Source: Candidatus Gastranaerophilales bacterium
GTDB taxonomy: Bacteria > Cyanobacteriota > Vampirovibrionia > Gastranaerophilales > Gastranaerophilaceae
Reading direction: 5' to 3'
Assembly (NCBI GenBank): GCA_944323685.1
Contig: CALUTJ010000003.1
Span: 67,342-131,341, forward strand
Length of the DNA: 64,000 nucleotides
In this document: positions 1-64,000 of the stretch, one piece after another
How positions within the stretch are numbered: the first letter of the stretch is position 1
Layout: the number at the start of each line of letters is the position of its first letter
Translations under genes and position numbers: made by a program
The notes under the pieces: generated by a model
Database searches by the model: none
What the model was told of the DNA's origin: nothing
The model's input: the letters and a program-made list of their open reading frames with translations, nothing else

Positions 1-806
1 TTTTCAACAAACTCGGAAACTGCTGTTGCACCGTGTCTTTTGGACAATTTGCTTCTGTCCGGCGCAAGAATCATACCGAGGTGTCCGAATTTCGGAACTT
101 CAGCACCGAGTGCGTTATAAATCATAATTTGTTTTGCAGTGTTTGAGATGTGGTCTTCGCCTCTTATGATGTGAGAAATTTTCATCTCCATATCATCAAT
201 AACAACCGCAAAGTTATATGTCGGTGTTCCGTTTGATTTCATAATAACAAAGTCGCCGATTAACGAGTTGTCAAAATGCAGATGACCTTTAACCATATCA
301 TCGTAGGATGTTTCGCCTTCAGGTACGTGGAAGCGGATAGATGGTTTGCGACCTTGTGCTCTTAATTTTTCTTTTTCTTCTTCTGTTAAGTTTCTGCATT
401 TGCCTGAATATTTGTGAGGTTTTTTATTTTTAATGGATTCTTCTTTTTCAGCGTCCAATTCTTCCTGTGTACAGAAACATTCGTAAGCATAGCCCATATC
501 CATAAGCTTTTTAGCATATTTAGGATAAATGTCAAATCTTTCTGATTGTTGATAAGGACCGTACGGGCCGCCTACATCTGGGCCTTCATCCCAGTTTAAG
601 CCGAGTGCTTTTAAGCTGTCATAAATATTATCAATATAAGCCTGAGAAGAACGCTCTAAGTCTGTATCTTCAATTCTTAAAACGTATTTGCCGTGATTTT
701 TCTTTGCAAAAAGATAGTTAAATAAAGCAGTTCTTGCTGTACCTATATGTAAGTTGCCGCTCGGTGAAGGAGCTATTCTGACTCTTACTTCGCTATTTGA
801 TTCCAT
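1..806 (-). CDS. gltX: glutamyl-tRNA synthetase, N-terminal part (C-terminus beyond window start)
   Basis: Own translation of minus strand from ATG 806-804: MESNSEVRVRIAPSPSGNLHIGTARTALFNY... Contains HIGH-type (HIGT) and KMSKS-type (KLSKR) class I motifs. GGAG lies 7 nt upstream. Frame is open to position 1. Confidence 0.9.
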   Translation of the reverse strand, partial: MESNSEVRVRIAPSPSGNLHIGTARTALFNYLFAKKNHGKYVLRIEDTDLERSSQAYIDNIYDSLKALGLNWDEGPDVGGPYGPYQQSERFDIYPKYAKKLMDMGYAYECFCTQEELDAEKEESIKNKKPHKYSGKCRNLTEEEKEKLRAQGRKPSIRFHVPEGETSYDDMVKGHLHFDNSLIGDFVIMKSNGTPTYNFAVVIDDMEMKISHIIRGEDHISNTAKQIMIYNALGAEVPKFGHLGMILAPDRSKLSKRHGATAVSEFVE

Positions 807-930
807 ATTAAATCTCCGTTTCTTTATTAACTTACGTTTAATTTTACATCAAACAATAAAAGTGATAAAAACATTTTGTTATTTTTGACAAACCCACCTA
901 AAGTATGAGAGATTTCTAACTTTTTTAGAA

Positions 931-956
931 TTAAGTTTTGCCGCGTCAGACGATAT
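931..956 (+). promoter_or_regulatory. sigma-28 (FliA)-like promoter candidate for flagellin
   Basis: TTAAGTTT-N10-GACGATAT versus enterobacterial sigma-28 consensus TAAAGTTT-N11-GCCGATAA. Match is 7/8 and 6/8 (7/8 if the final A/T is allowed), with the spacer one nt short. Lies 243 nt upstream of the flagellin ATG. Confidence 0.4.
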
Positions 957-987
957 TATATGAGTGTGGACAACGTGTAACAGTTCA

Positions 988-1147
988 CAGTCTAAACAGG
1001 TTAGATGATTTTTCGTTAGGAAAAATTATTCAGTCTAAACAAATAAAAGAAAAATTGCGGCAGCGCTCTTTTCCCCATAAAGATGCCGTTTCGTCAGGGT
1101 GTTTTGTCCTGACGGTGTCGTGATTGAAGAGTATTACAGTCTAAACA
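988..1147 (+). repeat. three direct copies of 11-mer CAGTCTAAACA in the flagellin leader (988-998, 1031-1041, 1137-1147)
   Basis: Exact 11-mer read three times within 160 nt. A fourth copy is at 7348-7358. Confidence 0.8.
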
Positions 1148-1158
1148 ATCAACGCTAT

Positions 1159-1170
1159 TTACAAGGATGT
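1159..1170 (+). promoter_or_regulatory. CsrA-binding-site-like sequence in flagellin 5' leader
   Basis: TTACAAGGATGT matches the SELEX CsrA consensus RUACARGGAUGU at 11/12 positions. A second GGA lies in the SD (AAAGGAGA, 1185-1192), about 17 nt downstream. Confidence 0.45.
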
Positions 1171-1198
1171 AGATAGTTTTGCCGAAAGGAGATCAAAA

Positions 1199-2047
1199 AT
1201 GGCAATTATCGTTAACACAAACATGTCTGCATTAAAGACACAACGTAACTTGAATGACGCAACCAATGCAATGAACAAAGCAATGGAAAGAATGTCAACA
1301 GGTTACAAAATTAACAGCGCAAAGGATGACGCTGCTAATATGTACATTGCAACAAACCTTGATGTTCAAATCAGCGGTTCAAAAGTTGCAAAAAGTAACA
1401 TCACAACTGCTGCTAACATGTTGAGTATCGCAGAAGGTGACTTAGACGTTATCCTTGATAACGTTACACGTATCAGAGATTTGACAGTACAGGCCGCTAA
1501 CGGTATTTATGATGAAGATTCCATGCAAGCAATGAAAGATGAAATCTCTGCCCGTATGGCTGAAATCGACCGTATTGCCGAATCTTCAAACTTCAACGGT
1601 AAAAAACTGTTAGACGGTTCTATGGGTGATGTAAGACTTCAAGTTGGTGCTAACGCTGACGAAGCTGCAAACTGTGTAACAATCGAAGAAGCAATTTTTG
1701 CTGATTTCCACTCAGGTGAATTAGGCTTAGATGCAGGTGCTATAGATACAAGCTATCAGAGTGCCGGAGCAGCAGCAGCTTACCTCGATACAATCGATGC
1801 AGCTATTGATACAATCAACACAGCAAAAGCAGCAATCGGTGCTACAGGCAACAGACTTGATGCAGCAACCGAATCTTTGACAACAACTATTGAAAACATG
1901 ACAGCTGCTCACTCAACCATCATGGACGCAGATATTGCGGAAGAATCAGCAAACTATGTACAACAGCAGATTCTTCAACAGACTGCATCTTCACTTTTGG
2001 TTCAGGCCAACGCACTGCCTCAAATCGCATTGACGTTGATTCAATAG
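1199..2047 (+). CDS. fliC: flagellin
   Basis: N-terminus MAIIVNTNMSALKTQRNLN...MERMSTGYKINSAKDDAA and C-terminus ...ILQQTASSLLVQANALPQIALTLIQ are the conserved flagellin D0/D1 segments. AGGAG RBS; followed by a strong terminator. Confidence 0.95.
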   Translation: MAIIVNTNMSALKTQRNLNDATNAMNKAMERMSTGYKINSAKDDAANMYIATNLDVQISGSKVAKSNITTAANMLSIAEGDLDVILDNVTRIRDLTVQAANGIYDEDSMQAMKDEISARMAEIDRIAESSNFNGKKLLDGSMGDVRLQVGANADEAANCVTIEEAIFADFHSGELGLDAGAIDTSYQSAGAAAAYLDTIDAAIDTINTAKAAIGATGNRLDAATESLTTTIENMTAAHSTIMDADIAEESANYVQQQILQQTASSLLVQANALPQIALTLIQ

Positions 2048-2123
2048 AGTCAGGGATAAGTAATCTGATAAAAAACATCAAAAAATTTATAGACAAATTT
2101 ACTATAATAGGTGATGGCAACTT

Positions 2124-2157
2124 GCCCGAAGGTTTTCAAAATCTTCGGGCTTTTTTT
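2124..2157 (+). terminator. rho-independent terminator of flagellin
   Basis: GCCCGAAG-loop-CTTCGGGC followed by TTTTTTT. Confidence 0.85.
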
Positions 2158-2850
2158 GCGGATTTCCGTACGGACGACACGACCGAAGGGAGTTAGTCCG
2201 GGGAGCGAGGTATGAAGTGAGCACTTGCGTAAGCAATGTGAACGACAATACCGAGCGAGAAGGAAATCCAAGACGCGGATTTGCCTTCTTTTGCCGTTGA
2301 GCTATAGCGAAACGTGCAAAATGGCTTCACGAAAAAATCATTAGTGTTGCTTGTCTTTATTAATCTGTAAATAGTGAATAGTGCGGGCACGGAGTCGAGG
2401 CTTAAAAAGCCGAGCGAGTGCCCATGTGAACAAGGTTGATGGAGTTGAGAATTTTTAGAATAAAAATTCGAAACGGAATACTAAACCTTGTGAACGCCAA
2501 TAATCCAAGAGGCTGATTTCCGGACGGGTGCAACCCGGGGAGCTAGGACATCGAGCTGGCTTGTGCAAAGCACAAAAGGTGAAACTATCCGAGCGAGAAG
2601 GAAATCCAAGACGCGGATTTGTCTTCTTTTGCCGTTGAGTTATAGCGAAACGTGCAAAATGGCTTCACGAAAAAATCATTAGTGTTGCTTGTCTTTATTA
2701 ATCTGTAAATAGTGAATAGTGAATAGTGCGGGCACGGAGTCGAGGCTTAAAAAGCCGCGCGAGTGTCCATTTGAACAAGGTTAATGGAGTTGAGAATTTT
2801 TAGAAATAAAAATTCGAAACGGAATGCTAAACCTTGTGAACACCAATAAT
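2158..2850 (+). repeat. tandem duplication of a ~340-nt GC-rich structured unit (conserved cores 2251-2504 and 2589-2850)
   Basis: Hand alignment: the 254-nt core repeats with about 9 substitutions/indels (one is a 7-nt GAATAGT duplication). Divergent ~85-nt linkers both begin GATTTCCG. Contains several perfect hairpins. Confidence 0.85.
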
Positions 2851-4466
2851 TAAAGATTTTTTAAGTCTTTTTGTGCGCTTAAAGTAACCTGTTTTACCCC
2901 GAATTTTGATTTTAAAAATCCCAGCATGTTAGGAGTCAAAACATTCGCACTGCAAAAAGGAAGATAAATATTTTTCACCCCTAGGCATCTCAAATTGAAC
3001 AAATGAGATATGGTATGTAGATTGCAGGTCGTGATAAAAACGCTCACGGGGAATTTTTCAAAATCAATTTGTTTTTTAATATGAGATAATATTTTATAAA
3101 TCAAAGAAGAGTTAAAAAATGAGTCAAAGCTTAAAATATTGTCATTTTTAGAGGTCATGAGTGTGCTTATTACAAAATAATCAGACGGCAAATATTTTTC
3201 CAGCTCATTAAAATATTCGCTGCGCAAAGCCGCGTGGTTTAACAATCCTATAATTATAAGGTGTTTTATTTCTTTATTTTTTATTTTTTCAATAAGCCTA
3301 TCTATTTTTTGCATAACCGCATCTTCGTCATAACCGACTTTTATGCTTGTTATGCCTTGATTATTGCTATAGCCTTCGTTTTCTGAGGCATTTTGTATCA
3401 GTTTTGAAAAATCGTTGTTTTCAATACTTGTCATTCCTTTACCTGCGATAAGGTTGGTTGTAAAAATTCTGCCGCGATACAGTCTGTCTAAAAGGTATTG
3501 AAAGTTTCTTATAACAAGTACAGGCCCTTTAAAAGAAGTAAAATCATAATAGACATTATCCAGCGAGGTCTGGTAGTGGCCTTTAAGGTTAGGATAATTT
3601 TTAAATTTGGGGTAAGCGTGTGCGACAATGAGACCATTATGGGTGTAAACGTTTATATCACTTCCTTGCAAAGCTTCAAGAAGATTTTGAAAATCCTTCA
3701 AGTTTTGTCCCGAAACCAGTATGGCTTTGCCTTTGTCGACACCTATCTTTACATCGTTCAGAGATATTTTCCCGTAGTATTTTTCTTTAAACTGATGCAG
3801 TTTTTTATAAATCTGAAAATTTATCTTAGCAAAATCATTGATTTTTCTAAGCAGTTTAGATTCTTGCATAGTTGAAAAATTTAAACTGTTAAACAGTTTT
3901 AAAATGGCATCTTGTTCTTCAGTGCAGTCGTCTGTGTAGGACTTAAGTTCTTCAAGCCTTATGCTCGCGCTTTTTATCAGATTCAATATAATTTCGTAAA
4001 TGTTTTTTACGTCGGTATTTAAAATTTTATTTCTTAAAATAACTTGCTGTTCGCCCTGATTAATTATTGAGGCTATGTTAAATTTTTCAAAATTTATATT
4101 TGATTTTAAAATCTGGCAATCAATATTTTCTTTATCACAAATTGAAACATAAGAATTCTTAACCGCTTCTTTTTCGGCATGAATTTTATAAATCAAATCT
4201 TCAAACTCTTTGCGGTCAAACTCATAGCCGATTATCACAACTGACAGGTAGTTTATGATACTGTTTTTGAGTTTAAGGTTTTCATAGCCGAGTTCTTGCA
4301 TTTTTATGTAATAGTAAGTAATTTGTTTTAACTCGTAAAGCCAGACTTCCATAAGAGAATAAACAATGGGGTCTGCGCTGCAAAAGCCCTCTATTGCGCA
4401 ATCGTTGTAAGACATATTATCTCCGTAATTCAGCCCAAAATTCTGCTCTGAAAATTTGTTAAACAT
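2850..4466 (-). CDS. hybrid-cluster protein (prismane/Hcp) family homologue, apparently lacking cluster ligands
   Basis: GKAILVSGQNLKDFQNLLEALQGSDINVYTHNGLIVAHAYPKF and C-terminal LGVKNIYLPFCSANVLTPNMLGFLKSKFGV align to Hcp motifs recalled from E. coli Hcp. The canonical Cys/His/Glu ligand positions are substituted. Confidence 0.6.
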   Translation of the reverse strand: MFNKFSEQNFGLNYGDNMSYNDCAIEGFCSADPIVYSLMEVWLYELKQITYYYIKMQELGYENLKLKNSIINYLSVVIIGYEFDRKEFEDLIYKIHAEKEAVKNSYVSICDKENIDCQILKSNINFEKFNIASIINQGEQQVILRNKILNTDVKNIYEIILNLIKSASIRLEELKSYTDDCTEEQDAILKLFNSLNFSTMQESKLLRKINDFAKINFQIYKKLHQFKEKYYGKISLNDVKIGVDKGKAILVSGQNLKDFQNLLEALQGSDINVYTHNGLIVAHAYPKFKNYPNLKGHYQTSLDNVYYDFTSFKGPVLVIRNFQYLLDRLYRGRIFTTNLIAGKGMTSIENNDFSKLIQNASENEGYSNNQGITSIKVGYDEDAVMQKIDRLIEKIKNKEIKHLIIIGLLNHAALRSEYFNELEKYLPSDYFVISTLMTSKNDNILSFDSFFNSSLIYKILSHIKKQIDFEKFPVSVFITTCNLHTISHLFNLRCLGVKNIYLPFCSANVLTPNMLGFLKSKFGVKQVTLSAQKDLKNL

Positions 4467-4615
4467 ATATGCATGTTAAACAAATTAAATGTTTTCACCA
4501 TTAACCGAAAGAGCTATTAAAAAATAATTCGTATAACAGCATATTAAGACTATGCGAATATAACAAAATATATAGTATAATTTGTTATCAAATAACAAAA
4601 CAAAAAGGATACTCT

Positions 4616-7264
4616 ATGAAAAATATAAAAAATGCTGCGGTTTTAGTTTTTGTAGTGTTGATAAGCGTTGTTCAATGCGTATTTGCACAGGATTATTCAA
4701 CCTTCAAACTTGATAACGGACAAACAGTAATAATTAAAGAAGTCCACGACAATCCTATTGTCACAATAGATACCTGGATAAAAACAGGTTCCATTAATGA
4801 AAATGATACTAATAACGGTGTTGCACATTTTTTGGAACACCTGTTTTTTAAAGGAACAACCAAACACCCGACCGGTGAGTTTGACAAAATACTGGAATCT
4901 AAAGGCGCAATGACAAATGCCGCAACAAGCAAGGATTTTACTCATTATTACATAACGATTCCGTCAAAATACTTTAATCTTGCAATGGATTTGCATGCCG
5001 ATATGCTTTTAAACCCGCTGATACCGAGCAATGAGCTTGAGAAAGAGAGGAAAGTTGTTATAGAAGAAATTTCTAAAACTAACGACAACCCCGAAAACAA
5101 ACTCTACGAAAATATGATTAAATCACTGTATCAAAATCACCCTTATAAAAGACAGGTTATCGGTAAAAAAGAAATCATTGAAAATATTCCGAGAGAAGAA
5201 ATTCTCTATTTTTATAATACATGGTACAATCCGTCCAATATGATTACTGTTGTTGTGGGCGATGTTAATACACAGGAAGCCTTAAATGTAATAAAACACG
5301 ATTTCAATAAAAAAGAGGCTAAAAAAACAAAACTGCCAGAGTACAAAATAGACAAATATCTTGAAAAAACTAAAGAAGTAACCGCACGTGACAAAGTAAA
5401 AACGGGTTATATGATGATAGGTTTTAGAGGAGTTGCGCAGCAAGACCGCAATGACGGATATGCTCTTGATGTTTTGTCTACTATTCTCGGTGACGGACGT
5501 TCCTCAAAATTGTATCAATCCGTAAAAGAACAACAGCAGCTTGCATACAGCATCGGTGCCGGACACGCTTCAATGAAAGATGACAGTATATTGTATGTAA
5601 GTGCCAACTTTGTTCCTATAAACAAGGAAAAAGTTAAAAAAGCCGTGTTTGATGAAATAGAAAAAATACGCAACGGCAATTTTGACGAAAAAGATATACA
5701 AAAAGCCAAAAGTATCATTGAGCGCGATACTTTCTATTCAAGAGAATCCACCTCGAATATTGCCAATGAATTAGGCTACACAACGCTTGTCTACGGCGAT
5801 TCCAAATACTATGACGAATATATAGAAAACATAAAGAAAGTTACAAAAAATGACATAATAAGGGTTGCTAAAAAATATCTCAACCCCAATCAGGCTGCTA
5901 TTTCAATTATGCTGCCCGATGAATCCTGTCAGGATAACACAAAACCCATAAGCAGTATAAAAAAACATACTCACCCTGATAAACCCGTTCTTATTAAAAA
6001 AGACAAAACAATATCTCAATATAAACTGCCTTGTAACATAAATCTTGTAATCAACCACAATCACCTTAATGATATAGTGGCTATGACTATTTATTCCAAA
6101 GGCGGCAACTACATTGAAAAAAAAGCAGGACTCGGCACGGTAACGGCATCTTTGATGTTAAAAGGTACAAAAAAATATTCATCGCTTGATTTGTCTCAAA
6201 CAATGGAACAAAACGGTATAATAATTGAACCGTCTAACAGCTCCGATATGTTTTCTGTTTCAGTAAAAACTACCAAAAAAGATTTGCCGTTAACGTTTGA
6301 ACTCTTAAACGAAATAGTCAATAACGCATCTTTAGATGACCAACAGCTTGAAAAAGTAAAAAAAGAAAAATTACAGGCGATTCAAAGAAACAGGGATTTG
6401 CCCGTCAATGTTGCGCTGGAAGAGTTTAAAACAGTTATCTGGCAAGGAACACCTTACGGTAATACCGGTAATATTCTCGAAAAAACAATACCGACCATAA
6501 CTCATAAAGATGTGACAGAATATTATAACGGTCTTTTCTATCCTGAAAATCTTGTAATATCCGTTAACGGTAATGTTAATGATAACGAGATAATCAGTGC
6601 AATTACAAATATTTTTTGTGTAGATAAACAGGCAAATGTACAAAAATTTGATTACAATACTTACAAAAATGTGTTCAAACCCTTGAACGCAACTAAAAAA
6701 GTTACAAAAGCAAAAGATGTACAGGCAGCCTGGATTGTAATGGGCTGGTTGACTGACGGAGTTGAAAACAAAAAAGATGTTGCAACTTTGCAGGTTATTG
6801 ATTCTATTTTAGGCGGAGGAATGAGTTCCCGCCTGTTCAACAGGCTGCGTGATGAGCAGGGGTTGGCTTATCAGGTGGGTTCAAGCTTTGCAGCCAATGT
6901 AAATAAGGGGATATTCGCTCTTTATATAGGTACAAATCCTGCAACGGCCCAGCACTCTAAAAATGAGCTGTTAAAACAGGTGAATTTATTGAAAAAAGAA
7001 TTTGTTTCGGACAGGGAGCTTCAAGAAGCAAAAGACAAAATACTCGGCAACTTTATTCTTTCTCAGGAAACAAATATGGAAAAAGCTTCGACTCTGGGCT
7101 GGTTTGAGTTGTCAGGCAGAGGATTCGGATATATAAATGAATTCCCTCAGCTTGTAAAAAGCGTAACAGCTACTGATATAATACGTGTAGCCAACAAATA
7201 TTTTGAACAGCCGTATGTGTACAGCGTGGTTGCTCCGCAAAACTGTTTAAAAAAGATAAAATAA
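4616..7264 (+). CDS. secreted M16-family zinc peptidase (two fused M16 units)
   Basis: N-terminal signal-like segment. HFLEHLFFKGT matches the inverted zinc motif HxxEH. The 882-aa length fits a double-module pitrilysin-like enzyme. Confidence 0.9.
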   Translation: MKNIKNAAVLVFVVLISVVQCVFAQDYSTFKLDNGQTVIIKEVHDNPIVTIDTWIKTGSINENDTNNGVAHFLEHLFFKGTTKHPTGEFDKILESKGAMTNAATSKDFTHYYITIPSKYFNLAMDLHADMLLNPLIPSNELEKERKVVIEEISKTNDNPENKLYENMIKSLYQNHPYKRQVIGKKEIIENIPREEILYFYNTWYNPSNMITVVVGDVNTQEALNVIKHDFNKKEAKKTKLPEYKIDKYLEKTKEVTARDKVKTGYMMIGFRGVAQQDRNDGYALDVLSTILGDGRSSKLYQSVKEQQQLAYSIGAGHASMKDDSILYVSANFVPINKEKVKKAVFDEIEKIRNGNFDEKDIQKAKSIIERDTFYSRESTSNIANELGYTTLVYGDSKYYDEYIENIKKVTKNDIIRVAKKYLNPNQAAISIMLPDESCQDNTKPISSIKKHTHPDKPVLIKKDKTISQYKLPCNINLVINHNHLNDIVAMTIYSKGGNYIEKKAGLGTVTASLMLKGTKKYSSLDLSQTMEQNGIIIEPSNSSDMFSVSVKTTKKDLPLTFELLNEIVNNASLDDQQLEKVKKEKLQAIQRNRDLPVNVALEEFKTVIWQGTPYGNTGNILEKTIPTITHKDVTEYYNGLFYPENLVISVNGNVNDNEIISAITNIFCVDKQANVQKFDYNTYKNVFKPLNATKKVTKAKDVQAAWIVMGWLTDGVENKKDVATLQVIDSILGGGMSSRLFNRLRDEQGLAYQVGSSFAANVNKGIFALYIGTNPATAQHSKNELLKQVNLLKKEFVSDRELQEAKDKILGNFILSQETNMEKASTLGWFELSGRGFGYINEFPQLVKSVTATDIIRVANKYFEQPYVYSVVAPQNCLKKIK

Positions 7265-7268
7265 ATTA

Positions 7269-7305
7269 TTCGGCAAGAATTTGTATTAAATAAATTCTTG
7301 CCGAA
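7269..7305. terminator. hairpin between convergent genes (possible bidirectional terminator)
   Basis: TTCGGCAAGAATTT-loop-AAATTCTTGCCGAA, a 14-bp perfect stem. A/T-rich flanks; the U-tract is better for the minus-strand transcript. Confidence 0.5.
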
Positions 7306-7376
7306 TAAAACCGCAAAAAAAAGCTGTTGAATTAGGGTCCAACAGCACAGTCTAAACAGGGATGATAAAATAAATC

Positions 7377-7769
7377 TCAGTTAACACCGGTATTAGGGAA
7401 ATTTTCCATACCTGATGCACGTTTGTGTAAAACCTCTGCAAGTTCATCGTAAGAATCGATAAATGTCAATGATTTGTCATTCATCATTCTTAAAGTTCTT
7501 TGTTCAAGAGTAGAATTTGTAATTATTGTTTGTATGGGGAAATATTCACAGAATTGTTCAATAACCGACGCAACAACAAAGTTGTACATCTCTGCGTCAA
7601 TTATTATGTAAGAGATTCCTGCTATTTCCAGATATCTTTGTGCAGCTTCGGCATCCGTTACGGAAAAGATATTTTTTTCGTAAATACCTGCTTCAATACA
7701 CTTTTCAGTGATTTCAGCGATAGTATTCAAATCTTTCTGTATTATAAGGACACTTGTTCTGTTAATCAT
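7377..7769 (-). CDS. receiver (CheY-like) domain protein with degenerate acidic pocket
   Basis: 130 aa with a beta-alpha pattern: VLIIQKD..., IIIDAEM. The usual N-terminal DD pair is absent. Confidence 0.4.
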   Translation of the reverse strand: MINRTSVLIIQKDLNTIAEITEKCIEAGIYEKNIFSVTDAEAAQRYLEIAGISYIIIDAEMYNFVVASVIEQFCEYFPIQTIITNSTLEQRTLRMMNDKSLTFIDSYDELAEVLHKRASGMENFPNTGVN

Positions 7770-7821
7770 TTCTCTTCTAAAACCTCTTACAAAGAATTTA
7801 TCGGAATTAAATAAAATATCT

Positions 7822-7839
7822 TTACAACTTTAGTTGTAA
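7822..7839. promoter_or_regulatory. perfect 18-bp palindrome (candidate operator) in a divergent promoter region
   Basis: TTACAACT-TT-AGTTGTAA, between the receiver-like gene (-) and the CoA-disulfide-reductase-like gene (+). Confidence 0.35.
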
Positions 7840-7918
7840 TATCCTCTAAATGGTGTAGCTGATATACTAGCCGTTTTGGCTGATTGTCCGCTGTGATAAC
7901 ACTTTATAAAATAAAGCC

Positions 7919-9292
7919 ATGAAACAAAAAATCGTAATTATAGGCGGGGGCGCAGCAGGCCCCAAAATAACGGCAAAGCTTTTAAGAACAAAGGATTTTG
8001 ATTGTTCAATAGACTTATACACACAGGAAAATATTATATCTTATTCGGCATGCGGGTTGCCGTATTACATAGAAGGGCTTATCAGCAATTCGGAAAAACT
8101 GATTGTACGACGCCCTGAGCAGTTTGAACAGCAGGGTGCAAATATACATTTAAACAAAAAATGTATAAAAATTATGCCTGATGCTCACAAAATCCTTGTA
8201 CGGGATACTGTTACAGACGAAATACAAGAGGTTGAATACGACAAACTCGCTATTACAACCGGCGCAAGGCCTATAATTCCGTCTATAAAAAACATCGGAT
8301 TGAAAAATATTTTCACGATAAGAACAATTCAAGACGGTGTAAACATACGTCAAAAAATGCTTAACTCCAAAAATGCTGTGATTTTAGGCGGAGGATATAT
8401 AGGCATAGAACTTTTGGAAGCTTTTCACGCCAATAAAGTGCATACAGTCATGATTGAAAGAGAACCGCATATTCTTTCTCTCTTTGACCCTGAAATCAGC
8501 GATATGATTAAAGAACAAATACTTTCAATGGCAAATCGGAATAATGAAAATAATGTTGAAATAATTACCTCTGATGCTGTTGTCGCCTTTGAAGGCAGTG
8601 AAAATGTAGAAAAAGTCATAACACAAAGCGGCAGAATAATTGAAACAGATATGGTTATTATTGCGGCCGGAATACGTCCCAATACGGAAATTGCCGCAGA
8701 TGCCGGAATTGAACTCGGGGTAAGCAATGCAATAAGGGTTAATAATCGCATGCAAACTTCGAAAAAAGATATTTATGCGGCAGGGGATTGCACAGAGAAT
8801 TTTCATCTTGTATCAAGAAATTATGTCTGGATTCCTCTGGGCTCTACTGCAAACAAGCAGGGACGCTGTGCAGCTATAAATATCAGCGGAAAATATGATG
8901 CCTTTGCCGGAATATTAGGTTCGGCCGTAACAAAATTTGACAAGTTGGCAATATCTTTAACCGGATTAACTGAAACAGAAGCAAAAAACTTCGGTTTTGA
9001 TGTTATAACATCGACCATGACCAAAAAAGACAAAGCCGGCTATATGCCAAATGCTGATGATATCACACTCAAACTTGTTGTAGACAGAAGATTAAAAAAA
9101 ATTTTGGGAGCACAGGCTTTTGGCGGAGGTGATGCAGACAAACGTATTAATACAGTGGCCTCTGCTATTTTAGCGGAACAAACGCTTGACGAATTTTTGC
9201 ATCTGGATATGACTTATGCCCCGCCTTTTTCTACTGCATTAGACCCGCTTTTATCAACCGCACTGGTTATAAATAATCAAATTTACAAATAA
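7919..9292 (+). CDS. CoA-disulfide reductase / NADH oxidase family FAD-dependent pyridine nucleotide-disulfide oxidoreductase
   Basis: KIVIIGGGAAGPK FAD motif. SYSACGLPYY is the redox-active single-Cys motif typical of the Cdr/Nox/Npx family. A second GGGYIG NAD(P) motif is present. Confidence 0.8.
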   Translation: MKQKIVIIGGGAAGPKITAKLLRTKDFDCSIDLYTQENIISYSACGLPYYIEGLISNSEKLIVRRPEQFEQQGANIHLNKKCIKIMPDAHKILVRDTVTDEIQEVEYDKLAITTGARPIIPSIKNIGLKNIFTIRTIQDGVNIRQKMLNSKNAVILGGGYIGIELLEAFHANKVHTVMIEREPHILSLFDPEISDMIKEQILSMANRNNENNVEIITSDAVVAFEGSENVEKVITQSGRIIETDMVIIAAGIRPNTEIAADAGIELGVSNAIRVNNRMQTSKKDIYAAGDCTENFHLVSRNYVWIPLGSTANKQGRCAAINISGKYDAFAGILGSAVTKFDKLAISLTGLTETEAKNFGFDVITSTMTKKDKAGYMPNADDITLKLVVDRRLKKILGAQAFGGGDADKRINTVASAILAEQTLDEFLHLDMTYAPPFSTALDPLLSTALVINNQIYK

Positions 9293-9296
9293 AAAA

Positions 9297-9323
9297 CTGA
9301 CGCTTGTTTTGCGTCAGTTTTTT
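9297..9323 (+). terminator. rho-independent terminator
   Basis: CTGACGC-TTGTTTT-GCGTCAG followed by TTTTTT. Confidence 0.85.
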
Positions 9324-9466
9324 GTAAATCCCCAAATCCAGTATTGCCTGATTATTAATTCTTCTATTAGTCCGTTTTGTCTGTGATTTTATATTTCCCG
9401 ATTAGTCTAGTTTAGCCGTTGTTTTAATTAGTCCCCAAATTTAATAGCCGTTTGATGCCTTTTGTC

Positions 9467-9655
9467 TTAGTCAAGCAGTGCTTCTAAGATTTTTGCGTTT
9501 TTAGTTGCCAGTGAGTTTTCTCTGACTTTTTGTTTATGAATATATGTTCTGAGTGCTTCACGGATAAGTTCGCTTCTTGTACGATTTTCTGTTTCAGCAA
9601 CTCCGTCAATTTTGTTTAAAAATTCTTCGGGCATTGAAATTAAAACTCTTGCCAT
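9467..9655 (-). CDS. ribbon-helix-helix (CopG/Arc-type) DNA-binding protein
   Basis: MARVLISMPEEFLNKIDGVAETENRTRSELIREALRTYI is the RHH pattern. I prefer ATG at 9655 (GGAGG 8 nt upstream) over the track start at 9670. No partner toxin ORF is visible. Confidence 0.65.
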   Translation of the reverse strand: MARVLISMPEEFLNKIDGVAETENRTRSELIREALRTYIHKQKVRENSLATKNAKILEALLD

Positions 9656-9958
9656 ATTTATTTCCTCCAATTTGTTAGGTCTGTAATCTCTTTTGTGGTT
9701 TAGCTTTTGGATTGTTTAATCCTTACTCTTATATAAAGTATTTTTGAAATAATTTATTGCTAAAATTTATCTACAAAATATATACTTATTTTAAAAACCC
9801 TTGCTATTATAACGTTTTAGCGGCTTAACAAAAGTTAATATTCTGTAAAAGCCAGTTTATTTTTAACAAATTTTACAATTTGAGCATTTTAAGTCAAAAA
9901 GCAATAATGTTTTGTTTTAATAAAAACGTGTGAAAGTTTAAGGAATGAATGTAAAGTT

Positions 9959-10339
9959 ATGAGCGTACCGGTTTCATCGCCTCAAATACAGACTATGCCT
10001 GTTCAGCCGATAGGCGCATATTCTCTCAACGGCAGCAAAGATTTTAGAGCCGGACATTTTGTTGTGAATCCGCCGCCTATTGCCAAGTATTCTTTTTATG
10101 ATGAAATATACGTTGATCCGAATTTTTACAAACAGCTTTTAAACCCTAAAAGCAAGGCTTTTTATACAAAATCTACAGCTGCACCTCAAAATGAAACAAC
10201 GAAGAAAAACAAACTGTTAGGTGCCTTAAAAGTTGCGGTTTTTTTAGGCGGCGCTTTTCTTGCATTTAAGTACCGCAGCAACATCAAAACTTTTATAATC
10301 AACACTTTTAACAAAATAAAAAACTTGTTAAAAAAATAA
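9959..10339 (+). CDS. hypothetical tail-anchored membrane protein
   Basis: Proline-containing N-terminal region. One C-terminal TM segment (LLGALKVAVFLGGAFLAF) followed by a basic tail. Confidence 0.45.
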   Translation: MSVPVSSPQIQTMPVQPIGAYSLNGSKDFRAGHFVVNPPPIAKYSFYDEIYVDPNFYKQLLNPKSKAFYTKSTAAPQNETTKKNKLLGALKVAVFLGGAFLAFKYRSNIKTFIINTFNKIKNLLKK

Positions 10340-10398
10340 ATTGAAATCCCTTCTTTAACGGGTAAAATTTTTTACAAAGACAAACATTAAAATTAAAA

Positions 10399-11145
10399 AT
10401 GAATTCATCACAGCAAAATAACCCTGAAAAAAAGAATACGCAAAAAGAATTTTTTCGTTTGACAGGTCAGCAAATATCAGTCAATATACACAAGTATGAA
10501 AAAGTCCTGAACAAACCTCAGGTTACTATTTTCAATAAAAAACAGCTTGATGAAATCGAACAGGAAAAACAGGAAAAGCTTTTGTTTAAGCGTCTTAACT
10601 CTACAGATGCTGCAATGTTGGAGGAAAGTGCTTATAAAGTAATCGATAATCCCGAACTTAAGCTGGAAAATCGTATTTCAAAATACGAAAAAGCTTTGGA
10701 CGAAGTCAGTGAAAAACTTATTGTTGCGCAGACAGTGCAAGACTTAAAAGCACAAAAAGAGCTTGCATATAAAAAAGCTGTGCTTGAAAAAAATCTTGAG
10801 TTCCTGAAAAAACAATACAGCGAACATAGTTTTGAAACTGGATTTGCTCATTTTATTACAAAGGCGCTTTTGCTGCCTCAGAATTTAAAAACGAATTTGA
10901 TAAAATATTTTAAATCCATACTTTTACACACAAAATTTTTAAAACATTTTAAACCTCTTGCCAGAGCAATGGCGGTCAGAGAAACAATCGGCAAGCTGAA
11001 CAAAATAAATAAATCGGTTGATGAACTGGTTAAAATGAAGGTGCCTTTCGGCGAGCAGGAGGAAAAATACGAAACTCTTGTTAATCATCTACAGAGAGCC
11101 GGAGCTTTGCATTCACAAATATTGAAAGAGTTAAAAAAGAGTTAA
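10399..11145 (+). CDS. hypothetical coiled-coil protein
   Basis: Long K/E/L-rich ORF with no recognisable motif. Confidence 0.45.
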   Translation: MNSSQQNNPEKKNTQKEFFRLTGQQISVNIHKYEKVLNKPQVTIFNKKQLDEIEQEKQEKLLFKRLNSTDAAMLEESAYKVIDNPELKLENRISKYEKALDEVSEKLIVAQTVQDLKAQKELAYKKAVLEKNLEFLKKQYSEHSFETGFAHFITKALLLPQNLKTNLIKYFKSILLHTKFLKHFKPLARAMAVRETIGKLNKINKSVDELVKMKVPFGEQEEKYETLVNHLQRAGALHSQILKELKKS

Positions 11146-11152
11146 AAAAGAG

Positions 11153-12469
11153 TTAAACGGCCGGCCGGATAATTGACTCCATATATTCTAGCGATCGTTT
11201 GGAAAGCAGTTCGTTTTTTATTTTTTTATTTTTTTTAATTTTTTTATCAACGTCAAGTTGTGCAACTATGCCCCAGTTTGAATTTATCGGCTGAAAATGC
11301 TTTTGTTCGGCGGTTGTAATGTATTTCATCAAGGCACCAAGCATTGTAATATCGGGAAGAACAAGCAGCTCTTCTTCTTTTAACATCTTTGCCATATTTA
11401 TTCCGGCGAGCATACCTGTTGCAATTGATTCGCTGTAGCCTTCAGTTCCCGTAATTTGTCCGGCAAAAAACAGGTCTTTGCGATTTTTGCATTGCAAAGA
11501 AGGTTCAAGCAGCATCGGGCTGTTTATAAACGTATTCCTGTGCATAACACCGTAGCGCAGTATATTTGCGTTTTCTAACCCCGGAATGGAATGCAAAAGC
11601 TCTTTTTGTGCTCCCCACTTAAGGTTTGTTTGGAACCCGACAAGATTGTACATAGTGGCGGAAACATTATCCTGTCTGAGTTGGACAACCGCATAATTTT
11701 CAATGCCTGTTCTTTTATCAATAAGACCGACGGGTTTCATCGGACCGTATCTCAATGTATCGACTCCTCTGGAGGCAAGAACCTCTATCGGAAGGCATGA
11801 TTCAAAAAATTTAGCGTCTTTTTCAAATTCTTTAAGTTCGATTTTAGGAGCATTAATCAAAATATCGTAAAATTTTTCGTATTCTTGTTTGTTCATCGGA
11901 CAGTTTATGTAAGAAGCTTCGCCTTTATCATAGCGGCTTGCATAAAACGCTTTGTCAAAGTCAATGGAATCTTTTTCCACAATCGGAGCTATTGCGTCAA
12001 AAAAGTGCAGGTGTTCTCCGCCGCCGAGTTTTTTTATATCTTCGGCAAGCGAATCTGAGGTCAGTGGCCCTGATGCAACTATAACCGGTGAATCTTTAGG
12101 TATTTCTTTGACTTCTTCTCTTATCAAATTTATTTTTGGATTTTCTTTAATAAGATTTTCAACTTTTTGTGAAAACACTGTCCTGTCAATAGCAAGAGCA
12201 TTGCCTGCAGGAACTTGAGATTCTTTTGCAATATTTATAAGAAAAGAACCTAAAGCAGACATTTCATGTTTTAAAAGCCCGCTCGCATTTGCAGGGTCAA
12301 GGGAACCCAGACTGTTGCTGCATACAAACTCTGCTGGTTTGTCAGTTGTGTGGGCGCCTGTTGTTTTCAGAGGGCGCATTTCATACATATCGACTTCAAA
12401 TCCTTGTTTTGCAAGCTGTAATGCTGCTTCGCTTCCCGCAAGACCTGCGCCTATAACTTTTACTCTCAT
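11153..12469 (-). CDS. trmFO: methylenetetrahydrofolate--tRNA-(uracil54-C5)-methyltransferase
   Basis: MRVKVIGAGLAGSEAALQLAKQG FAD motif. 438 aa, Gid/TrmFO-like throughout (…FFAGQITGTEGYSESIATG…). Confidence 0.93.
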   Translation of the reverse strand: MRVKVIGAGLAGSEAALQLAKQGFEVDMYEMRPLKTTGAHTTDKPAEFVCSNSLGSLDPANASGLLKHEMSALGSFLINIAKESQVPAGNALAIDRTVFSQKVENLIKENPKINLIREEVKEIPKDSPVIVASGPLTSDSLAEDIKKLGGGEHLHFFDAIAPIVEKDSIDFDKAFYASRYDKGEASYINCPMNKQEYEKFYDILINAPKIELKEFEKDAKFFESCLPIEVLASRGVDTLRYGPMKPVGLIDKRTGIENYAVVQLRQDNVSATMYNLVGFQTNLKWGAQKELLHSIPGLENANILRYGVMHRNTFINSPMLLEPSLQCKNRKDLFFAGQITGTEGYSESIATGMLAGINMAKMLKEEELLVLPDITMLGALMKYITTAEQKHFQPINSNWGIVAQLDVDKKIKKNKKIKNELLSKRSLEYMESIIRPAV

Positions 12470-12480
12470 GTTTTCACCCG

Positions 12481-13488
12481 TTATTGCGCCATTTCGTCAT
12501 AAGACTCAAGGTCGTTGTAGTTGTACATATTAACAAACTGGTATAAAAGCTGGGGAGTGAATTTTTTTGAACCGACCTCAAGCATAACTCTTAAAGCTTC
12601 TTTTGTATTTTTTATTCTTGTCGGGGTTCTGTTTGAAGTCAAGTCGTCAAAAAAGCTGCATAATCCCACAATACGTGCCATTTCACTAATTTGTTCTCCC
12701 GACAACTTGAACGGATATCCGGAGCCGTCGTTATTTTCGTGGTGTTCTAATGCTACAAGGCAGATATCTTCAGGCATTCCCATTTCGTGTTTTAGAATTT
12801 TATAACCGATTTGTGTATGGGTTTGAAAAATTTTTGTATCTTGCTGGGAAAGTACTGTTTTTTCAAGAATTTCTTTAGGCAGTTTTGTTATCCCGATATC
12901 ATGCAAAAGTGCCGCTTTAGTCAATTTTTCAAGATAATCTTCATCAACATTGAGTTTGTAGCCTAAAGCAGTGGATAAAATAGCAGTATTCAATGAATGG
13001 CAGTCATAATAATTGCCCAGCAGTTTTAATTGTGAACAGTATTTTACATCCGGCAGTATTGCGTGAATGTCATCAAGGATTTTATCCTTAATTTCGCCAA
13101 TCATTTGTATTGCTTCCTGCGTTGCATTATCTTGCAGTGCAAACATTGTTGTGGCAAAATAAGACTTCATATCAACCTGAGCTTGGGCTTTTATTTTTGA
13201 TTTTCTGTTTACTGTTTTATCAAAAATAATTTCTCTGGGTTTTTCTTTTTCAAAAGAACCAGATTCTTCCAAACCCGTGTAATCATCGAATTGTCTTTTT
13301 TGCTTTTTGGAACCCGAATTTTGTTGTTTTGGCATATCTTTATATATGTGTTCATACTGACTGATTTGTAAGAGTTTGCCCGAAGTTAATATTTCACCTG
13401 CATTAACAAGTTTTTCCCCGTTGTCGTTATATAAATCAAAGGGGAGCATTTTGAATTTTACTAACTCTTCTACATCAATCTTTTCCAT
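12481..13488 (-). CDS. HD-GYP domain protein (putative c-di-GMP phosphodiesterase)
   Basis: LLHDIG ... HHENNDGSGYPFKL are the HD and GYP signatures. The N-terminal ~150 aa are of unknown function. Confidence 0.85.
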   Translation of the reverse strand: MEKIDVEELVKFKMLPFDLYNDNGEKLVNAGEILTSGKLLQISQYEHIYKDMPKQQNSGSKKQKRQFDDYTGLEESGSFEKEKPREIIFDKTVNRKSKIKAQAQVDMKSYFATTMFALQDNATQEAIQMIGEIKDKILDDIHAILPDVKYCSQLKLLGNYYDCHSLNTAILSTALGYKLNVDEDYLEKLTKAALLHDIGITKLPKEILEKTVLSQQDTKIFQTHTQIGYKILKHEMGMPEDICLVALEHHENNDGSGYPFKLSGEQISEMARIVGLCSFFDDLTSNRTPTRIKNTKEALRVMLEVGSKKFTPQLLYQFVNMYNYNDLESYDEMAQ

Positions 13489-13601
13489 ATTAATATAATT
13501 ATATTCAAGTTAAAGGCTTTTGCCAACAATTTGTTTATATAAAATTTTGAATTATTGGTATAATATAAACAGGATTTTGTAAAACATAAAGGGGACGAAT
13601 T

Positions 13602-14279
13602 ATGATATCGCTTCAATACATAGGGCATAGTGCGTTTTACATAAAAACAGGCGGTTACGGGATTTTAATCGATCCGTTTATAACCGGCAACCCTAAAGCC
13701 GTTTTTGATTTGAACAACAATATAATTACAAATATTTTTGTAACTCACGGACACGGTGATCACCTCGGTGATGCGATACCGTTATCAAAATCACACAATG
13801 CTGAGATTTGTACAATTTTTGAGCTGGCTAACTACTGTATGTCAAAAGGTGCGAAAGCTCACGGTGCAGGTATGGGCGGGAAAATAGATTTCCCCTGGGG
13901 AAGCGCAAGGCTTTTGCCTGCTTTTCACAGCAGCTCTACCCCTGAAGGTTATTATGCAGGCATGCCTGCTTCTATTCTGTTTGACATAAACGGAACAAAA
14001 ATTTATCACGCAGGTGACACCTGTTTGAATTCAGAAATGAAAACTGTCGGGGAAATTTACAAACCGGATATTGCTCTTTTGCCGATAGGTTCTAACTATA
14101 CAATGGATATCGAAGAAGCAGTTGTTGCTTCAATCTGGCTTAATGCGAAGGAAGTTATCCCTATGCACTATAATACGTTTGATTTGATTAAAGCTGATGC
14201 GCTCAAGTTCAAAACGTCAATAGAAGCTCTGAATAAAAAATGTACGATTCTTAACCCCGGTGAAGGAATAAATCTTTGA
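13602..14279 (+). CDS. UPF0173-type metallo-beta-lactamase-fold hydrolase
   Basis: IGHSAFYIKT...ILIDPF...THGHGDHLGD contains the HxHxDH motif. Confidence 0.85.
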   Translation: MISLQYIGHSAFYIKTGGYGILIDPFITGNPKAVFDLNNNIITNIFVTHGHGDHLGDAIPLSKSHNAEICTIFELANYCMSKGAKAHGAGMGGKIDFPWGSARLLPAFHSSSTPEGYYAGMPASILFDINGTKIYHAGDTCLNSEMKTVGEIYKPDIALLPIGSNYTMDIEEAVVASIWLNAKEVIPMHYNTFDLIKADALKFKTSIEALNKKCTILNPGEGINL

Positions 14280-14293
14280 TAAACAATAAAAAA

Positions 14294-14415
14294 TGTCCGA
14301 GAAAAATTCGTGATAAGGAGCAAAGCGACGTGAACGAATTTTTGGAGTGTCACATTGAAAAGGTGAGCAGTGACGGCTCGAAGGCTCGAGGCGGCAACTG
14401 CGACACTAGATTAGA
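14294..14415 (+). repeat. 122-nt interspersed GC-rich repeat, copy A
   Basis: 97-98% identical to 18392-18513. 96% identical to the reverse complement of 52669-52790. Confidence 0.9.
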
Positions 14416-14428
14416 AAAAGCTGCATTG

Positions 14429-15388
14429 ATGATTATCCCGACAGGAGTCGGAGCATCTATCGGCGGTTATGCCGGTGATGCAAGTCTTTATGCACAAAAA
14501 ATAGCCAAACATATTCCTCTGATTGTCAATCCCAATATTGTCAATGCTGCGGTGTTTTCAGGTATTACAGAAAACATGTTTTATGTGGAAGGATTTGCGA
14601 TAGAAGAGTTTGTCAAAGGCAATATCGCTCTTGTTCCTTCAAAAAACAACAAAATAGGAATTATCTTTGACAGAGCAATCAGTCAAAGTGTTTTAAATAT
14701 ACATATAAACACGATAAATGCTCTTAAAACTGTTTACGGCATTGATGTAACAGGCTATGAAATCACTGAAGAAAGTGCGGGGGTTGAATTTTTTACAACT
14801 CAAAGCGGTGCTTCATCAGGCAGGGTAAATAACCCGCAAACTCTTTTAAAAGCCGGGCAAAAACTTTTGGATAACGGAGCTAATGCGCTGGCTGTTGTTT
14901 GTGCGTTTGAAGAACCGCCTGAAGATGATTACGAAAACGGGGACGGTGTTGATATTGTCGGCGGTGTTGAGGCTGTAATATCTCATTATCTGACTAAAAA
15001 GCTTATGTGCCCCTGTGTACACGCACCCGCATTTGAAGATGTAACAATTACGGACAAAAAAGTTAATCCTAAAGTCAGTGCGGAATATATTACCCCAACG
15101 TTTTTGCCATGTCTTTTGTTCGGGTTAAAAAACGCTCCGATGCTTGTAGATTTGAACAATACAAAACCTCCGGCAAATAGCATTACCGTGAAAGATTTGC
15201 ATTCTGTATCAGTGCCTTATAATGCCCTCGGGTCAAGTGTTGTTATGGATGCTCTTGCTGCTGATATTCCTGTTTATGCAGTAAAAGAAAACTCTACTGT
15301 CTTAAATATCGACAAAAGTATTCTTAATTTATCTGAAATTAAGGAATTGCAAACATACGAAGATTACGTAAAAGTACTGGATAATTAA
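14429..15388 (+). CDS. DUF3326-like protein (cyanobacteria/plant-type family, from memory)
   Basis: MIIPTGVGASIGGYAGDA... The track ORF starts at TTG 14276, but its first 51 codons are the intergenic repeat, which is non-coding in the other copies. ATG 14429 is therefore preferred. Confidence 0.6.
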   Translation: MIIPTGVGASIGGYAGDASLYAQKIAKHIPLIVNPNIVNAAVFSGITENMFYVEGFAIEEFVKGNIALVPSKNNKIGIIFDRAISQSVLNIHINTINALKTVYGIDVTGYEITEESAGVEFFTTQSGASSGRVNNPQTLLKAGQKLLDNGANALAVVCAFEEPPEDDYENGDGVDIVGGVEAVISHYLTKKLMCPCVHAPAFEDVTITDKKVNPKVSAEYITPTFLPCLLFGLKNAPMLVDLNNTKPPANSITVKDLHSVSVPYNALGSSVVMDALAADIPVYAVKENSTVLNIDKSILNLSEIKELQTYEDYVKVLDN

Positions 15389-15390
15389 AT

Positions 15391-16293
15391 ATGAATAAAA
15401 AAGCATACAATCTTGCGGAAATGGTTATGGTGATTGCAATAATAGGTTTTATTGTAATGCTGTTGTATAATACAATAAATCCTTCATATAAGGCAGTTCC
15501 TCTCGCTTATTCAAGAGTTTTTACCTCTCTGGAAGATGCAATATATAATTCTTATGAAAAAATTAAACAAAAAAATGCTCTTTTCCCCGGAGAAGGTCAA
15601 AATCCTGACCCTTTTAAATCCGCACAACAGCTGTGCAAACTCATAGCAGCCTCTCCGTTTGAAGAAGAGGAGAGTTCCGGCTATATAAACACTGTAGTTT
15701 ATAATTGCGGTGAAAATTTTCAAACCGTGCCTGAATATATTAGGAGTAACACTTTTAATGAGAGCAATATGGCTTTTCAGGCAACAAATTCTATGAAGTT
15801 TTATATTTCTCCTCTTCAGCAGGTAAAAATAAAAAATGCGGTGAGTGAAAAACAAATAGTTACAATAAGATATTTTATTGTTTGGGTTGATTTAAACGGC
15901 AAAAAAAGACCGAACAGTGCATTTATTAATAAAAAAGGGATTATAGATATAGTGCCTTTTATTGTTACGACCAGGGGGAATGTTTTGCCTGCCGGTTATC
16001 CGACTACCGATATGCGCTATTTTTCCGCTTATGTTCAGTATCCGCTTGATAATACTCCGATGTCTTCTCAATCAAGAACGTATTATGATGCGCAAACGGC
16101 TGCGTTTAACGGCAGAGAATATCCGTTTTATGATGTTTTTTCAATAAGAGATTCCATTTTAAGACAACATCAGGGTACTGCTCTTGAGATAAAATCTTTT
16201 AGCCCTCAAAGCAGCACTTACGATAAGCCTTGTAAAATTAAAAAATCTACTGATGAACCTTTGTGTAAAGTTGAAATAAATGACAGATTTTAA
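15391..16293 (+). CDS. type IV pilin-like (prepilin-type N-terminal domain) protein
   Basis: MNKKA/YNLAEMVMVIAIIGFIV: a class III signal-like segment with Glu at +5. Ala replaces Gly at the cleavage site. Confidence 0.55.
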   Translation: MNKKAYNLAEMVMVIAIIGFIVMLLYNTINPSYKAVPLAYSRVFTSLEDAIYNSYEKIKQKNALFPGEGQNPDPFKSAQQLCKLIAASPFEEEESSGYINTVVYNCGENFQTVPEYIRSNTFNESNMAFQATNSMKFYISPLQQVKIKNAVSEKQIVTIRYFIVWVDLNGKKRPNSAFINKKGIIDIVPFIVTTRGNVLPAGYPTTDMRYFSAYVQYPLDNTPMSSQSRTYYDAQTAAFNGREYPFYDVFSIRDSILRQHQGTALEIKSFSPQSSTYDKPCKIKKSTDEPLCKVEINDRF

Positions 16294-17919
16294 TTACAAA
16301 AGTTTTATGTTATTTAATGCTTCTTTATGATTCGGGTCAGCTTCAAGCACTTTATTATATTGAACTTTGGCTTCTTCTTTTCTGCCTGCAACCTCGTATG
16401 CCAGAGCAAGGTTGTATCTTATGTCAATATTATTAGGCTCAATTGATAATGCGGTTTCAAGTGATTTTACCGCACTTTCATGATCCCCGTCTTTTGATTG
16501 TAATGTTCCTAAAAGTGCATGTGCCCTTGCATTTTTAGGGTCAATAAAAACAGCTTCTTTATAATATCTTTTTGCTTCGATAAAGTTTTGAATACCGTTA
16601 TAAATATCACCGAGCGTTTCGTAGTAAAGGCTAACTTCAGGTGCCAGCTCTATAGCTCTTTTGCATTGCTTTACAGCCTCAGAATAATTTTTTATGGAGT
16701 TGTTAGCCAGCGCCAGTTTATAAAATATTTCAGGGTTTTCGTTGTTGTATTGCATAGCTTCCGTAAATTTGTTAAAAGCCTGTTTTGTTTTGCCCTGATT
16801 TAGCAGAAAAACTGCTTCTTCCGTAAGTATAGAGGAAAGGTTGTTGTGTATAACCTTTATATCGGAAGGGATTGCTACTTCAATCGCATCATGGCATACT
16901 TTTTTTGCCATATCAAAGTTTTTGTTCATACAGTAGGCCATTGCAAGAGTCTGGCTGAGTAACAGGTTTGTCGGATCTTTTTTTATTGTTTCCGTTATTA
17001 AATCAATACTGTCGTCTATTTTACCTGTATAAATATATATTTTAGCTATGTAGTTTTTGAGAGTATAAATATCCGCTCCCGTTAATTCCATTGCTTTTTG
17101 CGCATACGTAAGCGCCTCATCGTACATGTGCAGATGGAACAATAAATCTATAATTTCTTCGTAATACTTGTAATTTTCCGCATCCAAATTGATAAGTAAT
17201 CGTGAATAGTAAAGTACATTATCTGTATCTTTAAGTTTCAGATAGATTCTTCGCATATCCTTTATTACTTCAATATTGGCCGAATCTTTTTCAAGCACTT
17301 TTTTATAAACGCTTATGGCTTTGTCGTACTGGCTTAAGGAAGAGTATAAATTGCCGAGAATCTCGTAATATTCAAGCTTTTCATTCTCATTATCAACAAG
17401 AGAAACAAGCTGTCTGTATAATTTAAGCGCAGAATCTTTTTGCTTGTTGTTGTAATAAATCAAAGCAAGTGCCTTCATAGCATGAAGATCGTATTTATCT
17501 TTGCTTAATATGTAGCTGTAATAATGCATTGCCTTTTTGGTCTGGTGTGTATCGCGGTACAAATCAGCAATTTGTTTGTACAGGGTAATATCATCAGGAA
17601 ATGCTTTTATAAGTACCAGCAGGTTAGAAATCGCATCGTACTCTTTTTGAATGGAAATGTATATTTTTACAAGCAGTCTGCGCAAATCATGGTGATAAGG
17701 GTTTTGTGCCAGATATTTTTTCGCAAGCTTCTGCGCTGTGTTGTAATCTGCATTGTTAACAAGCGCCTCTACCTGTTGCAGCACCTCTTCCGGTGAAATT
17801 TGCAAATGCTCCCCGTTGGAATTCTGTACTGACGTAGAGTCTTTCAGTTTCATAAAAACATACAAAATCCCAAGAATAAGAAATATTAATAGTGTTAATA
17901 AAATAAAATTGTTAGACAT
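16294..17919 (-). CDS. membrane-anchored TPR-repeat protein
   Basis: N-terminal TM segment followed by many 34-aa A/Y/L-pattern repeats (…YNLALAYEVAGRKEEA…). Confidence 0.85.
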   Translation of the reverse strand: MSNNFILLTLLIFLILGILYVFMKLKDSTSVQNSNGEHLQISPEEVLQQVEALVNNADYNTAQKLAKKYLAQNPYHHDLRRLLVKIYISIQKEYDAISNLLVLIKAFPDDITLYKQIADLYRDTHQTKKAMHYYSYILSKDKYDLHAMKALALIYYNNKQKDSALKLYRQLVSLVDNENEKLEYYEILGNLYSSLSQYDKAISVYKKVLEKDSANIEVIKDMRRIYLKLKDTDNVLYYSRLLINLDAENYKYYEEIIDLLFHLHMYDEALTYAQKAMELTGADIYTLKNYIAKIYIYTGKIDDSIDLITETIKKDPTNLLLSQTLAMAYCMNKNFDMAKKVCHDAIEVAIPSDIKVIHNNLSSILTEEAVFLLNQGKTKQAFNKFTEAMQYNNENPEIFYKLALANNSIKNYSEAVKQCKRAIELAPEVSLYYETLGDIYNGIQNFIEAKRYYKEAVFIDPKNARAHALLGTLQSKDGDHESAVKSLETALSIEPNNIDIRYNLALAYEVAGRKEEAKVQYNKVLEADPNHKEALNNIKLL

Positions 17920-17934
17920 TGTGGTACCCGCAGC

Positions 17935-18267
17935 CTACCCCGGAGGCCATTTAAACGGTCTGCCTGCTAATATATGAATATGCAGGTGAAAAACGGTCTG
18001 CCCTGCCGACTCGCCTGTGTTAATAACAGTACGATATTCTTTTATACCTGCTTTTCGGGTAACGTTTTTTACCGCAGTCAACAAAGCTGACATTACTTTT
18101 TCATTATCAAGTTCATTTAAAGATGCATAATGTTTTTTAGGTATAACAAGTATATGCGTCGGAGCTTGCGGATTTAAGTCATTGAAAGCTACCGTGTTTT
18201 CATCTTCATAAACAAGGTTTGAGGGTATTTCTTTATTCGCTATTTTACAAAAAATACAATCTTCCAT
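17935..18267 (-). CDS. HIT-family (histidine triad) nucleotide hydrolase
   Basis: CIFCKI... and the HLHIHIL histidine triad. Confidence 0.9.
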   Translation of the reverse strand: MEDCIFCKIANKEIPSNLVYEDENTVAFNDLNPQAPTHILVIPKKHYASLNELDNEKVMSALLTAVKNVTRKAGIKEYRTVINTGESAGQTVFHLHIHILAGRPFKWPPG

Positions 18268-18344
18268 ATTATTTATATATCCTCTCTGGTTATATTATAA
18301 TGCAATAGAACATAATTTAAAAGATTATTTATAAAAACAAGAGC

Positions 18345-18373
18345 TTTAGATTTAAACTAAACTGCGATACAAT
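18345..18373 (+). promoter_or_regulatory. sigma-70-like promoter candidate upstream of repeat copy B / tRNA-Arg
   Basis: TTTAGA-17 nt-TACAAT. The predicted start is about 12 nt before the repeat. Confidence 0.35.
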
Positions 18374-18391
18374 ATATTTCAAAACAATAGT

Positions 18392-18513
18392 TGTCCGAGA
18401 AAAATTCGTGATAAGGAGCAAAGCGACGTGAACGAATTTTTGGAGTGATACATTGAAAAGGTGAGCAGTGACGGCTCGAATGCTCGAGGCGGCAACTGCG
18501 ACACTAGATTAGA
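18392..18513 (+). repeat. 122-nt interspersed GC-rich repeat, copy B (tRNA leader)
   Basis: Differs from copy A at 3 positions. Ends 5 nt before the tRNA-Arg 5' end. Confidence 0.9.
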
Positions 18514-18518
18514 TATAT

Positions 18519-18592
18519 GTGCCCGTAGCTCAGCCGGATAGAGCGTCAGCCTCCGAAGCTGAAGGTCGGGGGTTCGAATCTCCCCGGGCATA
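18519..18592 (+). tRNA. tRNA-Arg (anticodon CCG)
   Basis: Hand-folded cloverleaf: acceptor GTGCCCG/CGGGCAT (G1-U72), D arm GCTC/GAGC, anticodon arm TCAGC-CTCCGAA-GCTGA, T arm GGGGG-TTCGAAT-CTCCC. CCA is not encoded. Confidence 0.9.
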
Positions 18593-18659
18593 TTTTTAAT
18601 AAATATAATAAATAAATTTTATATTATAATTGGAAATATAAAATCAACAGGAATAAATT

Positions 18660-19994
18660 ATGAGCACAAAACCCATTGTCGCCGTTGTAGGAAGACCAAA
18701 CGTAGGAAAATCAACATTCGTAAACAGAATTGTCGGCTCCCGTCAATCAATTGTCGATGACCAACCTGGTGTTACCCGCGACAGAATATATTTTGACGTA
18801 GAATGGCAAAACAAACAGTTTACCCTCATTGATACAGGCGGTATTATTCCCGGCGATGAGGACGAAATTATGCTCAATATTTTTACACAGGCAAAAGTAG
18901 CCTGTGATGAGGCGGATAAAATTATATTTCTTGTTGATGGCAAAGAAGGGATAAACCCTGTTGATTATGATATAGCTAATGTGTTGAGAAGAAGCAAAAA
19001 GCCTATTTATCTTGCTGTAAACAAAATTGATGCGCCCGAACATTTTAACAACATTGCAGATTTTTATGCACTGGCTGTTGGCGATCCGCATCCTATTTCT
19101 GCGTTGCATGGTTCCGGCGGAGTGGGTGATTTGTTAGAATCTATTACACAGGATTTTGTTGCCGACGAAAGCGTTACAGATGCTGATATTATAAAACTTG
19201 CAATTGTGGGCAAACCCAATGCGGGAAAATCTTCTATAATCAATGCCCTTTTAGGCGAGGAAAGAGTTATTGTAAGCGATGTATCAGGTACAACACGAGA
19301 CAGCATCGATTCTAAAGTTAAATACGAGGGTGAAGAGTTCATTCTTGTAGACACTGCCGGTATCAGAAAAAAAGCTAAAGTTGACTGGGGCGTTGAAAAA
19401 TTTGCCGTTGACAGAGCAATAAGAGCAATAAAAGATTGCGATATAGCAGTGCTTGTCATTGATGCTGTTGACGGTTTAACAGATCAGGACAAAAAGATAT
19501 CTCAAATTGTTGTCGAAGCAGGCAAAGGTCTGATTGTTGCTGTAAACAAATGGGATTTGATAGAGGACAAAGATAAATCAGACCCGACTGCAAAATATAA
19601 TCAAAAACTTATGCATGATGCTCCGTTCCTTGACTTTGCGCCCAAAATATTCATCAGCGCAAAAACTAAACAGCGTCTGGTTAATATTTATAAACAGGCA
19701 AAAGAAGTATACGCTCAGTGTACAAAAAGGGTTTCGACAAGTATTTTAAACAAAGTTCTTCTGGAAGCTATGGCAATGAACCCGCCTACAACCAAAAAAG
19801 GTAAAAAGCTGCGTGTTTATTATGCAACACAGGTGCGCACCGCTCCGCCTACCTTTATTTTGTTTGTTAATGACGAGGATCTTGTACAGGATAGCTATAA
19901 AAGATATCTCGAAAACAAAATGAGAGAAGCTTTTGGCTTTTTTGGCACGCCGGTTCGTATGTCATTTAGAGAACGCAAGGAAAAAAATAATTAA
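18660..19994 (+). CDS. der: ribosome-associated GTPase Der (EngA), double G-domain
   Basis: Two P-loops, GRPNVGKST and GKPNAGKSS. DTGG/DTAG and NKxD motifs. KH-like C-terminus. Confidence 0.95.
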   Translation: MSTKPIVAVVGRPNVGKSTFVNRIVGSRQSIVDDQPGVTRDRIYFDVEWQNKQFTLIDTGGIIPGDEDEIMLNIFTQAKVACDEADKIIFLVDGKEGINPVDYDIANVLRRSKKPIYLAVNKIDAPEHFNNIADFYALAVGDPHPISALHGSGGVGDLLESITQDFVADESVTDADIIKLAIVGKPNAGKSSIINALLGEERVIVSDVSGTTRDSIDSKVKYEGEEFILVDTAGIRKKAKVDWGVEKFAVDRAIRAIKDCDIAVLVIDAVDGLTDQDKKISQIVVEAGKGLIVAVNKWDLIEDKDKSDPTAKYNQKLMHDAPFLDFAPKIFISAKTKQRLVNIYKQAKEVYAQCTKRVSTSILNKVLLEAMAMNPPTTKKGKKLRVYYATQVRTAPPTFILFVNDEDLVQDSYKRYLENKMREAFGFFGTPVRMSFRERKEKNN

Positions 19995-20656
19995 ATTCTT
20001 TTTAAAATTTGCCGTTTGATTTTATCAACCAATGCATGAAATATTGTTTTATATTTTGCGCATTCTGCATCTAAAAGGTATAATTTGCCGTCTTTTGAGA
20101 TACCTATTTGATGTGTGTCATACTCATATAAATCACAGGGTTTGTAACCTGCTTTTTTTATCATATTTTTTATTTGATCCAGCCATATAACAGGCATGGC
20201 GTGTTGGTACAACTTTTCTTCCACATAAAAATGAGTTTTTCCGCTTTTGCCTTTCTTAAATACCGGAACATCAAACACTGCTGACGGTCGGTTCATCGGT
20301 ATGTGGTTTCCGTCCGTAATTTTTATAATTTTGCCGTCAGCGGTTTCAAATACTGCCGCACTGGCTCCGTAACCCGCCAGTTTTACTACTTTTTTGTGCA
20401 GAATCCCCTGCGTTTGTTTGTTGCTTTGTAAATCTGAAATGAATCTGTTTATTATCTTTTTTTCGCCGACTATGCCTTCGTTAATATTTTTGTCATCTCT
20501 AACATTATACAAAGCACGTTTTAGCGAAACAGGACGGCTGTAATCCATTGTCCAAACATCGCCGCGGGCAGCATCCCGATACAGGGCATACTCTTTACCC
20601 GTTTGGTTTATATGATTTTGTTCTTTGTTTACGGGAAAACTGTTGTTAATTTTCAT
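19991..20656 (-). CDS. hypothetical protein with possible minimal protein-kinase-like fold
   Basis: LAGYGASAAVFETADGKIIKIT resembles a G-loop plus beta3 Lys. DTHQIGISKDGKLYLLDAE resembles a catalytic/DFG-like segment. Weak, motif-level only. Confidence 0.35.
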   Translation of the reverse strand: MKINNSFPVNKEQNHINQTGKEYALYRDAARGDVWTMDYSRPVSLKRALYNVRDDKNINEGIVGEKKIINRFISDLQSNKQTQGILHKKVVKLAGYGASAAVFETADGKIIKITDGNHIPMNRPSAVFDVPVFKKGKSGKTHFYVEEKLYQHAMPVIWLDQIKNMIKKAGYKPCDLYEYDTHQIGISKDGKLYLLDAECAKYKTIFHALVDKIKRQILKRI

Positions 20657-20740
20657 ACATTTATTTTAAATCTCTCAATTTAAAAAATTGCGCTTTTTTG
20701 ATAAAATTATTAAAGTATTTAAAGACTACGAGGAGATATC

Positions 20741-21340
20741 ATGTTACAAGTATTGCTGGCATTGGTTATGGGCTATTTCATAGGTTCTATACCTACGGGT
20801 TATTTAATAGTTAAAGCAAAAACAGGCGAGGATATACGAAAAGTCGGCTCCGGCTCTACCGGTGCAACCAATGTAAAAAGGGTACTGGGCAAAAAATGGT
20901 TCTTTATCGTAATGATTTTAGATGCCATAAAAGGGGCACTTCCTGTTGTATTGGCGGCTTTATTTTTGCACGCCTACGCCAAATACGGAATCACTCCAGT
21001 TGCCGCAGCTGTTGCAGTACTTGTAGGGCACAGCAAATCAATATTTTTAAAATTTACAGGCGGAAAATCCGTTGCCTCAGGGGTCGGAACAATCATTGCG
21101 CTTTGCTGGCCGGTTGGTTTAATCACCGCCGCAATATGGGGCGTAATCACGTGGGTGTCAAAATATGTTTCCTTAGGTTCAATAATAGCTTTAGCAATAT
21201 CTCCGTTCCTTATGTGGGTGTTTAAACAGCCTTTAGGCTACATTGCATATGCAGCAGTCGGTGCTGTTTATATTATCTGGCTGCATAGAGAAAATATAAA
21301 AAGACTCATCAAAGGTGAAGAAAATAAAGTAAGACAGTAA
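20741..21340 (+). CDS. plsY: glycerol-3-phosphate acyltransferase PlsY
   Basis: GSIPTGYL..., GSGSTGATNVKRVLG, and a multi-TM profile. Confidence 0.9.
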   Translation: MLQVLLALVMGYFIGSIPTGYLIVKAKTGEDIRKVGSGSTGATNVKRVLGKKWFFIVMILDAIKGALPVVLAALFLHAYAKYGITPVAAAVAVLVGHSKSIFLKFTGGKSVASGVGTIIALCWPVGLITAAIWGVITWVSKYVSLGSIIALAISPFLMWVFKQPLGYIAYAAVGAVYIIWLHRENIKRLIKGEENKVRQ

Positions 21341-21350
21341 GGTAAAAAAT

Positions 21351-22871
21351 ATGCCTCAGTATAACGGTTTCAAAACGGTACCAAAAGTAGCAATAGACAA
21401 TCATGATACATTATCGCTTGTTTACACTCCGGGCGTCGGTGCTTCTTGTATACAAATAACAAAAAATCCCGAAGCTGCGACTGTTTATACAAACAAAATA
21501 AATTCTGTTGCGGTAATTGCTTTTGATTATGAAGAAGCTCTCGAACGGGCAATATTTTTAAAAAGCGTTTTGCTAATTGATGCTTATCCGCTTGTAGTGA
21601 AAAAAGATATCTCTAAATCGGATTTAAAACTTGCCATAGAAAACATTTATATAAATTTTTGTGCGATAGATTTGTCCTTAATGCAGGATTTTGCAAGCGA
21701 GATGGATTTTAATGTGGATATTCCCGTTTTACAAAAAAACGCAGCGGATTTAAAAGACTTTTTCGGTGCTATTGCAAGAACTGTTTTTATGCTTGATACA
21801 TCAAAACTTAAAGGCAGTGTTAATGAGCGTTCACTACAGCTGCGCGAACTTGCAGGCGGGGTTATAGAAACTCAGCTTACGGAACAAAAACGTCCAAAAC
21901 CCGTAGCAATTGTCTCTGACGGTACGGCAGTGCTGGGGTTTGGCAATACAGGCGCTCTTGCGGCAATTCCGGTAATGGAAGGAAAAGCGGCGTTACATTC
22001 GGAAATGACTGATATAGATTCAATGTCTTTTTGTATAAAAACACAGAATAAGGATGAGCTGATAAAAATTGTACGAATTTTTGAAGACTCTTTCTCTGCA
22101 ATACATCTAGAAGACATTGCAGCCCCAGCTTGCTTTGATGTTGAAAACGCTCTGACTCAGACGCTAGAAATACCTGTAGTGCATGATGACCAGCATTGCA
22201 CTGCGATTGTTGTACTGGCCGGGATTTTAAACGCGCTTTCTCTTACAGGCAAAAAGCTTGAACACACAAAAATCGTAATAACTGGAGCAGGGGCCGCAGG
22301 CAGTGCAATAGCAAAACTTTTACTGTACGCGGGTGCTAAAAATATAATTCTTTATGACATAAACGGCGTTGTATACAAAGGCAGAGAGTCAAATGACAAA
22401 CATCTTGAAGAACTGGCTCAGATTACAAACCCGAATGATGAAAGAGGTGATTTGGATGACATCATCCAAAATGCAGATATATTCATAGGGGTTTCTAAAG
22501 GCGGACTTTTAACAGGACAAATGGTTGAAAAAATGGAATATCAGCCGATTATATTTGCTCTTGCAAATCCGGAGCCCGAGATTTTGCCTGATGACGCCAA
22601 GGAGGCAGGCGCTTATATCGTTGCAACCGGCAGAAGCGATTACCCTAACCAGATAAACAATTTGCTTGTATTTCCGGGGCTGTTTAAAGGGCTTTTAGAC
22701 GGGCATATTAAAAAAGTAACCGATGACATAAAACTTGAATGCGCTGTTATGATAGCGTCAATGGTGGAAGAAGACGAACTTTCAACGGATTTTATAATAC
22801 CCGATGCGCTCGACCGTATGCTTCCGCTCAAAATGTCTCAGGCAATAGCGGAAAAATTTGCCGACAACTGA
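21351..22871 (+). CDS. NAD(P)-dependent malic enzyme (short MaeB/YtsJ type) with ~130-aa internal insertion
   Basis: LSLVYTPGVG, VSDGTAVLGFGNTGALAAIPVMEGKA, HLEDIAAPACF, VHDDQHCTAIV, GAGAAGSAI, ANPEPEI, GRSDYPNQINN. Confidence 0.85.
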   Translation: MPQYNGFKTVPKVAIDNHDTLSLVYTPGVGASCIQITKNPEAATVYTNKINSVAVIAFDYEEALERAIFLKSVLLIDAYPLVVKKDISKSDLKLAIENIYINFCAIDLSLMQDFASEMDFNVDIPVLQKNAADLKDFFGAIARTVFMLDTSKLKGSVNERSLQLRELAGGVIETQLTEQKRPKPVAIVSDGTAVLGFGNTGALAAIPVMEGKAALHSEMTDIDSMSFCIKTQNKDELIKIVRIFEDSFSAIHLEDIAAPACFDVENALTQTLEIPVVHDDQHCTAIVVLAGILNALSLTGKKLEHTKIVITGAGAAGSAIAKLLLYAGAKNIILYDINGVVYKGRESNDKHLEELAQITNPNDERGDLDDIIQNADIFIGVSKGGLLTGQMVEKMEYQPIIFALANPEPEILPDDAKEAGAYIVATGRSDYPNQINNLLVFPGLFKGLLDGHIKKVTDDIKLECAVMIASMVEEDELSTDFIIPDALDRMLPLKMSQAIAEKFADN

Positions 22872-22878
22872 GCCGGGG

Positions 22879-23409
22879 TTAATTTTTGATTTTTGCCCAG
22901 AGGTTTTTAAAGAAATTAACGACTGCTTTACCTGCTGATTTTAATGTGTTGCCGATATTTTTAAAGAAATTACCGGCAGATGTGGCGGCGGTACCGTTTT
23001 TTAATGCTTTAATACCCGCACCGAGCTTATAAAGCCCAAAGGCGCTTAAGCCTGTTAAAAGTAAAACAAGAGCAGCTTTTTTCCAGCCATCGTGTTGGGG
23101 TTGTTTAACAAAATCATTTATCTGATTTTGTGTAGGTACACCCTGCGGATTAGCGGGTTTGTCCGCGGCAACGGTCTGGTATACGTCATTTTTAGGCAGC
23201 GGAGCCGGAGCGGGCGCGGCCGGCAGAGGATCAGGTAAAATTCTCCCCGGCACTGACGGCGGCCAGCCTCTTTGTGCTACATAATTTTGAAGATAAGGTG
23301 ACGGCTGGTCTGTAATGTATCCTACAACATCTTCCGCAACAACTCCGTGAGTTGTCAAAAGGTCGAAACAGTTAGGATAGATTGGTGCTCCGTAATGAAT
23401 TGGCTGCAT
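22879..23409 (-). CDS. hypothetical proline-rich tail-anchored membrane protein
   Basis: P-rich N-terminus (LPDPLPAAPAPAPLP). One TM segment (AALVLLLTGLSAFGL). Basic amphipathic tail. Confidence 0.45.
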   Translation of the reverse strand: MQPIHYGAPIYPNCFDLLTTHGVVAEDVVGYITDQPSPYLQNYVAQRGWPPSVPGRILPDPLPAAPAPAPLPKNDVYQTVAADKPANPQGVPTQNQINDFVKQPQHDGWKKAALVLLLTGLSAFGLYKLGAGIKALKNGTAATSAGNFFKNIGNTLKSAGKAVVNFFKNLWAKIKN

Positions 23410-23618
23410 GGTTGTAATCTCACACTTATTAACACTGATTTTTAAACGGTTAGAGGTACTTCACTTTTTTCCTTCCGTTTTACATGCTATATAAGTATTC
23501 TCACAAGTTGAAATTGACTTTTTGCCGGCAGGTACGTTACAAAACTTAATTTTTTTGATGTAAGTAAACTTGTAATGCTGATATAATAATTGCGTACAAT
23601 AAAATAAGGAATACAACT

Positions 23619-23900
23619 ATGACAGAAGTAAGAGCAAGCCACCTGCTTGTAAAAACAGAGGAAGAAGCCAAAAAACTCAGAGAAGACATCTTAAACGGCA
23701 AAAAATTTGAAGATGTTGCCGCAGAGGTTTCTCTTTGTCCGTCAGGCGCAAACGGCGGAGATCTCGGATTCTTTGGCAAAGGCGTTATGGTTAAAGAATT
23801 TGAAGACGCTGCTTTTTCTATGAATGTAGGCGATTTGTCAGAACCGATTCAAACTCAATTCGGCTGGCATTTGCTTTATTTGACAGACAAGAAGGATTAG
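23619..23900 (+). CDS. parvulin-type peptidyl-prolyl cis-trans isomerase (PpiC)
   Basis: ASHLLVKTEEEA...GGDLGFFGKGVMVKEFEDAAF...TQFGWHLLY. Confidence 0.9.
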   Translation: MTEVRASHLLVKTEEEAKKLREDILNGKKFEDVAAEVSLCPSGANGGDLGFFGKGVMVKEFEDAAFSMNVGDLSEPIQTQFGWHLLYLTDKKD

Positions 23901-23901
23901 A

Positions 23902-25533
23902 ATGATTAAAAAATTAAGGGAATTTTTAAAAGAAAACAAGCTCGACTATCTGCTGATTAATACGACAGATGAGTTTTTAGTTGAATATAATGAGCTTTCA
24001 AACTGTGCAAGATACTTTGTTACGGGATTTTCAGGCTCTACCGGTGATGTTTTGCTTTCAGACAGTGACATTTTTCAGTTTGTAGACGGCAGATATCACG
24101 AACAGGCTGACAATGAGTGTGATTTAAAAACAACAACCGTCGTTAAATTACAGCTCGGGCAGACATTTCTTGGAGAACTCGTTGAAAGAATTGCTCCTAA
24201 AAGCGTTGTCGGTGTTGTTTCTAAAAAAATTTCCCTTAATTTTTATAACAATTTAAAAACAAAACTTGATAAAAAGCACTGCAAAATAAAAACCTTTGAT
24301 TTTGACCCAGTTGAAAAATTTCATTGCCTGAAATCAAGCGGCGCTGCAAATTGTGTTGAGCAAATAAGTCTTGATATTACTGGTGTCAGCGCTGATGACA
24401 AATTTAAAAAAGTTGCCAAAAAATACAAAAAAGATGAAGCTTTTGTTGACACACAGCTTGAAAATATCGCATACCTGACAAATTGCAGACAGTATAAAAC
24501 GCCGTATTCTTCAACTTTTAAGGCAAAAATGGTTTTGTATAAAGATAGAGCGGTTATTTTCAGTGATGAAAAATTTAATACAAATATAGGACAATATTTT
24601 GAAATTTTGCCGCTTAAAGATTTTGACACGGCCTTTAAAAAGGTTAAAAAGGTGTTTTTTAACCCGTCAACAATAAATCTTTACGACTACAAGGTCATAA
24701 AATCAAAAGCATTTGAGGCAAAAACAGATTTTATAAAAGAAATGAAGGCGATAAAAAACGACAGTGAAATTGCCCATTTCAAAAAAAATTACAGACGCAC
24801 TGACAACGTAGTGAATAAAGCGTTTGAACTTGTACAGAGTAAAAACAAATTTACGGAAAAAACGCTGTGTGATGCAATAGATAAGGAATTTATCAATCAA
24901 GGTGCAAAACAGTTGAGCTTTAAAACAATACTTGCTGCCGGAACAAATTCTTCAATCATTCATTATTCGCATCCGTCAGATAAGGCGGAAATTCAAAACG
25001 GTGATTTTGTGCTGCTGGATTGCGGCGGTCATTTTGAAGGCGGGTATTCGACCGACATAACAAGAACTTTTTTAAAAGGCAAGCCGTCAAATCTTCAAAA
25101 AAAAGTTTATACAACGGTTTTAAAAATGTTTTTAAATGCTTATCACTATAAAGTTACAAGCAGAACAACAGGCTATACGCTTGATGCTGTTGCAAGAAAA
25201 ATCCACAGACAATCAGGTTTAAAAGATTTTAATTTTAACCACGGTTTAGGACATGGAGTAGGTATAAACGTACACGAAAACCCGCCGACAATTTCGTGTT
25301 CAAGTGCAGGCAAACGTGTTTTAAAAAAGAATATGGTTTTCACTATAGAGCCGGGGCTTTACAAAGCAGGTTTCGGCGGAGTAAGATTGGAAAATTCCGT
25401 GTATTTAACGGAGGTAAACGGAATATTAAAAATAGAATCGTTGTCTCGTGTTCCGTTTCAAGAAAATGTAATTGATTTTTCTCTTTTGAACGAACAGGAG
25501 AAAAAATGGCTGAAACAATGGAATAACACATAA
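23902..25533 (+). CDS. Xaa-Pro aminopeptidase (M24B family)
   Basis: C-terminal pita-bread motifs: DCGG...GYSTDITRT, HGLGHGVGINVHE, FTIEPG. Confidence 0.85.
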   Translation: MIKKLREFLKENKLDYLLINTTDEFLVEYNELSNCARYFVTGFSGSTGDVLLSDSDIFQFVDGRYHEQADNECDLKTTTVVKLQLGQTFLGELVERIAPKSVVGVVSKKISLNFYNNLKTKLDKKHCKIKTFDFDPVEKFHCLKSSGAANCVEQISLDITGVSADDKFKKVAKKYKKDEAFVDTQLENIAYLTNCRQYKTPYSSTFKAKMVLYKDRAVIFSDEKFNTNIGQYFEILPLKDFDTAFKKVKKVFFNPSTINLYDYKVIKSKAFEAKTDFIKEMKAIKNDSEIAHFKKNYRRTDNVVNKAFELVQSKNKFTEKTLCDAIDKEFINQGAKQLSFKTILAAGTNSSIIHYSHPSDKAEIQNGDFVLLDCGGHFEGGYSTDITRTFLKGKPSNLQKKVYTTVLKMFLNAYHYKVTSRTTGYTLDAVARKIHRQSGLKDFNFNHGLGHGVGINVHENPPTISCSSAGKRVLKKNMVFTIEPGLYKAGFGGVRLENSVYLTEVNGILKIESLSRVPFQENVIDFSLLNEQEKKWLKQWNNT

Positions 25534-25543
25534 TACGGAGAAA

Positions 25544-25945
25544 ATGATGATAAGGCTTGACTTGATAAGGCAAAAAGCTGCGATACAGGCAAATGCACTG
25601 ACAAAAACACAAAAAGCAATGAAACAACAAATTATACACGGTATAAAATCTTCACCTTTTGCAGAAGAGCAATCTATCTCAATAAAAATTGATGATCATC
25701 CTTTTCAAAGATTTTTTATGAACTTTTTTGATATTGATGAAGAACTGGTCAAAGCTGATTTAACTGTGGATTTTACACGTGCATATATGGAAAACGGTAA
25801 ATTGACGGCAAAAAAATATCAATTTCAGGATACTTTCGGTGCTAACCAGCTTACTGAGTTAAAAGAAGGTAAAAATCTTTTGACAAACAAAGATTCATTT
25901 ATTTCTAAACTTGTAAAAAAAATAAATAAGGCAATAAAGGATTAA
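25544..25945 (+). CDS. hypothetical protein
   Basis: 133-aa ORF tightly packed between neighbours. No recognisable motif. Confidence 0.4.
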   Translation: MMIRLDLIRQKAAIQANALTKTQKAMKQQIIHGIKSSPFAEEQSISIKIDDHPFQRFFMNFFDIDEELVKADLTVDFTRAYMENGKLTAKKYQFQDTFGANQLTELKEGKNLLTNKDSFISKLVKKINKAIKD

Positions 25946-25946
25946 A

Positions 25947-26711
25947 ATGACAGAACGTGAAGTTATTACAAGTACAACTAATCCAAAAATCAAAGCGGCA
26001 GCAAAACTTCAGCAAAAAAAATACAGAACACAAACAGGTTTGTTTCTTCTTGAAGGATATAAGCCGATAGAAGAAGCGTGTACTGCTGATGTGGACATAC
26101 AGTGTGTTTATACAACGGAAAAGTACCTGCAAAAATTTGATTTTATAAAAGACAAGGTTATTTTAGTTACGCAGCCAGTGCTGGAAAAAATTTCTACAAC
26201 TGAAAGCATGCCGGAAGCTGTTGCCGTAGCAAAACAAAAAGAGTATACGCTTGATTCAATAAAAAATGCAAAAAAAATTGCTCTTATAGAAAATATCAAA
26301 GATGCGGGCAATCTCGGGACTCTTATCCGTTCTGCTTGTGCGTTTTCGTTTGATGTGATTTGCCTGTGCGCTGACAGCGTTGATGTTTACAACCCTAAGG
26401 TCATTCGCTCAACCGTGGGGGCTTTGTTTAAACTGCCTGTTATAAAAACCTCTTTAAAAGAACTTAAAGATTTATTCCCGTCACACACTTTTATAGCAAG
26501 TGTATTAAATCACAAAGATATTGTTACACCGGAAACTATTGATTATACACAACCTTTTGTGCTGATGCTGGGGTCTGAGGCTGACGGTCTAACAAAAGAC
26601 GCAATTGACGCGGCAGACATAAAAACAACTATTCCTATAAGCTCAAAAACAGAGTCTTTGAACTTAAGCACAGCAGGTTCTATATTGTTTTATATAAGTT
26701 CAAGAAAATGA
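25947..26711 (+). CDS. TrmH/SpoU-family RNA 2'-O-methyltransferase
   Basis: ENIKDAGNLGTLIRSA, LMLGSEADGL, and IPI...ESLNLSTAGSILFY SPOUT motifs. Confidence 0.85.
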   Translation: MTEREVITSTTNPKIKAAAKLQQKKYRTQTGLFLLEGYKPIEEACTADVDIQCVYTTEKYLQKFDFIKDKVILVTQPVLEKISTTESMPEAVAVAKQKEYTLDSIKNAKKIALIENIKDAGNLGTLIRSACAFSFDVICLCADSVDVYNPKVIRSTVGALFKLPVIKTSLKELKDLFPSHTFIASVLNHKDIVTPETIDYTQPFVLMLGSEADGLTKDAIDAADIKTTIPISSKTESLNLSTAGSILFYISSRK

Positions 26712-28325
26712 TTACAAATCCACGGCAAAGAAGGAAATAAATTTATCAAGAAACATTTCTCTTGAAAGCACGATTTCTTTGTCGGTTGTTGGCTCTATCA
26801 GATATACGGAATCACCTGTTATTTGCTTAATACAATAAGCATGGGAGTTTGCAAGTCCCATTTCGTTGTCTTTTTCGCTAAATTCCGTGTACAAATCCCT
26901 CGGCGGAGTGCCGGCTGTAACCATCATTTGTTTAGTTTCCATCTGTTTTTGTAGTTTATTCAATATGTCATCACTTAAGTCATATGCTGACATACCGAAC
27001 ATAATGTTAGAGTCGCACTCTTTACCTGTTAACACCTGTACAACTTCAACTGCGGAACCGCTGTCTATCGGCTGATGCAGCTCTTCCGTTCTGTATTGTT
27101 CATATCCGAGTAAAAATGCCGTAAAATCGGGGTCGCCTGTGCCGAGTCTGCCCATTGCCTTTGCGATTTCTTCTTTTGTAAATGAATACTCTTTGTTTGC
27201 ACCTTTAAAAGTGATTGTTGCAGTGTCGGTTGAGTCATCATATTTAATTGTTTTGCTTAAAACTTCTCTGCCTTTTTCTGTTGATACCAGACTTCTGACG
27301 ACAGAAGCTATGTAGCAGGTACCAGCCTGCCCCTGTTTAAAACTTGTATCTAATTTTCCGTTTAAAAGTTTTTCCTGAAACGGTTTGTTGGCTACAGATT
27401 CGGGGTTTTTGTAATATTCTGTTATTTCACCGTTGGCACCGTATTTGGTGCTGATAAAGATTTCACCGTTTTCGTCATATACGATTCTTTCTTTCATCCG
27501 GCCAATACCGCTATCTGAGATTTCTCTTACTCTGACGGAGCCGTCATCGTTATAATTGTCGAAATAGGTTCTTGAATCTTTCCCTGTATATTTTTTTGCC
27601 TTGACTGTTTTTCCGTCAAACGCGTAACTTGTTTCTTCCACGGACATTACTTCGTACGGGTCTGCAAAAATTCCGTGAGAAAAAACTGTTCCGTCTTTGC
27701 GGTATTTTGTGTTTTCGTAGCGTTTGCCTTCATTTGTTGATATTGACTTTGTGTGTCGTTCTACCGAACCGTCAGCGCGGTAAACTATAGTTTCTTCAGG
27801 TTCGCCGTATAAATAAGTCGTTTCTATTTTGTATCCGTCATCATAGTCCGTTTTAAAATACGGCAATTCTTCACCGTTTTCATAAAACGCCATGGAAATA
27901 AGTTCGCCGGTTTCAGGGTCAAGTTCTTCTGCTTCTTTTTTACCGAAAGGGCTTTCTGTGTAGTAAATTTCTTGTAATATTACTGCTCCGTTGCTGTTTT
28001 TTTCTTCGGCTTTTTCAACGATACTGGTACCGGCTTTTATAAATTCCGTTCTTGTATCACCGTAGGAGTACTTGATTTCTCGTGAAATAAGAGAATCATC
28101 TTTGCTTCTGTAGGTAAGTATAACGTCATTGCCGTCAGCGTCCTTTGACTTTTTGGTATAGGTTTTTGGTGTGTTGTCCTGAGTTTCGGAATGTTTTTCT
28201 AACTGTATACCGTCATCACTGTTAAACTCCGCCGCGAACATGGCCTCTTTTTTTACATCGGAAGCTTGCGCAGAGGAATCAACATTTGTTAAATATAAAG
28301 ATTCATTAATTTTTTCTACTTTCAT
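26712..28325 (-). CDS. repeat-rich protein with C-terminal papain/calpain-like cysteine protease domain
   Basis: About 300 aa of YD/MORN-like beta-hairpin repeats (IVYRADGSVERH, YRKDGTVFSHG, YNDDGSVRVREI, VYDENGEIFISTKYGANGEITEYY). These are followed by QGQAGTCYIASV (Gln-x5-Cys) and NSHAYCI. No signal peptide. Confidence 0.5.
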   Translation of the reverse strand: MKVEKINESLYLTNVDSSAQASDVKKEAMFAAEFNSDDGIQLEKHSETQDNTPKTYTKKSKDADGNDVILTYRSKDDSLISREIKYSYGDTRTEFIKAGTSIVEKAEEKNSNGAVILQEIYYTESPFGKKEAEELDPETGELISMAFYENGEELPYFKTDYDDGYKIETTYLYGEPEETIVYRADGSVERHTKSISTNEGKRYENTKYRKDGTVFSHGIFADPYEVMSVEETSYAFDGKTVKAKKYTGKDSRTYFDNYNDDGSVRVREISDSGIGRMKERIVYDENGEIFISTKYGANGEITEYYKNPESVANKPFQEKLLNGKLDTSFKQGQAGTCYIASVVRSLVSTEKGREVLSKTIKYDDSTDTATITFKGANKEYSFTKEEIAKAMGRLGTGDPDFTAFLLGYEQYRTEELHQPIDSGSAVEVVQVLTGKECDSNIMFGMSAYDLSDDILNKLQKQMETKQMMVTAGTPPRDLYTEFSEKDNEMGLANSHAYCIKQITGDSVYLIEPTTDKEIVLSREMFLDKFISFFAVDL

Positions 28326-28528
28326 ACTGTTTTATATCGACAAAATTTGTATAAAGTTTATATAAATCAAGTGCAATTGTAACAAATGTTAATAAGAATT
28401 ACGCCTGTAGGGCTAAATTTGTATAAATTTTGGTATTATCATTTGTTTTTTTGTTACAATGATAAAGTTATTTTTAGTATCGACTAATTAATTATAGACA
28501 ATAAACTAGGGGTATAGAGAGGCCAAAG

Positions 28529-29839
28529 ATGAAAAACAAAAAATTATTGATGTTTTGGTTGATTATTGCACTTGCCGTAGCTGCGGCTGTCGTAATCATC
28601 AAAAAGCCTACAAAACTCGGTTTAGACCTTGTAGGCGGTTCAAGACTCGTGCTCGAAGCACAAACTACCGACACTATTGCAAAAATCACACCTGACATGA
28701 TGAGCAGTTTGCAATTTGCCATCGAAAACAGAGTAAATGCTCTCGGTGTTGCGGAAACCGTTGTTCAACAAAACGGAGAAAAACGTTTGCTGGTAGAAAT
28801 TCCTAATATTTCAGATCCGGCAAAAGCAAAAGAATTTTTAGGCGAAACAGCCGAACTTGAATTTAAAAAACCGTTAGATAACCAGTATGGTGCTACAGGC
28901 TGGCTGCCAACGGGTTTGACGGGTAAAGACGTTAGAAAAGCGCTGATATCAACAAACCCCGGAGGACAATGGGTTGTTGCACTTGAATTTAACGATAAAG
29001 GTACAAAAAAATTCGGCGAACTGACTCAACAGCTTGTCGGAAAACCGATGGCAATTTTCTTTAACGGAGAATTGCAATCAGCGCCTGTTATACAAGAACC
29101 TATCTTGGGCGGGCATGCTCAAATTTCAGGCGGTGACAGCGGATTTGCTTACGAAGAAGCTAAAAAGATGGTAGACTTGCTTAACGCAGGTGCACTGCCT
29201 GTTCCGGCAAAAATTATTGAAGAAAGTTTGGTAGGGCCTACATTAGGCGCAGACAGTATCGCTAAAAGTAAAACAGCCGGTATTATCGGTATCGGGCTTG
29301 TTATGATATTTATGTTGTTGTACTATCGCTTGCCGGGCTTTGTTGCAGACATTGCTTTGATTATTTATTCATTGCTTGTGTTTGCAGTCTTCAAGATTGT
29401 TCCCGTAACCTTGACGCTTGCAGGTATTGCCGGTTTCATTTTGAGTATCGGTATGGCTGTTGACGCTAACATTCTTATTTTTGAGAGAACAAAAGAAGAG
29501 TTAAAAGCCGGCAGAACACTGTTCACAGCGATTAATGCGGGTTTTGACAGAGCCTTCACCAGTATTTTTGACTCTAATATGACAACAATCATTACCTGTG
29601 TAATCTTGTATTTCTTAGGTACAAGCATTGTTAAAGGCTTTGCTTTAACACTTATTATCGGTGTTTTAATCAGTATGTTTACGGCAATCACCGTAACCAA
29701 AAACTTTATGCACCTTCTCTTCGGCGCAGGTCAATTGAAACACCCGGGCTGGTTTGGTATCAAGCAGTCTGAAATAGGCAAGGCTTATGAAGCTACCGAA
29801 ACTAAGAAAGAAAAAGCTAAATTCGGTATTTTAGACTAA
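28529..29839 (+). CDS. secD: protein translocase subunit SecD
   Basis: LGLDLVGGSRLVLEA. C-terminal 6-TM RND-like domain (DANILIFERTKEE). Confidence 0.9.
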   Translation: MKNKKLLMFWLIIALAVAAAVVIIKKPTKLGLDLVGGSRLVLEAQTTDTIAKITPDMMSSLQFAIENRVNALGVAETVVQQNGEKRLLVEIPNISDPAKAKEFLGETAELEFKKPLDNQYGATGWLPTGLTGKDVRKALISTNPGGQWVVALEFNDKGTKKFGELTQQLVGKPMAIFFNGELQSAPVIQEPILGGHAQISGGDSGFAYEEAKKMVDLLNAGALPVPAKIIEESLVGPTLGADSIAKSKTAGIIGIGLVMIFMLLYYRLPGFVADIALIIYSLLVFAVFKIVPVTLTLAGIAGFILSIGMAVDANILIFERTKEELKAGRTLFTAINAGFDRAFTSIFDSNMTTIITCVILYFLGTSIVKGFALTLIIGVLISMFTAITVTKNFMHLLFGAGQLKHPGWFGIKQSEIGKAYEATETKKEKAKFGILD

Positions 29840-29869
29840 CTGACGGATTTAATCTAAGGAGAAATTATA

Positions 29870-30886
29870 ATGAGTGAAACAGTTTTACATCAACATAAAT
29901 GGATTGATGTCGTAAAATACAGATGGGTCTGGTTCGGGCTGTCATTGCTTTTAATCGTCCCCGGAATCGTTGCAATGGGTTATCTTATGATAAATTCCCC
30001 GCAGCATTTGCCTGTTAAAGTCGGCATTGATTTCACCGGCGGCACAATCACACAGTACTCGGTATCAAAAGACGTTTCTAATGATGAGGTTGAAGTTTTA
30101 AGAGATAAACTGAATAAAGCGGGGATAGAAAATCCTGTTATTCAGGTTTTAAAATCAAACAATACGATTTCTAAAGCGGAAAACATTAAACCGACTACGG
30201 TAATATCTGTAAAAACAGCATTCAAAAGCAACGATAAAACATCTGAACAAAAAATTGCGGATGTTGTAAAAGCTGACTATCCGGAAGCAGAGCTTGTGCA
30301 GGTAAGTTCAATCGGGCCTTCTTTAGGTAAAGAGTTGTTTGTAAACTCAATGTATGCGCTTGCTCTTGCGTTTTTGGGTATTGTTGTTTACCTGTCTTTC
30401 AGATTTCAGGTTGACTATGCTGTTATCGCATTGATATCACTGGCGCATGATGCGTTTTTCGTGCTCGGATTTTTTGCAATCTTAGGTATATTCTTTGATG
30501 TGCACATAGACGCATTGTTCATAACCGCAGTGCTTACTGTAATAGGTTTTTCAAACCACGATACTATCGTTGTGTTTGACAGAATCAGAGAAAACTCAAG
30601 ATTTCTGGCTAAAAAAGCTACTTTCCCCGAGATTGTTAACGCAAGTGTAAACCAGACTCTTGCAAGAAGTATAAACACTTCTTTAACAACCTTGATTACT
30701 CTTTTGGCGTTGTATTTCTTCGGCGGTGAAACAACCAAAGAGTTTGTACTTGCAATGATTGTCGGTATTGCAATCGGTACATATTCAAGTATTTTCTTTG
30801 CTTCTACCCTGCTTGACTGGTGGAGAGAGCACAAAGACTCTCAAAAATCCACATCTTCAAGAAGAAATGAAGCATTGCAGGTGTAA
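29870..30886 (+). CDS. secF: protein translocase subunit SecF
   Basis: GIDFTGGT, HDTIVVFDRIREN, multi-TM profile, adjacent to secD. Confidence 0.9.
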   Translation: MSETVLHQHKWIDVVKYRWVWFGLSLLLIVPGIVAMGYLMINSPQHLPVKVGIDFTGGTITQYSVSKDVSNDEVEVLRDKLNKAGIENPVIQVLKSNNTISKAENIKPTTVISVKTAFKSNDKTSEQKIADVVKADYPEAELVQVSSIGPSLGKELFVNSMYALALAFLGIVVYLSFRFQVDYAVIALISLAHDAFFVLGFFAILGIFFDVHIDALFITAVLTVIGFSNHDTIVVFDRIRENSRFLAKKATFPEIVNASVNQTLARSINTSLTTLITLLALYFFGGETTKEFVLAMIVGIAIGTYSSIFFASTLLDWWREHKDSQKSTSSRRNEALQV

Positions 30887-30889
30887 ACA

Positions 30890-31318
30890 ATGAGCGAAGG
30901 ACAAACAGAAATCGCACTGGCACAATTTGTTTCTCAAACAAGAGAAAAACTCGGTTTATCACAGACAGGGCTGGCTAAAAAGTCGGCTCTGTCTTTAAAA
31001 ACCATAGAAGACATAGAATCAGGACAGGAGCTTTTTTTGGCTTCCACAATACGTCAGAAATTGGCAAGAGGCTTAAAGCTTAACCCCGCAGATATAAAGA
31101 AATACGAAAAACACCCGAACTTATCACTTCTGCCTGATAATGAGGCCAGTTTGTATATCAAAACAAAGATTCTTGCCCATGACATAGCTGATCTCGAGTG
31201 TCCTGTCTGCGGTTCAAAACTTATAACAAGAATTGCAAAAATGTATGATTTGGAAGACAATCTTGTGCTTGTCCCGAAAGCACGCTGTACAAAATGTCCG
31301 TACCAGATTAAAGGTTAG
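30890..31318 (+). CDS. XRE-type HTH protein with C-terminal zinc-ribbon
   Basis: REKLGLSQTGLAKKSALSLKTIEDIESG is the HTH. CPVCGS...CTKCPY gives CxxC..CxxC. Confidence 0.6.
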   Translation: MSEGQTEIALAQFVSQTREKLGLSQTGLAKKSALSLKTIEDIESGQELFLASTIRQKLARGLKLNPADIKKYEKHPNLSLLPDNEASLYIKTKILAHDIADLECPVCGSKLITRIAKMYDLEDNLVLVPKARCTKCPYQIKG

Positions 31319-31364
31319 TTTTTAGCCTTTGGCTTCATTGTTATTTTTAATATAAAATATCCGT

Positions 31365-32243
31365 ATGGACAAAAGTTTGACAAATTTTTTTGAAATATCA
31401 GACAAAATGGAAAAATCTGACGGTTGTTTTTTTACAACTGATTTTGCCGTGCAGGGCTTTTGTATTGAACTTTCATATTCGCGCAGGGATTTTATTAAAG
31501 ATGTTAGTAATATTTTAAAAACATTTCCCCAAGAAGAACACAAGAATTTAACAAAGCCTTTTAATTTTGTTATTGAAAGCGGTTTGCTAAACGGCTGCCC
31601 GACAATTAATAACGCTGCAAACAGTGAAATTAACAACTGCGTTAAAAAATTCATTTTGAACAACAACACGTCAATTAAAGGGAACAAAGAACTGTCTGCC
31701 TGCCTTGAAGTAATAACAGAGACTTTCCCCGAGTTTTATGCTTTAATCGGTAAAGCACAGCACCATACACACGATTATACTGTTGATGTGCATACGTTAA
31801 AAGTTTTGCAAGGGGTAATGACGGATAAAAGGTTCAAATTGTTGAGTTTTAACGATAAAAAAGTCCTTGAAATCGCAATACTGTTGCATGATTTAACTAA
31901 AAGAGAAGCAGAAATAGACAAAACTCACCCGGAATGCTCTGCTAATGAGGCGAAAGAAATTTTAAAAAGATTTGATATTTCTCAAAATTTAAAAGACAGG
32001 ATTGTACTGATTATAAGACAACACGACTGGCTTGAACGCTATAACAAAGGGCTTACACCGCCAGAAGAATTTGCGCGTCTTTTAAAAGACGGCAATAACT
32101 TTTTAATGGAATGCATTCTGGCTCAAGCTGATTTAAAAGCAGTGCAGCGAAGCGGATTTTTCTACGAAAAATTTAAAGATGTGCTGACTCAAGGCGAACG
32201 AGAGATAAGCTTTTTGATTAACAAAGGTCTTTATGTAGCCTAA
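31365..32243 (+). CDS. HD-domain phosphohydrolase-like protein
   Basis: HHTHDYTVDVHT...LLHDLTK...RQHDW. The overlapping antisense ORF 31322..31687 is rejected. Confidence 0.55.
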   Translation: MDKSLTNFFEISDKMEKSDGCFFTTDFAVQGFCIELSYSRRDFIKDVSNILKTFPQEEHKNLTKPFNFVIESGLLNGCPTINNAANSEINNCVKKFILNNNTSIKGNKELSACLEVITETFPEFYALIGKAQHHTHDYTVDVHTLKVLQGVMTDKRFKLLSFNDKKVLEIAILLHDLTKREAEIDKTHPECSANEAKEILKRFDISQNLKDRIVLIIRQHDWLERYNKGLTPPEEFARLLKDGNNFLMECILAQADLKAVQRSGFFYEKFKDVLTQGEREISFLINKGLYVA

Positions 32244-32244
32244 C

Positions 32245-33201
32245 CTACATTCCTATATTCTGTTCAAGTTTTAATGTGTCAATAAGTTCTAAGATAGAGG
32301 CGAATTCTTCCATCATTGTTTTAAACTGTTCGTAATCGGCAATCGGACGCCACAGTTTGCCTACTTTAAACAAATCTCTGTTCGTAGAAATTGCAAGCAG
32401 TATGCCCTGTTCAGAGATTGAAGCTTCTATTTTGGAAGCTTTAAACGCAAGTTTTATATTCTTAAATCTTTCCATAAACGCAGTTGTCAGCACATATCTG
32501 GCTTCTATCTGGTCGTTTGAGTAGACATTGTATTCTTTTTCAAATTCTAAATCTTCAAGATTAACGTATTTCAACGCTTTTGGTGACATGTTAATGATTT
32601 TCTTTTTTTAAATAAGTGTTAGGCCTTTATATTTCCTTGGCGGAATCAGTTTAACAATAACACCATTAAACTTTACAACCGGAAACGGCAAACCAATGCC
32701 GACCAGATTCAATTTCAGTTCGTTTATATCAATTGCTACATTTTTATAAACACCTTGAAAACATTCATCTGCATTAACTTCGTTAAATCTGCTGACCAGT
32801 TTAGATGCTCTTATTAATTTACAAATTTTATAGCCAAGAGACGTTATATTCAAAGACGACCACTTAAACAGCGGAATATTTTTTAGCAAGATAGGCATTA
32901 TCAAGCTTTTTATATGTGATTCAAATGGCATTACAAACCAAGGTATTGAACCAAGAATTAACACTACACCCAGCAAGCCAATAACGCCTGATAAAAGATT
33001 TGTCACCAAATTATATGAACTAAATACATGAGTTATTCCGAATGAAATTATGAACAAAAAAATTCCAAAGAAGAACCAGACTATACAACCTGCAATTGTA
33101 TCTTTACGATCTTCTTCAACACGATGAAATTCCAGAGCCGGCAAAATTTCACTATAATAAACACTGTCAAAATTTTTTCTGAATTCTTCCACGCTTTGCA
33201 T
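32245..33201 (-). pseudogene. membrane protein (DUF3137-like, from memory) interrupted by one in-frame TAA
   Basis: ORFs 32608..33201 and 32245..32589 are in the same frame. They are separated only by TAA (32610-32608) plus 6 sense codons. The sequence continues ...KGLTLI*KKKIINMSPKALKYVNLEDLEFEKEYNVYSNDQIEARYVL. Confidence 0.5.
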
Positions 33202-33271
33202 AATGCTTAAATATTAAAGTACTTTTCTTGCTGTTTAAACCTCTAAAGATATTAGATGTTATAATAAATCT

Positions 33272-34402
33272 ATGTTCATAAAATCAATAGAGCTCAAAAA
33301 TTACAGAAACTACAAAGACCTAAAGCTGGAATTTTCAAAAGAAAAAATTCTTTTAATAGGTAAAAACGCACAGGGCAAAACAAATTTGCTTGAGGCTATG
33401 TATTATTTGTCATGCTTAAATTCCTCACGTGCAAAAACTGACAGCGAGCTTATTATGTGGAATGAACAGGCAGCAAAGTTAAAGGCACTTGTGCTGAAAG
33501 AAGATTTTGAAAAAGAATTAGAGGTTTTGATTAATCCACCCAAACGCAAGGAATTGAAAGTCAACGGCATAAAAAAATCCAAATCAGCGGAATTTTGTAC
33601 AAATTTAAGTGTGGTTTCTTTTTCCGTAAATGATTTGCTGCTTTTAAGAGGCGTACCCGATGACAGGCGCAGCTGGCTCGATATGGCAATAAGCCAGATA
33701 TATCCTGCATACCCCGACAGGTTGTCAAAGTATAATAAAATCCGAACCCAAAAGAATAACCACTTAAAAGATATAAAAGGCAATATTAATGCGGATACAT
33801 CTCTTCTTGAGGTTTTTAATACCCAGATGGCAGTATCGGGCAGCAATATTATATTTTTAAGATTGAAATTTTTAAAAGAGCTGCAAAAAATTGCAATGGA
33901 AAAACATCTTCAAATCGCTTCATCAGAAATTTTAACGACATTTTATAACTCTACGGTGCTCGGTGATGTCGATTTTTCACTGCAATCAGATTTTAATGCA
34001 GAAGATATTGCGCAAAAGTTTGCAGAAAAACTAAAAGAAAGACAGCTTGAAGAGATAATACGTGCTCAGGCGCTTGTAGGCCCGCACAGAGATGACGTAT
34101 CCTTTTTTATAAACGATATTGAGGCAAAAAAATTTGCCTCTCAAGGCCAGCAACGAACAATAGTGTTGAGTCTTAAGTTAGCGGAACTTGAACTCGTTAA
34201 AGAAAAAATCGGCGATACTCCGGTTTTGTTATTGGATGACGTCCTCGCAGAGCTTGACGACATAAGGCAGAACTATCTTTTAAACGCTATTGGAGAAAAA
34301 ACACAAACCATTATTACCTCTGTCGATACGTTGCATTTTGACGAGGAATATTTAAAAGATGTAGAGATATTTAAAATTTCTAACGGAGAGATTGTTGCTT
34401 AA
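33272..34402 (+). CDS. recF: DNA replication and repair protein RecF
   Basis: LKNYRNY, GKNAQGKTNLLEA, GPHRDD, FASQGQQRT, LLLDDVLAELD. Confidence 0.9.
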   Translation: MFIKSIELKNYRNYKDLKLEFSKEKILLIGKNAQGKTNLLEAMYYLSCLNSSRAKTDSELIMWNEQAAKLKALVLKEDFEKELEVLINPPKRKELKVNGIKKSKSAEFCTNLSVVSFSVNDLLLLRGVPDDRRSWLDMAISQIYPAYPDRLSKYNKIRTQKNNHLKDIKGNINADTSLLEVFNTQMAVSGSNIIFLRLKFLKELQKIAMEKHLQIASSEILTTFYNSTVLGDVDFSLQSDFNAEDIAQKFAEKLKERQLEEIIRAQALVGPHRDDVSFFINDIEAKKFASQGQQRTIVLSLKLAELELVKEKIGDTPVLLLDDVLAELDDIRQNYLLNAIGEKTQTIITSVDTLHFDEEYLKDVEIFKISNGEIVA

Positions 34403-34996
34403 CTACATAGGATAGTTAGCAGCTGTGTAATCTTCCTGCTGACTTTGCATTTGAGCGTTGCTGTTTGAGCCTGCGCTTGTTTTGAGTTTTTCTAAGTACA
34501 ATTGTCCGTTTTTAACAATAGTTTGAAGCTGTGTTAAGTCGCCTTCTATATTGTTTAGGACCTGTTCAGCATAGTTTTCCGCACCTTCTTTTATGTGATG
34601 CGCTTCATCTTCTGCCTGAATTTTTATTCTTTTAGCTTCTTCAATAGTGTTATCTCTAAGCTGCTGGCATTCCGCAAGAACCTGTTCCTTGATTCTTTCG
34701 GCTTCTCTTTGCACCTGACTTAACAGTTCCGATTCGCTTAATATTTTTTCAGCCTCGTTTCTTGCTTCGGCAATAACACGTTCTGCTCTTTGCTGCGCTT
34801 CGATTTGGATTTCTTCGCGTCTTCTTAAAATAGACTCGGCTTCTTTTATATCTTCGGGAATAGAAGCATCAATTCTGTCTAAGATTGCTTCCATTTCTGA
34901 ACTTTTAACCATGACAAAACCCGGCAGGAAGTGGAACCCCTTGTCTAATATAAGATTGGCTCTGCCTAAGAGTTCTTTGATTCTAAGTTGTGTCAT
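34403..34996 (-). CDS. hypothetical coiled-coil protein (E/A/Q/R-rich, ATPase stalk-subunit-like composition)
   Basis: Long heptad-like E/R/A-rich region. No catalytic motif. Confidence 0.4.
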   Translation of the reverse strand: MTQLRIKELLGRANLILDKGFHFLPGFVMVKSSEMEAILDRIDASIPEDIKEAESILRRREEIQIEAQQRAERVIAEARNEAEKILSESELLSQVQREAERIKEQVLAECQQLRDNTIEEAKRIKIQAEDEAHHIKEGAENYAEQVLNNIEGDLTQLQTIVKNGQLYLEKLKTSAGSNSNAQMQSQQEDYTAANYPM

Positions 34997-35004
34997 AATT
35001 GTTC

Positions 35005-35493
35005 TTACCTTTCTTGTATATTATTAAAATATTTTACCACACTTTCGGGAACAAATTTCGAAATGTCCCCTCCGTATTTTGCAATTTCTTTAACAGTACT
35101 TGAGGAAATGAAGTTATACTTGGGTTTTGTGATTAAAAATACGGTGGTAATATTTGGAGCAAGCGAGTTGTTTGTTTGTGACAACTGCATTTCGTATTCA
35201 AAATCAGAAACCGCCCTCAACCCTCTGATTAAGATATCAGAACCGACCTGCTTTGCATATTCGATAGTAAGACCATCAAAGCTGTCCACCTCGACATTAT
35301 CCAATTTCATTTCCTTCAGAGCATCTTTTATTAATGCTACTCTGTCTTGAGTCGGAAGAAGCCCTGTTTTGGCTTCATTTCTCAAAACAGCAATAATGAC
35401 CCTGTCAAACAGTTTAGATGCTTTATGAAGCACATCTAAATGTCCTTTTGTTATGGGGTCAAAACTTCCGGGATATATTGCCGTTTTTTTCAT
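35005..35493 (-). CDS. coaD: phosphopantetheine adenylyltransferase
   Basis: AIYPGSFDPITKGHLDV (T/HxGH), RGLRAVSDFEYE, ISSSTVKE. Confidence 0.95.
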   Translation of the reverse strand: MKKTAIYPGSFDPITKGHLDVLHKASKLFDRVIIAVLRNEAKTGLLPTQDRVALIKDALKEMKLDNVEVDSFDGLTIEYAKQVGSDILIRGLRAVSDFEYEMQLSQTNNSLAPNITTVFLITKPKYNFISSSTVKEIAKYGGDISKFVPESVVKYFNNIQER

Positions 35494-35646
35494 GTCGGGT
35501 ACTCATTTTTATATCTGATAAATATAATTATATTATCTCAATATTAAAATATTGCGATTTTATACAGAATTGTTTATTATTGTTACAAATCAATATAATA
35601 TTTTTGGTATAATTTAACTGTAAACACATATTCAGAGGACAGAGGT

Positions 35647-37017
35647 TTGATAGAAAGAATTGTTTTATCTGTATTAATTGCTTCTTTATGGCTATTTCTT
35701 TTTATATTCCAAAACTTTATGTCTACGTTCTGGGCAATAATTTTCTTATGTGCGTTTATGCTTTCTTACGTAGTTTACATGCAAATTGCACTTAAGCACC
35801 AGAAAATCAAACGTAAAAGACAACCTGATGAGCTTAACTGGAATTATAAACCGTTTGTGACCGTTATGATTCCCTCACATAACGAACAGGACGTTATTGA
35901 AAAAACCGTTGAAAATATTCTTGAAATGGATTACGAAAAGTTCGAAGTAATCGTTATCGATGATAGAAGTGAAGATAACACCGCACAAAAGCTGAAAGAG
36001 CTCGAACAAAAGTATGAAAAAGTTACGGCAATGATTCGTGACAAAAATGCTTTCCCCGGCAAGTCTGCTGTTTTGAATGACGCAATGAAAATTGCAAAAG
36101 GTGAAGCAATCCTTGTCTTTGATGCTGATGCACGTGTAAAGCCTGATTTTCTAACAAAACTTGTCCCTCACTTAGAAAAAGACAGTGTGGGAGCTGTACA
36201 GGCAAGAAAGGTTATTATAAACCGCGAAGAAAACTTTCTCACACGTTGTCAGGATAATGAGTATGCACTTGATACGCATTTTCAGGTCGGCAGAGATTCA
36301 ATCAAAGGTGCCGTTGAACTCAGAGGCAACGGAGAACTCATTAAGAGAGAAGCTCTTGACGATATCCACGGTTGGAATAACTACACAATTACCGATGACC
36401 TTGATATGTCCACAAGACTGCACATAAAGGGCTGGGACGTTCGTTTTTGTGCAGATGTATGTGTGTACGAAGAAGCCGTTCTCAAATTCGTCCCTCTTTT
36501 AAAACAGAGAAGACGCTGGGTTGAAGGCAGTATCAGACGATATCTTGAGCATTTCTGGGGTGTGTTATTTTCTAAAGACATGTCCTTGCGTGTAAGTATA
36601 GATATGATTGCTTACATAACAGAATTTATACTTCCGTTCTGGATGATATCCGAGATTTGTTTTCAGGCTTTCAAGTACGTAAAAGATTCGCCGAACTGTG
36701 TTTCGTCATCACTGCTTGTGTCGGTTATGGTTTGCGGATTTTTTACCATCGGGCTTTTGTACAGTGTGAGAAAATACAACCACCTCTCAAGATGGCAGAG
36801 TCTGGTTCAGGCTGTACAGACAGGTATTTTTCTTTGCTGTGTATGGTTCCCGGTTGTTGTATTTATTGTATTTAAAATTATTTTCTTTAAAAAGACGATG
36901 GATTGGGGCAAAACAACTCACGGTGTGACTAAAATTCAGGATAATAAAGCTTTCCCTGATGAGCCGGCAGAAAAACAAGAGGCTGCGGAAGAAGAATTTG
37001 CACAGCCTATGGTATAG
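35647..37017 (+). CDS. processive family-2 glycosyltransferase (membrane-embedded synthase type)
   Basis: VTVMIPSHNE, VIDDRSEDNT, FDADA, TDDLD, and QRRRW (QxxRW) motifs. TM segments at both ends. TTG start. Confidence 0.85.
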   Translation: MIERIVLSVLIASLWLFLFIFQNFMSTFWAIIFLCAFMLSYVVYMQIALKHQKIKRKRQPDELNWNYKPFVTVMIPSHNEQDVIEKTVENILEMDYEKFEVIVIDDRSEDNTAQKLKELEQKYEKVTAMIRDKNAFPGKSAVLNDAMKIAKGEAILVFDADARVKPDFLTKLVPHLEKDSVGAVQARKVIINREENFLTRCQDNEYALDTHFQVGRDSIKGAVELRGNGELIKREALDDIHGWNNYTITDDLDMSTRLHIKGWDVRFCADVCVYEEAVLKFVPLLKQRRRWVEGSIRRYLEHFWGVLFSKDMSLRVSIDMIAYITEFILPFWMISEICFQAFKYVKDSPNCVSSSLLVSVMVCGFFTIGLLYSVRKYNHLSRWQSLVQAVQTGIFLCCVWFPVVVFIVFKIIFFKKTMDWGKTTHGVTKIQDNKAFPDEPAEKQEAAEEEFAQPMV

Positions 37018-37022
37018 TTTTT

Positions 37023-38423
37023 ATGGAAAATATCCGAAACACACAAGACAACAATAAAATAAAGGGCGGAGATATTATTGAAATTACGCCCGAAAAACTT
37101 GTCTATGAAGGCTCTGCTCTTGCAAAAGTCAACGGCTACCCGATTTTTATAGAAGGAGCATGCCCGCAGGATAAATTAAAAGTAAAAATAACAAAAGCAA
37201 ATAAAAATTTTGCTACAGCGGTGATAGAAGAAATCATAGAGCCTTCACCTCACAGGGTAAAGCCGTTTTGTCCGATGCACAATGTTTGCGGCGGATGCGG
37301 CTGGCAGCATATTGATTATGAGTTCCAGCTTGAGCAAAAAAGAAATATTGTCTATGAAACGGTAAAAAAAATTACCGGAGAAGATATAGAGGTTAAAGAC
37401 GTTATACCTTCTTTGCAAACAAAAACCTACCGTTCAAAAGTTCAGTATCCGGTTTCTCAAACTAAAGTATCAAAAAGGCTTCTTGCAGGGTATTACAAAA
37501 AAGGTTCGCACGAACTTGTCAACATAAAATTCTGTCCGATTCAGCCTAAAATTATTGATAAAATAACTGAATTTATAAGACAAAATGCACAGGAACTCGG
37601 AATTTCAGGCTACAATGAAAAATTGCACAAAGGTGAATTAAAACACCTTGTCTATCGATACAGCAACAGTGAAAATGAATTGATTGTGATTTTTGTTGTA
37701 AATGACACGCAGTTGAAGGACAAATTTAAAAAACTTTCTAAAAAGCTTATGGACGAATTTGCCCATATAAAAGGCTGTCTTATAAATTACAACCCGAATA
37801 AGACAAACCTGATTATGAGTAATGATACGCGAAAAATACTCGGTGAAAATTTTATTACGGAAAAAATTGACGATAAAATTTTCAGAATTTCTGCTAACAG
37901 TTTCTTTCAGGTAAATATAAGTTCTGCAAGAAATATTTTTAATATTGTGAAAGATATTATCAAAAATAATTATAAAAATCCCCGTATTTTAGACGCATAC
38001 TCGGGGGTTTCCAGCTTCGGTATCTGGCTGAGCGATGTTGCTAAAGAGGTTGTGTCCGTGGAAGAAGCTTTGAGTGCCACAAAAGACGCCTCAGAAAATG
38101 TTAAACTAAATAACGTTACAAATTTAACAGCTCTAAACGGTGATGCAAAAAAAATTTTTGAAGAACTCATTAAAAATAATGATAAATTTGACGTAACAGT
38201 GCTGGATCCGCCGCGTAAAGGCTGTGAGAAAGAATCTCTTGATTTTGCAATTAAATTGAGTGAAAAATCTATTATTTACGTATCTTGCAACCCTTCCACT
38301 CTTGCAAGGGATTTAAAATATTTGGGCGAAAACGGTTTTAAAACAAAGTATATTCAACCCGTGGACATGTTTTGCCATTCTTACCATATAGAATCCGTTG
38401 CATGGCTTGAGAAGGTTGTATAA
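37023..38423 (+). CDS. rlmD: 23S rRNA (uracil-C5)-methyltransferase, RlmD/RumA family
   Basis: TRAM-like N-terminus. CPMHNVCGGCGWQH Fe-S Cys cluster. LDPPRKG. Catalytic Cys region YVSCNPSTLARD. Confidence 0.85.
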   Translation: MENIRNTQDNNKIKGGDIIEITPEKLVYEGSALAKVNGYPIFIEGACPQDKLKVKITKANKNFATAVIEEIIEPSPHRVKPFCPMHNVCGGCGWQHIDYEFQLEQKRNIVYETVKKITGEDIEVKDVIPSLQTKTYRSKVQYPVSQTKVSKRLLAGYYKKGSHELVNIKFCPIQPKIIDKITEFIRQNAQELGISGYNEKLHKGELKHLVYRYSNSENELIVIFVVNDTQLKDKFKKLSKKLMDEFAHIKGCLINYNPNKTNLIMSNDTRKILGENFITEKIDDKIFRISANSFFQVNISSARNIFNIVKDIIKNNYKNPRILDAYSGVSSFGIWLSDVAKEVVSVEEALSATKDASENVKLNNVTNLTALNGDAKKIFEELIKNNDKFDVTVLDPPRKGCEKESLDFAIKLSEKSIIYVSCNPSTLARDLKYLGENGFKTKYIQPVDMFCHSYHIESVAWLEKVV

Positions 38424-38535
38424 AACGGTCTGTTGTTCAGCCGGAGGTTTTACTTAATATATTGTAAATATCTTTGTCATGATTTTATATTTTATATATA
38501 ATTTAGATGAATAATTAACAGAAAAGGTTACTATT

Positions 38536-39246
38536 ATGGCAGAAAATAAACTTCCTTCAGGTGTAGGTAAAAAAATTGTTCAAGCTCTAAAAAAACAAGC
38601 TGAAATTGAAATTCAACCGGTTGCAGAAAGCAAAGAAAATATAGTTTCTCTTGAGGATGAAGCTGCAATCCAGCCTGAAATATATGACAATGTTGTAAGT
38701 GATAATGTCAGCCTGGATGATGAATTTTCTGATTTTTCATCTAATGATAATTCAGAGATAAACAATCTGCCCGATATGGATTTGTCTATGGATAATTCAT
38801 CAAACGACAGCTTTGACGATACTTTCCCGACACCGCACAATATAAACTTTGCAGAAACGGATACACCTATGTTTGAAGAAAAAGAAACTTTTACAACTAC
38901 ACAAAAACTCAATATGACACAGCCGCAAAATAATTATTCAATGCCGGCAAATGTCGCTGTGTTAAAAAGACTTATTATGCAGCTTCCGCAGGGCGTATCA
39001 AAACAAACCGGCGCACAAATTATACGCCAGACAATGGAAGCTCTCGGTATATCAATGAACAGTGTTTTAAAAGAAGCACAACAGGGGCAAGACAGCATTA
39101 CAGCAAGTGCTAAGGCTTGTATGTCTACAATTGCCGAATACAGAAACCATATCAAAAACCTCGAAAAACAGGTTCAGGATTATAAAAAACAGGCAGTTGC
39201 GCTCAATGATTTAATTAGCCTGTTTGTTATGACTGATAAACACTAA
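38536..39246 (+). CDS. hypothetical acidic protein
   Basis: D/E/S/N-rich middle region with a helical C-terminus. Followed by a terminator. Confidence 0.4.
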   Translation: MAENKLPSGVGKKIVQALKKQAEIEIQPVAESKENIVSLEDEAAIQPEIYDNVVSDNVSLDDEFSDFSSNDNSEINNLPDMDLSMDNSSNDSFDDTFPTPHNINFAETDTPMFEEKETFTTTQKLNMTQPQNNYSMPANVAVLKRLIMQLPQGVSKQTGAQIIRQTMEALGISMNSVLKEAQQGQDSITASAKACMSTIAEYRNHIKNLEKQVQDYKKQAVALNDLISLFVMTDKH

Positions 39247-39270
39247 AAATAATCACATAACCAATAAAAG

Positions 39271-39298
39271 ACGACCTTTATTCAAAGGTCGTTTTTTT
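39271..39298 (+). terminator. rho-independent terminator
   Basis: ACGACCTTT-ATTC-AAAGGTCGT followed by TTTTTTT. Confidence 0.85.
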
Positions 39299-39469
39299 AT
39301 GTTCAAAAAATTAATACCTCTAATAACAATAAAATCCTGTTTTTAGAGGATTTAGTAAAAAAGACGCATGTAGTAACCTGTTAATATATAATTTGTCCGA
39401 ATCGTATATTCGCATGCAAATTATCTGGACTTGGTAAAAAACAAATAAAAAACAGTAAAGAGGTAAGGT

Positions 39470-39916
39470 TTGAAAAAATTTCAATTCAGACTTCAGGTGG
39501 TATTAGATATAAAAGAAAAACTTCTTGAGCAAAAGCTTCTGGAGCTTTCTAAGGTGCAAAGAAGTTTGCAGGAAGCCGTGCAGAAACAAAGAACACTTGA
39601 AGGGTATCAAAACGAAATTAACGAAGCATTAATGAATGTTTTTCAAAGCGGAAATGACCTTGATTTAGTTGAGGTGCAGCGCTACAAAGATTTTATTAAC
39701 AAATTGATTGTAGATATTTCTAACCAGAAAGTCGTTATACAAAATATTTCAAAAGTACTGGAACTTAAAAGAAAAGAAGTTAATGAAGTTTTAAAAGAGA
39801 AAAAAGTGTTGGAAAAACTCAAAGAAAACCAGAAAAAGAAATATTATCAATCCTATGAACAATACCAGACGCGTGAGTTAGATGATATAGCATCATCAAG
39901 GTACGCGAGGGTATAA
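39470..39916 (+). CDS. fliJ: flagellar export chaperone FliJ
   Basis: 148-aa all-helical coiled coil. KKFQFRLQVVLDIKE... and C-terminal ...ELDDIASSRY pattern. Position is upstream of fliK-flgD-flgE. TTG start. Confidence 0.7.
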   Translation: MKKFQFRLQVVLDIKEKLLEQKLLELSKVQRSLQEAVQKQRTLEGYQNEINEALMNVFQSGNDLDLVEVQRYKDFINKLIVDISNQKVVIQNISKVLELKRKEVNEVLKEKKVLEKLKENQKKKYYQSYEQYQTRELDDIASSRYARV

Positions 39917-39952
39917 AATTTTTTGAGGTTGCAAGACGGGAAGAGGAAGCAG

Positions 39953-41587
39953 ATGAGTGCGCAGTTAACAAATTCAATACAGCTTTTGGTGTCGAATGTA
40001 TCAAATCCGGCACAGTCATCAGCTTCTTCAAATTCATATAACAACTATGACGCTGATACGGATGCTTTTGGCGCAGCACTTGATAACGCAACAAAATCTT
40101 ATGCGGATAAGTCAGAAAATAAAGTCACATCTCAAAAAAATGATTATGCTAAAGATACAAAAGATGTACAAAATACAAAAACAGCAGATAAAGAATTAAA
40201 AGAAGAAACTCCTAAACAACAAACAGATACAACAACACAAACAGATAAAAAACAGACAGATTCAACTGAAAAAACAGAACAAAACAAACAAACAGATAAT
40301 TCAACACAAACAGAAGTTCAACAGCAGGCCCAAACTGATGTAAATGTCCAAAATGCAGCTGCTGCGGTAGCTATTGAAAATTCATCAGCCAAAAATATAA
40401 TTGCTAATGAGCAAATCCTTTCAAACGTTGATTGTGCACAGCAGAACCAGATACCGGTTAAAACGGAAAATATTTCTGCATCAGTTGCCGTTGAACCTGA
40501 AATTGACCCCGAAGCACTTAAGTCAGCAATAGAAAACGGAAAGGAACAAATTAGCGCAGATATTGACAGTGCACAAACTGTGCAGAAAAATCAGCAAGCC
40601 GGTGTTTTAAAAACAGCGGCTGAAAATTTGGCTTCCGATATGTCTAAATTGACTGCTAATGTTGAACAAACTCAAGAGGCAGATATTCAGGTACTTACCC
40701 CTGATGATACAAAAGAGGCAAAGACTCCTGTAATTAAAGTTACACAGGAGGTTGCAGCAAGTATAGAAGAAAATGCCAATACAATTGCTAACAACCTTGA
40801 GAACAAAGATACAACTTCTAAAATAAAAGACAAAGCAGTAGCGCAGATGACGGCTATGGAAGATAAAAATACAGTTGTTACACAAACAACGGCTCAAGAA
40901 TCTTCTTCGCAGCAGCAAAACGGAAATTTGTCTCAAAATAACGCGCAGGAACAGGTTGTAAAAATGTCTGTGGAAGCAAATTCAGATACAGGCAATGTTC
41001 AGTTTAACGGCGCGGAAAATTTTGTTAGCAAAATGGATGCCGGGCTTTCAGCGGCTTCTAAAACCTCTTCTTCAATGCAAAATACACTTAACACAAACAG
41101 TATTATGGAACAGGTTAACAAACAATTTGAACAACTGCAGCAAAGCGCTTCAAACAAAGTTTCCATTGTATTGCAGCCGGAAAATCTCGGCAGAGTGTCT
41201 GTTGAAATTATGAATACAAAAGACGGGATAACCGCAAAAATGATGACAGACAGCCAGCAGGTTAAAGATCTGTTCGACAAAAATATTGAAGCTTTAAAAT
41301 CAAACTTAAGCGCTCAAGGGGTTAATGTTAACAATATCAAAGTCGAATGCACACAGGAATCTGCCAATAATGCAATGAACTTTGAAAGAGAACAGTTTAA
41401 CCAGTCTTTTAACAATCCTAACAACTCAAATCACAATCAGACAAATCAACCGGACACACAAACTGTGTACGCAAATACTGATAATATGAATTTTGACGAA
41501 GTTGAAACTGATATTAACAGCGGGGTTGAAATTAAAAATACGCAAACAATAATACAACATAATGGTAAGGTTGACTATAAAGTCTAA
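39953..41587 (+). CDS. fliK: flagellar hook-length control protein FliK
   Basis: Low-complexity Q/T/N-rich N-terminus. C-terminal Flg_hook-like LQPENLGRVSVEIMNTKDGITAKMMTDSQQVKDLF. ATG 39953 with GAGGAAG RBS is preferred over TTG 39923. Confidence 0.8.
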   Translation: MSAQLTNSIQLLVSNVSNPAQSSASSNSYNNYDADTDAFGAALDNATKSYADKSENKVTSQKNDYAKDTKDVQNTKTADKELKEETPKQQTDTTTQTDKKQTDSTEKTEQNKQTDNSTQTEVQQQAQTDVNVQNAAAAVAIENSSAKNIIANEQILSNVDCAQQNQIPVKTENISASVAVEPEIDPEALKSAIENGKEQISADIDSAQTVQKNQQAGVLKTAAENLASDMSKLTANVEQTQEADIQVLTPDDTKEAKTPVIKVTQEVAASIEENANTIANNLENKDTTSKIKDKAVAQMTAMEDKNTVVTQTTAQESSSQQQNGNLSQNNAQEQVVKMSVEANSDTGNVQFNGAENFVSKMDAGLSAASKTSSSMQNTLNTNSIMEQVNKQFEQLQQSASNKVSIVLQPENLGRVSVEIMNTKDGITAKMMTDSQQVKDLFDKNIEALKSNLSAQGVNVNNIKVECTQESANNAMNFEREQFNQSFNNPNNSNHNQTNQPDTQTVYANTDNMNFDEVETDINSGVEIKNTQTIIQHNGKVDYKV

Positions 41588-41604
41588 TTTAAGGGGAAGA
41601 GAAA

Positions 41605-42513
41605 ATGTCATACGCATCAATACAACAAGAATTAATCAGCATGCAAACTAATACAGCCGTTAATCAGGCAAAAGAAAGGCAAGAAAGCGGCGCCTCTCAA
41701 GAGCTTGACGGTGATGCTTTTTTGATGCTAATGCTTGAGCAGTTAAAAAATCAGAATCCGATGGATCCTATGGATAACTCGGAAATGCTTGCCCAGCAGG
41801 CACAGTTTACCCAGTTGACAGAACTGCAAAAACTCAACGAAACAATAAACCAGAATAACATTGTACAACAGGCAAACAGTCTGGTAGGCAAAACCGTTCA
41901 GGTTGTTGACCCCAATAACCCGTCCAGACTTATCACAGGAGTTGTTACAAGTGCAAACTTCACCGGAGAAAGCGCTACGGTTGTTGTTAACGGTAACGAA
42001 TATCCTCTCGGCCTTGTTGCGGCAGTTACTGACGGCGCAAACGCATCATCTGCCGATGTTATCGCAAATAAAAAACTGAGCGAATTAAATAATATTTCTT
42101 CACTAAAAGAAGGCTATATAACGGTCACTACACAGGATGCAAACAGCCTTCAGAAAAATAATACCTACATTAAAATCACAAAAGATATGACTGTCGCAGA
42201 CTTGCAAAAAGAATTGAAAAAAGCAGGACTTGAATCTTCGATTAATAACGGTATTCTAACTATTTCCAAAGGTAATTTTGATTCTATTTCAATCACTAAC
42301 GGAAAAATAAACGACAGCTCCGCTGCTTCTTGTAACATTGTAAGCGCGTTTCAGATGTTCCAGAATGAAAGCGGAGATTTGGAAACCTGCATATTAGACT
42401 TCAACAGAGGCGGAAATACAGGCTCTTCGACAGGCGGTTCGTCAGGTTCCGGCAATACGGAAGCAGAGCAAAAAGGTATTCTTGAAAGGATTTTAACTAA
42501 GATATTTGATTAA
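41605..42513 (+). CDS. flgD: flagellar hook assembly/capping protein FlgD (with C-terminal extension)
   Basis: DAFLMLMLEQLKNQNPMDPMDNSEMLAQQAQFTQLTELQKLN is the conserved FlgD N-terminal motif. Confidence 0.9.
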   Translation: MSYASIQQELISMQTNTAVNQAKERQESGASQELDGDAFLMLMLEQLKNQNPMDPMDNSEMLAQQAQFTQLTELQKLNETINQNNIVQQANSLVGKTVQVVDPNNPSRLITGVVTSANFTGESATVVVNGNEYPLGLVAAVTDGANASSADVIANKKLSELNNISSLKEGYITVTTQDANSLQKNNTYIKITKDMTVADLQKELKKAGLESSINNGILTISKGNFDSISITNGKINDSSAASCNIVSAFQMFQNESGDLETCILDFNRGGNTGSSTGGSSGSGNTEAEQKGILERILTKIFD

Positions 42514-42553
42514 GAGATAAAATTATACATTTAAATGTAAAACGGGAGGATTA

Positions 42554-43933
42554 ATGACACAATCATTTTACACGTCAATCAGCGGTATGAACGCCGGTCA
42601 GACTAAAATTTCCGTAGTCGCCGACAACATCGCCAATATGAACACAGTAGGGTTTAAAGCTTCTAAAGTAAACTTTTCCGATGTTTACTACAATACTTCT
42701 TCCGTAGGTAAAGCACCGAGCGGAAATCAGGGCGGTACAAACCCCAGACAAATCGGTATCGGGGTTAATACTGCATCTATTGCAAGAGATTTCTCATCGG
42801 GAACAACCCTGACAACAGGGTTAAATACTGACCTGTTTATTAACGGCAGCAGCTTCTTTACCGTATCAACAACAAACTCTGACGTTGTTTACACAAGAGA
42901 CGGTAACTTTACTGTTGACTCTAACGGGTATCTTGTTAACTCCAGCGGGTACAAAGTGCTCGGTACAGACAACATCTTGGATACTGCTTCAAGCACTACT
43001 CCGATTAAAATCCCGACCTATATTTCTACTGTGACAACTGCCTCTACAGATGACCAGATGGCAAATACGGCATTAAGCGACTTAAACGGTCTTATGTCAG
43101 GCGGGGTAACAGACGGCGCATTTACAATTGTTACGTATGCAGATGATGGAACAGCAAAAAATCACGTTATCAATGTAAATTCAGAAATGACAGTGCAGGG
43201 GCTTGTTGATGCTATTAATGCTAAAGCAGACGGCGCTTATACCGTAACCATGGAAAATGGCGGTATTACTATGCAAACAGACGGTGATGCAGTAAGAATG
43301 GAATTTAAAAACGGAGATGTTACCAAACCTGATGTCGAGGCATCTAACATAACTACTGTTATGGGCTTTGATGCAATTGATGAAGATGCAGGAACATATG
43401 CTACCCAAACTTTAAGTTATCATCAAACAATATCAGCAGGTTCTCCGAGCGATTTGAACTCTGAAAACTATTCTTCAATTTATATTAACGAAGACGGTAT
43501 TATAGATGTAAAATACGGCAACGGTGATACATTGAGTGTTATGCAGGATCCTGACAACCCTAACAACATGGTATTTAAATACACCCTGAACAACGGTCGT
43601 GTTATTACCGGTGATGACCTGACTGTTTTCAATGATGTTGTAGAACCTGCAAACCTACAGATTCAGCTGGCAAGCTTTATTAACCCTAACGGTTTGATTG
43701 CTAACGGCAATAATACCTATACGGTTGGGCCGAACAGCGGTATGGCTTTGTACGGAAGCATAAGTTCAGACGCTTTTGGTACGGTTATATCAGGCGTTTT
43801 GGAAGGCTCTAACGTAGATTTGGCGTCAGAATTTGCGGAAATGGTTGTTGCGCAGCGCGCTATCGAAGCAAACAGCCGTGTGTTTGACACAACAAACCAG
43901 ATACTGCAAACATTGTCGACCTTAGGCAGATAA
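42554..43933 (+). CDS. flgE: flagellar hook protein FlgE
   Basis: SFYTSISGMNA...VADNIANMNTVGFK N-terminus. LEGSNVDLASEFAEMVVAQRAIEANSRV C-terminus. Confidence 0.9.
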   Translation: MTQSFYTSISGMNAGQTKISVVADNIANMNTVGFKASKVNFSDVYYNTSSVGKAPSGNQGGTNPRQIGIGVNTASIARDFSSGTTLTTGLNTDLFINGSSFFTVSTTNSDVVYTRDGNFTVDSNGYLVNSSGYKVLGTDNILDTASSTTPIKIPTYISTVTTASTDDQMANTALSDLNGLMSGGVTDGAFTIVTYADDGTAKNHVINVNSEMTVQGLVDAINAKADGAYTVTMENGGITMQTDGDAVRMEFKNGDVTKPDVEASNITTVMGFDAIDEDAGTYATQTLSYHQTISAGSPSDLNSENYSSIYINEDGIIDVKYGNGDTLSVMQDPDNPNNMVFKYTLNNGRVITGDDLTVFNDVVEPANLQIQLASFINPNGLIANGNNTYTVGPNSGMALYGSISSDAFGTVISGVLEGSNVDLASEFAEMVVAQRAIEANSRVFDTTNQILQTLSTLGR

Positions 43934-43979
43934 TGGTAAACTAACCCGTTAAAATGTATAATTTTATTTAATCTTAAAA

Positions 43980-44009
43980 GTCCGGTATCAAACAGATACC
44001 GGACTTTTT
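43980..44009. terminator. bidirectional rho-independent terminator (flgE / prs convergent)
   Basis: GTCCGGTATC-AAACA-GATACCGGAC flanked by AAAA on one side and TTTTT on the other. Confidence 0.85.
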
Positions 44010-44042
44010 ATACTCTCTCTTCTTAAGTCTTATGAACAAAAA

Positions 44043-45053
44043 TTAATATGATTTGTATTCTTTTTCAAAGCCGAAAAGCGAACTTACGGATTCATTGTCA
44101 TGAATTCTTGAAATAGCTTCACCTAAAATAGGAGCAATGCTCAATTGAGTAAATTTAGAAGAAACATGTTTGCTTAACGGAATAGAATTTGTAATAATAA
44201 CTTCTTCAACAGGAGCTTCTTCAAGACGCTGAATAGCCGGACCTGATAAGATACCGTGTGCAGCACAAACGTAAACTTTTTCAGCACCTTCTCTTATTAG
44301 CAGCTTGGAAGCTTCGCATATTGTACCTGCTGTATCAATCATATCGTCTACAAGAACGCAGATTTTACCCTGAACATCGCCTATAACATGGTCTGCAATA
44401 GCTTCATTGTGTTTGTCACGTCTTTTATCAACAATAGCAAGAGGACAATCGAGTTTTTTGGCAAAAACTCTTGTTCTCTGAACTCCGCCTGTATCAGGGC
44501 TTACGGCGACCAGTTTATCGTGCGGAATGTTTAATCTTTTAATATAATCTGTCAAAACCGGAGTCGCATAAATATGGTCAACAAGGATATTGAAAAAGCC
44601 CTGAATCTGTCCTGTATGCAAATCCATAGCCAGTATTCTGTCCGCACCAGCCGTTGTTAACAAGTCTGCAACGAGTTTTGCAGTGATTGCTTCTCTTCCG
44701 GAAGTTTTTCTGTCCTGTCTTGCATAACCGTAATAAGGAATTACGGCAGTGATTGATTTTGCGCTTGCTCTTTTGAACGCATCAATCATTATTAAAAGTT
44801 CCATAAGGTTTTCATTAACGGGGTTTGACAAAGGCTGTACGATAAAAACATCATCGCCGCGGATACTTTGCTGAACCTGTACGTATATCTCTCCGTCCGC
44901 AAAGTTTTTAATAATCATCGGACCTACGCTTGTGCCTAAATATTCGGCAAGCTCTTGAGCAAGTTCCTGATGGGCGCGACCGGAAAATAATTTGATATCA
45001 TGAGTAGGATTGATAGTTTTTTCGCGCTGGGGAAATTCCATAGTCAATTCCAT
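44043..45053 (-). CDS. prs: ribose-phosphate pyrophosphokinase
   Basis: KLFSGRAHQELAQELA, YYGYARQDRK, VSPDTGGV, VLVDDMIDTAGT. Confidence 0.95.
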   Translation of the reverse strand: MELTMEFPQREKTINPTHDIKLFSGRAHQELAQELAEYLGTSVGPMIIKNFADGEIYVQVQQSIRGDDVFIVQPLSNPVNENLMELLIMIDAFKRASAKSITAVIPYYGYARQDRKTSGREAITAKLVADLLTTAGADRILAMDLHTGQIQGFFNILVDHIYATPVLTDYIKRLNIPHDKLVAVSPDTGGVQRTRVFAKKLDCPLAIVDKRRDKHNEAIADHVIGDVQGKICVLVDDMIDTAGTICEASKLLIREGAEKVYVCAAHGILSGPAIQRLEEAPVEEVIITNSIPLSKHVSSKFTQLSIAPILGEAISRIHDNESVSSLFGFEKEYKSY

Positions 45054-45397
45054 TTTATAATTCCTTCCTTATTGACAGACCAACTAAATTATAGCAGCAA
45101 ATCATTATATTTTATACATGTTTTTTATTTTTTCTTTTAGTATTAGATTTTAAAAACCCTGAATTTATTTTTTGTTATTTATCAACAAGAGATTTTTTTT
45201 ATTGCAATAAAATGTTACAAATGTAATGTTCTAATTTAATGAGCTTGAGACGAGTAATGCAACAAATGAAAAAATTATGGGAATAATTCTTCACAATCGT
45301 TTATGATTTTAGCCTAAAAATTTACTTTAAAACCTGTCTGTTATATCATCTGAGTATAAGGTTACAAACATTAATAACAGAAAAAACAGGTATAAAT

Positions 45398-47185
45398 ATG
45401 GACAGTTCAAAGTTAAGAAATATAGCCATCATTGCCCACGTTGACCACGGCAAAACAACGCTTGTGGATTGTATGTTAAAACAGTGCGGTGTATTCAGAC
45501 AGAATGAAGTTGTGCAGGAACGTGTTTTAGACAGCAATGATTTGGAACGTGAAAGAGGTATTACAATCCTTGCCAAAAACGTTTCGGTTCACTATAAAGG
45601 TTACAAAATCAACATTGTCGACACCCCGGGTCACGCGGATTTTGGCGGCGAGGTAGAGCGTGTTTTAGGCATGGTAGACGGCGCACTCCTAATCGTTGAT
45701 GCGGCAGAAGGCCCTATGCCCCAGACAAGATTTGTTCTGCAAAAAGCTCTTGAACTCGGCATAAGAGTTATTGTGGTTATAAACAAAATTGATAAACCGG
45801 CAGCAGACCCTGATGAAACATTGAACAAAGTATTCGACCTGTTTACGGAATTGACTGATGATGAGTATTTAATAGATTTTCCTGTTATTTATTCAAGCAG
45901 CCTGCACGGTTTTGCAAAAAAAGAACTTACAGACGAATCAAAAGACATCATACCTCTGCTGGATTCTATTATTGAAAATATTAAACCTCCGCTTGCCGAC
46001 GCAACAAAAGATTTGCAATTCCACGTAACAACACTGGATTATAACGAGTATGTCGGCAGAATTGCGATAGGCAGAATCGTTAACGGTTCAATTAAATCAC
46101 AGGAGATAGTCAGCCACATCCACACAGACGGCTCAATCACAAGAGGTAAAGTCGTTAAGCTGTTTGGTTTTGAAGATTTGGGGCGTGTTGAAATTAAAGA
46201 AGCGCATGCCGGAGATATTGTCGGCATAGCCGGTTTCCCCGATGTACAGATAGGTGAAACAATCGCATCTCTTGAAAACCCTCAGGCTTTGCCGTTGATA
46301 AAAATCGATGAACCTACTTTGCAGATGAATTTTTCTGTTAACAACAGTCCTTTTGCCGGTCAGGAGGGTAAATTTGTTACTTCAAGACAGTTGAGAAAAA
46401 GACTTTATCAGGAACTAGAGAAAAACGTATCTTTAAGAGTCGAAGATACAGATTCTACTGACGTTTTCAAAGTTTCAGGCAGGGGCGAGCTTCATCTGAG
46501 TATTCTTATTGAAACAATGCGCCGTGAAGGCTTTGAATTTCAGGTTTCTAAACCGGAAGTTATCTACAAAACCATTAATGAAGAAACTTACGAACCTTAT
46601 GAAGACCTGCTGATAGACGTTCCGGAAGAATGCGCCGGCGGATGTATTGAAAAACTTGCAGGCAGAAAAGGCGAAATGCTGGAAATGCAGGCAGTCGGGA
46701 CACGTTCTAAAATGAGATTTTTAATCCCGTCCAGAGGGTTAATCGGCTTTAGAGGCGAGTTCATCAGAATGACACGCGGTGAAGGTATCATGAACCATAC
46801 ATTTGCGGAATATAAACCATATGCCGGTGATATCAACCGCCAGAGAATGGGTTCTCTTATTGCACATGAAGAAGGCGAGGCAGTACCTTATGCTCTTGCT
46901 CAGTTTGAAGACAGAGGCGTGTTCTTTGTTACTCCTAAAACAAGAGTATACAGGGGTATGATTGTTGGCGAATGCAACCGTTCTCAGGATATTCCCGTTA
47001 ATGTGTGCAAAACTAAAAAACTTACAAATATGAGAACAGCCACAGCTGATGTTATGGTTACTCTGCAAGCCCCGAGAATACTTTCTCTTGAAGAGTGTCT
47101 TGAATATATCTCAGATGACGAGCTTGTGGAAGTTACGCCTAAAAATATCAGAATGAGAAAGTATGATCTTGTTAAGTTAAGATAG
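45398..47185 (+). CDS. typA: translational GTPase TypA/BipA
   Basis: RNIAIIAHVDHGKTTLVD, DTPGHADFGGEVER, NKIDK. 595 aa. Confidence 0.95.
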   Translation: MDSSKLRNIAIIAHVDHGKTTLVDCMLKQCGVFRQNEVVQERVLDSNDLERERGITILAKNVSVHYKGYKINIVDTPGHADFGGEVERVLGMVDGALLIVDAAEGPMPQTRFVLQKALELGIRVIVVINKIDKPAADPDETLNKVFDLFTELTDDEYLIDFPVIYSSSLHGFAKKELTDESKDIIPLLDSIIENIKPPLADATKDLQFHVTTLDYNEYVGRIAIGRIVNGSIKSQEIVSHIHTDGSITRGKVVKLFGFEDLGRVEIKEAHAGDIVGIAGFPDVQIGETIASLENPQALPLIKIDEPTLQMNFSVNNSPFAGQEGKFVTSRQLRKRLYQELEKNVSLRVEDTDSTDVFKVSGRGELHLSILIETMRREGFEFQVSKPEVIYKTINEETYEPYEDLLIDVPEECAGGCIEKLAGRKGEMLEMQAVGTRSKMRFLIPSRGLIGFRGEFIRMTRGEGIMNHTFAEYKPYAGDINRQRMGSLIAHEEGEAVPYALAQFEDRGVFFVTPKTRVYRGMIVGECNRSQDIPVNVCKTKKLTNMRTATADVMVTLQAPRILSLEECLEYISDDELVEVTPKNIRMRKYDLVKLR

Positions 47186-47359
47186 ACGTATAGATTATTA
47201 TTTAAGTTATTTTTGCGTGAAATTTGCTTCTACAGCAACTGTTGCTGTTACAGATGAGAATGGGTAGTCTAACAACAATTACAGCTATGAGCTTTAAGGT
47301 TACTGTGGGACAGTGAGAGCGCAAGTGCATTTAATCTCTGAAACTTTTTAATTGTTCTT

Positions 47360-48163
47360 TTAATCATTTGCGTTTAAAGTCGAGAACAGGGCATTTGCTT
47401 TTTCCAAAATTTCAGCTCTATAACTCATTATCTCATGAGTTTCCAAACCTAATTGTTCTTTAACCATATCCTCATCATACACATCAGGTTCATCATGTGC
47501 AAGGGCGTTAGCCAGATAAACAAGGGTTGCAACTTCCGGCATTGAAGAGGACATAGGATCGTGGTGGTACTTTATGCAGTTTGCAAGCATAACGGAAAGT
47601 TTCCATTTCTTTGCAAGCTGAAATCCGATATCTGCATGATTTGTTTGGAATACGGAATTTTCTGCTTCTATTATGTCTGTTCCGTATTTAACCATTTCTC
47701 TTACTCTTTGATAAGCCGTAGCATTACAAATATTAAGCAAAATTTTACCTATATCATGTAAAAAACCTATAGTAAAAGCGTCACCGGTGTCGGCCAGATC
47801 AACTTTTGACGCCAGTATTTCACAAGCAACGGCGCAGCGCAGAGAGTGTTTCCACATTTCTTTACCGCCGTTAGAGGTAAGCATTGGTTTCATTGCCACT
47901 GTTATAATTATATTTTTTGTTTGTGACATACCTAAAAGCGCTAATGCTTTTGACACTGATGTAATCTCTTGCGCAAATCCGTAATATGCCGAATTAACCA
48001 GTTTTAGCACCTGAGATGTTAAGGCTTGATCATAAGCCATGATTTCCCCGAGTTCTTTAGTGCCGGATTGGTCATCTTTAATTATACCAAGAGCCTTAAC
48101 TATAACATTTGGCATTGCGGGGATATCTTTTATTCTGTCTATAAACTCTTGAGCATTAGTCAT
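47360..48163 (-). CDS. HDOD-domain signalling protein
   Basis: IPAMPNVIVKALGIIKD...LTSQVLKLVNSAYYGF...GFLHDIGKILL. Confidence 0.8.
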   Translation of the reverse strand: MTNAQEFIDRIKDIPAMPNVIVKALGIIKDDQSGTKELGEIMAYDQALTSQVLKLVNSAYYGFAQEITSVSKALALLGMSQTKNIIITVAMKPMLTSNGGKEMWKHSLRCAVACEILASKVDLADTGDAFTIGFLHDIGKILLNICNATAYQRVREMVKYGTDIIEAENSVFQTNHADIGFQLAKKWKLSVMLANCIKYHHDPMSSSMPEVATLVYLANALAHDEPDVYDEDMVKEQLGLETHEIMSYRAEILEKANALFSTLNAND

Positions 48164-48179
48164 TTTTTTTCCTAACTGT

Positions 48180-49094
48180 TTATACTTGTAAATGTTTTTT
48201 TATGGAGAGCATACTTCCACCTGCTCCAAAACCTACTGCAATAATGAACAGAACCAAAATTACAGTGTTGTTTGCAAGTACAGGTGAAGCAACAACAAAA
48301 AATTCATGAACTTTTAAAAGCCCGTTATTTACTGCATTAAGAGGGAATAAAGAAATTAATGCGCCTAAAAAACCGTATATAGCACCTTGCATAATTAAAG
48401 GAATCTTTATATACCAGTTACTTACACCCATTAGTCGCATGATTTCTATTTCTTCTTTGCGTGATTGAATAACCAACTGTATTGTATTATTTATTATGGT
48501 AATTGTCAAAATAGCAACTAACACAACAACTATCAGAGTTATGGAGTGCACAACATTGTTAAACATCTGCATTTTTTTTGCAATGTCTTGCGCGTAGTTT
48601 AAGTCTTCTACGGTGGAGTATGTTTTTATCTTGTTAAAAACAGTATTAATATTTTCCGGTTTGTCTACTTTAACGTGCAAAGTGTCAGGCAGAGGGTTTT
48701 CCATATCAGGAACGTCTATTTCCCTTTGCATGTCTGCCCAGGATTTTTCTTTCGGGATAATTTTTACCCTTTCAACGTGCTCTATGTTTCTTATCTCTTT
48801 AGCTACGGAATCCGTATTTGCCGAGTCTTTAAGATAAACCGATATTTCAAGTACATTGCCCAGCTCTTGTACAAAAGAGGTTATAGAAAGAGTAGTTCTA
48901 AAAAGAGAACCGAAAATGGTTAGGATAGCAGCCATTGTAGTAATAATGGCTATATTAATCCAGCCTGTTCTTTTTATACCGTATATTGTTTCAAGCCCGA
49001 TACGATAAACTATTCTTAATTCCTTAAGCCAGTCTTTTGGTATATGGGCTTTGACTTTCTTTTTTATAATCGCTTTTGTTGACTCGTCACTCAT
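48180..49094 (-). CDS. ftsX: cell-division ABC transporter permease FtsX
   Basis: 4-TM profile with a large first periplasmic loop. EIEIMRLMGVSNWYI motif. Adjacent to ftsE. Confidence 0.85.
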   Translation of the reverse strand: MSDESTKAIIKKKVKAHIPKDWLKELRIVYRIGLETIYGIKRTGWINIAIITTMAAILTIFGSLFRTTLSITSFVQELGNVLEISVYLKDSANTDSVAKEIRNIEHVERVKIIPKEKSWADMQREIDVPDMENPLPDTLHVKVDKPENINTVFNKIKTYSTVEDLNYAQDIAKKMQMFNNVVHSITLIVVVLVAILTITIINNTIQLVIQSRKEEIEIMRLMGVSNWYIKIPLIMQGAIYGFLGALISLFPLNAVNNGLLKVHEFFVVASPVLANNTVILVLFIIAVGFGAGGSMLSIKKHLQV

Positions 49095-49116
49095 TTATTT
49101 TACTTTCCGTTGATTT

Positions 49117-49791
49117 TTATTCGTAAGTGCCTGCCTGAACATCTCTTATAATCTGACCGTTTTCCAGAGTAAGAACTCTCTTTCTGAAATAATCAACCAT
49201 TGCATGGTCGTGTGTTGAAACCAGAACAGTAATCCCTTTCAGATTAATCTGTTCAAGAATTTGCATAATTTCCATGGAGTTTTTAGGGTCTAAATTGCCG
49301 GTAGGTTCATCGGCAATCAAAAGCGGCGGGCCGTTAACAATCGCTCTTGCAATGGAAACTCTCTGTTGTTCACCGCCTGAAAGTTCAGAGGCTTTGGCTT
49401 TCATTTTATTTACAAGCCCGACAACCTTTAGCGCTCCCGTAACTCTTGCTTCTATTTCTTTAGAGCTCATACCGAGTGTTCTTATTACATAAGCACAATT
49501 GTCATAAACGCTCTGGTTCATAAGCAGTTTGTAATCCTGAAAAACGATACCCATACATCTTCTCAGGTTGGGAACTTTTTCTGACGGAAGGTTTGCTATA
49601 TTAATTCCGCCAATCATTACACTGCCGGAAGTCGGTGTTTCTTCCTTGTACAAAAGCTTCATAAGGGTAGATTTGCCTGCACCTGAAGAACCTGTGATAA
49701 AAACGAATTCCCCTGACATTATGTCAAGGTTAACGTTTCTGAGTGCATAGTTATTTTTATACTTTTTTGTTACACCTCGTAACTGAATCAT
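49117..49791 (-). CDS. ftsE: cell-division ABC transporter ATPase FtsE
   Basis: GSSGAGKST Walker A, LSGGEQQR signature, LLIADEPTGNLD Walker B. ATG 49791 forms an ATGA overlap with the upstream stop, so it is preferred over TTG 49806. Confidence 0.9.
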   Translation of the reverse strand: MIQLRGVTKKYKNNYALRNVNLDIMSGEFVFITGSSGAGKSTLMKLLYKEETPTSGSVMIGGINIANLPSEKVPNLRRCMGIVFQDYKLLMNQSVYDNCAYVIRTLGMSSKEIEARVTGALKVVGLVNKMKAKASELSGGEQQRVSIARAIVNGPPLLIADEPTGNLDPKNSMEIMQILEQINLKGITVLVSTHDHAMVDYFRKRVLTLENGQIIRDVQAGTYE

Positions 49792-50549
49792 CTTATTTTT
49801 ACCCAACTTTCGTGTACGGTTTCCATTATAACCCGAATAAGAAACAAAGGCAAAGCGGGGAAAATACGCTTAAACCTTGCAGGTTCCTTGACTGTACGGT
49901 ATAACCATTCAAGCCCCAGTTTTTGATAAATTTCAGGTGCCCTTTTTACCTTACCCGACCATACGTCAAAGCTTCCGCCGACACCCACAAAAATTGTGTG
50001 AGGCATCTCTTGTTTGAGTTTGGAAATAAATATTTCCTGCTTGGGCGCACCGAGTGCAACAAACACAACTCTCGGCGCAATGGTTTTTATTTCTTCTTTA
50101 ATAATTTCTTCCTGTCCGGCATCGAAATATCCGTTGTGGATATATGTTATATTCAAACTTTCGAATTCTTTACGTAAGTTAGACGCAGCCAGCTGTACGA
50201 CTTCTTCTTTTGCTCCGACAAGCCCTATCGTGTATCCTTCAAGAGCGCAAAGGCTTATTAATTTTTTAGAAAACTCAATACCGGGGATATTTTCCTGATT
50301 TATTCCTTTAATTTTTAATGCAAGCTTTATACCTACCCCGTCAGGTATGGATAAATCCGCTTCGTTTAAAATACGCCCGAATTCATCGTTTTTATTCCCC
50401 ATAGAAATCATCTCGGGGTTTATTGTGACAACATGCAGACCTTTATTTTCTTTAAGGTGTTGATGAACAAAAATCATCGCCTCGTTAAAATCAAATAAAT
50501 CAACCTCAAACCCAAGTACAGGTTCTGTTACTCTTTGCATTAATTCCAT
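49788..50549 (-). CDS. WecG/TagA/CpsF-family (GT26) glycosyltransferase
   Basis: INPEM..., PDGVGIKLA, and GVGGSFDVWSGKVKRAP motifs. Confidence 0.85.
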   Translation of the reverse strand: MELMQRVTEPVLGFEVDLFDFNEAMIFVHQHLKENKGLHVVTINPEMISMGNKNDEFGRILNEADLSIPDGVGIKLALKIKGINQENIPGIEFSKKLISLCALEGYTIGLVGAKEEVVQLAASNLRKEFESLNITYIHNGYFDAGQEEIIKEEIKTIAPRVVFVALGAPKQEIFISKLKQEMPHTIFVGVGGSFDVWSGKVKRAPEIYQKLGLEWLYRTVKEPARFKRIFPALPLFLIRVIMETVHESWVKIR

Positions 50550-50626
50550 AATAGAATAATTATATAAAGCAAAAATGCATTAATCAATACTATGTTAAGC
50601 TGTATGTTATGAGTTCAATGCAACGG

Positions 50627-51316
50627 TTATTTGTCTTTATTTAGCATAAAATTCTCTTTAAAGACAACCTGTAGTTCTACACGTCTGCTTTTGGCATAAT
50701 CCTCTTTGCCGTTAACAATAATAGGGTTTGACGGCCCTTTGCCTTCTACGGAGATTATTTTAAACAAATCATCCCTGTACTCTTTTTTGCCTTCAAAATC
50801 GGAGAATATTATATATTGCGCAACACTTGAAGCTCTTTTTAAACTTAAGTCCATGTTTCTGTAATATTTTTCTTCTTCTGTTTTTGCGCCGGCAAATGTT
50901 TGAGAATCCGTATGCCCTTCAATGACGATTTGTGTTATATTTTTTCTCACTTTAGGGTCTTTTAGCACTGCATTTAAATATATCGGCACAAATTTGGACA
51001 TATATTGCTTGCCTTTTGGTGAAAGTTCCCAGCTGTTCAGTTCAAATAATTCCAAGTCGGAAATTTTAATTTTTCCGGAAAATTTATCCGCATCAACATT
51101 AATGTTATTTTTCTTTAACTCATCTGCAATTTTTTCCGTGACTTCGTAGCGTTTTTCCTGCTCTGAAACTTTGGATTGTGTATAACCCGTTATCGCAAAG
51201 ACAAAAAGTACTAAAAATACAACAACAAGGCCGAGCAAAAGGTCACTCATCGTAACCCAGAAAACATTATCGTCTCCGCCGCTTTGTGAATCTGTTTTGT
51301 ATTTAATGTATTTCAT
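50627..51316 (-). CDS. MotB-like protein: single TM with conserved Asp plus OmpA-like peptidoglycan-binding domain
   Basis: FWVTMSDLLLGLVVVF is a MotB-plug/TM-like segment with Asp. C-terminal GHTD...NMDLSLKRASSV...RRVEL is the OmpA-like motif. Confidence 0.75.
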   Translation of the reverse strand: MKYIKYKTDSQSGGDDNVFWVTMSDLLLGLVVVFLVLFVFAITGYTQSKVSEQEKRYEVTEKIADELKKNNINVDADKFSGKIKISDLELFELNSWELSPKGKQYMSKFVPIYLNAVLKDPKVRKNITQIVIEGHTDSQTFAGAKTEEEKYYRNMDLSLKRASSVAQYIIFSDFEGKKEYRDDLFKIISVEGKGPSNPIIVNGKEDYAKSRRVELQVVFKENFMLNKDK

Positions 51317-51321
51317 AATTT

Positions 51322-52212
51322 TTACTCATCGTCATTGTTGTTGCCGAATAAATCGTCTAATATACCTCTTGCACCCGTCTTTTTAATATTATCCTGCAAT
51401 TTGTTAACAGAAAATATTAGGTTATCCAGATATGGTATAAGTGTTTCTTTAAAACTTTTGTCAAAGGCTGCTTTCAACTGTAGCGGCATTGTTGTGAAGG
51501 TCTGGTTAAGCACACTGTTTTGCAGTTTTGATTCTCTGAGTAATTCTACAAGGAATTTTTCGGACGTTATTGTATCAAAAAGTTTGTTCATCTCAAGCTG
51601 GAATGCACTCAACGGGGTTTTGCACATATTTTTATATAAAATTCTTTCTATAACCATAAACAAAATGGACGTGCCGACAGCAACAACGGAAATCATTGCG
51701 GCAACTTTCATTGATGCAAGCAAAGAAGATACTGATGCAATTGTTGCTTCCTGTGTTGCAAAATTTACTTTAGAAAATGCAATAGCAATATGCATAAACG
51801 TAAATAAAGGCCCCAGACCGGTTAATATTGTCGGGACTGCTGAAATAAATTTGTAGTTAAGTTTGCTGTTAATGAGTGTTTCTTCATTAAAAAAGTAAGA
51901 GGAGTCTACCGTACACTGTATGGAAGAGTTTTCTACAGGCGAACCTTTAAGAGAAATACCCTCATTAAACACAAGCGTATTTTTAAATTCTACCCAGTAA
52001 TTAGATATAAACGGATTTTTCAAGAACATATCGTCCAATTCTTTAAAACGATAAACTATATTCCCTTTTCTGAAACTTTTTAATATATTAGTAAGTCCGT
52101 TTAAGGACATATTGATGTACTGTACTTTAGTAACAAAATACAGGACAACACCTATAAAAGATACGATTATGGCAAGTATAATCGGGTTTAGCAAAATTGA
52201 TAAATCAAACAT
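51322..52212 (-). CDS. MotA/TolQ/ExbB proton-channel family protein, non-canonical topology
   Basis: One N-terminal TM, a ~95-aa loop, then two TMs. These contain PTILTGLGPLFTF (like LGLLGTV) and AAMISVVAVGTSILF. The ~100-aa helical acidic tail ends NNNDDE. Confidence 0.6.
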   Translation of the reverse strand: MFDLSILLNPIILAIIVSFIGVVLYFVTKVQYINMSLNGLTNILKSFRKGNIVYRFKELDDMFLKNPFISNYWVEFKNTLVFNEGISLKGSPVENSSIQCTVDSSYFFNEETLINSKLNYKFISAVPTILTGLGPLFTFMHIAIAFSKVNFATQEATIASVSSLLASMKVAAMISVVAVGTSILFMVIERILYKNMCKTPLSAFQLEMNKLFDTITSEKFLVELLRESKLQNSVLNQTFTTMPLQLKAAFDKSFKETLIPYLDNLIFSVNKLQDNIKKTGARGILDDLFGNNNDDE

Positions 52213-52411
52213 TTCTTTTCCTTATAATTAGCTTGTTTATTATATTTATACCATTTTTCGCCAATTAAGTACAACAGAAATATATTTGGTAACAGTTTTG
52301 TTGTTTTGTAAATTTATGTAACAACTTTCTTTAAAATCCTAAAGAAAATTCAAAATAAACCGATAACTAAAATGTAACTGAGAACAAGTGAGTCTAAAAG
52401 GGAAATATTTT

Positions 52412-52567
52412 ATGTTAAAAAAATTGGAAAAACCAACAAGTAATGTAAGTGACGGAGTAGCATTTTTGCTCAGAGGTGCAAAGAAAAGACGCTCTATGGC
52501 AATAGCAAGTGCGAAAATGATAAATTCCGACATCGGTGTTTCTTCAAGACTTGTTGCTATAAAGTAA
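52412..52567 (+). CDS. possible small basic protein (51 aa), below the ORF-track cutoff
   Basis: Own translation: MLKKLEKPTSNVSDGVAFLLRGAKKRRSMAIASAKMINSDIGVSSRLVAIK. AAGGGA lies 9 nt upstream. A terminator lies 56 nt downstream. Confidence 0.25.
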   Translation: MLKKLEKPTSNVSDGVAFLLRGAKKRRSMAIASAKMINSDIGVSSRLVAIK

Positions 52568-52623
52568 GTTTTTTATAAAAAAGGCGATGTGAGGTTTTTA
52601 CGTAACAACAAACATTAATAAGC

Positions 52624-52659
52624 AAAAACTCCTTTAGCAGAGTATGCAAAGGAGTTTTT
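52624..52659. terminator. bidirectional rho-independent terminator
   Basis: AAAAACTCCTTT-12 nt loop-AAAGGAGTTTTT. U-tracts are available on both strands. Confidence 0.8.
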
Positions 52660-52668
52660 GTTGTTATA

Positions 52669-52790
52669 TCTAATCTAGTGTCGCAGTTGCTGCCTCGAGC
52701 CTTCGAGCCGTCACTGCTCACCTTTTCAATGTGCCACCCCAAAAATTCGTTCACATCGCTTTGCTCCTTATCCCGAATTTTTCTCGGACA
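52669..52790 (-). repeat. 122-nt interspersed GC-rich repeat, copy C
   Basis: The reverse complement differs from copy A at 5 of 122 positions. It lies between the ftsB-like stop (52803) and the terminator. Confidence 0.9.
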
Positions 52791-52802
52791 AACTTAAAAT
52801 AT

Positions 52803-53189
52803 TTATTTTTTTGCCGCATTCTTTTTCTTTTTTTGTGCAGACGATTGAGCAGGTTCCTGAGGTTTGTTTATTATGACGAGAACCTCATCTTCCCCTGCCA
52901 TTTTAAGGTTATTCCTCGCAATTGCTTCAAGGCTTTTCATTGAGCTGAAGTCTTCAAGCTCTTCTTTTAATCTCTGGTTTTCGACATAAGCCTGTTGATT
53001 AAGAGCTTTCATTTTTTTTATTTTTCCGTGATAGCTGATGCTTTTAGTTATATTGTTAAAAGCACTGAAACCTATTTGCACAAGACAAATTAAAAGGACA
53101 ATGGTCAAAAAAGAATAATAAAAACGTATTTTATTTTTTCTTGTGTTATTTTTTGCCTGTGTTTTTTCGATTAAGTCGGGTTTATTCAT
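52803..53189 (-). CDS. septum formation initiator family protein (FtsB/DivIC-like)
   Basis: Single TM followed by a coiled coil (NQRLKEELEDFSSMKSLEAIARNNLKMAGEDEVLVII). Last gene of the dcw block. Confidence 0.65.
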   Translation of the reverse strand: MNKPDLIEKTQAKNNTRKNKIRFYYSFLTIVLLICLVQIGFSAFNNITKSISYHGKIKKMKALNQQAYVENQRLKEELEDFSSMKSLEAIARNNLKMAGEDEVLVIINKPQEPAQSSAQKKKKNAAKK

Positions 53190-53345
53190 GCCTAACCCCT
53201 CGTTACTTGTCTTCCAGTCATAACATTATAGCTTTAAAATGTACTGCTGGCAAGTTTAGGGCTTTTTTTATGTTATTAACAAAACAAAATACGCTTACAC
53301 TCCTGTGTAAGCGTATTTTTGATTCCATAAAAATAATTTATTTTA

Positions 53346-54485
53346 TTACTCTTTATTTAAAACAGCTTTTATCTGTTCGACAATATTTTTTGTAGCGTCT
53401 GTTCTAACAAGAGCTTTGGCATTGTTTTGAAGCTCAATCATCTTTTGAGTGTTATTAATTAACTCTTCCAGTTTTTCAGTAAAGGATTCAACAGTGCAAT
53501 CCGTATCATCAAGGTATAAAGAAGCGCCTAATTCCTCCATTTCTTTTGCATTTTTTCTCTGATGGTCGGCAGCTGCATATGGATACGGAATCAAGATAGA
53601 GGCCAAGCCCGAAACGCAAATTTCCGAAATACTTAAAGAACCTGCTCTGGAAACAGCTATATCAGACGCAATCATCGGCAGATACATCTTTTTAAAGTAA
53701 GGTCTGATTATATATTGCGAATTTTCTGTATACTCGGGATAAATTTTCTTCAATTCTTTGACGGTTTCATCGTAATTTTTAAGCCCTGTCTGGTGAATAA
53801 TCTGGATATCATACTTTTTAAACAGATTTTTTATACTGTTTATAAGAACGGTATTTATCTTTTTAGCCCCCTGAGAACCGCCCATTACCATAATTGTAAG
53901 TTTATCTTTGAGATTCCAGGCTTGTCTGGCGTGGTATCTGTCGATTGTGGAAAATTCTTCTCTTACGGGGTTGCCGTTGTAGTGGATTTTGTCTGATTTT
54001 ATGTCGTCTTTTGCACTTTCAAAAGCAACAGAGATAGAGTTTGCATAAGGTGCAATCACTTTTGTTACTTTGCCTGCGATAGCATCACATTCGTGGATAA
54101 CAACAGGCGTGCGGGTTAATATACCTGCAAAAAGCATAGGTGCGCTGACATATCCGCCTGTCCCGAAGATTAAAGACGGTTTGTATTTAAAAATGTAGCC
54201 CATAGATTTTGCCGTAGCCAGCATGAGTTTAAAGCCCCATTTTATAAAGCCGAAACTCATTGTCTTTGGCATAGAGGTTATTGAAACAGGCAAAAACTCA
54301 AAAACTTTTTCGTCGGCTATTTTCTTTTCAAGATTATCCGGATTACCCACGTAGTAGACTTTTTCTGTGTCCTGTTCTTTTTGTAAAGCGTTTCCTACGG
54401 CTACTGCGGGATATATGTGTCCGCCTGTACCTCCGCCTGTTACAAAGTAAACTCTCTTCTTTTTGTTATCAATAGTTTCGCTCAT
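53346..54485 (-). CDS. murG: UDP-GlcNAc:lipid I N-acetylglucosaminyltransferase MurG
   Basis: VTGGGTGGHIYPAVAV, GGSQGA, and RAGSLSISE motifs. Confidence 0.9.
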   Translation of the reverse strand: MSETIDNKKKRVYFVTGGGTGGHIYPAVAVGNALQKEQDTEKVYYVGNPDNLEKKIADEKVFEFLPVSITSMPKTMSFGFIKWGFKLMLATAKSMGYIFKYKPSLIFGTGGYVSAPMLFAGILTRTPVVIHECDAIAGKVTKVIAPYANSISVAFESAKDDIKSDKIHYNGNPVREEFSTIDRYHARQAWNLKDKLTIMVMGGSQGAKKINTVLINSIKNLFKKYDIQIIHQTGLKNYDETVKELKKIYPEYTENSQYIIRPYFKKMYLPMIASDIAVSRAGSLSISEICVSGLASILIPYPYAAADHQRKNAKEMEELGASLYLDDTDCTVESFTEKLEELINNTQKMIELQNNAKALVRTDATKNIVEQIKAVLNKE

Positions 54486-55704
54486 AATTCTTTATCCTTT
54501 TTATTCTCTTTTTTGAAATATTTAATAAAATCCCTACCATACATAAAGAAACAATTAAAGACGTACCGCCGTAGCTTATAAACGGAAGCGGAACACCTGT
54601 TGCTGGGATGAGTGAACTGGATACACTCATGTTAATGAAAGCCTGCAAACCAATGGATAGCGTAATACCGACAGCCAGAAGTTTGCCGTACATATCATTA
54701 GCTCTTGAGGCTATAATAATACCTCTGTGTATAAATGTCCAGAATAAACCGATAATTAAAAAACATCCCAAAAATCCGAGTTCTTCTGCTATGACCGCAA
54801 AAATAAAGTCAGTATGCCCTTCCGGCAGCCACTGGAGTTTTTGTTTTGAGTTCCCGTAGCCGACACCCCAGAATCCGCCTGCTGCAAAAGCAAGTAACGA
54901 TTGAATAATGTTATATCCAGCTCCGTAAGGGTCGGAATTTGGATTAAGCCATATTTGAATACGCTGCATTTGATATCCGTGCAAAAGCTTATGGCCGAAC
55001 ATCATAAAACCGCCTGCAATTGCGCTTATACCTGCCAGACCTATTGCTATCATATATTTAACTGAGCCGGCAATGCTTAAATACATAACACTCGAGGTTA
55101 AAAACAGCAGCACAACCATTGAGAGGTTCGGCTGCTTAAATACAAGAAAGACCATTATTAGAATCGGTATAAAATATCTTGTCCATTTTGTTGAATCAAA
55201 TAAATTTCCGTCGCGGTGAAAGGCATTTGCAAGCAGTAAAATAACGGCCATTTTTGTCATTTCAGAGGGCTGAAACTGTATAGGCCCTAACATAATCCAT
55301 CTTTTTGCGCCGTTAACATATACCCCGAGATTTGTAAAATCAACAAGAGCGAGCATAATTATGACAAACCAGCCAAAAGGCACTGCCCAGTCTTTGAGCC
55401 TTTTGTAATCCAGCTGCATAAAATATTTCAGCCCGAAAAAGCCGACAATGAGATATGCAAACTGTTTAATGGCAAAAGATGCGGGATTTTGTCCCAAATC
55501 CATTGCCTTGGGCGCACCTGCGGAAAATGTAGCCATAATTCCTATTACAACAAGAAATGCTACAACCACCATCAATGTTCTGTCTGCTGAAGAGAGAACA
55601 ACATCGTTCATTGGAGGCATCGGATTGTCATAATCCGTATTATTCATATTTTGTCTATTTTTTCGATAAGGCATACTCTTTAAATACCCTTCCGCGTTCT
55701 TCAT
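54469..55704 (-). CDS. ftsW: SEDS-family peptidoglycan polymerase FtsW
   Basis: 10-TM SEDS profile (…PSEMTKMAVIL…, …HTDFIFAVIAEELG…, …PFISYGGTS…). dcw context. The start is uncertain: the track start overlaps murD by 50 nt, and internal ATGs exist at 55674 and 55647. Confidence 0.85.
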   Translation of the reverse strand: MKNAEGYLKSMPYRKNRQNMNNTDYDNPMPPMNDVVLSSADRTLMVVVAFLVVIGIMATFSAGAPKAMDLGQNPASFAIKQFAYLIVGFFGLKYFMQLDYKRLKDWAVPFGWFVIIMLALVDFTNLGVYVNGAKRWIMLGPIQFQPSEMTKMAVILLLANAFHRDGNLFDSTKWTRYFIPILIMVFLVFKQPNLSMVVLLFLTSSVMYLSIAGSVKYMIAIGLAGISAIAGGFMMFGHKLLHGYQMQRIQIWLNPNSDPYGAGYNIIQSLLAFAAGGFWGVGYGNSKQKLQWLPEGHTDFIFAVIAEELGFLGCFLIIGLFWTFIHRGIIIASRANDMYGKLLAVGITLSIGLQAFINMSVSSSLIPATGVPLPFISYGGTSLIVSLCMVGILLNISKKRIKRIKNYERNY

Positions 55705-57016
55705 AACCTGAGAACATGTCGTAACTTGAACATGCCGGAGATAACAAAATTACCTCATCAGGCAGCTCAAAGGCTTTGTCCACACCGTCTTGAAAACTGC
55801 CTGCTACCATTGTTATATTGTCATATCCGTTTTTGCGCAGTTCAGACTCAAAACGTTCTTTTGCCAGCCCCAGAAGCACAACATGGTTTACATACTTTTT
55901 AACGGTTTCGCAAAACTCTGTTAAATCAGTATTTTTATCAGTTCCGCCGGCAATTAAAGTAACACTTCTGCCGCCGAAAGACTTAAGCGCAACAATTGCA
56001 GCTTCGGGATTGGTTGCTTTAGAATCGTTGTAAACATCTTTACCTTGTATATTGGCAACAAACTCGCATCTGTGTTCGGGTGCTTTAAACTCTTTTATTG
56101 CATCTGTTATTTTTTGAGTTTCGACACCTATAAGTTTTGCACAAATTAAAGAAGCCATAATATTTTGATAATTGTGATTTCCGACAAGAGGAACATCTTT
56201 TATATCAACAATTTTTTCGGCTTCGCCTTTTCCGTTTTTAAAATATATTGCCTCATCTTTTATGTAAGCGCAGTTTTGGTCAAACTCTTTACCGAAGAAG
56301 TATTTTTCTCCGCCGTAATTTTGAGCGAATTCAAAAATCTTTTCGTCTTGTGCATTAAACACTGCAAACCCCGGCATTTTATCCGCGGCAAACAAAGAAG
56401 CTTTAGCTTCAAAATATTTATCCAAACCGCCGTGCCAGTCAATGTGGTCAGGGGTGAACGTCATCCAAACCGCGATTTGAGGACGGAAACTCGGGCTGTA
56501 GGTGAGTTGAAAAGAACTTACCTCGCACACAAAATAATCTGTATCTTTGCTTTTATCAAGAAGCGAGCACGGCGGAATGCCGATATTTCCGCATTTTTCG
56601 GCATGGTATTGTTTGTTTATTATAAAGTTTGTAAGTTCCGTAGTAGTGGTTTTTCCGTTTGTACCGGTGATTGCAATAAAAGGAATCTGGGTTTCAAGAT
56701 AAGCAAGCTCAATTTCGCTTATGACCTGTATGTTTTTTTCTTTCAACTTTTGCATAAGCTCTGATTTTGGCGGAATTCCGGGGCTTGTTACAGCAAGGTA
56801 GACATCTTGCATAAATTCGTCACTGTGCCGGCCGAATTCTGTTTTTATCCCTTCCTCATTAAGCTCTTTTACTGTTTGTGCGTTTTTTTCTTCAAACGGT
56901 TTATTTTCGGTAATAAAACAGTCTGCACCGCGTTCGTTAAGATATTTGGCGGCAGCTATACCGCTTTTGGATAAACCCAAGATTAAAACCTTTTTATCAA
57001 ACCATTTTCTTTTCAT
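55655..57016 (-). CDS. murD: UDP-N-acetylmuramoylalanine--D-glutamate ligase
   Basis: LGLSKSGIAAAKYL Rossmann segment, ITGTNGKTTT P-loop, dcw order. Confidence 0.9.
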   Translation of the reverse strand: MKRKWFDKKVLILGLSKSGIAAAKYLNERGADCFITENKPFEEKNAQTVKELNEEGIKTEFGRHSDEFMQDVYLAVTSPGIPPKSELMQKLKEKNIQVISEIELAYLETQIPFIAITGTNGKTTTTELTNFIINKQYHAEKCGNIGIPPCSLLDKSKDTDYFVCEVSSFQLTYSPSFRPQIAVWMTFTPDHIDWHGGLDKYFEAKASLFAADKMPGFAVFNAQDEKIFEFAQNYGGEKYFFGKEFDQNCAYIKDEAIYFKNGKGEAEKIVDIKDVPLVGNHNYQNIMASLICAKLIGVETQKITDAIKEFKAPEHRCEFVANIQGKDVYNDSKATNPEAAIVALKSFGGRSVTLIAGGTDKNTDLTEFCETVKKYVNHVVLLGLAKERFESELRKNGYDNITMVAGSFQDGVDKAFELPDEVILLSPACSSYDMFSGYEERGRVFKEYALSKK

Positions 57017-57024
57017 TTTTTATC

Positions 57025-57990
57025 CTATCTGTTTAAATACCAGAACAAAACAACGGCCCCGCTGCAGAAAATAAAGTTAACTAGCGTAAAAACTTTCACT
57101 ATTGTAACTTCTTTCCAGCCGCATAGTTCAAAATGATGATGTATGGGGCTCATTTTGAATATTCTTTTACCCGTAAGTTTGTAGCTTGTGACCTGAAGCA
57201 TTACGGACAGGGTTTCTATTAAAAATATTATGCCAATCGGAATGAGCCACAATTCAAACTTGCCCATAACTGCTATTGTGCCTAACACACCGCCTAAAGC
57301 AAGAGAACCCGTATCACCCATAAACACCTTAGCAGGGTGTTTGTTGAAATACAAAAATCCAAGGCAGGCACCTGTTACGGAAGCACAAATGATTGCAATA
57401 TCAATGTTGCCCATAATAAGGTTTATTATAGCCAGAGCAGCAGTTGAAACCACCATATTTGATGCTGCCAGTCCGTCCAAACCGTCTGTAAGATTTACGG
57501 CGTTAGACACACCGGTTATCAGCAGAATCCCGAAAATCGGATAAAAATATCCGAGGTTTAATGTGTATTCTCCGAAGGTTAGAAACGTTCTGCCGCTTAT
57601 TGTTACAAACATAACGGGCAAACAGGCTATGGCTATCTGTAATATAAGTTTTCCCCGTGCACTAAGGCCTTTGTTTGCGTGGTGCTCAAACTTTTGTGAG
57701 TCGTCTTGAAAACCGGCAAACATATAAAAAATAAATGTTATCAAAAGCAAAAACGCGCCCGTGGATGTTTTTTCCGCCATAAACAAAGACACAACCGCCG
57801 CAATAACAGCCGCCGTGACCAGAAACACCCCGCCTGTTGTGGGAGTTCCGCCTTTTTTAGCATGAGATTCCGGAGCTTCTTCTCTTATATACTGACCGAG
57901 CATTTTTTTCTTTAAAAAATCAATATACGGCACGCCCAAAAGCAAAGATAAAACAAATGCGACAAGTGCTGCTACTATTGCTAATATCAT
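57025..57990 (-). CDS. mraY: phospho-N-acetylmuramoyl-pentapeptide transferase
   Basis: KKGGTPTTGG, NAVNLTDGLDGLA, MGDTGSLALGG, PIHHHFE. Confidence 0.95.
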   Translation of the reverse strand: MILAIVAALVAFVLSLLLGVPYIDFLKKKMLGQYIREEAPESHAKKGGTPTTGGVFLVTAAVIAAVVSLFMAEKTSTGAFLLLITFIFYMFAGFQDDSQKFEHHANKGLSARGKLILQIAIACLPVMFVTISGRTFLTFGEYTLNLGYFYPIFGILLITGVSNAVNLTDGLDGLAASNMVVSTAALAIINLIMGNIDIAIICASVTGACLGFLYFNKHPAKVFMGDTGSLALGGVLGTIAVMGKFELWLIPIGIIFLIETLSVMLQVTSYKLTGKRIFKMSPIHHHFELCGWKEVTIVKVFTLVNFIFCSGAVVLFWYLNR

Positions 57991-59312
57991 TGTTTATTTA
58001 ACTCCTTGATTATTTCTTCAAATTTCATTGAGCGTGAAGCTTTAAAAAGTATTGTCGTGCCTTTTTCAATGTTGTTAATGATATATGGCGCAACTTCCCC
58101 GCTATTCGCAAAACTTACGGATTTGTGTTTTGAAGTGTCTGCTATATACTTTGCAAGCTCACCCACCGTAACAAGTTTAACATCATCGTATTGATTTAAA
58201 AACAATCCGATTTGCTCATGGTATTTTTTTTCGTTGTCGCCCAGCTCTTTCATATCACCGAGAACAAGAAGTCTTGGCGGTTTTTGGGTTGACAAAAAAG
58301 TTGAAACGGCAGCTTTTAAAGATTCCGGATTTGAGTTGTAGCTGTCGTTTATAATTTTATAACCGGCAATTTCTTCTACCTGCCACCTGTTTTCTATCGG
58401 GCGGTATTCTTTAAGCCCCTGTGCGATTTTGGCTTCGCTTATACCCAGTTTTAAACCTGCGTTTATTACAAACAATGCGTTTTGTATGTTGTGCAGGCCT
58501 TCTATGTTTAACTCGTAAGGATACCCTTTGTAATTAAAGGCAGAAGAGTTTTCGTTTAATTTTATGTCTTTAAGCTCAGGCGAATTCAGTCCGACGTAAA
58601 CGGTTTTACCCTCAAAATCGTTTACGTCTCTTATCAGTTCTGTATCGTGAGCAAGCAGCAGTCCTTCTTTGTGCAGATATTTTGAAATCTCGCATTTTGC
58701 TTTTGCAATATTTTTTTCCGAACCCAGCCTGCCTATATGAGCTGTTCCTGTGTTGGCAATTATTGCTATATCCGGTTTTGAATACTTTGATAAAAGCTCA
58801 ATCTCGCCCAAACCGCGCATACCCATTTCAAGCACAAGCACTTCTGTATCCTGAGGCATTGACAGAAGCGTCTGGCACAGGCCTATTTCATTATTGTGAT
58901 TTAGCGGTGATTTGTGAGTTTTATATGCCTGTTTTGCAACAGATGCCATCATTTCTTTTGTGGTTGTTTTGCCTGAGCTTCCCGTTATGGCAATTGTAAT
59001 CGGGTTCACCTTTTCTTTATAATACAAAGCAAGTTTTAAATACGCCTCAAGGGTATTCGGGACATACAAAATAAATTTTGCCTGAGGAAATTTTTTGTTT
59101 TTGTCGTTCGTAAAATATCCCCTGACACCCTTGTCTACGGCGTCTTTTATAAAACCGTGCCCGTCAAATTTTTCACCTTTTAAAGGCAGATAAACATTTG
59201 AATCATTAATATTTCGAGAATCCGTTGAAACAGTAAACATGCCTGATGTATTGCTGCATTGCAGCACATCAGCTTCCGTAACTTTAACTAATTCATCATA
59301 TGTAAACTTCAT
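57987..59312 (-). CDS. murF: UDP-MurNAc-tripeptide--D-alanyl-D-alanine ligase
   Basis: STDSRNI..., ITGSSGKTTTKEM, DSYNSNP. 4-nt overlap with mraY. Confidence 0.9.
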   Translation of the reverse strand: MKFTYDELVKVTEADVLQCSNTSGMFTVSTDSRNINDSNVYLPLKGEKFDGHGFIKDAVDKGVRGYFTNDKNKKFPQAKFILYVPNTLEAYLKLALYYKEKVNPITIAITGSSGKTTTKEMMASVAKQAYKTHKSPLNHNNEIGLCQTLLSMPQDTEVLVLEMGMRGLGEIELLSKYSKPDIAIIANTGTAHIGRLGSEKNIAKAKCEISKYLHKEGLLLAHDTELIRDVNDFEGKTVYVGLNSPELKDIKLNENSSAFNYKGYPYELNIEGLHNIQNALFVINAGLKLGISEAKIAQGLKEYRPIENRWQVEEIAGYKIINDSYNSNPESLKAAVSTFLSTQKPPRLLVLGDMKELGDNEKKYHEQIGLFLNQYDDVKLVTVGELAKYIADTSKHKSVSFANSGEVAPYIINNIEKGTTILFKASRSMKFEEIIKELNKQ

Positions 59313-59404
59313 GAACTCACCTTGCCCACACAGGAAACTTCCTGTTTCCGTAAAAAATTTTACTAAAAAATCAGGGCAAATACAATTTGAAATTTTTTAT
59401 AAAA

Positions 59405-59956
59405 CTAAATTTTTTTGTGCAAACTCCCGATAGAAGAATTAACTGTTGAAGAACTGTTTGAGCTGCTGCCTAAAAGCTTGTTTAAAAGGTCATCGCCGTT
59501 GTCTGCTGCTTTTCTGTATGTGTCGGCATAGATACCTGTTCCGATATCTGTTTTGTCCTCGCCTTTTTTAAGCCCCTGCAAACGAAGCTGCCCTGCTTTT
59601 ATAACTTTGTCGAGGGTTGTAAAGTCTATATCAGACATGTTGTAGTGGTTGTATAGTGCAAAGAATTTGATTGACTGGGCTTCTGCAATCATAGCTTCTA
59701 TTGCCGAACGGTTTTTTGTGGCGATATTTGAGATATCGAGGTTAGCCAGCCTCTGGCGCAAAACGTCAGTGTTTTCGTTTTTCAACCGCTGAAAATTTTC
59801 CTGCTCCTGCTGTGCCATACGGATACGGTATTCTTCAGGAGTTTCCGTAACCTTGCGGATATTCCTTGCGCTTTCTAAAGCAGCATCTCGCTGTTTTTGC
59901 ATATCTTTTGAAAACGGCGAGGTAATATACGCATCAATGTTCATTTCGTCAGACAT
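59405..59956 (-). CDS. hypothetical protein
   Basis: 183-aa helical ORF with a Ser-rich tail. No recognisable motif. Confidence 0.4.
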   Translation of the reverse strand: MSDEMNIDAYITSPFSKDMQKQRDAALESARNIRKVTETPEEYRIRMAQQEQENFQRLKNENTDVLRQRLANLDISNIATKNRSAIEAMIAEAQSIKFFALYNHYNMSDIDFTTLDKVIKAGQLRLQGLKKGEDKTDIGTGIYADTYRKAADNGDDLLNKLLGSSSNSSSTVNSSIGSLHKKI

Positions 59957-60031
59957 AATTCACACCCTGAAATTTTTTCTTCCACATTCCACATATTCAT
60001 TATAAACCATGTAAGACAATTTTTTTGCTAG

Positions 60032-60946
60032 TTATTTGGAGGATTTTTGCAAATTTTCAGGCAAATGAATTAAATTGCCGAGTTTTAAATCAAAGTCCTC
60101 CGGAGTAAAAATATGTGTACCTGAGGCGCTTGTAAAGGTCATTTCGCCAAAATATAATTTGTTGTCATTTTCATAAAAGTCAACTCTGACGAAAGGAAAA
60201 TCTTTTGACATAATATTTGCGAATTTGAGCATTTTTTCAAAATTATAAGGTTTAGCACAAGGAGAAAAGTTCTCGTATATGTGATTTTCTGATATTTTTT
60301 CTGGGACTAAATTCCAATTTATATCATATAAATTGCGCTTATGGTGCTTATATCTGTCTTTATCAACCCAGACATATTTAACTTCACCATTAAAACACAG
60401 GAATTTGTAGTCTTTTAAATCACCGTCATCAGCTTCGATATATTCTTCCGCAATGATTAGGGGTTTGATATTTCTATAGTGCGTTTCAAAAGACTTTAGC
60501 GAATAATCGGTGCGCAGCCATTTGTCAAAGTTTTTCTTTGCGGATTTTTTATCAAAACTGTTTTTATCCGTAACAATTATATTCCATGCGCTGCCATGGT
60601 TTGCTTTAAGTACAAACTTGTCAGGCAATTTGTCAAAATCTATATCGTCAAAGTTTTCCCAAACACCGAGAAGCGGGATAAGGTATTCTTCGCCGATTTT
60701 TTCTTTAACCCAATCACGCACAAGGTATTTGTCTGCGAGTTTTGTTTTTAATGGAGTTGAGTCGTACAGTTTAAGCCACTGTATTTTTTCGTTAAAAGTT
60801 TGTGGATTTTCAAGGTCTAACTGCTTACCCGTTTTATGAAAATAAAAATCTTTCAGGTATACGGGATAGCATTTAACAGGTACATATTTAAACAAAAAAG
60901 ATTTAAAAATTAATTTACGCAAAAGAGCACTGACTTCTTGTATCAA
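60032..60946 (-). CDS. TupA-like ATP-grasp protein (polysaccharide/teichuronopeptide-type modification)
   Basis: NPQTFNEKIQWLKLYD...VLKANHGS...DYKFLCFNGE...VDFYENDNKLYFGEMTF matches my memory of the ATPgrasp_TupA family. Confidence 0.7.
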   Translation of the reverse strand: MIQEVSALLRKLIFKSFLFKYVPVKCYPVYLKDFYFHKTGKQLDLENPQTFNEKIQWLKLYDSTPLKTKLADKYLVRDWVKEKIGEEYLIPLLGVWENFDDIDFDKLPDKFVLKANHGSAWNIIVTDKNSFDKKSAKKNFDKWLRTDYSLKSFETHYRNIKPLIIAEEYIEADDGDLKDYKFLCFNGEVKYVWVDKDRYKHHKRNLYDINWNLVPEKISENHIYENFSPCAKPYNFEKMLKFANIMSKDFPFVRVDFYENDNKLYFGEMTFTSASGTHIFTPEDFDLKLGNLIHLPENLQKSSK

Positions 60947-61070
60947 AGATTTCCCCCCCTACTATAAAAATCCTTTATATGACAAAATTTATACAGCTAT
61001 ATTAGCATATATATGTTAAAAATAAAATTATTTGTCCGCATACGGAAATCACCGCCCGCAAAGAATAATT

Positions 61071-61247
61071 TCTAATCTGGTGTCGCAGTTGCCGCCTTGA
61101 GCCTTCGAGCCGTCACTGCTCACCTTTGCCTTCTTTTTCGGCTGAACTGTGGTGAAGCCTGAAAAATGGCTTCACTATGTGAACAATGTGCCACTCCAAA
61201 AATTCGTTCACATCGTTTTGCTCCTTATCACGAATTTTTCTCGGACA
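61071..61247 (-). repeat. 122-nt interspersed repeat, copy D, carrying a 57-nt insertion (61127-61183)
   Basis: The flanks align to copies A-C. The insertion TTGCCTTCTTTTTCGGCTGAACTGTGGTGAAGCCTGAAAAATGGCTTCAC... resembles 2281-2335 of the tandem repeat. Confidence 0.85.
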
Positions 61248-61474
61248 TATTAAGCTGTTATTTTATAGGATATTTTGCAGACCACAAAAATAGTCAGTCA
61301 TGCAGAACTACTCTACGAGTACCCTCCCTTGTAAGCCTCATTATATTCGGTAACAAGAGGAGCTGCAAGTTCAGCGACGACCGGGTGGGGTTGTGAAACC
61401 CACTAAAACATGTCCAAACGTCATCCTTAGAAGTGAGCGAAGCGACCTCATGAGTTTTATAAAAATATTTTACA

Positions 61475-62293
61475 TTAATAAAAACTTACAAATTTATATT
61501 TCTCGGAAGTTATTATCAATTGAGATTTTGTTGCATGCTGATAAAATTTGAAATACTTAATATTATTTGCCTCAAGCTTTTCAAAAATTAATTGAGCGGT
61601 GTTCTTTTCGCCCTGACGTTCTGCGTCATCAAGTATGATAATAAAATTCTGGGATAAATTTTGTGGAATCAATTCAAGAATATTTGTTCTGGGATATGTC
61701 CTATTAAACCCGTAAGGGCCGTCAATTATGATTAAGTCATATTTTTTACCGGCAGTTATATCTTGCAAATTTTTATATCTGTCATTTTGGGCATCATTAA
61801 GCTGAAAATTTTCAAGCTCTCTTTTGATTATGTTTATATTATCCGCAGATGGTAACTCGTCAGACATTGCTTTTATCCACAATTCATCGTGGTCAATAAT
61901 CTGTAATATACAATCAGGATTTTTAAAATGCGCATATTGGGTAGTTAGTTTTGAGGTTTGACCTAATCCGAATTCTAAAATATTGTTTGGTCTGGCTTTA
62001 TCTAAAATAATTAACAAAATATATAATAAAGAATAAGTTGCAGCCCCTTTTGTAGGTATAAACTCTTTGTTTTTTATCCAATCTTTTTGCAAAACTAAAT
62101 TGTTAAAAATCATACCTTTAAAAAGTTCCTCGTTTTGATTTTTTATAGATTTTAGTTCTTTTTGTTTTAAGTTTTCAAAATCATATTCGATTAACTTTTT
62201 AGTGTTAAAAAATTTTATTTTTATTCCACAGATTGTGATAATTTTATGAATATTCTCATTTTTTACAGAAAAGATTGTTTGTAAAAAATTCAT
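61475..62293 (-). CDS. putative class I SAM-dependent methyltransferase-like protein
   Basis: ILEFGLGQTS (motif I-like) and LIIIDGPYG. Sits between glycan-modification genes. Confidence 0.45.
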   Translation of the reverse strand: MNFLQTIFSVKNENIHKIITICGIKIKFFNTKKLIEYDFENLKQKELKSIKNQNEELFKGMIFNNLVLQKDWIKNKEFIPTKGAATYSLLYILLIILDKARPNNILEFGLGQTSKLTTQYAHFKNPDCILQIIDHDELWIKAMSDELPSADNINIIKRELENFQLNDAQNDRYKNLQDITAGKKYDLIIIDGPYGFNRTYPRTNILELIPQNLSQNFIIILDDAERQGEKNTAQLIFEKLEANNIKYFKFYQHATKSQLIITSEKYKFVSFY

Positions 62294-62345
62294 TGTATAG
62301 ACTCCTTATTTATGTGCTTTGAACATTTTTTTATTCTTTTAATGT

Positions 62346-64000
62346 TTATATTTTTGTTAAATCAATCAATTCACCTAATTTAAAATTAAATATGTCTGGA
62401 GTAAAGATATGTGTACCTGATGCGCTTGTAAAAGTCATTTCTCCAAAATATAATTTGTTGTCATTTTCATAAAAGTCAACTCTAACGAAAGGAAAACCTT
62501 TTGACATAATATTTGCAAATTTGAGCATTTTTTCAAAATTATAAGGTTTAGCACAAGGAGAAAAGTTGTCATATACATGTTTTTCTGATATTTTTTCTGG
62601 GACTAAATTCCAATTTATATCATATAAATTGCGCTTATGGTTTTTATATCTGTCTTTATCAACCCAGACATATTTAACTTCACCGCTAAAACACAGGAAT
62701 TTGTAGTCTTTTAAATCACCGTCATCAGCTTCAATATATTCTTCCGCAATTATTAATGGTTTGATATTTTTATAATGTAATTCTAAGCCGCCTAACAGTG
62801 CATAATTTGTATTTAACCATTTTTTTATTTTACGTTTGGCTAATTTTTTATCAAATTTGTTTTTATCAGTTACAATAATATTCCAGCTGCTTCCGTGATT
62901 TGCTTTCAGCACAAACTTGTCAGGCAATTTGTCAAAATCTATATCGTCAAAGTTTTTCCAAACACCGAGAAGCGGGATAAGGTATTCTTCGCCGATTTTT
63001 TCTTTAACCCAATCACGCACAAGGAATTTGTCTGCGAGTTTTGTTTTTAATGGAGTTGAGTCGTACAGTTTTAGCCACTGTATTTTTTCGTTAAAAGTTT
63101 GCGGATTTTCAAGGTTAAGCATTTTTCCGGTTGTAAAATAAAACCAATCTTTTAAGTATTCTTGATACATACATTCCGGTATGTATTTTAAATATTTGGT
63201 ACGATTTATTTTTATTTTTATTCCAAATATTGTAATTACTTTATAAATATTTTCTTTTTTCATTGAGAATATTTTTTGAATAAAAGATTTAATTTTTGAA
63301 GGTTTCTTTATAATTTTTTTGTAAAATTTATCTGGATTATTAATTATCAAATCTAAATTTTCTATATCTTTTTTGCTAAATAGGTTTTTATCTATTTCTC
63401 CAGTGTTTTTAGCTAATTTATAATCCTCGCTAAACTTTTTTATAAATTCTTTTTTATATTTATTATCAATTCTGCTTAATGTAAATAAGTAATTACCGTA
63501 TCTTTTAAATTGATAAACAGGTATGTACTTTTTTAATTCATTTTTGCTATTAATAATGTTTCTGATGAAGTCATATTCCTCACACATACAATAAATTTTA
63601 GACTTATCATTTACAGAAGAATTCGGATTATCCTTTCTTTTCATATAGAATGGTTTATCCAAAAAATAGACTTTTTGTGCAAACATAAAGGTTTGGAACC
63701 AAAAGCCGTTATCTTGAAAAGATGCCCCTGGAGTTTCATTATGTCTTATATTATTTTTTTTCAAAAAATCAAGATTATAAATTCCTGTCCAGGTATTCAT
63801 CGTTAAATTAAATAATTTTAAATTTTCTGAAGGGGTTAAAATTTTATTATAAAAATTAACAGTTTTATCTATTTGAGCATAATAAAATGTTTTATTTTTA
63901 TCTCCATCAAACCTGTAAAAATCAGCTTTAATAAAGTCTAAATCCAGTTCTTTAGCTTTGTTATACAATGTTTCATACATATTTAATTTAATGTAGTCAT
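62346..64000 (-). CDS. fusion protein: family-2 glycosyltransferase (N-terminus beyond window) plus TupA-like ATP-grasp
   Basis: The reading frame stays open upstream of ATG 63980 to the window edge (…DYIKLNMYETLY…, typical of the region after the GT2 DxD motif). The C-terminal 300 aa are about 90% identical to ORF 60032..60946. Confidence 0.7.
   Translation of the reverse strand, partial: DYIKLNMYETLYNKAKELDLDFIKADFYRFDGDKNKTFYYAQIDKTVNFYNKILTPSENLKLFNLTMNTWTGIYNLDFLKKNNIRHNETPGASFQDNGFWFQTFMFAQKVYFLDKPFYMKRKDNPNSSVNDKSKIYCMCEEYDFIRNIINSKNELKKYIPVYQFKRYGNYLFTLSRIDNKYKKEFIKKFSEDYKLAKNTGEIDKNLFSKKDIENLDLIINNPDKFYKKIIKKPSKIKSFIQKIFSMKKENIYKVITIFGIKIKINRTKYLKYIPECMYQEYLKDWFYFTTGKMLNLENPQTFNEKIQWLKLYDSTPLKTKLADKFLVRDWVKEKIGEEYLIPLLGVWKNFDDIDFDKLPDKFVLKANHGSSWNIIVTDKNKFDKKLAKRKIKKWLNTNYALLGGLELHYKNIKPLIIAEEYIEADDGDLKDYKFLCFSGEVKYVWVDKDRYKNHKRNLYDINWNLVPEKISEKHVYDNFSPCAKPYNFEKMLKFANIMSKGFPFVRVDFYENDNKLYFGEMTFTSASGTHIFTPDIFNFKLGELIDLTKI

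Follow-up and report, generated by a model that had tools for sequence, protein, structure and literature searches.

Tandem structured units behind a Gastranaerophilales flagellin gene are modules of a dispersed non-coding repeat family

Results

Two tandem units between fliC and hcp

The window analysed here is a stretch of 64,000 nt from a Candidatus Gastranaerophilales bacterium (GCA_944323685.1 CALUTJ010000003.1:67342-131341) with a G+C content of 36.7%. Its genes are also found on human-gut metagenome contigs, and MAGs labelled Candidatus Gastranaerophilales are the source of its DNA relatives. The flagellin gene fliC (1199-2047, plus strand, Flagellin_N/C) converges on hcp (2850-4466, minus strand), a member of the Prismane family whose product aligns end to end with solved hybrid-cluster proteins. 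The spacer between the two genes is 802 nt long and contains the array described below. The intrinsic terminator of fliC, called by a terminator scan, occupies 2124-2157 on the plus strand (a 12-bp stem at 2124-2150 followed by T7), and the array begins at 2158, the base right after it.

Between 2158 and 2856 a unit of ∼340 nt is present in two tandem copies. A repeat search and BLAST agree on this with the first-pass annotation of the sequence, which had placed two such units here; TRF, unlike these two, gave no 340-nt period in its output for the region. The repeat search returned three ungapped blocks with 98% identity (2251-2383 vs 2589-2721), 93% identity (2367-2466 vs 2712-2811) and 88% identity (2452-2510 vs 2798-2856), and the BLAST alignment of the units has 93.3% identity over 268 nt, gaps counted (E = 5e-114). 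The 5′ part of the units, ∼90 nt (2158-2250 vs 2511-2588), is alignable by BLAST yet diverged: from the first unit to the second CGGAC...GTCCG is replaced by CGGGT-GCA-ACCCG, and TTGC-GTAA-GCAA by TTGTGC-AAA-GCACAA. The minimum free energy (MFE) of the first unit (2158-2510) is −113.5 kcal/mol, with z = −5.4 vs shuffles. The repetition and the folding of the region both lie far outside what chance would give.

The structural elements described in the first-pass annotation are present as well. The hairpin GAAGGAAATCC/GGATTTGCCTTC followed by TTTT sits at 2259-2292 and again at 2597-2630, the GGGCAC/GTGCCC stem at 2385-2390 / 2418-2423, and the GAATTTTT/AAAAATTC hairpin, enclosed by CAAGGTT/AACCTTG, at 2449-2469. 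Two C-to-T changes reported between the units (GCCTTC to GTCTTC and GTGCCC to GTGTCC) are real by alignment, and the reported 1-nt insertion is located in a hairpin loop.

The units are composites of four modules

The two units resolve into four modules of a dispersed repeat family, arranged head to tail in the order T4, long T1, T4, long T1; each ∼340-nt unit is a T4 module plus a long T1 module. Modules of this family start with GCGGATTT and end with AATCCAAGA; the two ends pair and close the module on itself. These ends are nearly invariant (5′ GCGGAUUU, 3′ AAAUCCAAGA(CA)), and in family arrays the modules follow each other head to tail with linkers of 0-2 nt, often CA or G. Arrays elsewhere carry 1-4+ modules each. 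A module is a self-contained single-strand fold of ∼90-240 nt, and several types can be told apart: T1 (∼133 nt), T1b (∼90 nt, in which a GGACGGA hairpin substitutes for the distal arm), T2 and T3 (∼125-133 nt) and T4 (∼98-123 nt). T5 is an insert of ∼105 nt between the GCGGATTT clamp and the first T1 stem, and a T1 module carrying it is a long T1 (∼230-236 nt).

All four modules of the window lie on the plus strand. Module 1 (2158-2273) is T4 variant v1; it runs from 5′ GCGGATTT to 3′ GGAAATCCAAGA with GGATTTCC/GGAAATCC as closing pair, has two variable hairpins in its interior, and matches the T1 covariance model weakly via a shared frame. Module 2 (2275-2510), a long T1 by the alignment of long modules and by a match to the covariance model R1 (2374-2510, 124.8 bits), begins with the 5′ clamp GCGGATTT (2275-2282); then come the T5a hairpin insert (2283-∼2333), the AT-rich T5b, which has AATAGTG twice (∼2334-2383), and finally the T1 core (2374/2383-2510). 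In the core are the P1 hairpin, a GUGAAC/GUGAAC helix with tandem G.A, P2 and P3, and its 3′ end is CAATAATCCAAGA. Module 3 (2512-2611) is T4 variant v2 and starts with GCTGATTT; its hairpins differ from those of v1 and yet stay hairpins (CGGGT-GCA-ACCCG and TTGTGC-AAA-GCACAA). Module 4 (2613-2856), a long T1 with three copies of AATAGTG (R1 match 2719-2856, 98 bits), ends in AATTAAAGA in place of AATCCAAGA and covers the last hcp codons together with the stop. The second unit had been described as ending at this stop; the stop is indeed at 2850-2852, but the module extends 7 nt into the hcp frame. The C-terminus of Hcp is intact relative to solved Hcp structures.

T1 and T4 modules have covarying folds

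The T1 covariance model (R1) was trained on 28 T1 copies. A search of the collected locus DNA with R1 found 62 full-length T1 copies, 57 of them distinct, and also picked up other module types through the shared frame. In the T1 alignment 95.4% of cells are paired, vs 29-52% with slid partners, and changes on both sides are seen in 19 of 36 pairs (counted per sequence, not per event); these pairing values were reached by none of 500 shuffles. The alignment of 16 T4 copies has compensatory changes in 17 of 25 pairs, likewise counted per sequence and not per event. Covariation, a test proposed in the first-pass annotation, is thus strong in both module types. For the T4 closing stem the pair between the base that follows GCGGATTT and the one that precedes AAATCC is CG in 10 copies, UA in four, GC in one and AU in one; this covariation indicates that the 3′ GGAAATCC pairs with the 5′ GGATTTCC of its own module. 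At two loci (L034 and L045) pairing with the next module at the same position would give a mismatch or a wobble.

Single modules folded alone have z = −2.1 to −4.2. The first stem of T1 occurs as GGGCAC/GTGCCC, GGCTGT/ACAGCC, GGAGC/GCTCC, GGGGC/GCCCC, GGACAC/GTGTCC and GGGTAC/GTACCC, and the apical hairpin as GAATTTTT/AAAAATTC, AAATTTTT/AAAAATTT, ATTTGT/ACAAAT and ATTTGC/GCAAAT. Two G.A pairs lie at the centre of the helix that the repeated GUGAAC words make with each other; this tandem G.A helix is conserved in T1, T1b and T3, while the helix beyond it varies. The interior hairpins are variable in sequence and swappable, with pairing kept, and the modules are a conserved, covarying single-strand structure.

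The family data favour the plus strand, defined as running from GCGGATTT to CCAAGA, as the folding strand. Its mean MFE is −36.4 kcal/mol vs −31.5 kcal/mol for the other strand, in agreement with the preference for the plus strand in the first-pass annotation; 82% of its unpaired bases are purines, it has six GNRA tetraloops vs none on the other strand, and the G.A pairs become C/U mismatches if the opposite strand folds. The argument originally given for this strand, retention of G-U pairs, fails across the family: among the 57 distinct T1 copies, with the 5′ clamp excluded, there are 9 G:U vs 11 A:C cells. The strand asymmetry fits either RNA or a strand-specific single-stranded DNA intermediate.

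The array as a pair of small RNA genes

The first-pass annotation had proposed that the array consists of two sRNA genes, each making an RNA of ∼250 nt that runs from a TTGCTT-17-AATAGT promoter to the next GAAGGAAATCC/GGATTTGCCTTC-UUUU hairpin. Three observations speak for such genes: the hairpin with its UUUU is present and stable, the AT-rich T5b with the conserved TGTAAATAGTGAATAGTG immediately precedes the T1 core in all long modules, and the plus strand folds better. The promoter itself fared poorly. A consensus scan of 1900-3000 called no sigma-70-like promoter, the −35 region varies among long modules, and the −35/−10 pair is not conserved across copies; the conserved part of the AT-rich stretch is TGTAAATAGTGAATAGTG beside the T1 stem. 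Furthermore, most T1 copies have no T5 with its AT-rich stretch, hence no candidate promoter.

The proposed terminator at 2259-2292 (plus strand; 11 bp with one bulge, then TTTT) exists as a hairpin with a T-run, but it lies across the border between a T4 module and the next one and was not called by the scan, because only four Ts follow it. In 1900-3000 the terminator scan called only the fliC site (2124-2150) and a weak minus-strand site. One arm of the junction hairpin comes from the 3′ end of T4 and the other from the 5′ end of the module that follows (GGATTTGCCTTC, the start of T5). The hairpin forms in the MFE structure of the whole unit; its four Us also pair inside the T5a hairpin, and its 5′ arm is claimed by the closing stem within the T4 module, with whose 5′ end that arm covaries. 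At several other loci T5 is preceded by T1-type modules without the GAAGG arm. No junction-type hairpin lies downstream of unit 2 in the window or of the unit in the commonest, single-unit allele (see below), and RNA from either would run antisense into hcp. We regard the junction hairpin as at most a weak, incidental back-up terminator.

The proposed transcript (∼2383-2630) crosses module borders, joining one T1 core to the next T4 module, and what had been taken for locus-specific ncRNA genes are composites of a dispersed family with dozens of copies in relatives. Two locus-specific ncRNA genes with their own promoter and terminator are not supported, and we consider this explanation very improbable.

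Spacer alleles differ by modules

Alleles of the spacer were taken from contigs encoding an identical FliC or Hcp protein. There are 11 distinct sequences in six length classes of 456-809 nt: 456 nt (four sequences), 580 nt (two), 588 nt (one), 591 nt (one), 802 nt (the window's own) and 809 nt (two). Copy number had been suggested as a feature to compare between strains, and it does vary. The 456-nt alleles contain T4-LT1 (LT1 for long T1), the 580-591-nt alleles T1-T4-LT1, and the 802-809-nt alleles T4-LT1-T4-LT1. The alleles are therefore block combinations and not integer copies of one unit; a block of ∼130 nt can stand alone right after the terminator. In one allele (L014) the first stem is GGGGC/GCCCC in place of GGGCAC/GTGCCC.

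Two simple histories were considered for these alleles. Tandem duplication of a one-unit allele cannot give the two-unit allele, whose internal junction is the canonical CAATAATCCAAGA-G-GCGGATTT. A clean deletion from the 802-nt allele disagrees with the alignment of the 591-nt allele.

Distribution of the family

A census of a species-representative genome collection was made with a pattern from the ∼130-nt block, CCATKTGAAC-N40-70-TGTGAACRNCAATAA, and the survey of the family covered the pattern matches and 8-kb windows around them. The exact T1 pattern was found at 50 loci in 11 assemblies, numbers subject to the ascertainment bias of a single pattern. Eight of the 11 assemblies are labelled Gastranaerophilales, and the rest are unclassified or mislabelled MAGs. 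In viral contigs the T1 pattern had no match, and matches to the junction pattern were mostly coincidences in coding sequence, with weak T2-like modules in one contig alone (L079). Within the searched material the family is multi-copy, modular, non-coding and lineage-restricted.

One assembly, E09__bin203, has 17 loci, many of them at contig ends, where assemblies would be expected to break at repeats. At least eight of its loci carry an identical T1 core followed by a tail of ∼30 nt, CGGAGTCAGTTGACGATATGAAAT, which points to recent amplification. The G+C content of the family is 38-60%, vs 36.7% for the genome.

The neighbours of the arrays (108 ORFs) are housekeeping genes of every kind; no Pfam family among them exceeds chance and no transposase stands out. 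By crude ORF calls, the upstream gene has the same orientation as the array in 19 cases and the opposite in 11, and the split is 20:18 when arrays are compared with the majority of genes in the 8-kb neighbourhood. In the flanks of 39 arrays we found no target-site duplication and, apart from the clamp, no inverted repeat. Seven arrays, representing five independent sites (window/L060, L020/L036, L019, L053 and L058), start right after the T-run of a co-directional terminator, and none of the arrays examined for flanks has an end next to a terminator in the reverse orientation; most array 5′ flanks end in A, not T. Some places carry arrays in more than one species, but with different modules: behind the fliC terminator lie T4-LT1... 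in the window and T1-T4 in L060, and the ssb-rpsR spacer has four modules in L017 and one in L039.

These data bear on the possibility that modules are RNA domains kept by the host, co-transcribed with their neighbours and acting in cis as stabilisers (at 3′ ends or between cistrons), back-up terminators, insulators or protein-binding platforms; cleavage at the purine-rich AAGA(CA) linkers might separate such modules. The covariation is strong, with many independent stem variants, and the tandem G.A helix, GNRA loops and purine-rich unpaired positions are RNA-like motifs confined to one strand. Sense arrays lie inside the rpsF-ssb-rpsR operon in two species, the arrays at the five independent sites start exactly behind co-directional terminators, a mild excess of co-orientation with the upstream gene exists, and the junction hairpin with UUUU is seen in the MFE structure. 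On the other hand, about a third of arrays are oriented away from or against adjacent genes and orientation in the neighbourhood is random, module content varies freely between strains with identical flanking proteins, plus-strand wobble asymmetry is missing from the pair counts given above, and the near-identical copies in E09__bin203 are a sign of recent amplification and not of locus-specific function. Near-random orientation, free turnover of modules and recent bursts make a locus-specific RNA gene less likely and, to a smaller extent, a host RNA function as well; the RNA-like motifs and the persistence of sites keep a host function alive as a minority view, unlikely yet the strongest of the alternatives.

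Parts of modules are exchanged too. T5a, the first ∼55 nt of T5 (GCCTTCTTTT...AAAATGGCTTCAC), occurs a second time in the window at 61125-61185 (plus strand; 80% identity over 51 nt by BLAST), inside a copy (61071-61251) of an unrelated repeat, family 2, which is uninterrupted at 52668-52795 and 18391-18514. Both insertion points of T5a follow TTT (GGATTT and CACCTTT). The hairpin tips GGAGUCGA...GAGCGA and GCCGUGUGA...CCCAG are common to T1 and T4 stems. Shared tips and the nested T5a indicate that parts move between modules. At two loci (L046 and L066) a module has been duplicated along with a 5′ fragment of the adjacent tRNA gene, which suggests recombination or slippage and not transposition.

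Searches against known families

With Rfam 15, the whole window gave only tRNA-Arg at the gathering threshold, the region 1900-3100 at E ≤ 10 gave only chance-level matches on the fliC terminator or short stretches, and five related arrays with other module types gave nothing; a search of this kind had been advised in the first-pass annotation, and it matches the array to no known family. ARAGORN found one tRNA in the window (18518-18593) and nothing in the array region. A literature search on repeats or ncRNAs of Gastranaerophilales or Melainabacteria returned nothing relevant, and the family is apparently undescribed so far. A match to an insertion sequence (IS) had been named as an outcome that would undo the RNA-gene proposal; a repeat element is indeed what we see, but not a known one.

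A series of known element types was compared with the modules. The GCGGAUUU 5′ end resembles an acceptor stem only superficially; ARAGORN finds no tRNA or tmRNA cloverleaf in the array region. Substitutions between the units are not adenine-specific, as they would be in the template and variable repeats of a DGR. A coding sequence is contradicted by the short ORFs, the 1-nt and 7-nt indels and the covarying stems between units, and a mini-ORF of 7-10 codons starting from AAAATGGCT is not constant in length across copies. A CsrA-type GGA sponge is at odds with a hand count of ∼4 GGA per 133-nt module vs ∼3.5 expected. A K-turn would have a 3-nt bulge, which the continuous helix holding the G.A pairs lacks. 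The ‘spacers’ of a supposed CRISPR array would be covarying conserved families, and no cas-like family is found among the neighbours. Module ends have no RYYYAAC / GTTRRRY cores of integron attC sites on either strand. MITE traits are present (many dispersed copies, high base pairing, non-coding sequence), but at the ends only GGATT(T)/(A)AATCC is complementary, and the collected loci hold no IS with such ends. REP or REPIN elements are set apart by the fact that the modules are multi-helix folds of 90-240 nt, all in direct orientation within an array.

Discussion

We interpret the array, with a probability of about 0.6, as BOX-, BIME- or MITE-like modular non-coding repeats that spread and are reshuffled at the DNA level, not as private sRNA genes. 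Since the units are modules of a dispersed family with many copies, selfish or structural repeat DNA is more likely than two private RNA genes. Each module has one conserved single-strand fold, and at the fliC-hcp locus polymorphism is module-wise. Several features count against the repeat-DNA interpretation: the tandem G.A helix, GNRA loops and purine-rich internal loops resemble functional RNA, the G+C content is above that of the genome, unlike typical AT-rich MITEs, and the same sites are occupied across species with different modules. Such persistence of sites could reflect a host-level function rather than parasitism.

The repeats may have spread by addition of modules beside existing modules or directly behind terminator T-runs. 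Arrays would then gain, lose and swap modules through recombination or gene conversion between the conserved ends; such exchange would yield the 1-, ∼1.4- and 2-unit alleles at the fliC-hcp locus. Transcription of the array is probably passive, either reading through from fliC or coming antisense out of hcp. The fold of the plus (purine-rich) strand may be conserved because a trans-acting enzyme recognises it in single-stranded DNA or, alternatively, because the RNA made by co-transcription has to be compact, harmless or insulating. The junction hairpin with UUUU may give some weak back-up termination behind fliC. That the family is mobile at all we infer indirectly, as no mobilising gene, target-site duplication or classical terminal inverted repeats were found.

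An enzyme of this kind is central to a more specific alternative: modules would move as folded single-stranded DNA, transposed in trans by an HUH/Y1-type enzyme (IS200/IS605- or RAYT-like) or by a rolling-circle enzyme. Such an enzyme would recognise the conserved ends and insert modules 3′ of T-rich sequence without target duplication, and abutted RE-LE junctions would produce head-to-tail arrays. This would account for a fold that is strand-specific while orientation relative to genes is near-random, for left and right ends that are distinct and conserved with no TIR or TSD, for insertions directly behind T-runs (arrays after terminators, T5a after its two TTT sites) and for head-to-tail arrays with 0-2-nt linkers. 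It is harder to reconcile with the gene content: tblastn of ∼0.6 Mb of locus DNA with an approximate IS608 TnpA query, a weak test, found no Y1-transposase-like ORF, and the 108 neighbouring ORFs include no transposase family. Moreover, 5′ flanks that mostly end in A provide no single target motif, and the modules are far larger and more complex than the end hairpins of REP or IS200/IS605 elements. We find transposition of this type attractive as a specific idea but quite unlikely, though less unlikely than the sRNA genes.

A broader and rather unlikely suggestion, somewhat less so than HUH-type transposition, is that modules are a new class of tRNA-sized, self-closing structured RNA or single-stranded DNA elements that amplify strand-specifically, or else that arrays are processed into many small RNAs with a shared protein partner. 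Under the first of these options the element may be a three-way junction with a conserved tandem-G.A helix that targets terminator T-runs and module ends. If so, the family would in effect be a ‘module’ transposon of bacteria, SINE-like or HUH-dependent, whose hairpin tips can be swapped.

Under the preferred interpretation, as repeat DNA, the family has practical consequences. GC-rich folded intergenic islands are prone to misannotation as sRNA genes or riboswitches in MAGs of Gastranaerophilales and other Melainabacteria, and the repeats break short-read assemblies; the covariance model R1 would flag copies. Polymorphism in array length can be used as a strain marker. The design of the repeat is unusual in its common clamp ends on every module, its exchangeable hairpin tips and its terminator-abutting arrays, and the host lineage consists of uncultured gut bacteria with small genomes, with no known mobilising enzyme associated with the family. 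A mobilising enzyme or a host use of the fold, if found, would make a new case beside REP/RAYT, BOX and Correia elements.

Comparison with known repeat systems

Integron attC sites (VCR) resemble the modules in having conserved ends and a sequence-variable interior conserved as a single-strand fold, and in being ∼60-140 nt long, directly oriented and strand-specific in folding. They differ by the core sites that the modules lack; here modules abut without cassettes, and arrays are scattered genome-wide instead of standing beside an intI gene.

MITEs such as Correia, ERIC, RUP and Nezha are, similarly to this family, non-autonomous, short, highly paired, multi-copy and intergenic, and one can be found nested inside another, much like T5a within family 2. 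The family described here has no long terminal inverted repeats (a clamp of 5-8 nt only) and no target-site duplication, is richer in GC than its genome while typical MITEs are AT-rich, and has no partner IS with matching ends among the loci collected.

REP/BIME and REPIN-RAYT systems of Proteobacteria (Bertels & Rainey 2011, PMC3116915; PMC3337134) share more. They are many-copy structured extragenic repeats, frequently located at gene 3′ ends or between genes that converge; BIMEs are mosaic clusters of several motif types, the repeats persist for long, and their movement is attributed to a single-copy enzyme (RAYT) that acts in trans on folded single strands. REPs, however, are simple palindromes of 20-40 nt with a 5′ GTAG-type tetranucleotide, in contrast to the multi-helix folds seen here, and REPs occur in inverted pairs whereas the present arrays are strictly head-to-tail. 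No RAYT gene was found among the 108 neighbouring ORFs or, with the approximate query, in the ∼0.6 Mb of locus DNA.

The closest likeness is to the BOX elements of Streptococcus pneumoniae and S. suis, with the arrangement boxA-boxB(n)-boxC (Croucher et al. 2011, PMC3049150). BOX elements are also small interspersed intergenic repeats composed of modules whose number at a locus varies between strains; they have extensive predicted RNA structure with one module folding largely alone, carry no internal mobilising gene and no clear target-site duplication, are co-transcribed with neighbours and may overlap gene ends (PMC3049150). The likeness is functional only, with no sequence kinship seen. Every module here closes on itself by the shared clamp, whereas BOX pairs boxA with boxC; modules are larger (90-240 nt) and of at least five types, and the host belongs to a different phylum. 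Because the defining tests failed for MITEs (TIR, TSD), REP/REPIN (short inverted palindromes), attC, CRISPR, tRNA and every Rfam family, we assign the modules to no named family and refer to them as small interspersed structured repeats, most like BOX and, to a lesser degree, BIME/REP-REPIN.

A second dispersed repeat family and its neighbours

The 64-kb window contains three copies of family 2, a second type of dispersed structured repeat (~130 nt, TCTAATCTAGTGTCGCAGTTGCCGCC...CACGAATTTTTCTCGGACA) that is distinct from the T-module family of non-coding structured repeats. They lie at 18391-18514 (minus strand), 52668-52795 (plus strand) and 61071-61251 (plus strand), the last being split by T5a, a hairpin sub-module of the T-module family. 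One of the window copies is directly adjoined by a tRNA-Arg gene. Further copies were found at four of the compared loci (L042, L035, L031 and L020), and a comparison of family 2 with Rfam gave no match.

An ORF of 76 aa (MASLCEQC...) at 61166-61396 on the plus strand takes its ATG start from within the T5a insert and continues through the family-2 repeat; this ORF is probably spurious. The 61-kb repeat-rich spacer is flanked by two minus-strand genes (60032-60946 and 62346-63980) whose long 3′ portions are nearly identical (e.g. ...DDGDLKDYKFLCF.GEVKYVWVDKDRYK.HKRNLYDINWN...). The common 3′ portion is a recent partial gene duplication on either side of the spacer.

Surroundings of module arrays at other loci

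Some arrays (L018, L030, L031 and L047) lie within yet another repeat, with left flank GTAGGTTGGGCATA, right flank CAC(C/T)TGCCCAAC and the sequence GCCCAACCTACTCTTTCC(A/G)TCATTCTGAG close by; flanks of this kind suggest that several repeat families are nested in these genomes.

Immediately upstream of two arrays from the same MAG there is a conserved C/U-rich stretch, CACTAACTAACCTACCTAAC..CCTTCCCTTCC, on the minus strand in both cases (L020, ~1328-1460; L036, ~1882-2010), with a strong terminator at its end. This stretch resembles a small RNA carrying anti-Shine-Dalgarno-like motifs. In L020 a family-2 copy is located immediately upstream of it.

Modules of type T1 were also observed near tRNA genes, at L046 6321-6770, L066 2485-2800 and L028 228-438, the tRNA gene in each case starting 4 nt downstream of the module and being read by hand, from the anticodon loop, as tRNA-Arg. 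In L046 and L066 the T1 module is duplicated in tandem, and the duplicated segment also includes the tRNA's first 22 nt and ~70 nt of other sequence.

Weak T2-like modules were detected in two predicted viral contigs (L079, IMG/VR contig UViG_3300045988_146177, 8454-8572; L072, 3960-4084). These modules keep the GCGGATTTTG...AATCCAAGA frame and score 24 bits with the T1 model; the contigs could be Gastranaerophilales prophage or misclassified.

The array ends of the MAGs E09__bin203 and A102 have in common a ~30-nt tail (..CGGAGTCAGTTGACGATATGAAAT) of constant orientation, present 3′ of the arrays at L021, L022, L025-L027, L029, L032, L037, L042, L048, L052, L055, L056, L059, L061, L062 and L065. 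The tail is often found at a distance of 30-50 nt from a convergent gene's stop codon. The same tail is seen 3′ of another GC-rich element in L048 (~1080-1290) and L056.

The window array and the 3′ end of hcp

In the window array, the 7-nt microsatellite AATAGTG, immediately 5′ of the T1 stem, has two copies in the first unit (2370-2383) and three in the second (2708-2728), which accounts for the unit spacing of 338 versus 345 nt.

The last module ends with AATTAAAGA (2848-2858) where the canonical sequence is AATCCAAGA, and encodes on the opposite strand the final codons and the stop of hcp. The hcp gene lacks its own intrinsic terminator; therefore, the hcp transcript must traverse the array in antisense. 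With the canonical module end in place, hcp would be extended by ~24 codons (hand translation). Despite its module-derived end, the Hcp C-terminus is of normal length in comparison with solved structures.

Follow-up and report, generated by a model that had tools for sequence, protein, structure and literature searches.

Four copies of a repeat in the window

The stretch of DNA studied here (the window, 64,000 nucleotides in length) carries four copies of one repeat, named A to D (Table 1). A 54-nt probe allowing up to 3 mismatches matched four sites in the window, where none were expected (100 shuffles), and the same copies were recovered by a repeat finder and by a MAFFT alignment. A covariance model run with filters off revealed no fifth copy in the window. 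The four positions had been proposed in an earlier note on this DNA and are thereby confirmed. The note also described the copies as near-identical, which holds, and counted 3–5 differences between them, which is slightly low: the observed range is 3–7 per 122 positions (3 for A–B, 5 for A–C, 7 for B–C and 5 for A–D outside the insert of the latter). As stated there, all four copies are intergenic and richer in GC than their surroundings (48% in the element vs. 36.7% in the window).

Table 1. Features of the repeat copies and of their immediate neighbourhood in the window
Feature	Coordinates	Strand	Basis
Copy A	14294-14415 (with the 123rd base, 14294..14416)	+	Covariance model, 156 bits
H1 in copy A, stem AAAAATTCGT/ACGAATTTTT, 22-nt loop	14302..14343	+	Fold, consensus structure, covariation
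3′ domain in copy A, outer helix GGUG/CACU enclosing variable hairpin H3	14362..14407	+	Consensus structure
Likely true DUF3326 CDS	14429..15388	+	Profile match from residue 1
Copy B	18392-18513 (with the 123rd base, 18392..18514)	+	Probe, alignment, covariance model
tRNA-Arg(CCG), directly downstream of copy B	18518..18593	+	
Terminator-like hairpin ACTCCTTT / 12-nt loop / AAAGGAGT, then T-run, downstream of copy C	52620..52655	-	Read from sequence
Copy C	52669-52790 (with the 123rd base, 52668..52790)	-	Probe, alignment, covariance model
Copy D, composite form with internal insert	61071-61247 (with the 123rd base, 61070..61247)	-	Probe, alignment, covariance model
Nested 56-nt module inside copy D	61128..61183	-	

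Copy A is located 14 nt past the stop codon of an MBL-fold gene and 12 nt upstream of the ATG at 14429 that opens a DUF3326 gene. The ORF called at 14276..15388 is inflated because the single open frame of the element is read into it. With ATG 14429 as the start, the DUF3326 profile matches from the first residue of the product, in agreement with the start favoured in the earlier note, and public gene calls list the inflated 370-aa version. The 3′ end of copy B lies 3–4 nt upstream of the tRNA-Arg(CCG) gene, and the copy contains an in-frame TGA. A consensus scan placed promoter-like hexamers immediately upstream of it (18345-18378); a promoter recognised by eye within the copy (TTGAAA-N17-TCGAAT) was not picked up by that scan.

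Copy C begins 12 nt past the stop of a DivIC-like gene, the final gene of the dcw block. The terminator-like hairpin downstream of it has a loop longer than 8 nt and was missed by a consensus terminator scan; its position puts C within the 3′ UTR of the dcw transcript. Some copies are thus almost certainly transcribed, A as part of an operon and C in the stretch that separates a stop codon from the terminator-like hairpin.

Copy D is flanked by two minus-strand genes. Its insertion had been recognised earlier, at a size of 57 nt; in fact 56 nt replace one A, which lengthens the copy by 55 nt. About 80% of the length of this module resembles part of a tandem repeat at 2280-2330, and the composite form was found again in another species (loci L017, L013, L004 and L034). 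A ATTTCCGTA-like motif near copy D did not rise above chance.

Organisation of the unit

The unit extends from TGTCCGAG to GATTAGA(T) and measures 122/123 nt. GATTAGA is followed by T at 39 of the 49 non-redundant ends, which makes the inserted unit in effect 123 nt long. Its consensus structure is built of two hairpin parts, each about 8 nt from a tip, with an 18-nt linker between them. The first of these, H1, is a 10-bp hairpin at element positions 9-50. The stem had been noticed before and is real, with 9 bp in copy C (T18G). A CTCGA/TCGAG hairpin, also noticed before, is present in A–C, and what had been called its disruption in D is one mismatch (G95A). A single-sequence fold offered an outer GUGUC/GACAC helix; its 5′ side varies uncompensated across the copies, and GGUG/CACU was preferred.

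Covariation was assessed on a structure-blind alignment of 16 copies. Pairing was maintained in 95.4% of paired cells vs. 90.0% in shuffles, a value that none of 500 shuffles reached, and 23 cells were changed on both sides vs. 6.5 in shuffles. The covariation score was 0.167, compared with 0.011–0.045 when the partners were slid. In the 3′ domain 5 pairs are changed on both sides, and longer relatives carry the arms AAAATTTTGC/GCAAAATTTT in place of AAAAATTCGT/ACGAATTTTT in H1, a compensatory replacement. Some subfamilies have the entire H3 stem swapped for unrelated sequence with the pairing kept.

The structure belongs to one strand. In five subfamilies the written (top) strand folds 5.4–7.2 kcal/mol better than its complement, and RNA parameters give -38.1 vs. 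-26.8 kcal/mol. The hairpins described in the earlier note are genuine and conserved, and one strand is plainly the folded one, with compensatory changes in its stems.

Extra hairpin modules are nested in the element at three places: the H1 loop, after position ~53-64 (the D form), or the H3 loop. One module, CTCTGCCGARCAAAA...TTTTGYGAGAGG, has 10 occurrences, all in or beside copies, and a variable stem of its own.

Of the element's six frames a single one is open, and a search of 5.8 billion proteins with its 41-aa peptide returned only 19 short orphan ORFs of 37-72 aa. That the repeat has no conserved coding function, as the earlier note held, is borne out by the TGA in B and by the protein search; the accompanying statement that the changes between A and C are all nonsynonymous was mistaken, as 2 of the 5 in the 122-nt element are synonymous (CGT>CGG and GAC>GAT).

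Distribution and conservation of the family

When one genome per species was scanned with a 19-mer taken from the 3′ half, 27 low-GC loci matched, all of them in Candidatus Gastranaerophilales or gut MAGs. CASFCQ01 contributed 17 matches, and others came from CALUVO01, CALUSA01, CALVEJ01, CASFNW01 and CALVCQ01; 11 high-GC matches of the same scan were due to chance. Scanning metagenome contigs with a 5′-end pattern gave 24 more human-gut loci with more diverged subfamilies. Across the 51 sampled loci, which come from at least 6 Gastranaerophilales MAGs and gut metagenomes, the covariance model matched 58 times. These loci exclude the window's own genome and were sampled as 2-14-kb pieces around the copies, about 0.45 Mb of DNA. 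Many contigs terminate inside the element, as is expected of a high-copy repeat.

Genes of the window are 81-96% identical to those of CASFCQ01 and 65-76% identical to those on OGOC01 contigs. The CASFCQ01 copies share 94-98% of their positions with the window copies, and the OGOC01 subfamily has tips and a 5′ domain nearly identical to the window's. Judged by these identities, the element is better conserved than genes across these species.

The Rfam scan recommended in the earlier note matched no known RNA family to the element. With Rfam 15 at the gathering level, the sole match in the whole window was tRNA-Arg; at E<=10, copy A gave only chance snoRNA/sRNA matches far below threshold, and nothing relevant was found around copy D or over the 2040-2870 repeat. 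Phage and plasmid collections (blastn) and one pattern scan of viral contigs gave no match, and nothing on such an element was found in the literature on repeats in Melainabacteria. The element family in uncultured human-gut Gastranaerophilales is thus previously undescribed; it belongs to an already known class, that of small non-autonomous bacterial repeats.

Insertions into genes and target sites

Two long ORFs of the MAG CALUVO01, encoding a UbiA prenyltransferase and a PMT_2-like membrane protein, contain the element. Both genes have gained exactly 123 nt in frame, which corresponds to 41 codons, and both have close orthologues without the element. The UbiA protein with the element is 340 aa long in L009 and in P0020, which is 97% identical and has the same 41 residues. 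Two orthologues without it, P0021 and P0022, are 299 aa long and 96% identical outside the insert, with the gap between DYKKY and LKSQKK; the other ~115 homologues listed are mostly 299-306 aa long. In DNA the empty site reads ...AAATAT/CTGAAATC... (CTGAAA...) and the filled one ...AAATAT/123 nt/CTGAAATC... The PMT_2-like protein has 634 aa vs. 590-593 aa in its five closest orthologues, the extra part being the same 41 residues, and here ...AAATAT/ATTGCA... in the empty site stands against ...AAATAT/123 nt/ATTAAA... in the filled one. Additionally, the last residues of an EPSP synthase gene are replaced by a truncated copy.

Presence and absence at sites that share no homology with the element show that DNA was inserted. 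Copies within genes are a small minority, 2-3 of about 60, and survivors are expected in exactly the orientation and frame observed, since only one of six frames is open.

Among 49 non-redundant 5′ flanks, 41 have A at position -4, 41 have A/G at -3, 41 have A/T at -2 and 46 have A/T at -1. The preferred target 5′ of the element is thus W-A-R-W-W, AT-rich and not fixed; AAATAT precedes both verified insertions. The element's own 3′ tip (TAGAT) fits this pattern as well.

The earlier observation that terminal inverted repeats and target-site duplications are absent holds on 37-49 copies. The tips TGTCCGAG and GATTAGAT are not complementary, and the repeat finder reported only whole-copy matches. 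In 23 of 37 copies the element ends in the same base that precedes it (Fisher p = 0.14), and models with a 1-nt, a 2-nt (AT) or a TA duplication were rejected on the two empty sites and 37 copies. In both empty/filled pairs the gain is exactly 123 nt, with an ambiguity of at most 1-2 nt, and the tips are precisely conserved in full-length copies with both ends recovered. A candidate empty site between sister species near 47.2 kb was uninformative, its spacers being simply unrelated.

Variation among strains of the window's species

Contigs from other samples with identical flanking proteins reveal that all four sites are occupied in every sampled strain assembled through them. Given this full occupancy in the window's species, recent movement is documented only in a sister lineage.

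The copies themselves vary. Site A is occupied in 8 strains of the same species, two of which have internal deletions, of 19 nt and 6 nt; the former removes the 5′ arm of H1. At site C some strains carry the simple form and others a D-type insert, once without the element's 3′ end and the terminator and once with a partial duplication. This exchange of forms speaks for recombination or gene conversion among the copies. At site B, the neighbouring gene changes in one contig at the edge of the element, within the ATA shared after it, which is either a rearrangement or an assembly chimera.

Orientation of the copies

Orientation was scored from our own ORF calls. Convergent and divergent contexts carry no information, and copy D was re-scored, as the adjoining "+" ORF is a shadow of the TupA-like gene. 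Of the 24 copies flanked by two genes of one strand, 16 point with these genes and 8 against them (two-sided binomial p about 0.15). Co-orientation with transcription, which the earlier note had presented as general on the basis of the four window copies, is therefore not a rule. A further copy (L030) lies 13 nt upstream of a tRNA-Glu gene.

In the window, the written strand of all four copies coincides with the G-rich strand on both sides of a GC-skew switch near 47 kb, which was suggestive of an orientation linked to replication. Over 60 copies, the written strand is on the locally G-rich strand in 32 and on the C-rich strand in 28 (skew computed on 8-kb pieces and noisy), which gives no sign of such a link. 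The pattern of four out of four in the window is best read as chance.

Strong conservation, covariation that includes G-U pairs and the 2:1 preference for co-orientation would also be expected of a selected RNA.

Interpretation

Taken together, these observations are best explained if the repeat is a small, non-coding and non-autonomous family of selfish mobile DNA of Candidatus Gastranaerophilales (Melainabacteria/Vampirovibrionia), and we consider this probable. Insertion adds exactly 123 nt 3′ of an AT-rich target (W-A-R-W-W), and most copies lie in short intergenic spacers. Within genes, only insertions in the single open orientation and frame survive, adding a 41-residue peptide to the host protein. 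Once in place, the copies decay by small deletions, take up further hairpin modules inside their loops and exchange sequence among themselves. An enzyme acting in trans may recognise the conserved ends together with the two subterminal hairpins of the one strand. Effects at the RNA level, in an operon, a 3′ UTR or a tRNA leader, would follow from the place of landing and would not be the reason for the family; they are probably side effects.

In about 0.45 Mb of sampled loci (2-14-kb pieces), no transposase or other gene for mobilisation was found, nor any multi-copy ORF near the copies. The ORFs checked there include no Y1/HUH gene, their Pfam matches being ordinary genes, and the only 4-member paralogue cluster encodes a LuxR-type response regulator, not a transposase. 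Nor did any pair of ends more than 350 nt apart, as in a longer element sharing both ends, appear in the same 0.45 Mb.

A sharper version of the mobile-DNA reading would make the repeat a PATE-type, ends-only derivative of IS200/IS605, or a REPIN-like partner of a domesticated RAYT. The top strand would be moved as ssDNA by a Y1 HUH transposase that reads both hairpins and would be pasted 3′ of a short motif. This agrees with the missing terminal inverted repeats and target duplications, with two different subterminal hairpins ~8 nt from the tips on one strand only, with insertion 3′ of a preferred motif to which the element's own 3′ tip (TAGAT) also conforms, and with the placement of all four window copies on the G-rich strand either side of the skew switch. 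On the other hand, the sampled DNA contains no Y1/HUH gene, the target motif, W-A-R-W-W, is looser than a fixed tetranucleotide, the orientation against local skew is 32:28 over 60 copies (noisy on 8-kb pieces), and, for the REPIN-like version, the element is not an inverted REP doublet. We regard this specific form as possible, if rather doubtful.

The earlier note ranked an RNA-level functional module above mobile DNA: the transcript would act as an sRNA or as a processing/stability element in mRNAs and tRNA precursors. The strand asymmetry of the fold, which has the same direction in five subfamilies, and the compensatory changes and G-U pairs in the stems are what such a module would display, and so is the high conservation of unpaired segments across species with 65-76% gene identity. 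The places of the copies can be read likewise, with A in an operon, C before a terminator-like hairpin, B and L030 3-13 nt upstream of tRNAs, B moreover between promoter-like hexamers and tRNA-Arg, and a 16:8 lean towards co-orientation. Against it, both neighbours are antisense to the copy in 8 of the 24 informative cases, two copies lie in frame in CDSs and one at the 3′ end of the EPSP synthase gene, and presence differs between 96%-identical orthologues. Additionally, strains tolerate the loss of the H1 5′ arm through the 19-nt deletion and the loss of the element's 3′ end, and no Rfam family matches even at E<=10. Copies inside coding sequences and antisense copies are the very observations that the note itself had named as counting against its reading, so the ranking was the wrong way round. 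We consider a functional RNA module improbable.

It is also conceivable, and in our opinion quite unlikely, that the family is the visible half of an undescribed mobilisation system of Melainabacteria. A folded single strand, of DNA or RNA, would be copied by a single-copy and possibly domesticated host enzyme, and the open frame would have been shaped by selection for tolerated in-gene insertions. Copying through a folded single strand would explain why ends and fold are near-identical across species whose genes are only 65-76% identical.

Spread through RNA would require a non-coding retroelement that is transcribed, folded and copied back by a reverse transcriptase in trans. A strand-specific structure with G-U pairs, a mild excess of co-orientation and the absence of the hallmarks of DNA transposons are compatible with it; however, neither a reverse transcriptase nor a poly-A-like tail, a series of 5′ truncations or a target duplication was seen, and both tips are precisely conserved in full-length copies with both ends recovered. 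To our knowledge there is no bacterial precedent for such RNA-mediated spread of a non-coding retroelement, and we judge it very improbable.

Finally, a coding mini-module whose selected product is the 41-residue peptide CPRKIRDKEQSDVNEFLECHIEKVSSDGSKARGGNCDTRL(D/E) would account for the one frame open in the consensus and read through in two host proteins, but it is effectively refuted by the stop in B, by frameshifting deletions in L005 and L074, by the mostly intergenic and often antisense position of the copies, by the return of nothing but short orphan ORFs (19, of 37-72 aa) from 5.8 billion proteins, and by subfamilies that swap the H3 region and keep its base pairing but not the peptide.

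Significance

The element accounts for recurrent contig breaks in Gastranaerophilales MAGs and for inflated or spurious ORFs, among them the 370-aa call for DUF3326 and orphan public "proteins" of 37-72 aa. If the family is selfish mobile DNA, as we think probable, it provides a clear case outside Rickettsia of such DNA being tolerated in frame within enzymes. The pairs of alleles with and without it are natural material on how a 41-residue insert is accommodated.

The asymmetric layout of two hairpins, with neither terminal inverted repeats nor target duplications, offers a handle for finding the mobilising enzyme in this uncultured sister lineage of Cyanobacteria. The copies are also useful as markers for strain typing, at sites A (deletions), C (exchange of forms) and B (breakpoint at the boundary). 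The family would become more interesting if complete genomes reveal no conventional transposase alongside it.

Comparison with known repeats

Small, non-coding repeats present in many copies are familiar from Correia, ERIC, BOX and RUP sequences and from cyanobacterial MITEs, which are co-transcribed with adjacent genes and occasionally fused in frame to ORFs; BOX elements are modular (PMC10969869). The element resembles them in being small, non-coding and multi-copy, with nested modules. Classical MITEs, in contrast, have terminal inverted repeats and target duplications as their defining features, and the element, tested for both, has neither. A stand-alone sRNA or cis-regulatory RNA would keep a consistent orientation and never lie in a CDS; the element occurs in both orientations and within coding sequences.

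REP sequences and REPINs are short, mostly extragenic hairpin repeats that cluster and nest and are proposed to be mobilised in trans by a single-copy, IS200-like RAYT (PMC3116915). In REPINs, two copies of a ~20-40-nt REP stand as an inverted doublet and fold into one long hairpin, whereas the element consists of two unrelated hairpins and a linker, and no RAYT gene was identified with it in the sampled loci.

Members of the IS200/IS605 family and PATEs lack inverted repeats and duplications; one strand has a hairpin close to either end, and insertion takes place 3′ of a short motif (PMC7290912). The element shares the lack of TIR and TSD and the hairpin ~8 nt from each tip on one strand, and its hairpins would likewise be recognised by a protein. 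It differs in its target motif, which is degenerate where that of IS200/IS605 is a strict tetra- or pentanucleotide, in the 32:28 strand count, and in that no cognate TnpA or full-length element was found in the sampled pieces.

Rickettsia palindromic elements (RPE) are hairpin repeats of ~100-150 bp with no known transposase, found between genes and in frame within unrelated metabolic genes, to whose products they add a conserved peptide (PMC10969869). The insertion of 41 codons in frame into the UbiA and PMT_2-like genes is reminiscent of them, a likeness of behaviour alone. Nearly half of the copies are in genes in some RPE families, as opposed to 2-3 of about 60 here; the element is asymmetric, with two different hairpins and not a single palindrome, and its host phylum is unrelated. 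The family is closest to RPE in behaviour and to an ends-only IS200/IS605 element in architecture.

Modules associated with the element

In addition to the main element, a second mini-module was recognized, built of CTCTGCCGARCAAAA, a variable hairpin and TTTTGYGAGAGG, in that order. It lies within or next to copies of the main element, where it is placed in the loop of either hairpin. The sequence of its inner stem varies among copies, while the pairing is kept.

The 56-nt nested module of copy D shares 80% identity with about 50 nt (2280-2330) of a tandem GC-rich repeat elsewhere in the window, which has a flagellin gene (1199-2047) on one side and a prismane-family gene (2850-4466) on the other. 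An Rfam search with this tandem repeat gave no matches, and no additional copies of it were found in the sampled loci.

The hexamer GTGAAC shows no overall enrichment in the window (18 occurrences observed versus 22.9 expected); nine of the 18 fall inside the GC-rich repeats, which account for about 2% of the window's length. The same hexamer was seen again within nested modules at other loci.

Locations of the modules and repeats (L numbers denote sampled loci)
Feature	Location	Remark
Second mini-module	L002, L013, L044, L048, L053, L057, L058, L061, L063, L012	e.g. L013 4602-4645
Tandem GC-rich repeat	window 2251-2856	2 units of ~340 nt, 93-98% identical
GTGAAC in repeats	window 2238-2841, 14330, 18428, 52749-52754, 61179-61211	
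Repeat pair in TupA-like genes	window 60063-60797 / 62359-63096	

Genomic surroundings of the copies

Copy D, together with a 272-aa gene without a confident family, lies between two TupA-like ATP-grasp genes (60032-60946 and 62346-63980), in which 300-nt stretches are 88-91% identical. The gene pair looks like a recent local duplication.

The spacer following the window gene that ends at 47185 is unrelated to the one following its 96%-identical orthologue in the sampled locus L001; the L001 spacer instead contains a composite copy of the element. Apparently non-coding GC-rich stretches were noted at 47200-47340 and 61290-61450; a second occurrence of either was not found in the window or the sampled loci. 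Cumulative GC skew peaks at about 46000-48000, where its sign reverses and the genes pass from mostly plus to mostly minus strand. This switch may mark a replication terminus or may merely be a gene-strand effect.

In L033, an EPSP synthase gene is adjoined at its final codons by an opposite-strand copy truncated at position 96 (7133-7331), which lengthens the ORF of that gene by about 60 residues.

At the site of copy B, comparison of L069 (window 18392-18660) with one strain contig (L070, 1050-1380) revealed that past the 3′ edge of the element an ApbA-like gene replaces tRNA-Arg and EngA. The breakpoint is this 3′ edge, inside a common ATA directly after the element, and the switch reflects either a chimeric assembly or a repeat-mediated rearrangement.

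In another sampled locus (L030, 1000-1208), a copy lies 13 nt directly upstream of, and co-oriented with, tRNA-Glu(CTC). This is the second such case and resembles the window's own arrangement, in which copy B precedes tRNA-Arg.

Follow-up and report, generated by a model that had tools for sequence, protein, structure and literature searches.

BOX elements of Streptococcus pneumoniae, arranged as boxA-boxB(n)-boxC, are short non-coding intergenic hairpin repeats that are often co-transcribed and do not encode a transposase themselves. The Correia/NEMIS repeats of Neisseria and the ERIC/IRU repeats of enterobacteria measure 100–180 nt, reside in untranslated parts of transcripts, with which they are co-transcribed, and form stable RNA folds. 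A small RNA piece can also be released by tRNA processing, as is the case for 3'ETS-leuZ of E. coli, and the 5' leaders released from tRNAs are normally degraded fast. Searching the literature, we found no close precedent for repeats in bacterial tRNA leaders and nothing relevant on repeats in Melainabacteria.

Here we analyze a 64,000-nucleotide stretch of a Candidatus Gastranaerophilales genome (the window), in which a repeat copy, termed copy B, lies directly upstream of the gene for tRNA-Arg(CCG). The genome that contains the window (G000) is a 2.31-Mb assembly in 44 contigs. We compared it with relatives from its genus of uncultured gut Gastranaerophilales, coded G001–G043, and with the MAGs CASFNW and CASFCQ. 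We find it probable (about 0.8) that copy B is an incidental, lineage-specific insertion of a high-copy non-coding mobile repeat into the 22-nt leader of tRNA-Arg(CCG). The present leader would thus be long because such a repeat inserted into an originally 22-nt leader.

Copy B, the probable promoter and the predicted transcript

The features of the locus and the sister copies of the repeat in the window are listed below.

18293–18301, plus strand: remnant of an older promoter region, shared with the species that have a 57–85-nt HIT-tRNA spacer (intergenic alignment of G024, G008, G003 and G043 with G000)
18345–18350, plus strand: TTTAGA, -35-like hexamer of the putative tRNA promoter (consensus scan and comparison with G021, G020, G009 and CASFNW)
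18368–18373, plus strand: TACAAT, putative -10 hexamer, invariant in five species; predicted transcription start near 18380
18392–18514, plus strand: copy B, short form, sense (boundaries from three filled/empty site pairs)
18515–18518, plus strand: ATAT, what is left of the original leader on the tRNA side of the insert (these 4 nt and the 18 nt on its other side add up to 22 nt, as in G021)
18519–18592, plus strand: tRNA-Arg(CCG), no CCA encoded (Rfam, ARAGORN)
18566–18600, plus strand: T-arm/acceptor stem with a T run behind it, resembling a terminator at the end of the tRNA transcript (consensus scan)
14294–14415, plus strand: sister copy A, short form (repeat search)
52665–52791, minus strand: sister copy C, short form (repeat search)
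61068–61251, minus strand: sister copy D, long form, with a 55-nt middle hairpin module (repeat search)

The tRNA-Arg(CCG) gene, the sole tRNA gene in the window, scores 66.8 bits at 18519–18592 with Rfam and is placed at 18518–18593 by ARAGORN. Its 3' end passes straight into a T run (18592–18600). Copy B (122/123 nt) extends from TGTCC at 18392 to GATTAGA ending at 18513, and is followed by TATAT (18514–18518) and then by tRNA +1. It contains two autonomous hairpins (about 18400–18441 and 18460–18505), has a predicted folding energy of -37.8 kcal/mol (z = -4.3 compared with shuffled sequence) and shares 97.5% identity with the short-form consensus and 92–96% with the three other copies in the window. 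TTTAGA and TACAAT are separated by a 17-nt spacer, and the pair is located ~18 nt upstream of copy B. An earlier sequence-only reading of this DNA had reported a repeat-tRNA junction with 5 nt (TATAT) before +1 and a TTTAGA-17-TACAAT motif about 20 nt upstream of the repeat. Direct reading confirms the junction, the repeat ending 4–5 nt before the tRNA, and the motif is present at the measured distance. The remnant at 18293–18301 overlaps the divergent promoter of the HIT gene, and the consensus scan returns promoter-like sites on both strands there.

TTTAGA-17-TACAAT reaches a score of 9/12 in the consensus scan. The scan finds 6 promoter-like sites in 500 nt, compared with 2.1 ± 1.3 in shuffled sequences, and the hexamer match by itself is therefore weak. 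TTTAGA or TTTTGA, at exactly 17 nt from TACAAT, precedes tRNA-Arg(CCG) also in G021, G020, G009 and CASFNW, and the upstream promoter is probably real, because four other species keep hexamer pair and spacing in front of this tRNA. From TACAAT to tRNA +1 we count 22 nt in G021, 26 nt in each of G020 and G009, and 37 nt in CASFNW. The distance in G000 is 18 + 123 + 4 nt; without the insert it is 22 nt, as in G021, which argues for a clean insertion into a short leader.

We also noted a ~107-nt unit upstream of tRNA-Arg(CCG) that is repeated in tandem in G020 (L042:1-225), G009 (L043:2268-2474), G001 (L064:2376-2582) and CASFNW (L155:5340-5470). The unit is made up of 14 nt from the tRNA 5' end, a hairpin that precedes a T run, the promoter with TTTAGA/TTTTGA-17-TACAAT, and the leader. 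It resembles a promoter cassette that duplicates the tRNA 5' end, of which G000 and G021 retain the promoter part only.

In neither copy B nor the long form of the repeat did the consensus scan detect a sigma-70-like promoter or a terminator-like site on either strand, and this makes read-through of the element, followed by RNase P removal of a ~140-nt leader, likely. The predicted fold of 18380–18592 keeps both element hairpins apart from the acceptor and T arms of the tRNA and leaves 12 nucleotides unpaired before +1. Conservation of the promoter, together with the lack of internal promoters and terminators, suggests that the primary transcript proposed previously (about 12 nt, the element, 5 nt and the tRNA) is probably right. 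Removal of the leader by RNase P, also part of that proposal, is to be expected, as the gene for RNase P RNA is present in G000. tRNA-Arg(CCG) is encoded by the only gene with that anticodon in the assembly, and CGG codons are in use (0.96 per 1000, in 420 of 1411 long ORFs); the tRNA must therefore be expressed. The RNase P RNA gene itself (G000:C29:1-482) is cut by the contig start, and a long-form copy on the minus strand (C29:306-482) directly follows its 3' end.

In the insertion model we favor, transcription would start near 18380 from the conserved upstream TTTAGA-17-TACAAT and would pass through the element, which appears terminator-free in this orientation. RNase P would then cut at tRNA +1, and the ~140-nt leader would be a by-product without a dedicated function.

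The junction in relatives and at other tRNA genes

The der locus was retrieved from each of the 27 remaining genomes of the genus, along with separate tRNA-Arg(CCG) loci. The order HIT (minus strand), tRNA-Arg (plus strand), der (plus strand) is kept in G024, G043, G008, G003 and G001. G021 retains the HIT-tRNA adjacency, G020 and G009 retain the tRNA-der adjacency, and the tRNA is inverted in G016 and G013. The spacer between HIT and tRNA measures 57–85 nt in four species (G024, G008, G003 and G043), 135 nt in G021 and 251 nt in G000. No element is found before tRNA-Arg(CCG) in any of the 10 readable relatives (G021, G024, G008, G003, G043, G001, G020, G009, G016 and G013). A scan of metagenomes with the 23-nt promoter word returned no match to strains of the same species with or without the insert.

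Only one of the 32 tRNA genes in G000, that for tRNA-Arg(CCG), has an adjacent element copy (another tRNA has a copy 337 nt downstream), and this is 1 of about 160 element loci in the genome. The sequence-only reading had described the repeat as a conserved tRNA leader, or as a module that uses tRNA-type processing, and had named beforehand, as a refuting observation, a junction that relatives do not conserve. We ran this test and found the junction kept in 0/10 relatives; with 1 of ~160 loci adjoining a tRNA, neither description is borne out.

The same comparison bears on whether the junction exists in the cell, since a MAG assembler may join unrelated regions through a repeat, and 23 contig ends that stop inside this repeat indicate that it does confuse assembly. 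The two flanks, HIT gene and promoter on one side and tRNA and der on the other, are however neighbors in at least five relatives, which argues against a chimeric join, and the insert-free leader of 22 nt has exactly the length found in G021. We regard the chance of an assembly artefact as practically negligible.

A second case of a repeat in a tRNA leader is found in the MAG CASFCQ, where a short-form sense copy lies 12 nt downstream of a TATACT box, with 15 nt left between it and tRNA-Glu(CTC). In G000 the orthologous site has the same promoter and no insert. This independent insertion, at a different tRNA and in another species, shows that insertions into leaders happen repeatedly and are tolerated. 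Given ~22 copies next to gene starts and a tRNA share of ~2% among the genes, ~0.4 leader cases would be expected per genome by chance, and one per genome is therefore no excess; that two tRNA leaders were hit independently could still hint at some preference.

The ~140-nt RNA could alternatively be a stable, processing-released small RNA with its own function, for example in pairing with antisense sister copies in transcripts. Such an RNA would follow from the architecture of the locus, the element is well folded (z = -4.3), and about 40% of the copies between same-direction genes are antisense, so that targets would exist; the arrangement at tRNA-Glu in the second species is of the same kind. 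The absence of the junction from all 10 relatives and its occurrence at a single one of the ~160 loci argue against this possibility, as do stems that are no more constrained than loops, a G-U excess that is not clearly strand-specific when one variable column is left out (see below), and the fast degradation that is normal for released 5' leaders. Taken together, a small RNA function of this leader appears very unlikely.

A modular repeat family with polar ends

A BLAST search with copy B against G000 returned 258 matching segments, far more than chance would give, which merge to about 160 loci and occupy close to 1% of the genome. We distinguish 30 short (~123 nt), 99 long (~180 nt) and 31 partial loci. 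The long form corresponds to the short form plus the middle hairpin module, and one consensus is common to both. Contig ends cut 23 of the 31 partial loci, and the other eight, which are internal, are all deletion derivatives. Conversely, 23 of the 88 contig ends stop inside the repeat, most of them within the middle module or beside it, making the repeat a main cause of assembly fragmentation. Of the 122 matches to the middle module 116 lie inside the element, and its six diverged relatives include tandem units at 2281–2330 and 2619–2668 of the window. The first hairpin module is found alone, as a near-perfect palindrome in which the left end is inverted at the right, at G000:C10:2657-2706 and C8:63226-63290. 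These lone variants suggest that element modules are able to exist as separate units.

Exact 26-nt words of the element are present in at least 10 MAGs labelled Candidatus Gastranaerophilales. Within the genus, 23 of 24 further genomes have element-like matches, compared with 1 of 16 outside the genus within the same order, and the modules combine variously among the relatives' genomes. No family in Rfam 15 recognizes the element at its gathering score, the tRNA being the only feature in the window to pass; a long copy searched with permissive settings returned chance-level snoRNA matches only (E = 1.2–6.2). Element copies of G021 and G000 are 97–100% identical, whereas their der DNA is only about 83% identical, which points to constraint or horizontal spread (or a hot spot). 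One site is occupied in both genomes, by a long form in G000 (C29:3914-4092) and by a short form in G021 (C4:34804-34929). This insertion need not be of common descent, as the variant shared by the two copies is present in 6 G000 copies.

The ends of the element were defined from three filled/empty site pairs (L162 compared with C7, L176 with C20, and L165 with C5). In each pair 122–123 nt are inserted and nothing is duplicated, the inserted unit being TGTCC...GATTAGA plus one base. We found no terminal inverted repeats: the left (TGTCC...) and right (...GATTAGA) ends are not complementary, and the element has internal hairpins only. Exact flank matches indicative of a target duplication are not above shuffle expectation among 129 copies (best z of 2.9 among 80 settings). 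Over 6 nt the left flank consists of A and T only, with A in 95% of the copies at position -4; it has no strict tetranucleotide and resembles the element's own 3' end. The fixed orientation and the lack of a target duplication argue against a cut-and-paste DDE transposase. Oriented insertion 3' of an A/T-only hexamer without duplication rather points to a single-strand or site-specific route.

Of the transposase families searched for in G000 (Y1_Tnp, TnpB, IS110 and rve), we found Y1_Tnp alone, represented by one intact gene (C43) and two truncated ones (C11). The intact gene (G000:C43:84-620) encodes a RAYT, or REP-associated tyrosine transposase (NF047646, 144.7 bits). The truncated copies (C11:40895-41311 and 46453-46869) are identical to each other and located 5.5 kb apart. 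In the relatives, RAYT genes are flanked by a separate, canonical GTAG-type REP with a short G+C hairpin, of which G000 has 33–43 copies. An element lies within 1.5 kb of RAYT at one of nine RAYT loci (in G000, ~1 kb away), and G009, G022 and G010 harbor many element copies with no RAYT found. We downgraded RAYT as a candidate mobilizer, since in relatives it is flanked by another REP and is present or absent regardless of how abundant the element is.

We compared the two strands and the two ends of the element with respect to neighboring genes. Between same-direction genes, 36 copies genome-wide are in sense and 23 in antisense orientation (p = 0.12), and co-orientation with the genes is thus not strict. 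By crude ORF calls, sense stop codons are found 0–10 nt before the left end in 26/62 cases compared with 4/49 at the right end (p = 7e-5), and sense start codons 0–35 nt beyond the right end in 21/67 cases compared with 2/54 at the left end (p = 1e-4). This polarity could reflect a role of the element ends inside transcripts; it is unexplained by the promoter and terminator scans. A terminator in antisense orientation was rejected as its cause, as the scan returned no such site for either strand of the short and the long form.

The frequent position of the right end 0–35 nt upstream of sense starts (21/67, compared with 2/54 for the left end) would also be expected if that end carried an outward-facing, mobile promoter that drives the tRNA and the genes downstream of sense copies, and the right-terminal TAGATT does fit TANNNT. 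The sequence located 17 nt upstream of TAGATT is however G+C-rich, unlike a -35 box, and the scan of both strands returned no sigma-70-like site in either form. At tRNA-Arg(CCG), G000 has kept the conserved upstream promoter intact, and a start at ~18517 would leave a leader of 1–2 nt. We consider a mobile promoter unlikely.

Substitutions among the copies amount to 2.9% at paired and 2.8% at unpaired positions. Selection at the RNA level was considered and rejected, as stem and loop substitution rates are equal and the G-U excess on the plus strand (83 compared with 59) is mostly due to one column.

The first-hairpin loop of the consensus (for example 18409–18420 onward in the window) contains TGA-TAA, followed by a Shine-Dalgarno-like GGAG and by GTG, and one frame of the consensus is open from the GTG region of this loop to the right end. 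The stops in this first-hairpin loop frequently terminate upstream ORFs, with overlaps of 20–21 nt. Ten element copies lie inside called ORFs, eight on the same strand (including copy A, in the ORF at 14276–15388) and two on the opposite strand.

A reading of the whole family would regard the element as a polar module that is tolerated or selected in transcripts, with a stable, structured ~140-nt RNA, which RNase P would release at strongly transcribed sites such as the tRNA-Arg(CCG) leader, acting in trans on >100 sister copies, sense or antisense, in other transcripts, as a regulatory network. We judge this to be highly improbable. Returning to the incidental insertion, very little is at stake in the presence of copy B in this leader itself. 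The leader of a tRNA gene can accommodate 123 nt of structured insert, as has happened in the lineage two times or more, which provides a modest natural test of RNase P permissiveness. The repeat family is more interesting than the single insertion, as it makes up ~1% of a 2.3-Mb genome, has no marks of DDE transposition and is oriented to gene ends.

Comparison with known systems

The element lacks both terminal inverted repeats and a target duplication, two criteria by which MITEs are recognized. As to a third, a longer autonomous relative sharing the ends, the eight internal partial copies are deletion derivatives, and searches for rve, IS110 and TnpB genes returned none. It differs in the same way from the Correia repeats, which have terminal inverted repeats and a TA duplication; both were looked for in the element and are absent. 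Miniatures of the IS200/IS605 group (PATE and the cyanobacterial Nezha) share with the element subterminal hairpins and an apparently oriented insertion 3' of a short target without duplication. The element's target is however a hexamer that is A/T-rich but loosely defined, a single base reaching 95%, its two end hairpins are unlike each other, and we found neither TnpB nor an IS200-type TnpA associated with the element's ends.

The RAYT-mobilized REP/BIME/REPIN repeats resemble the element in their hairpins, in lacking terminal inverted repeats as well as a target duplication, and in their mosaic modules, and a RAYT is encoded in G000. The unit of the element is 123–180 nt and its hairpins are unlike, and the consensus of neither the short nor the long form has at either end the REP/BIME hallmark, a GTAG-like tetranucleotide beside a 20–40-nt hairpin.

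Spacers of the 3'ETS-leuZ type are kept at their locus, whereas the long leader of tRNA-Arg(CCG) is a species-specific insertion at a site that is not conserved. BOX has no sequence relation to the element, which has 0 or 1 middle modules and polar ends, and the host phyla differ. In their organization the two are alike: the element, as BOX, is a many-copy, non-coding repeat built from hairpin modules, with modules 1 and 3 at the sides and, optionally, a 55-nt module between them.
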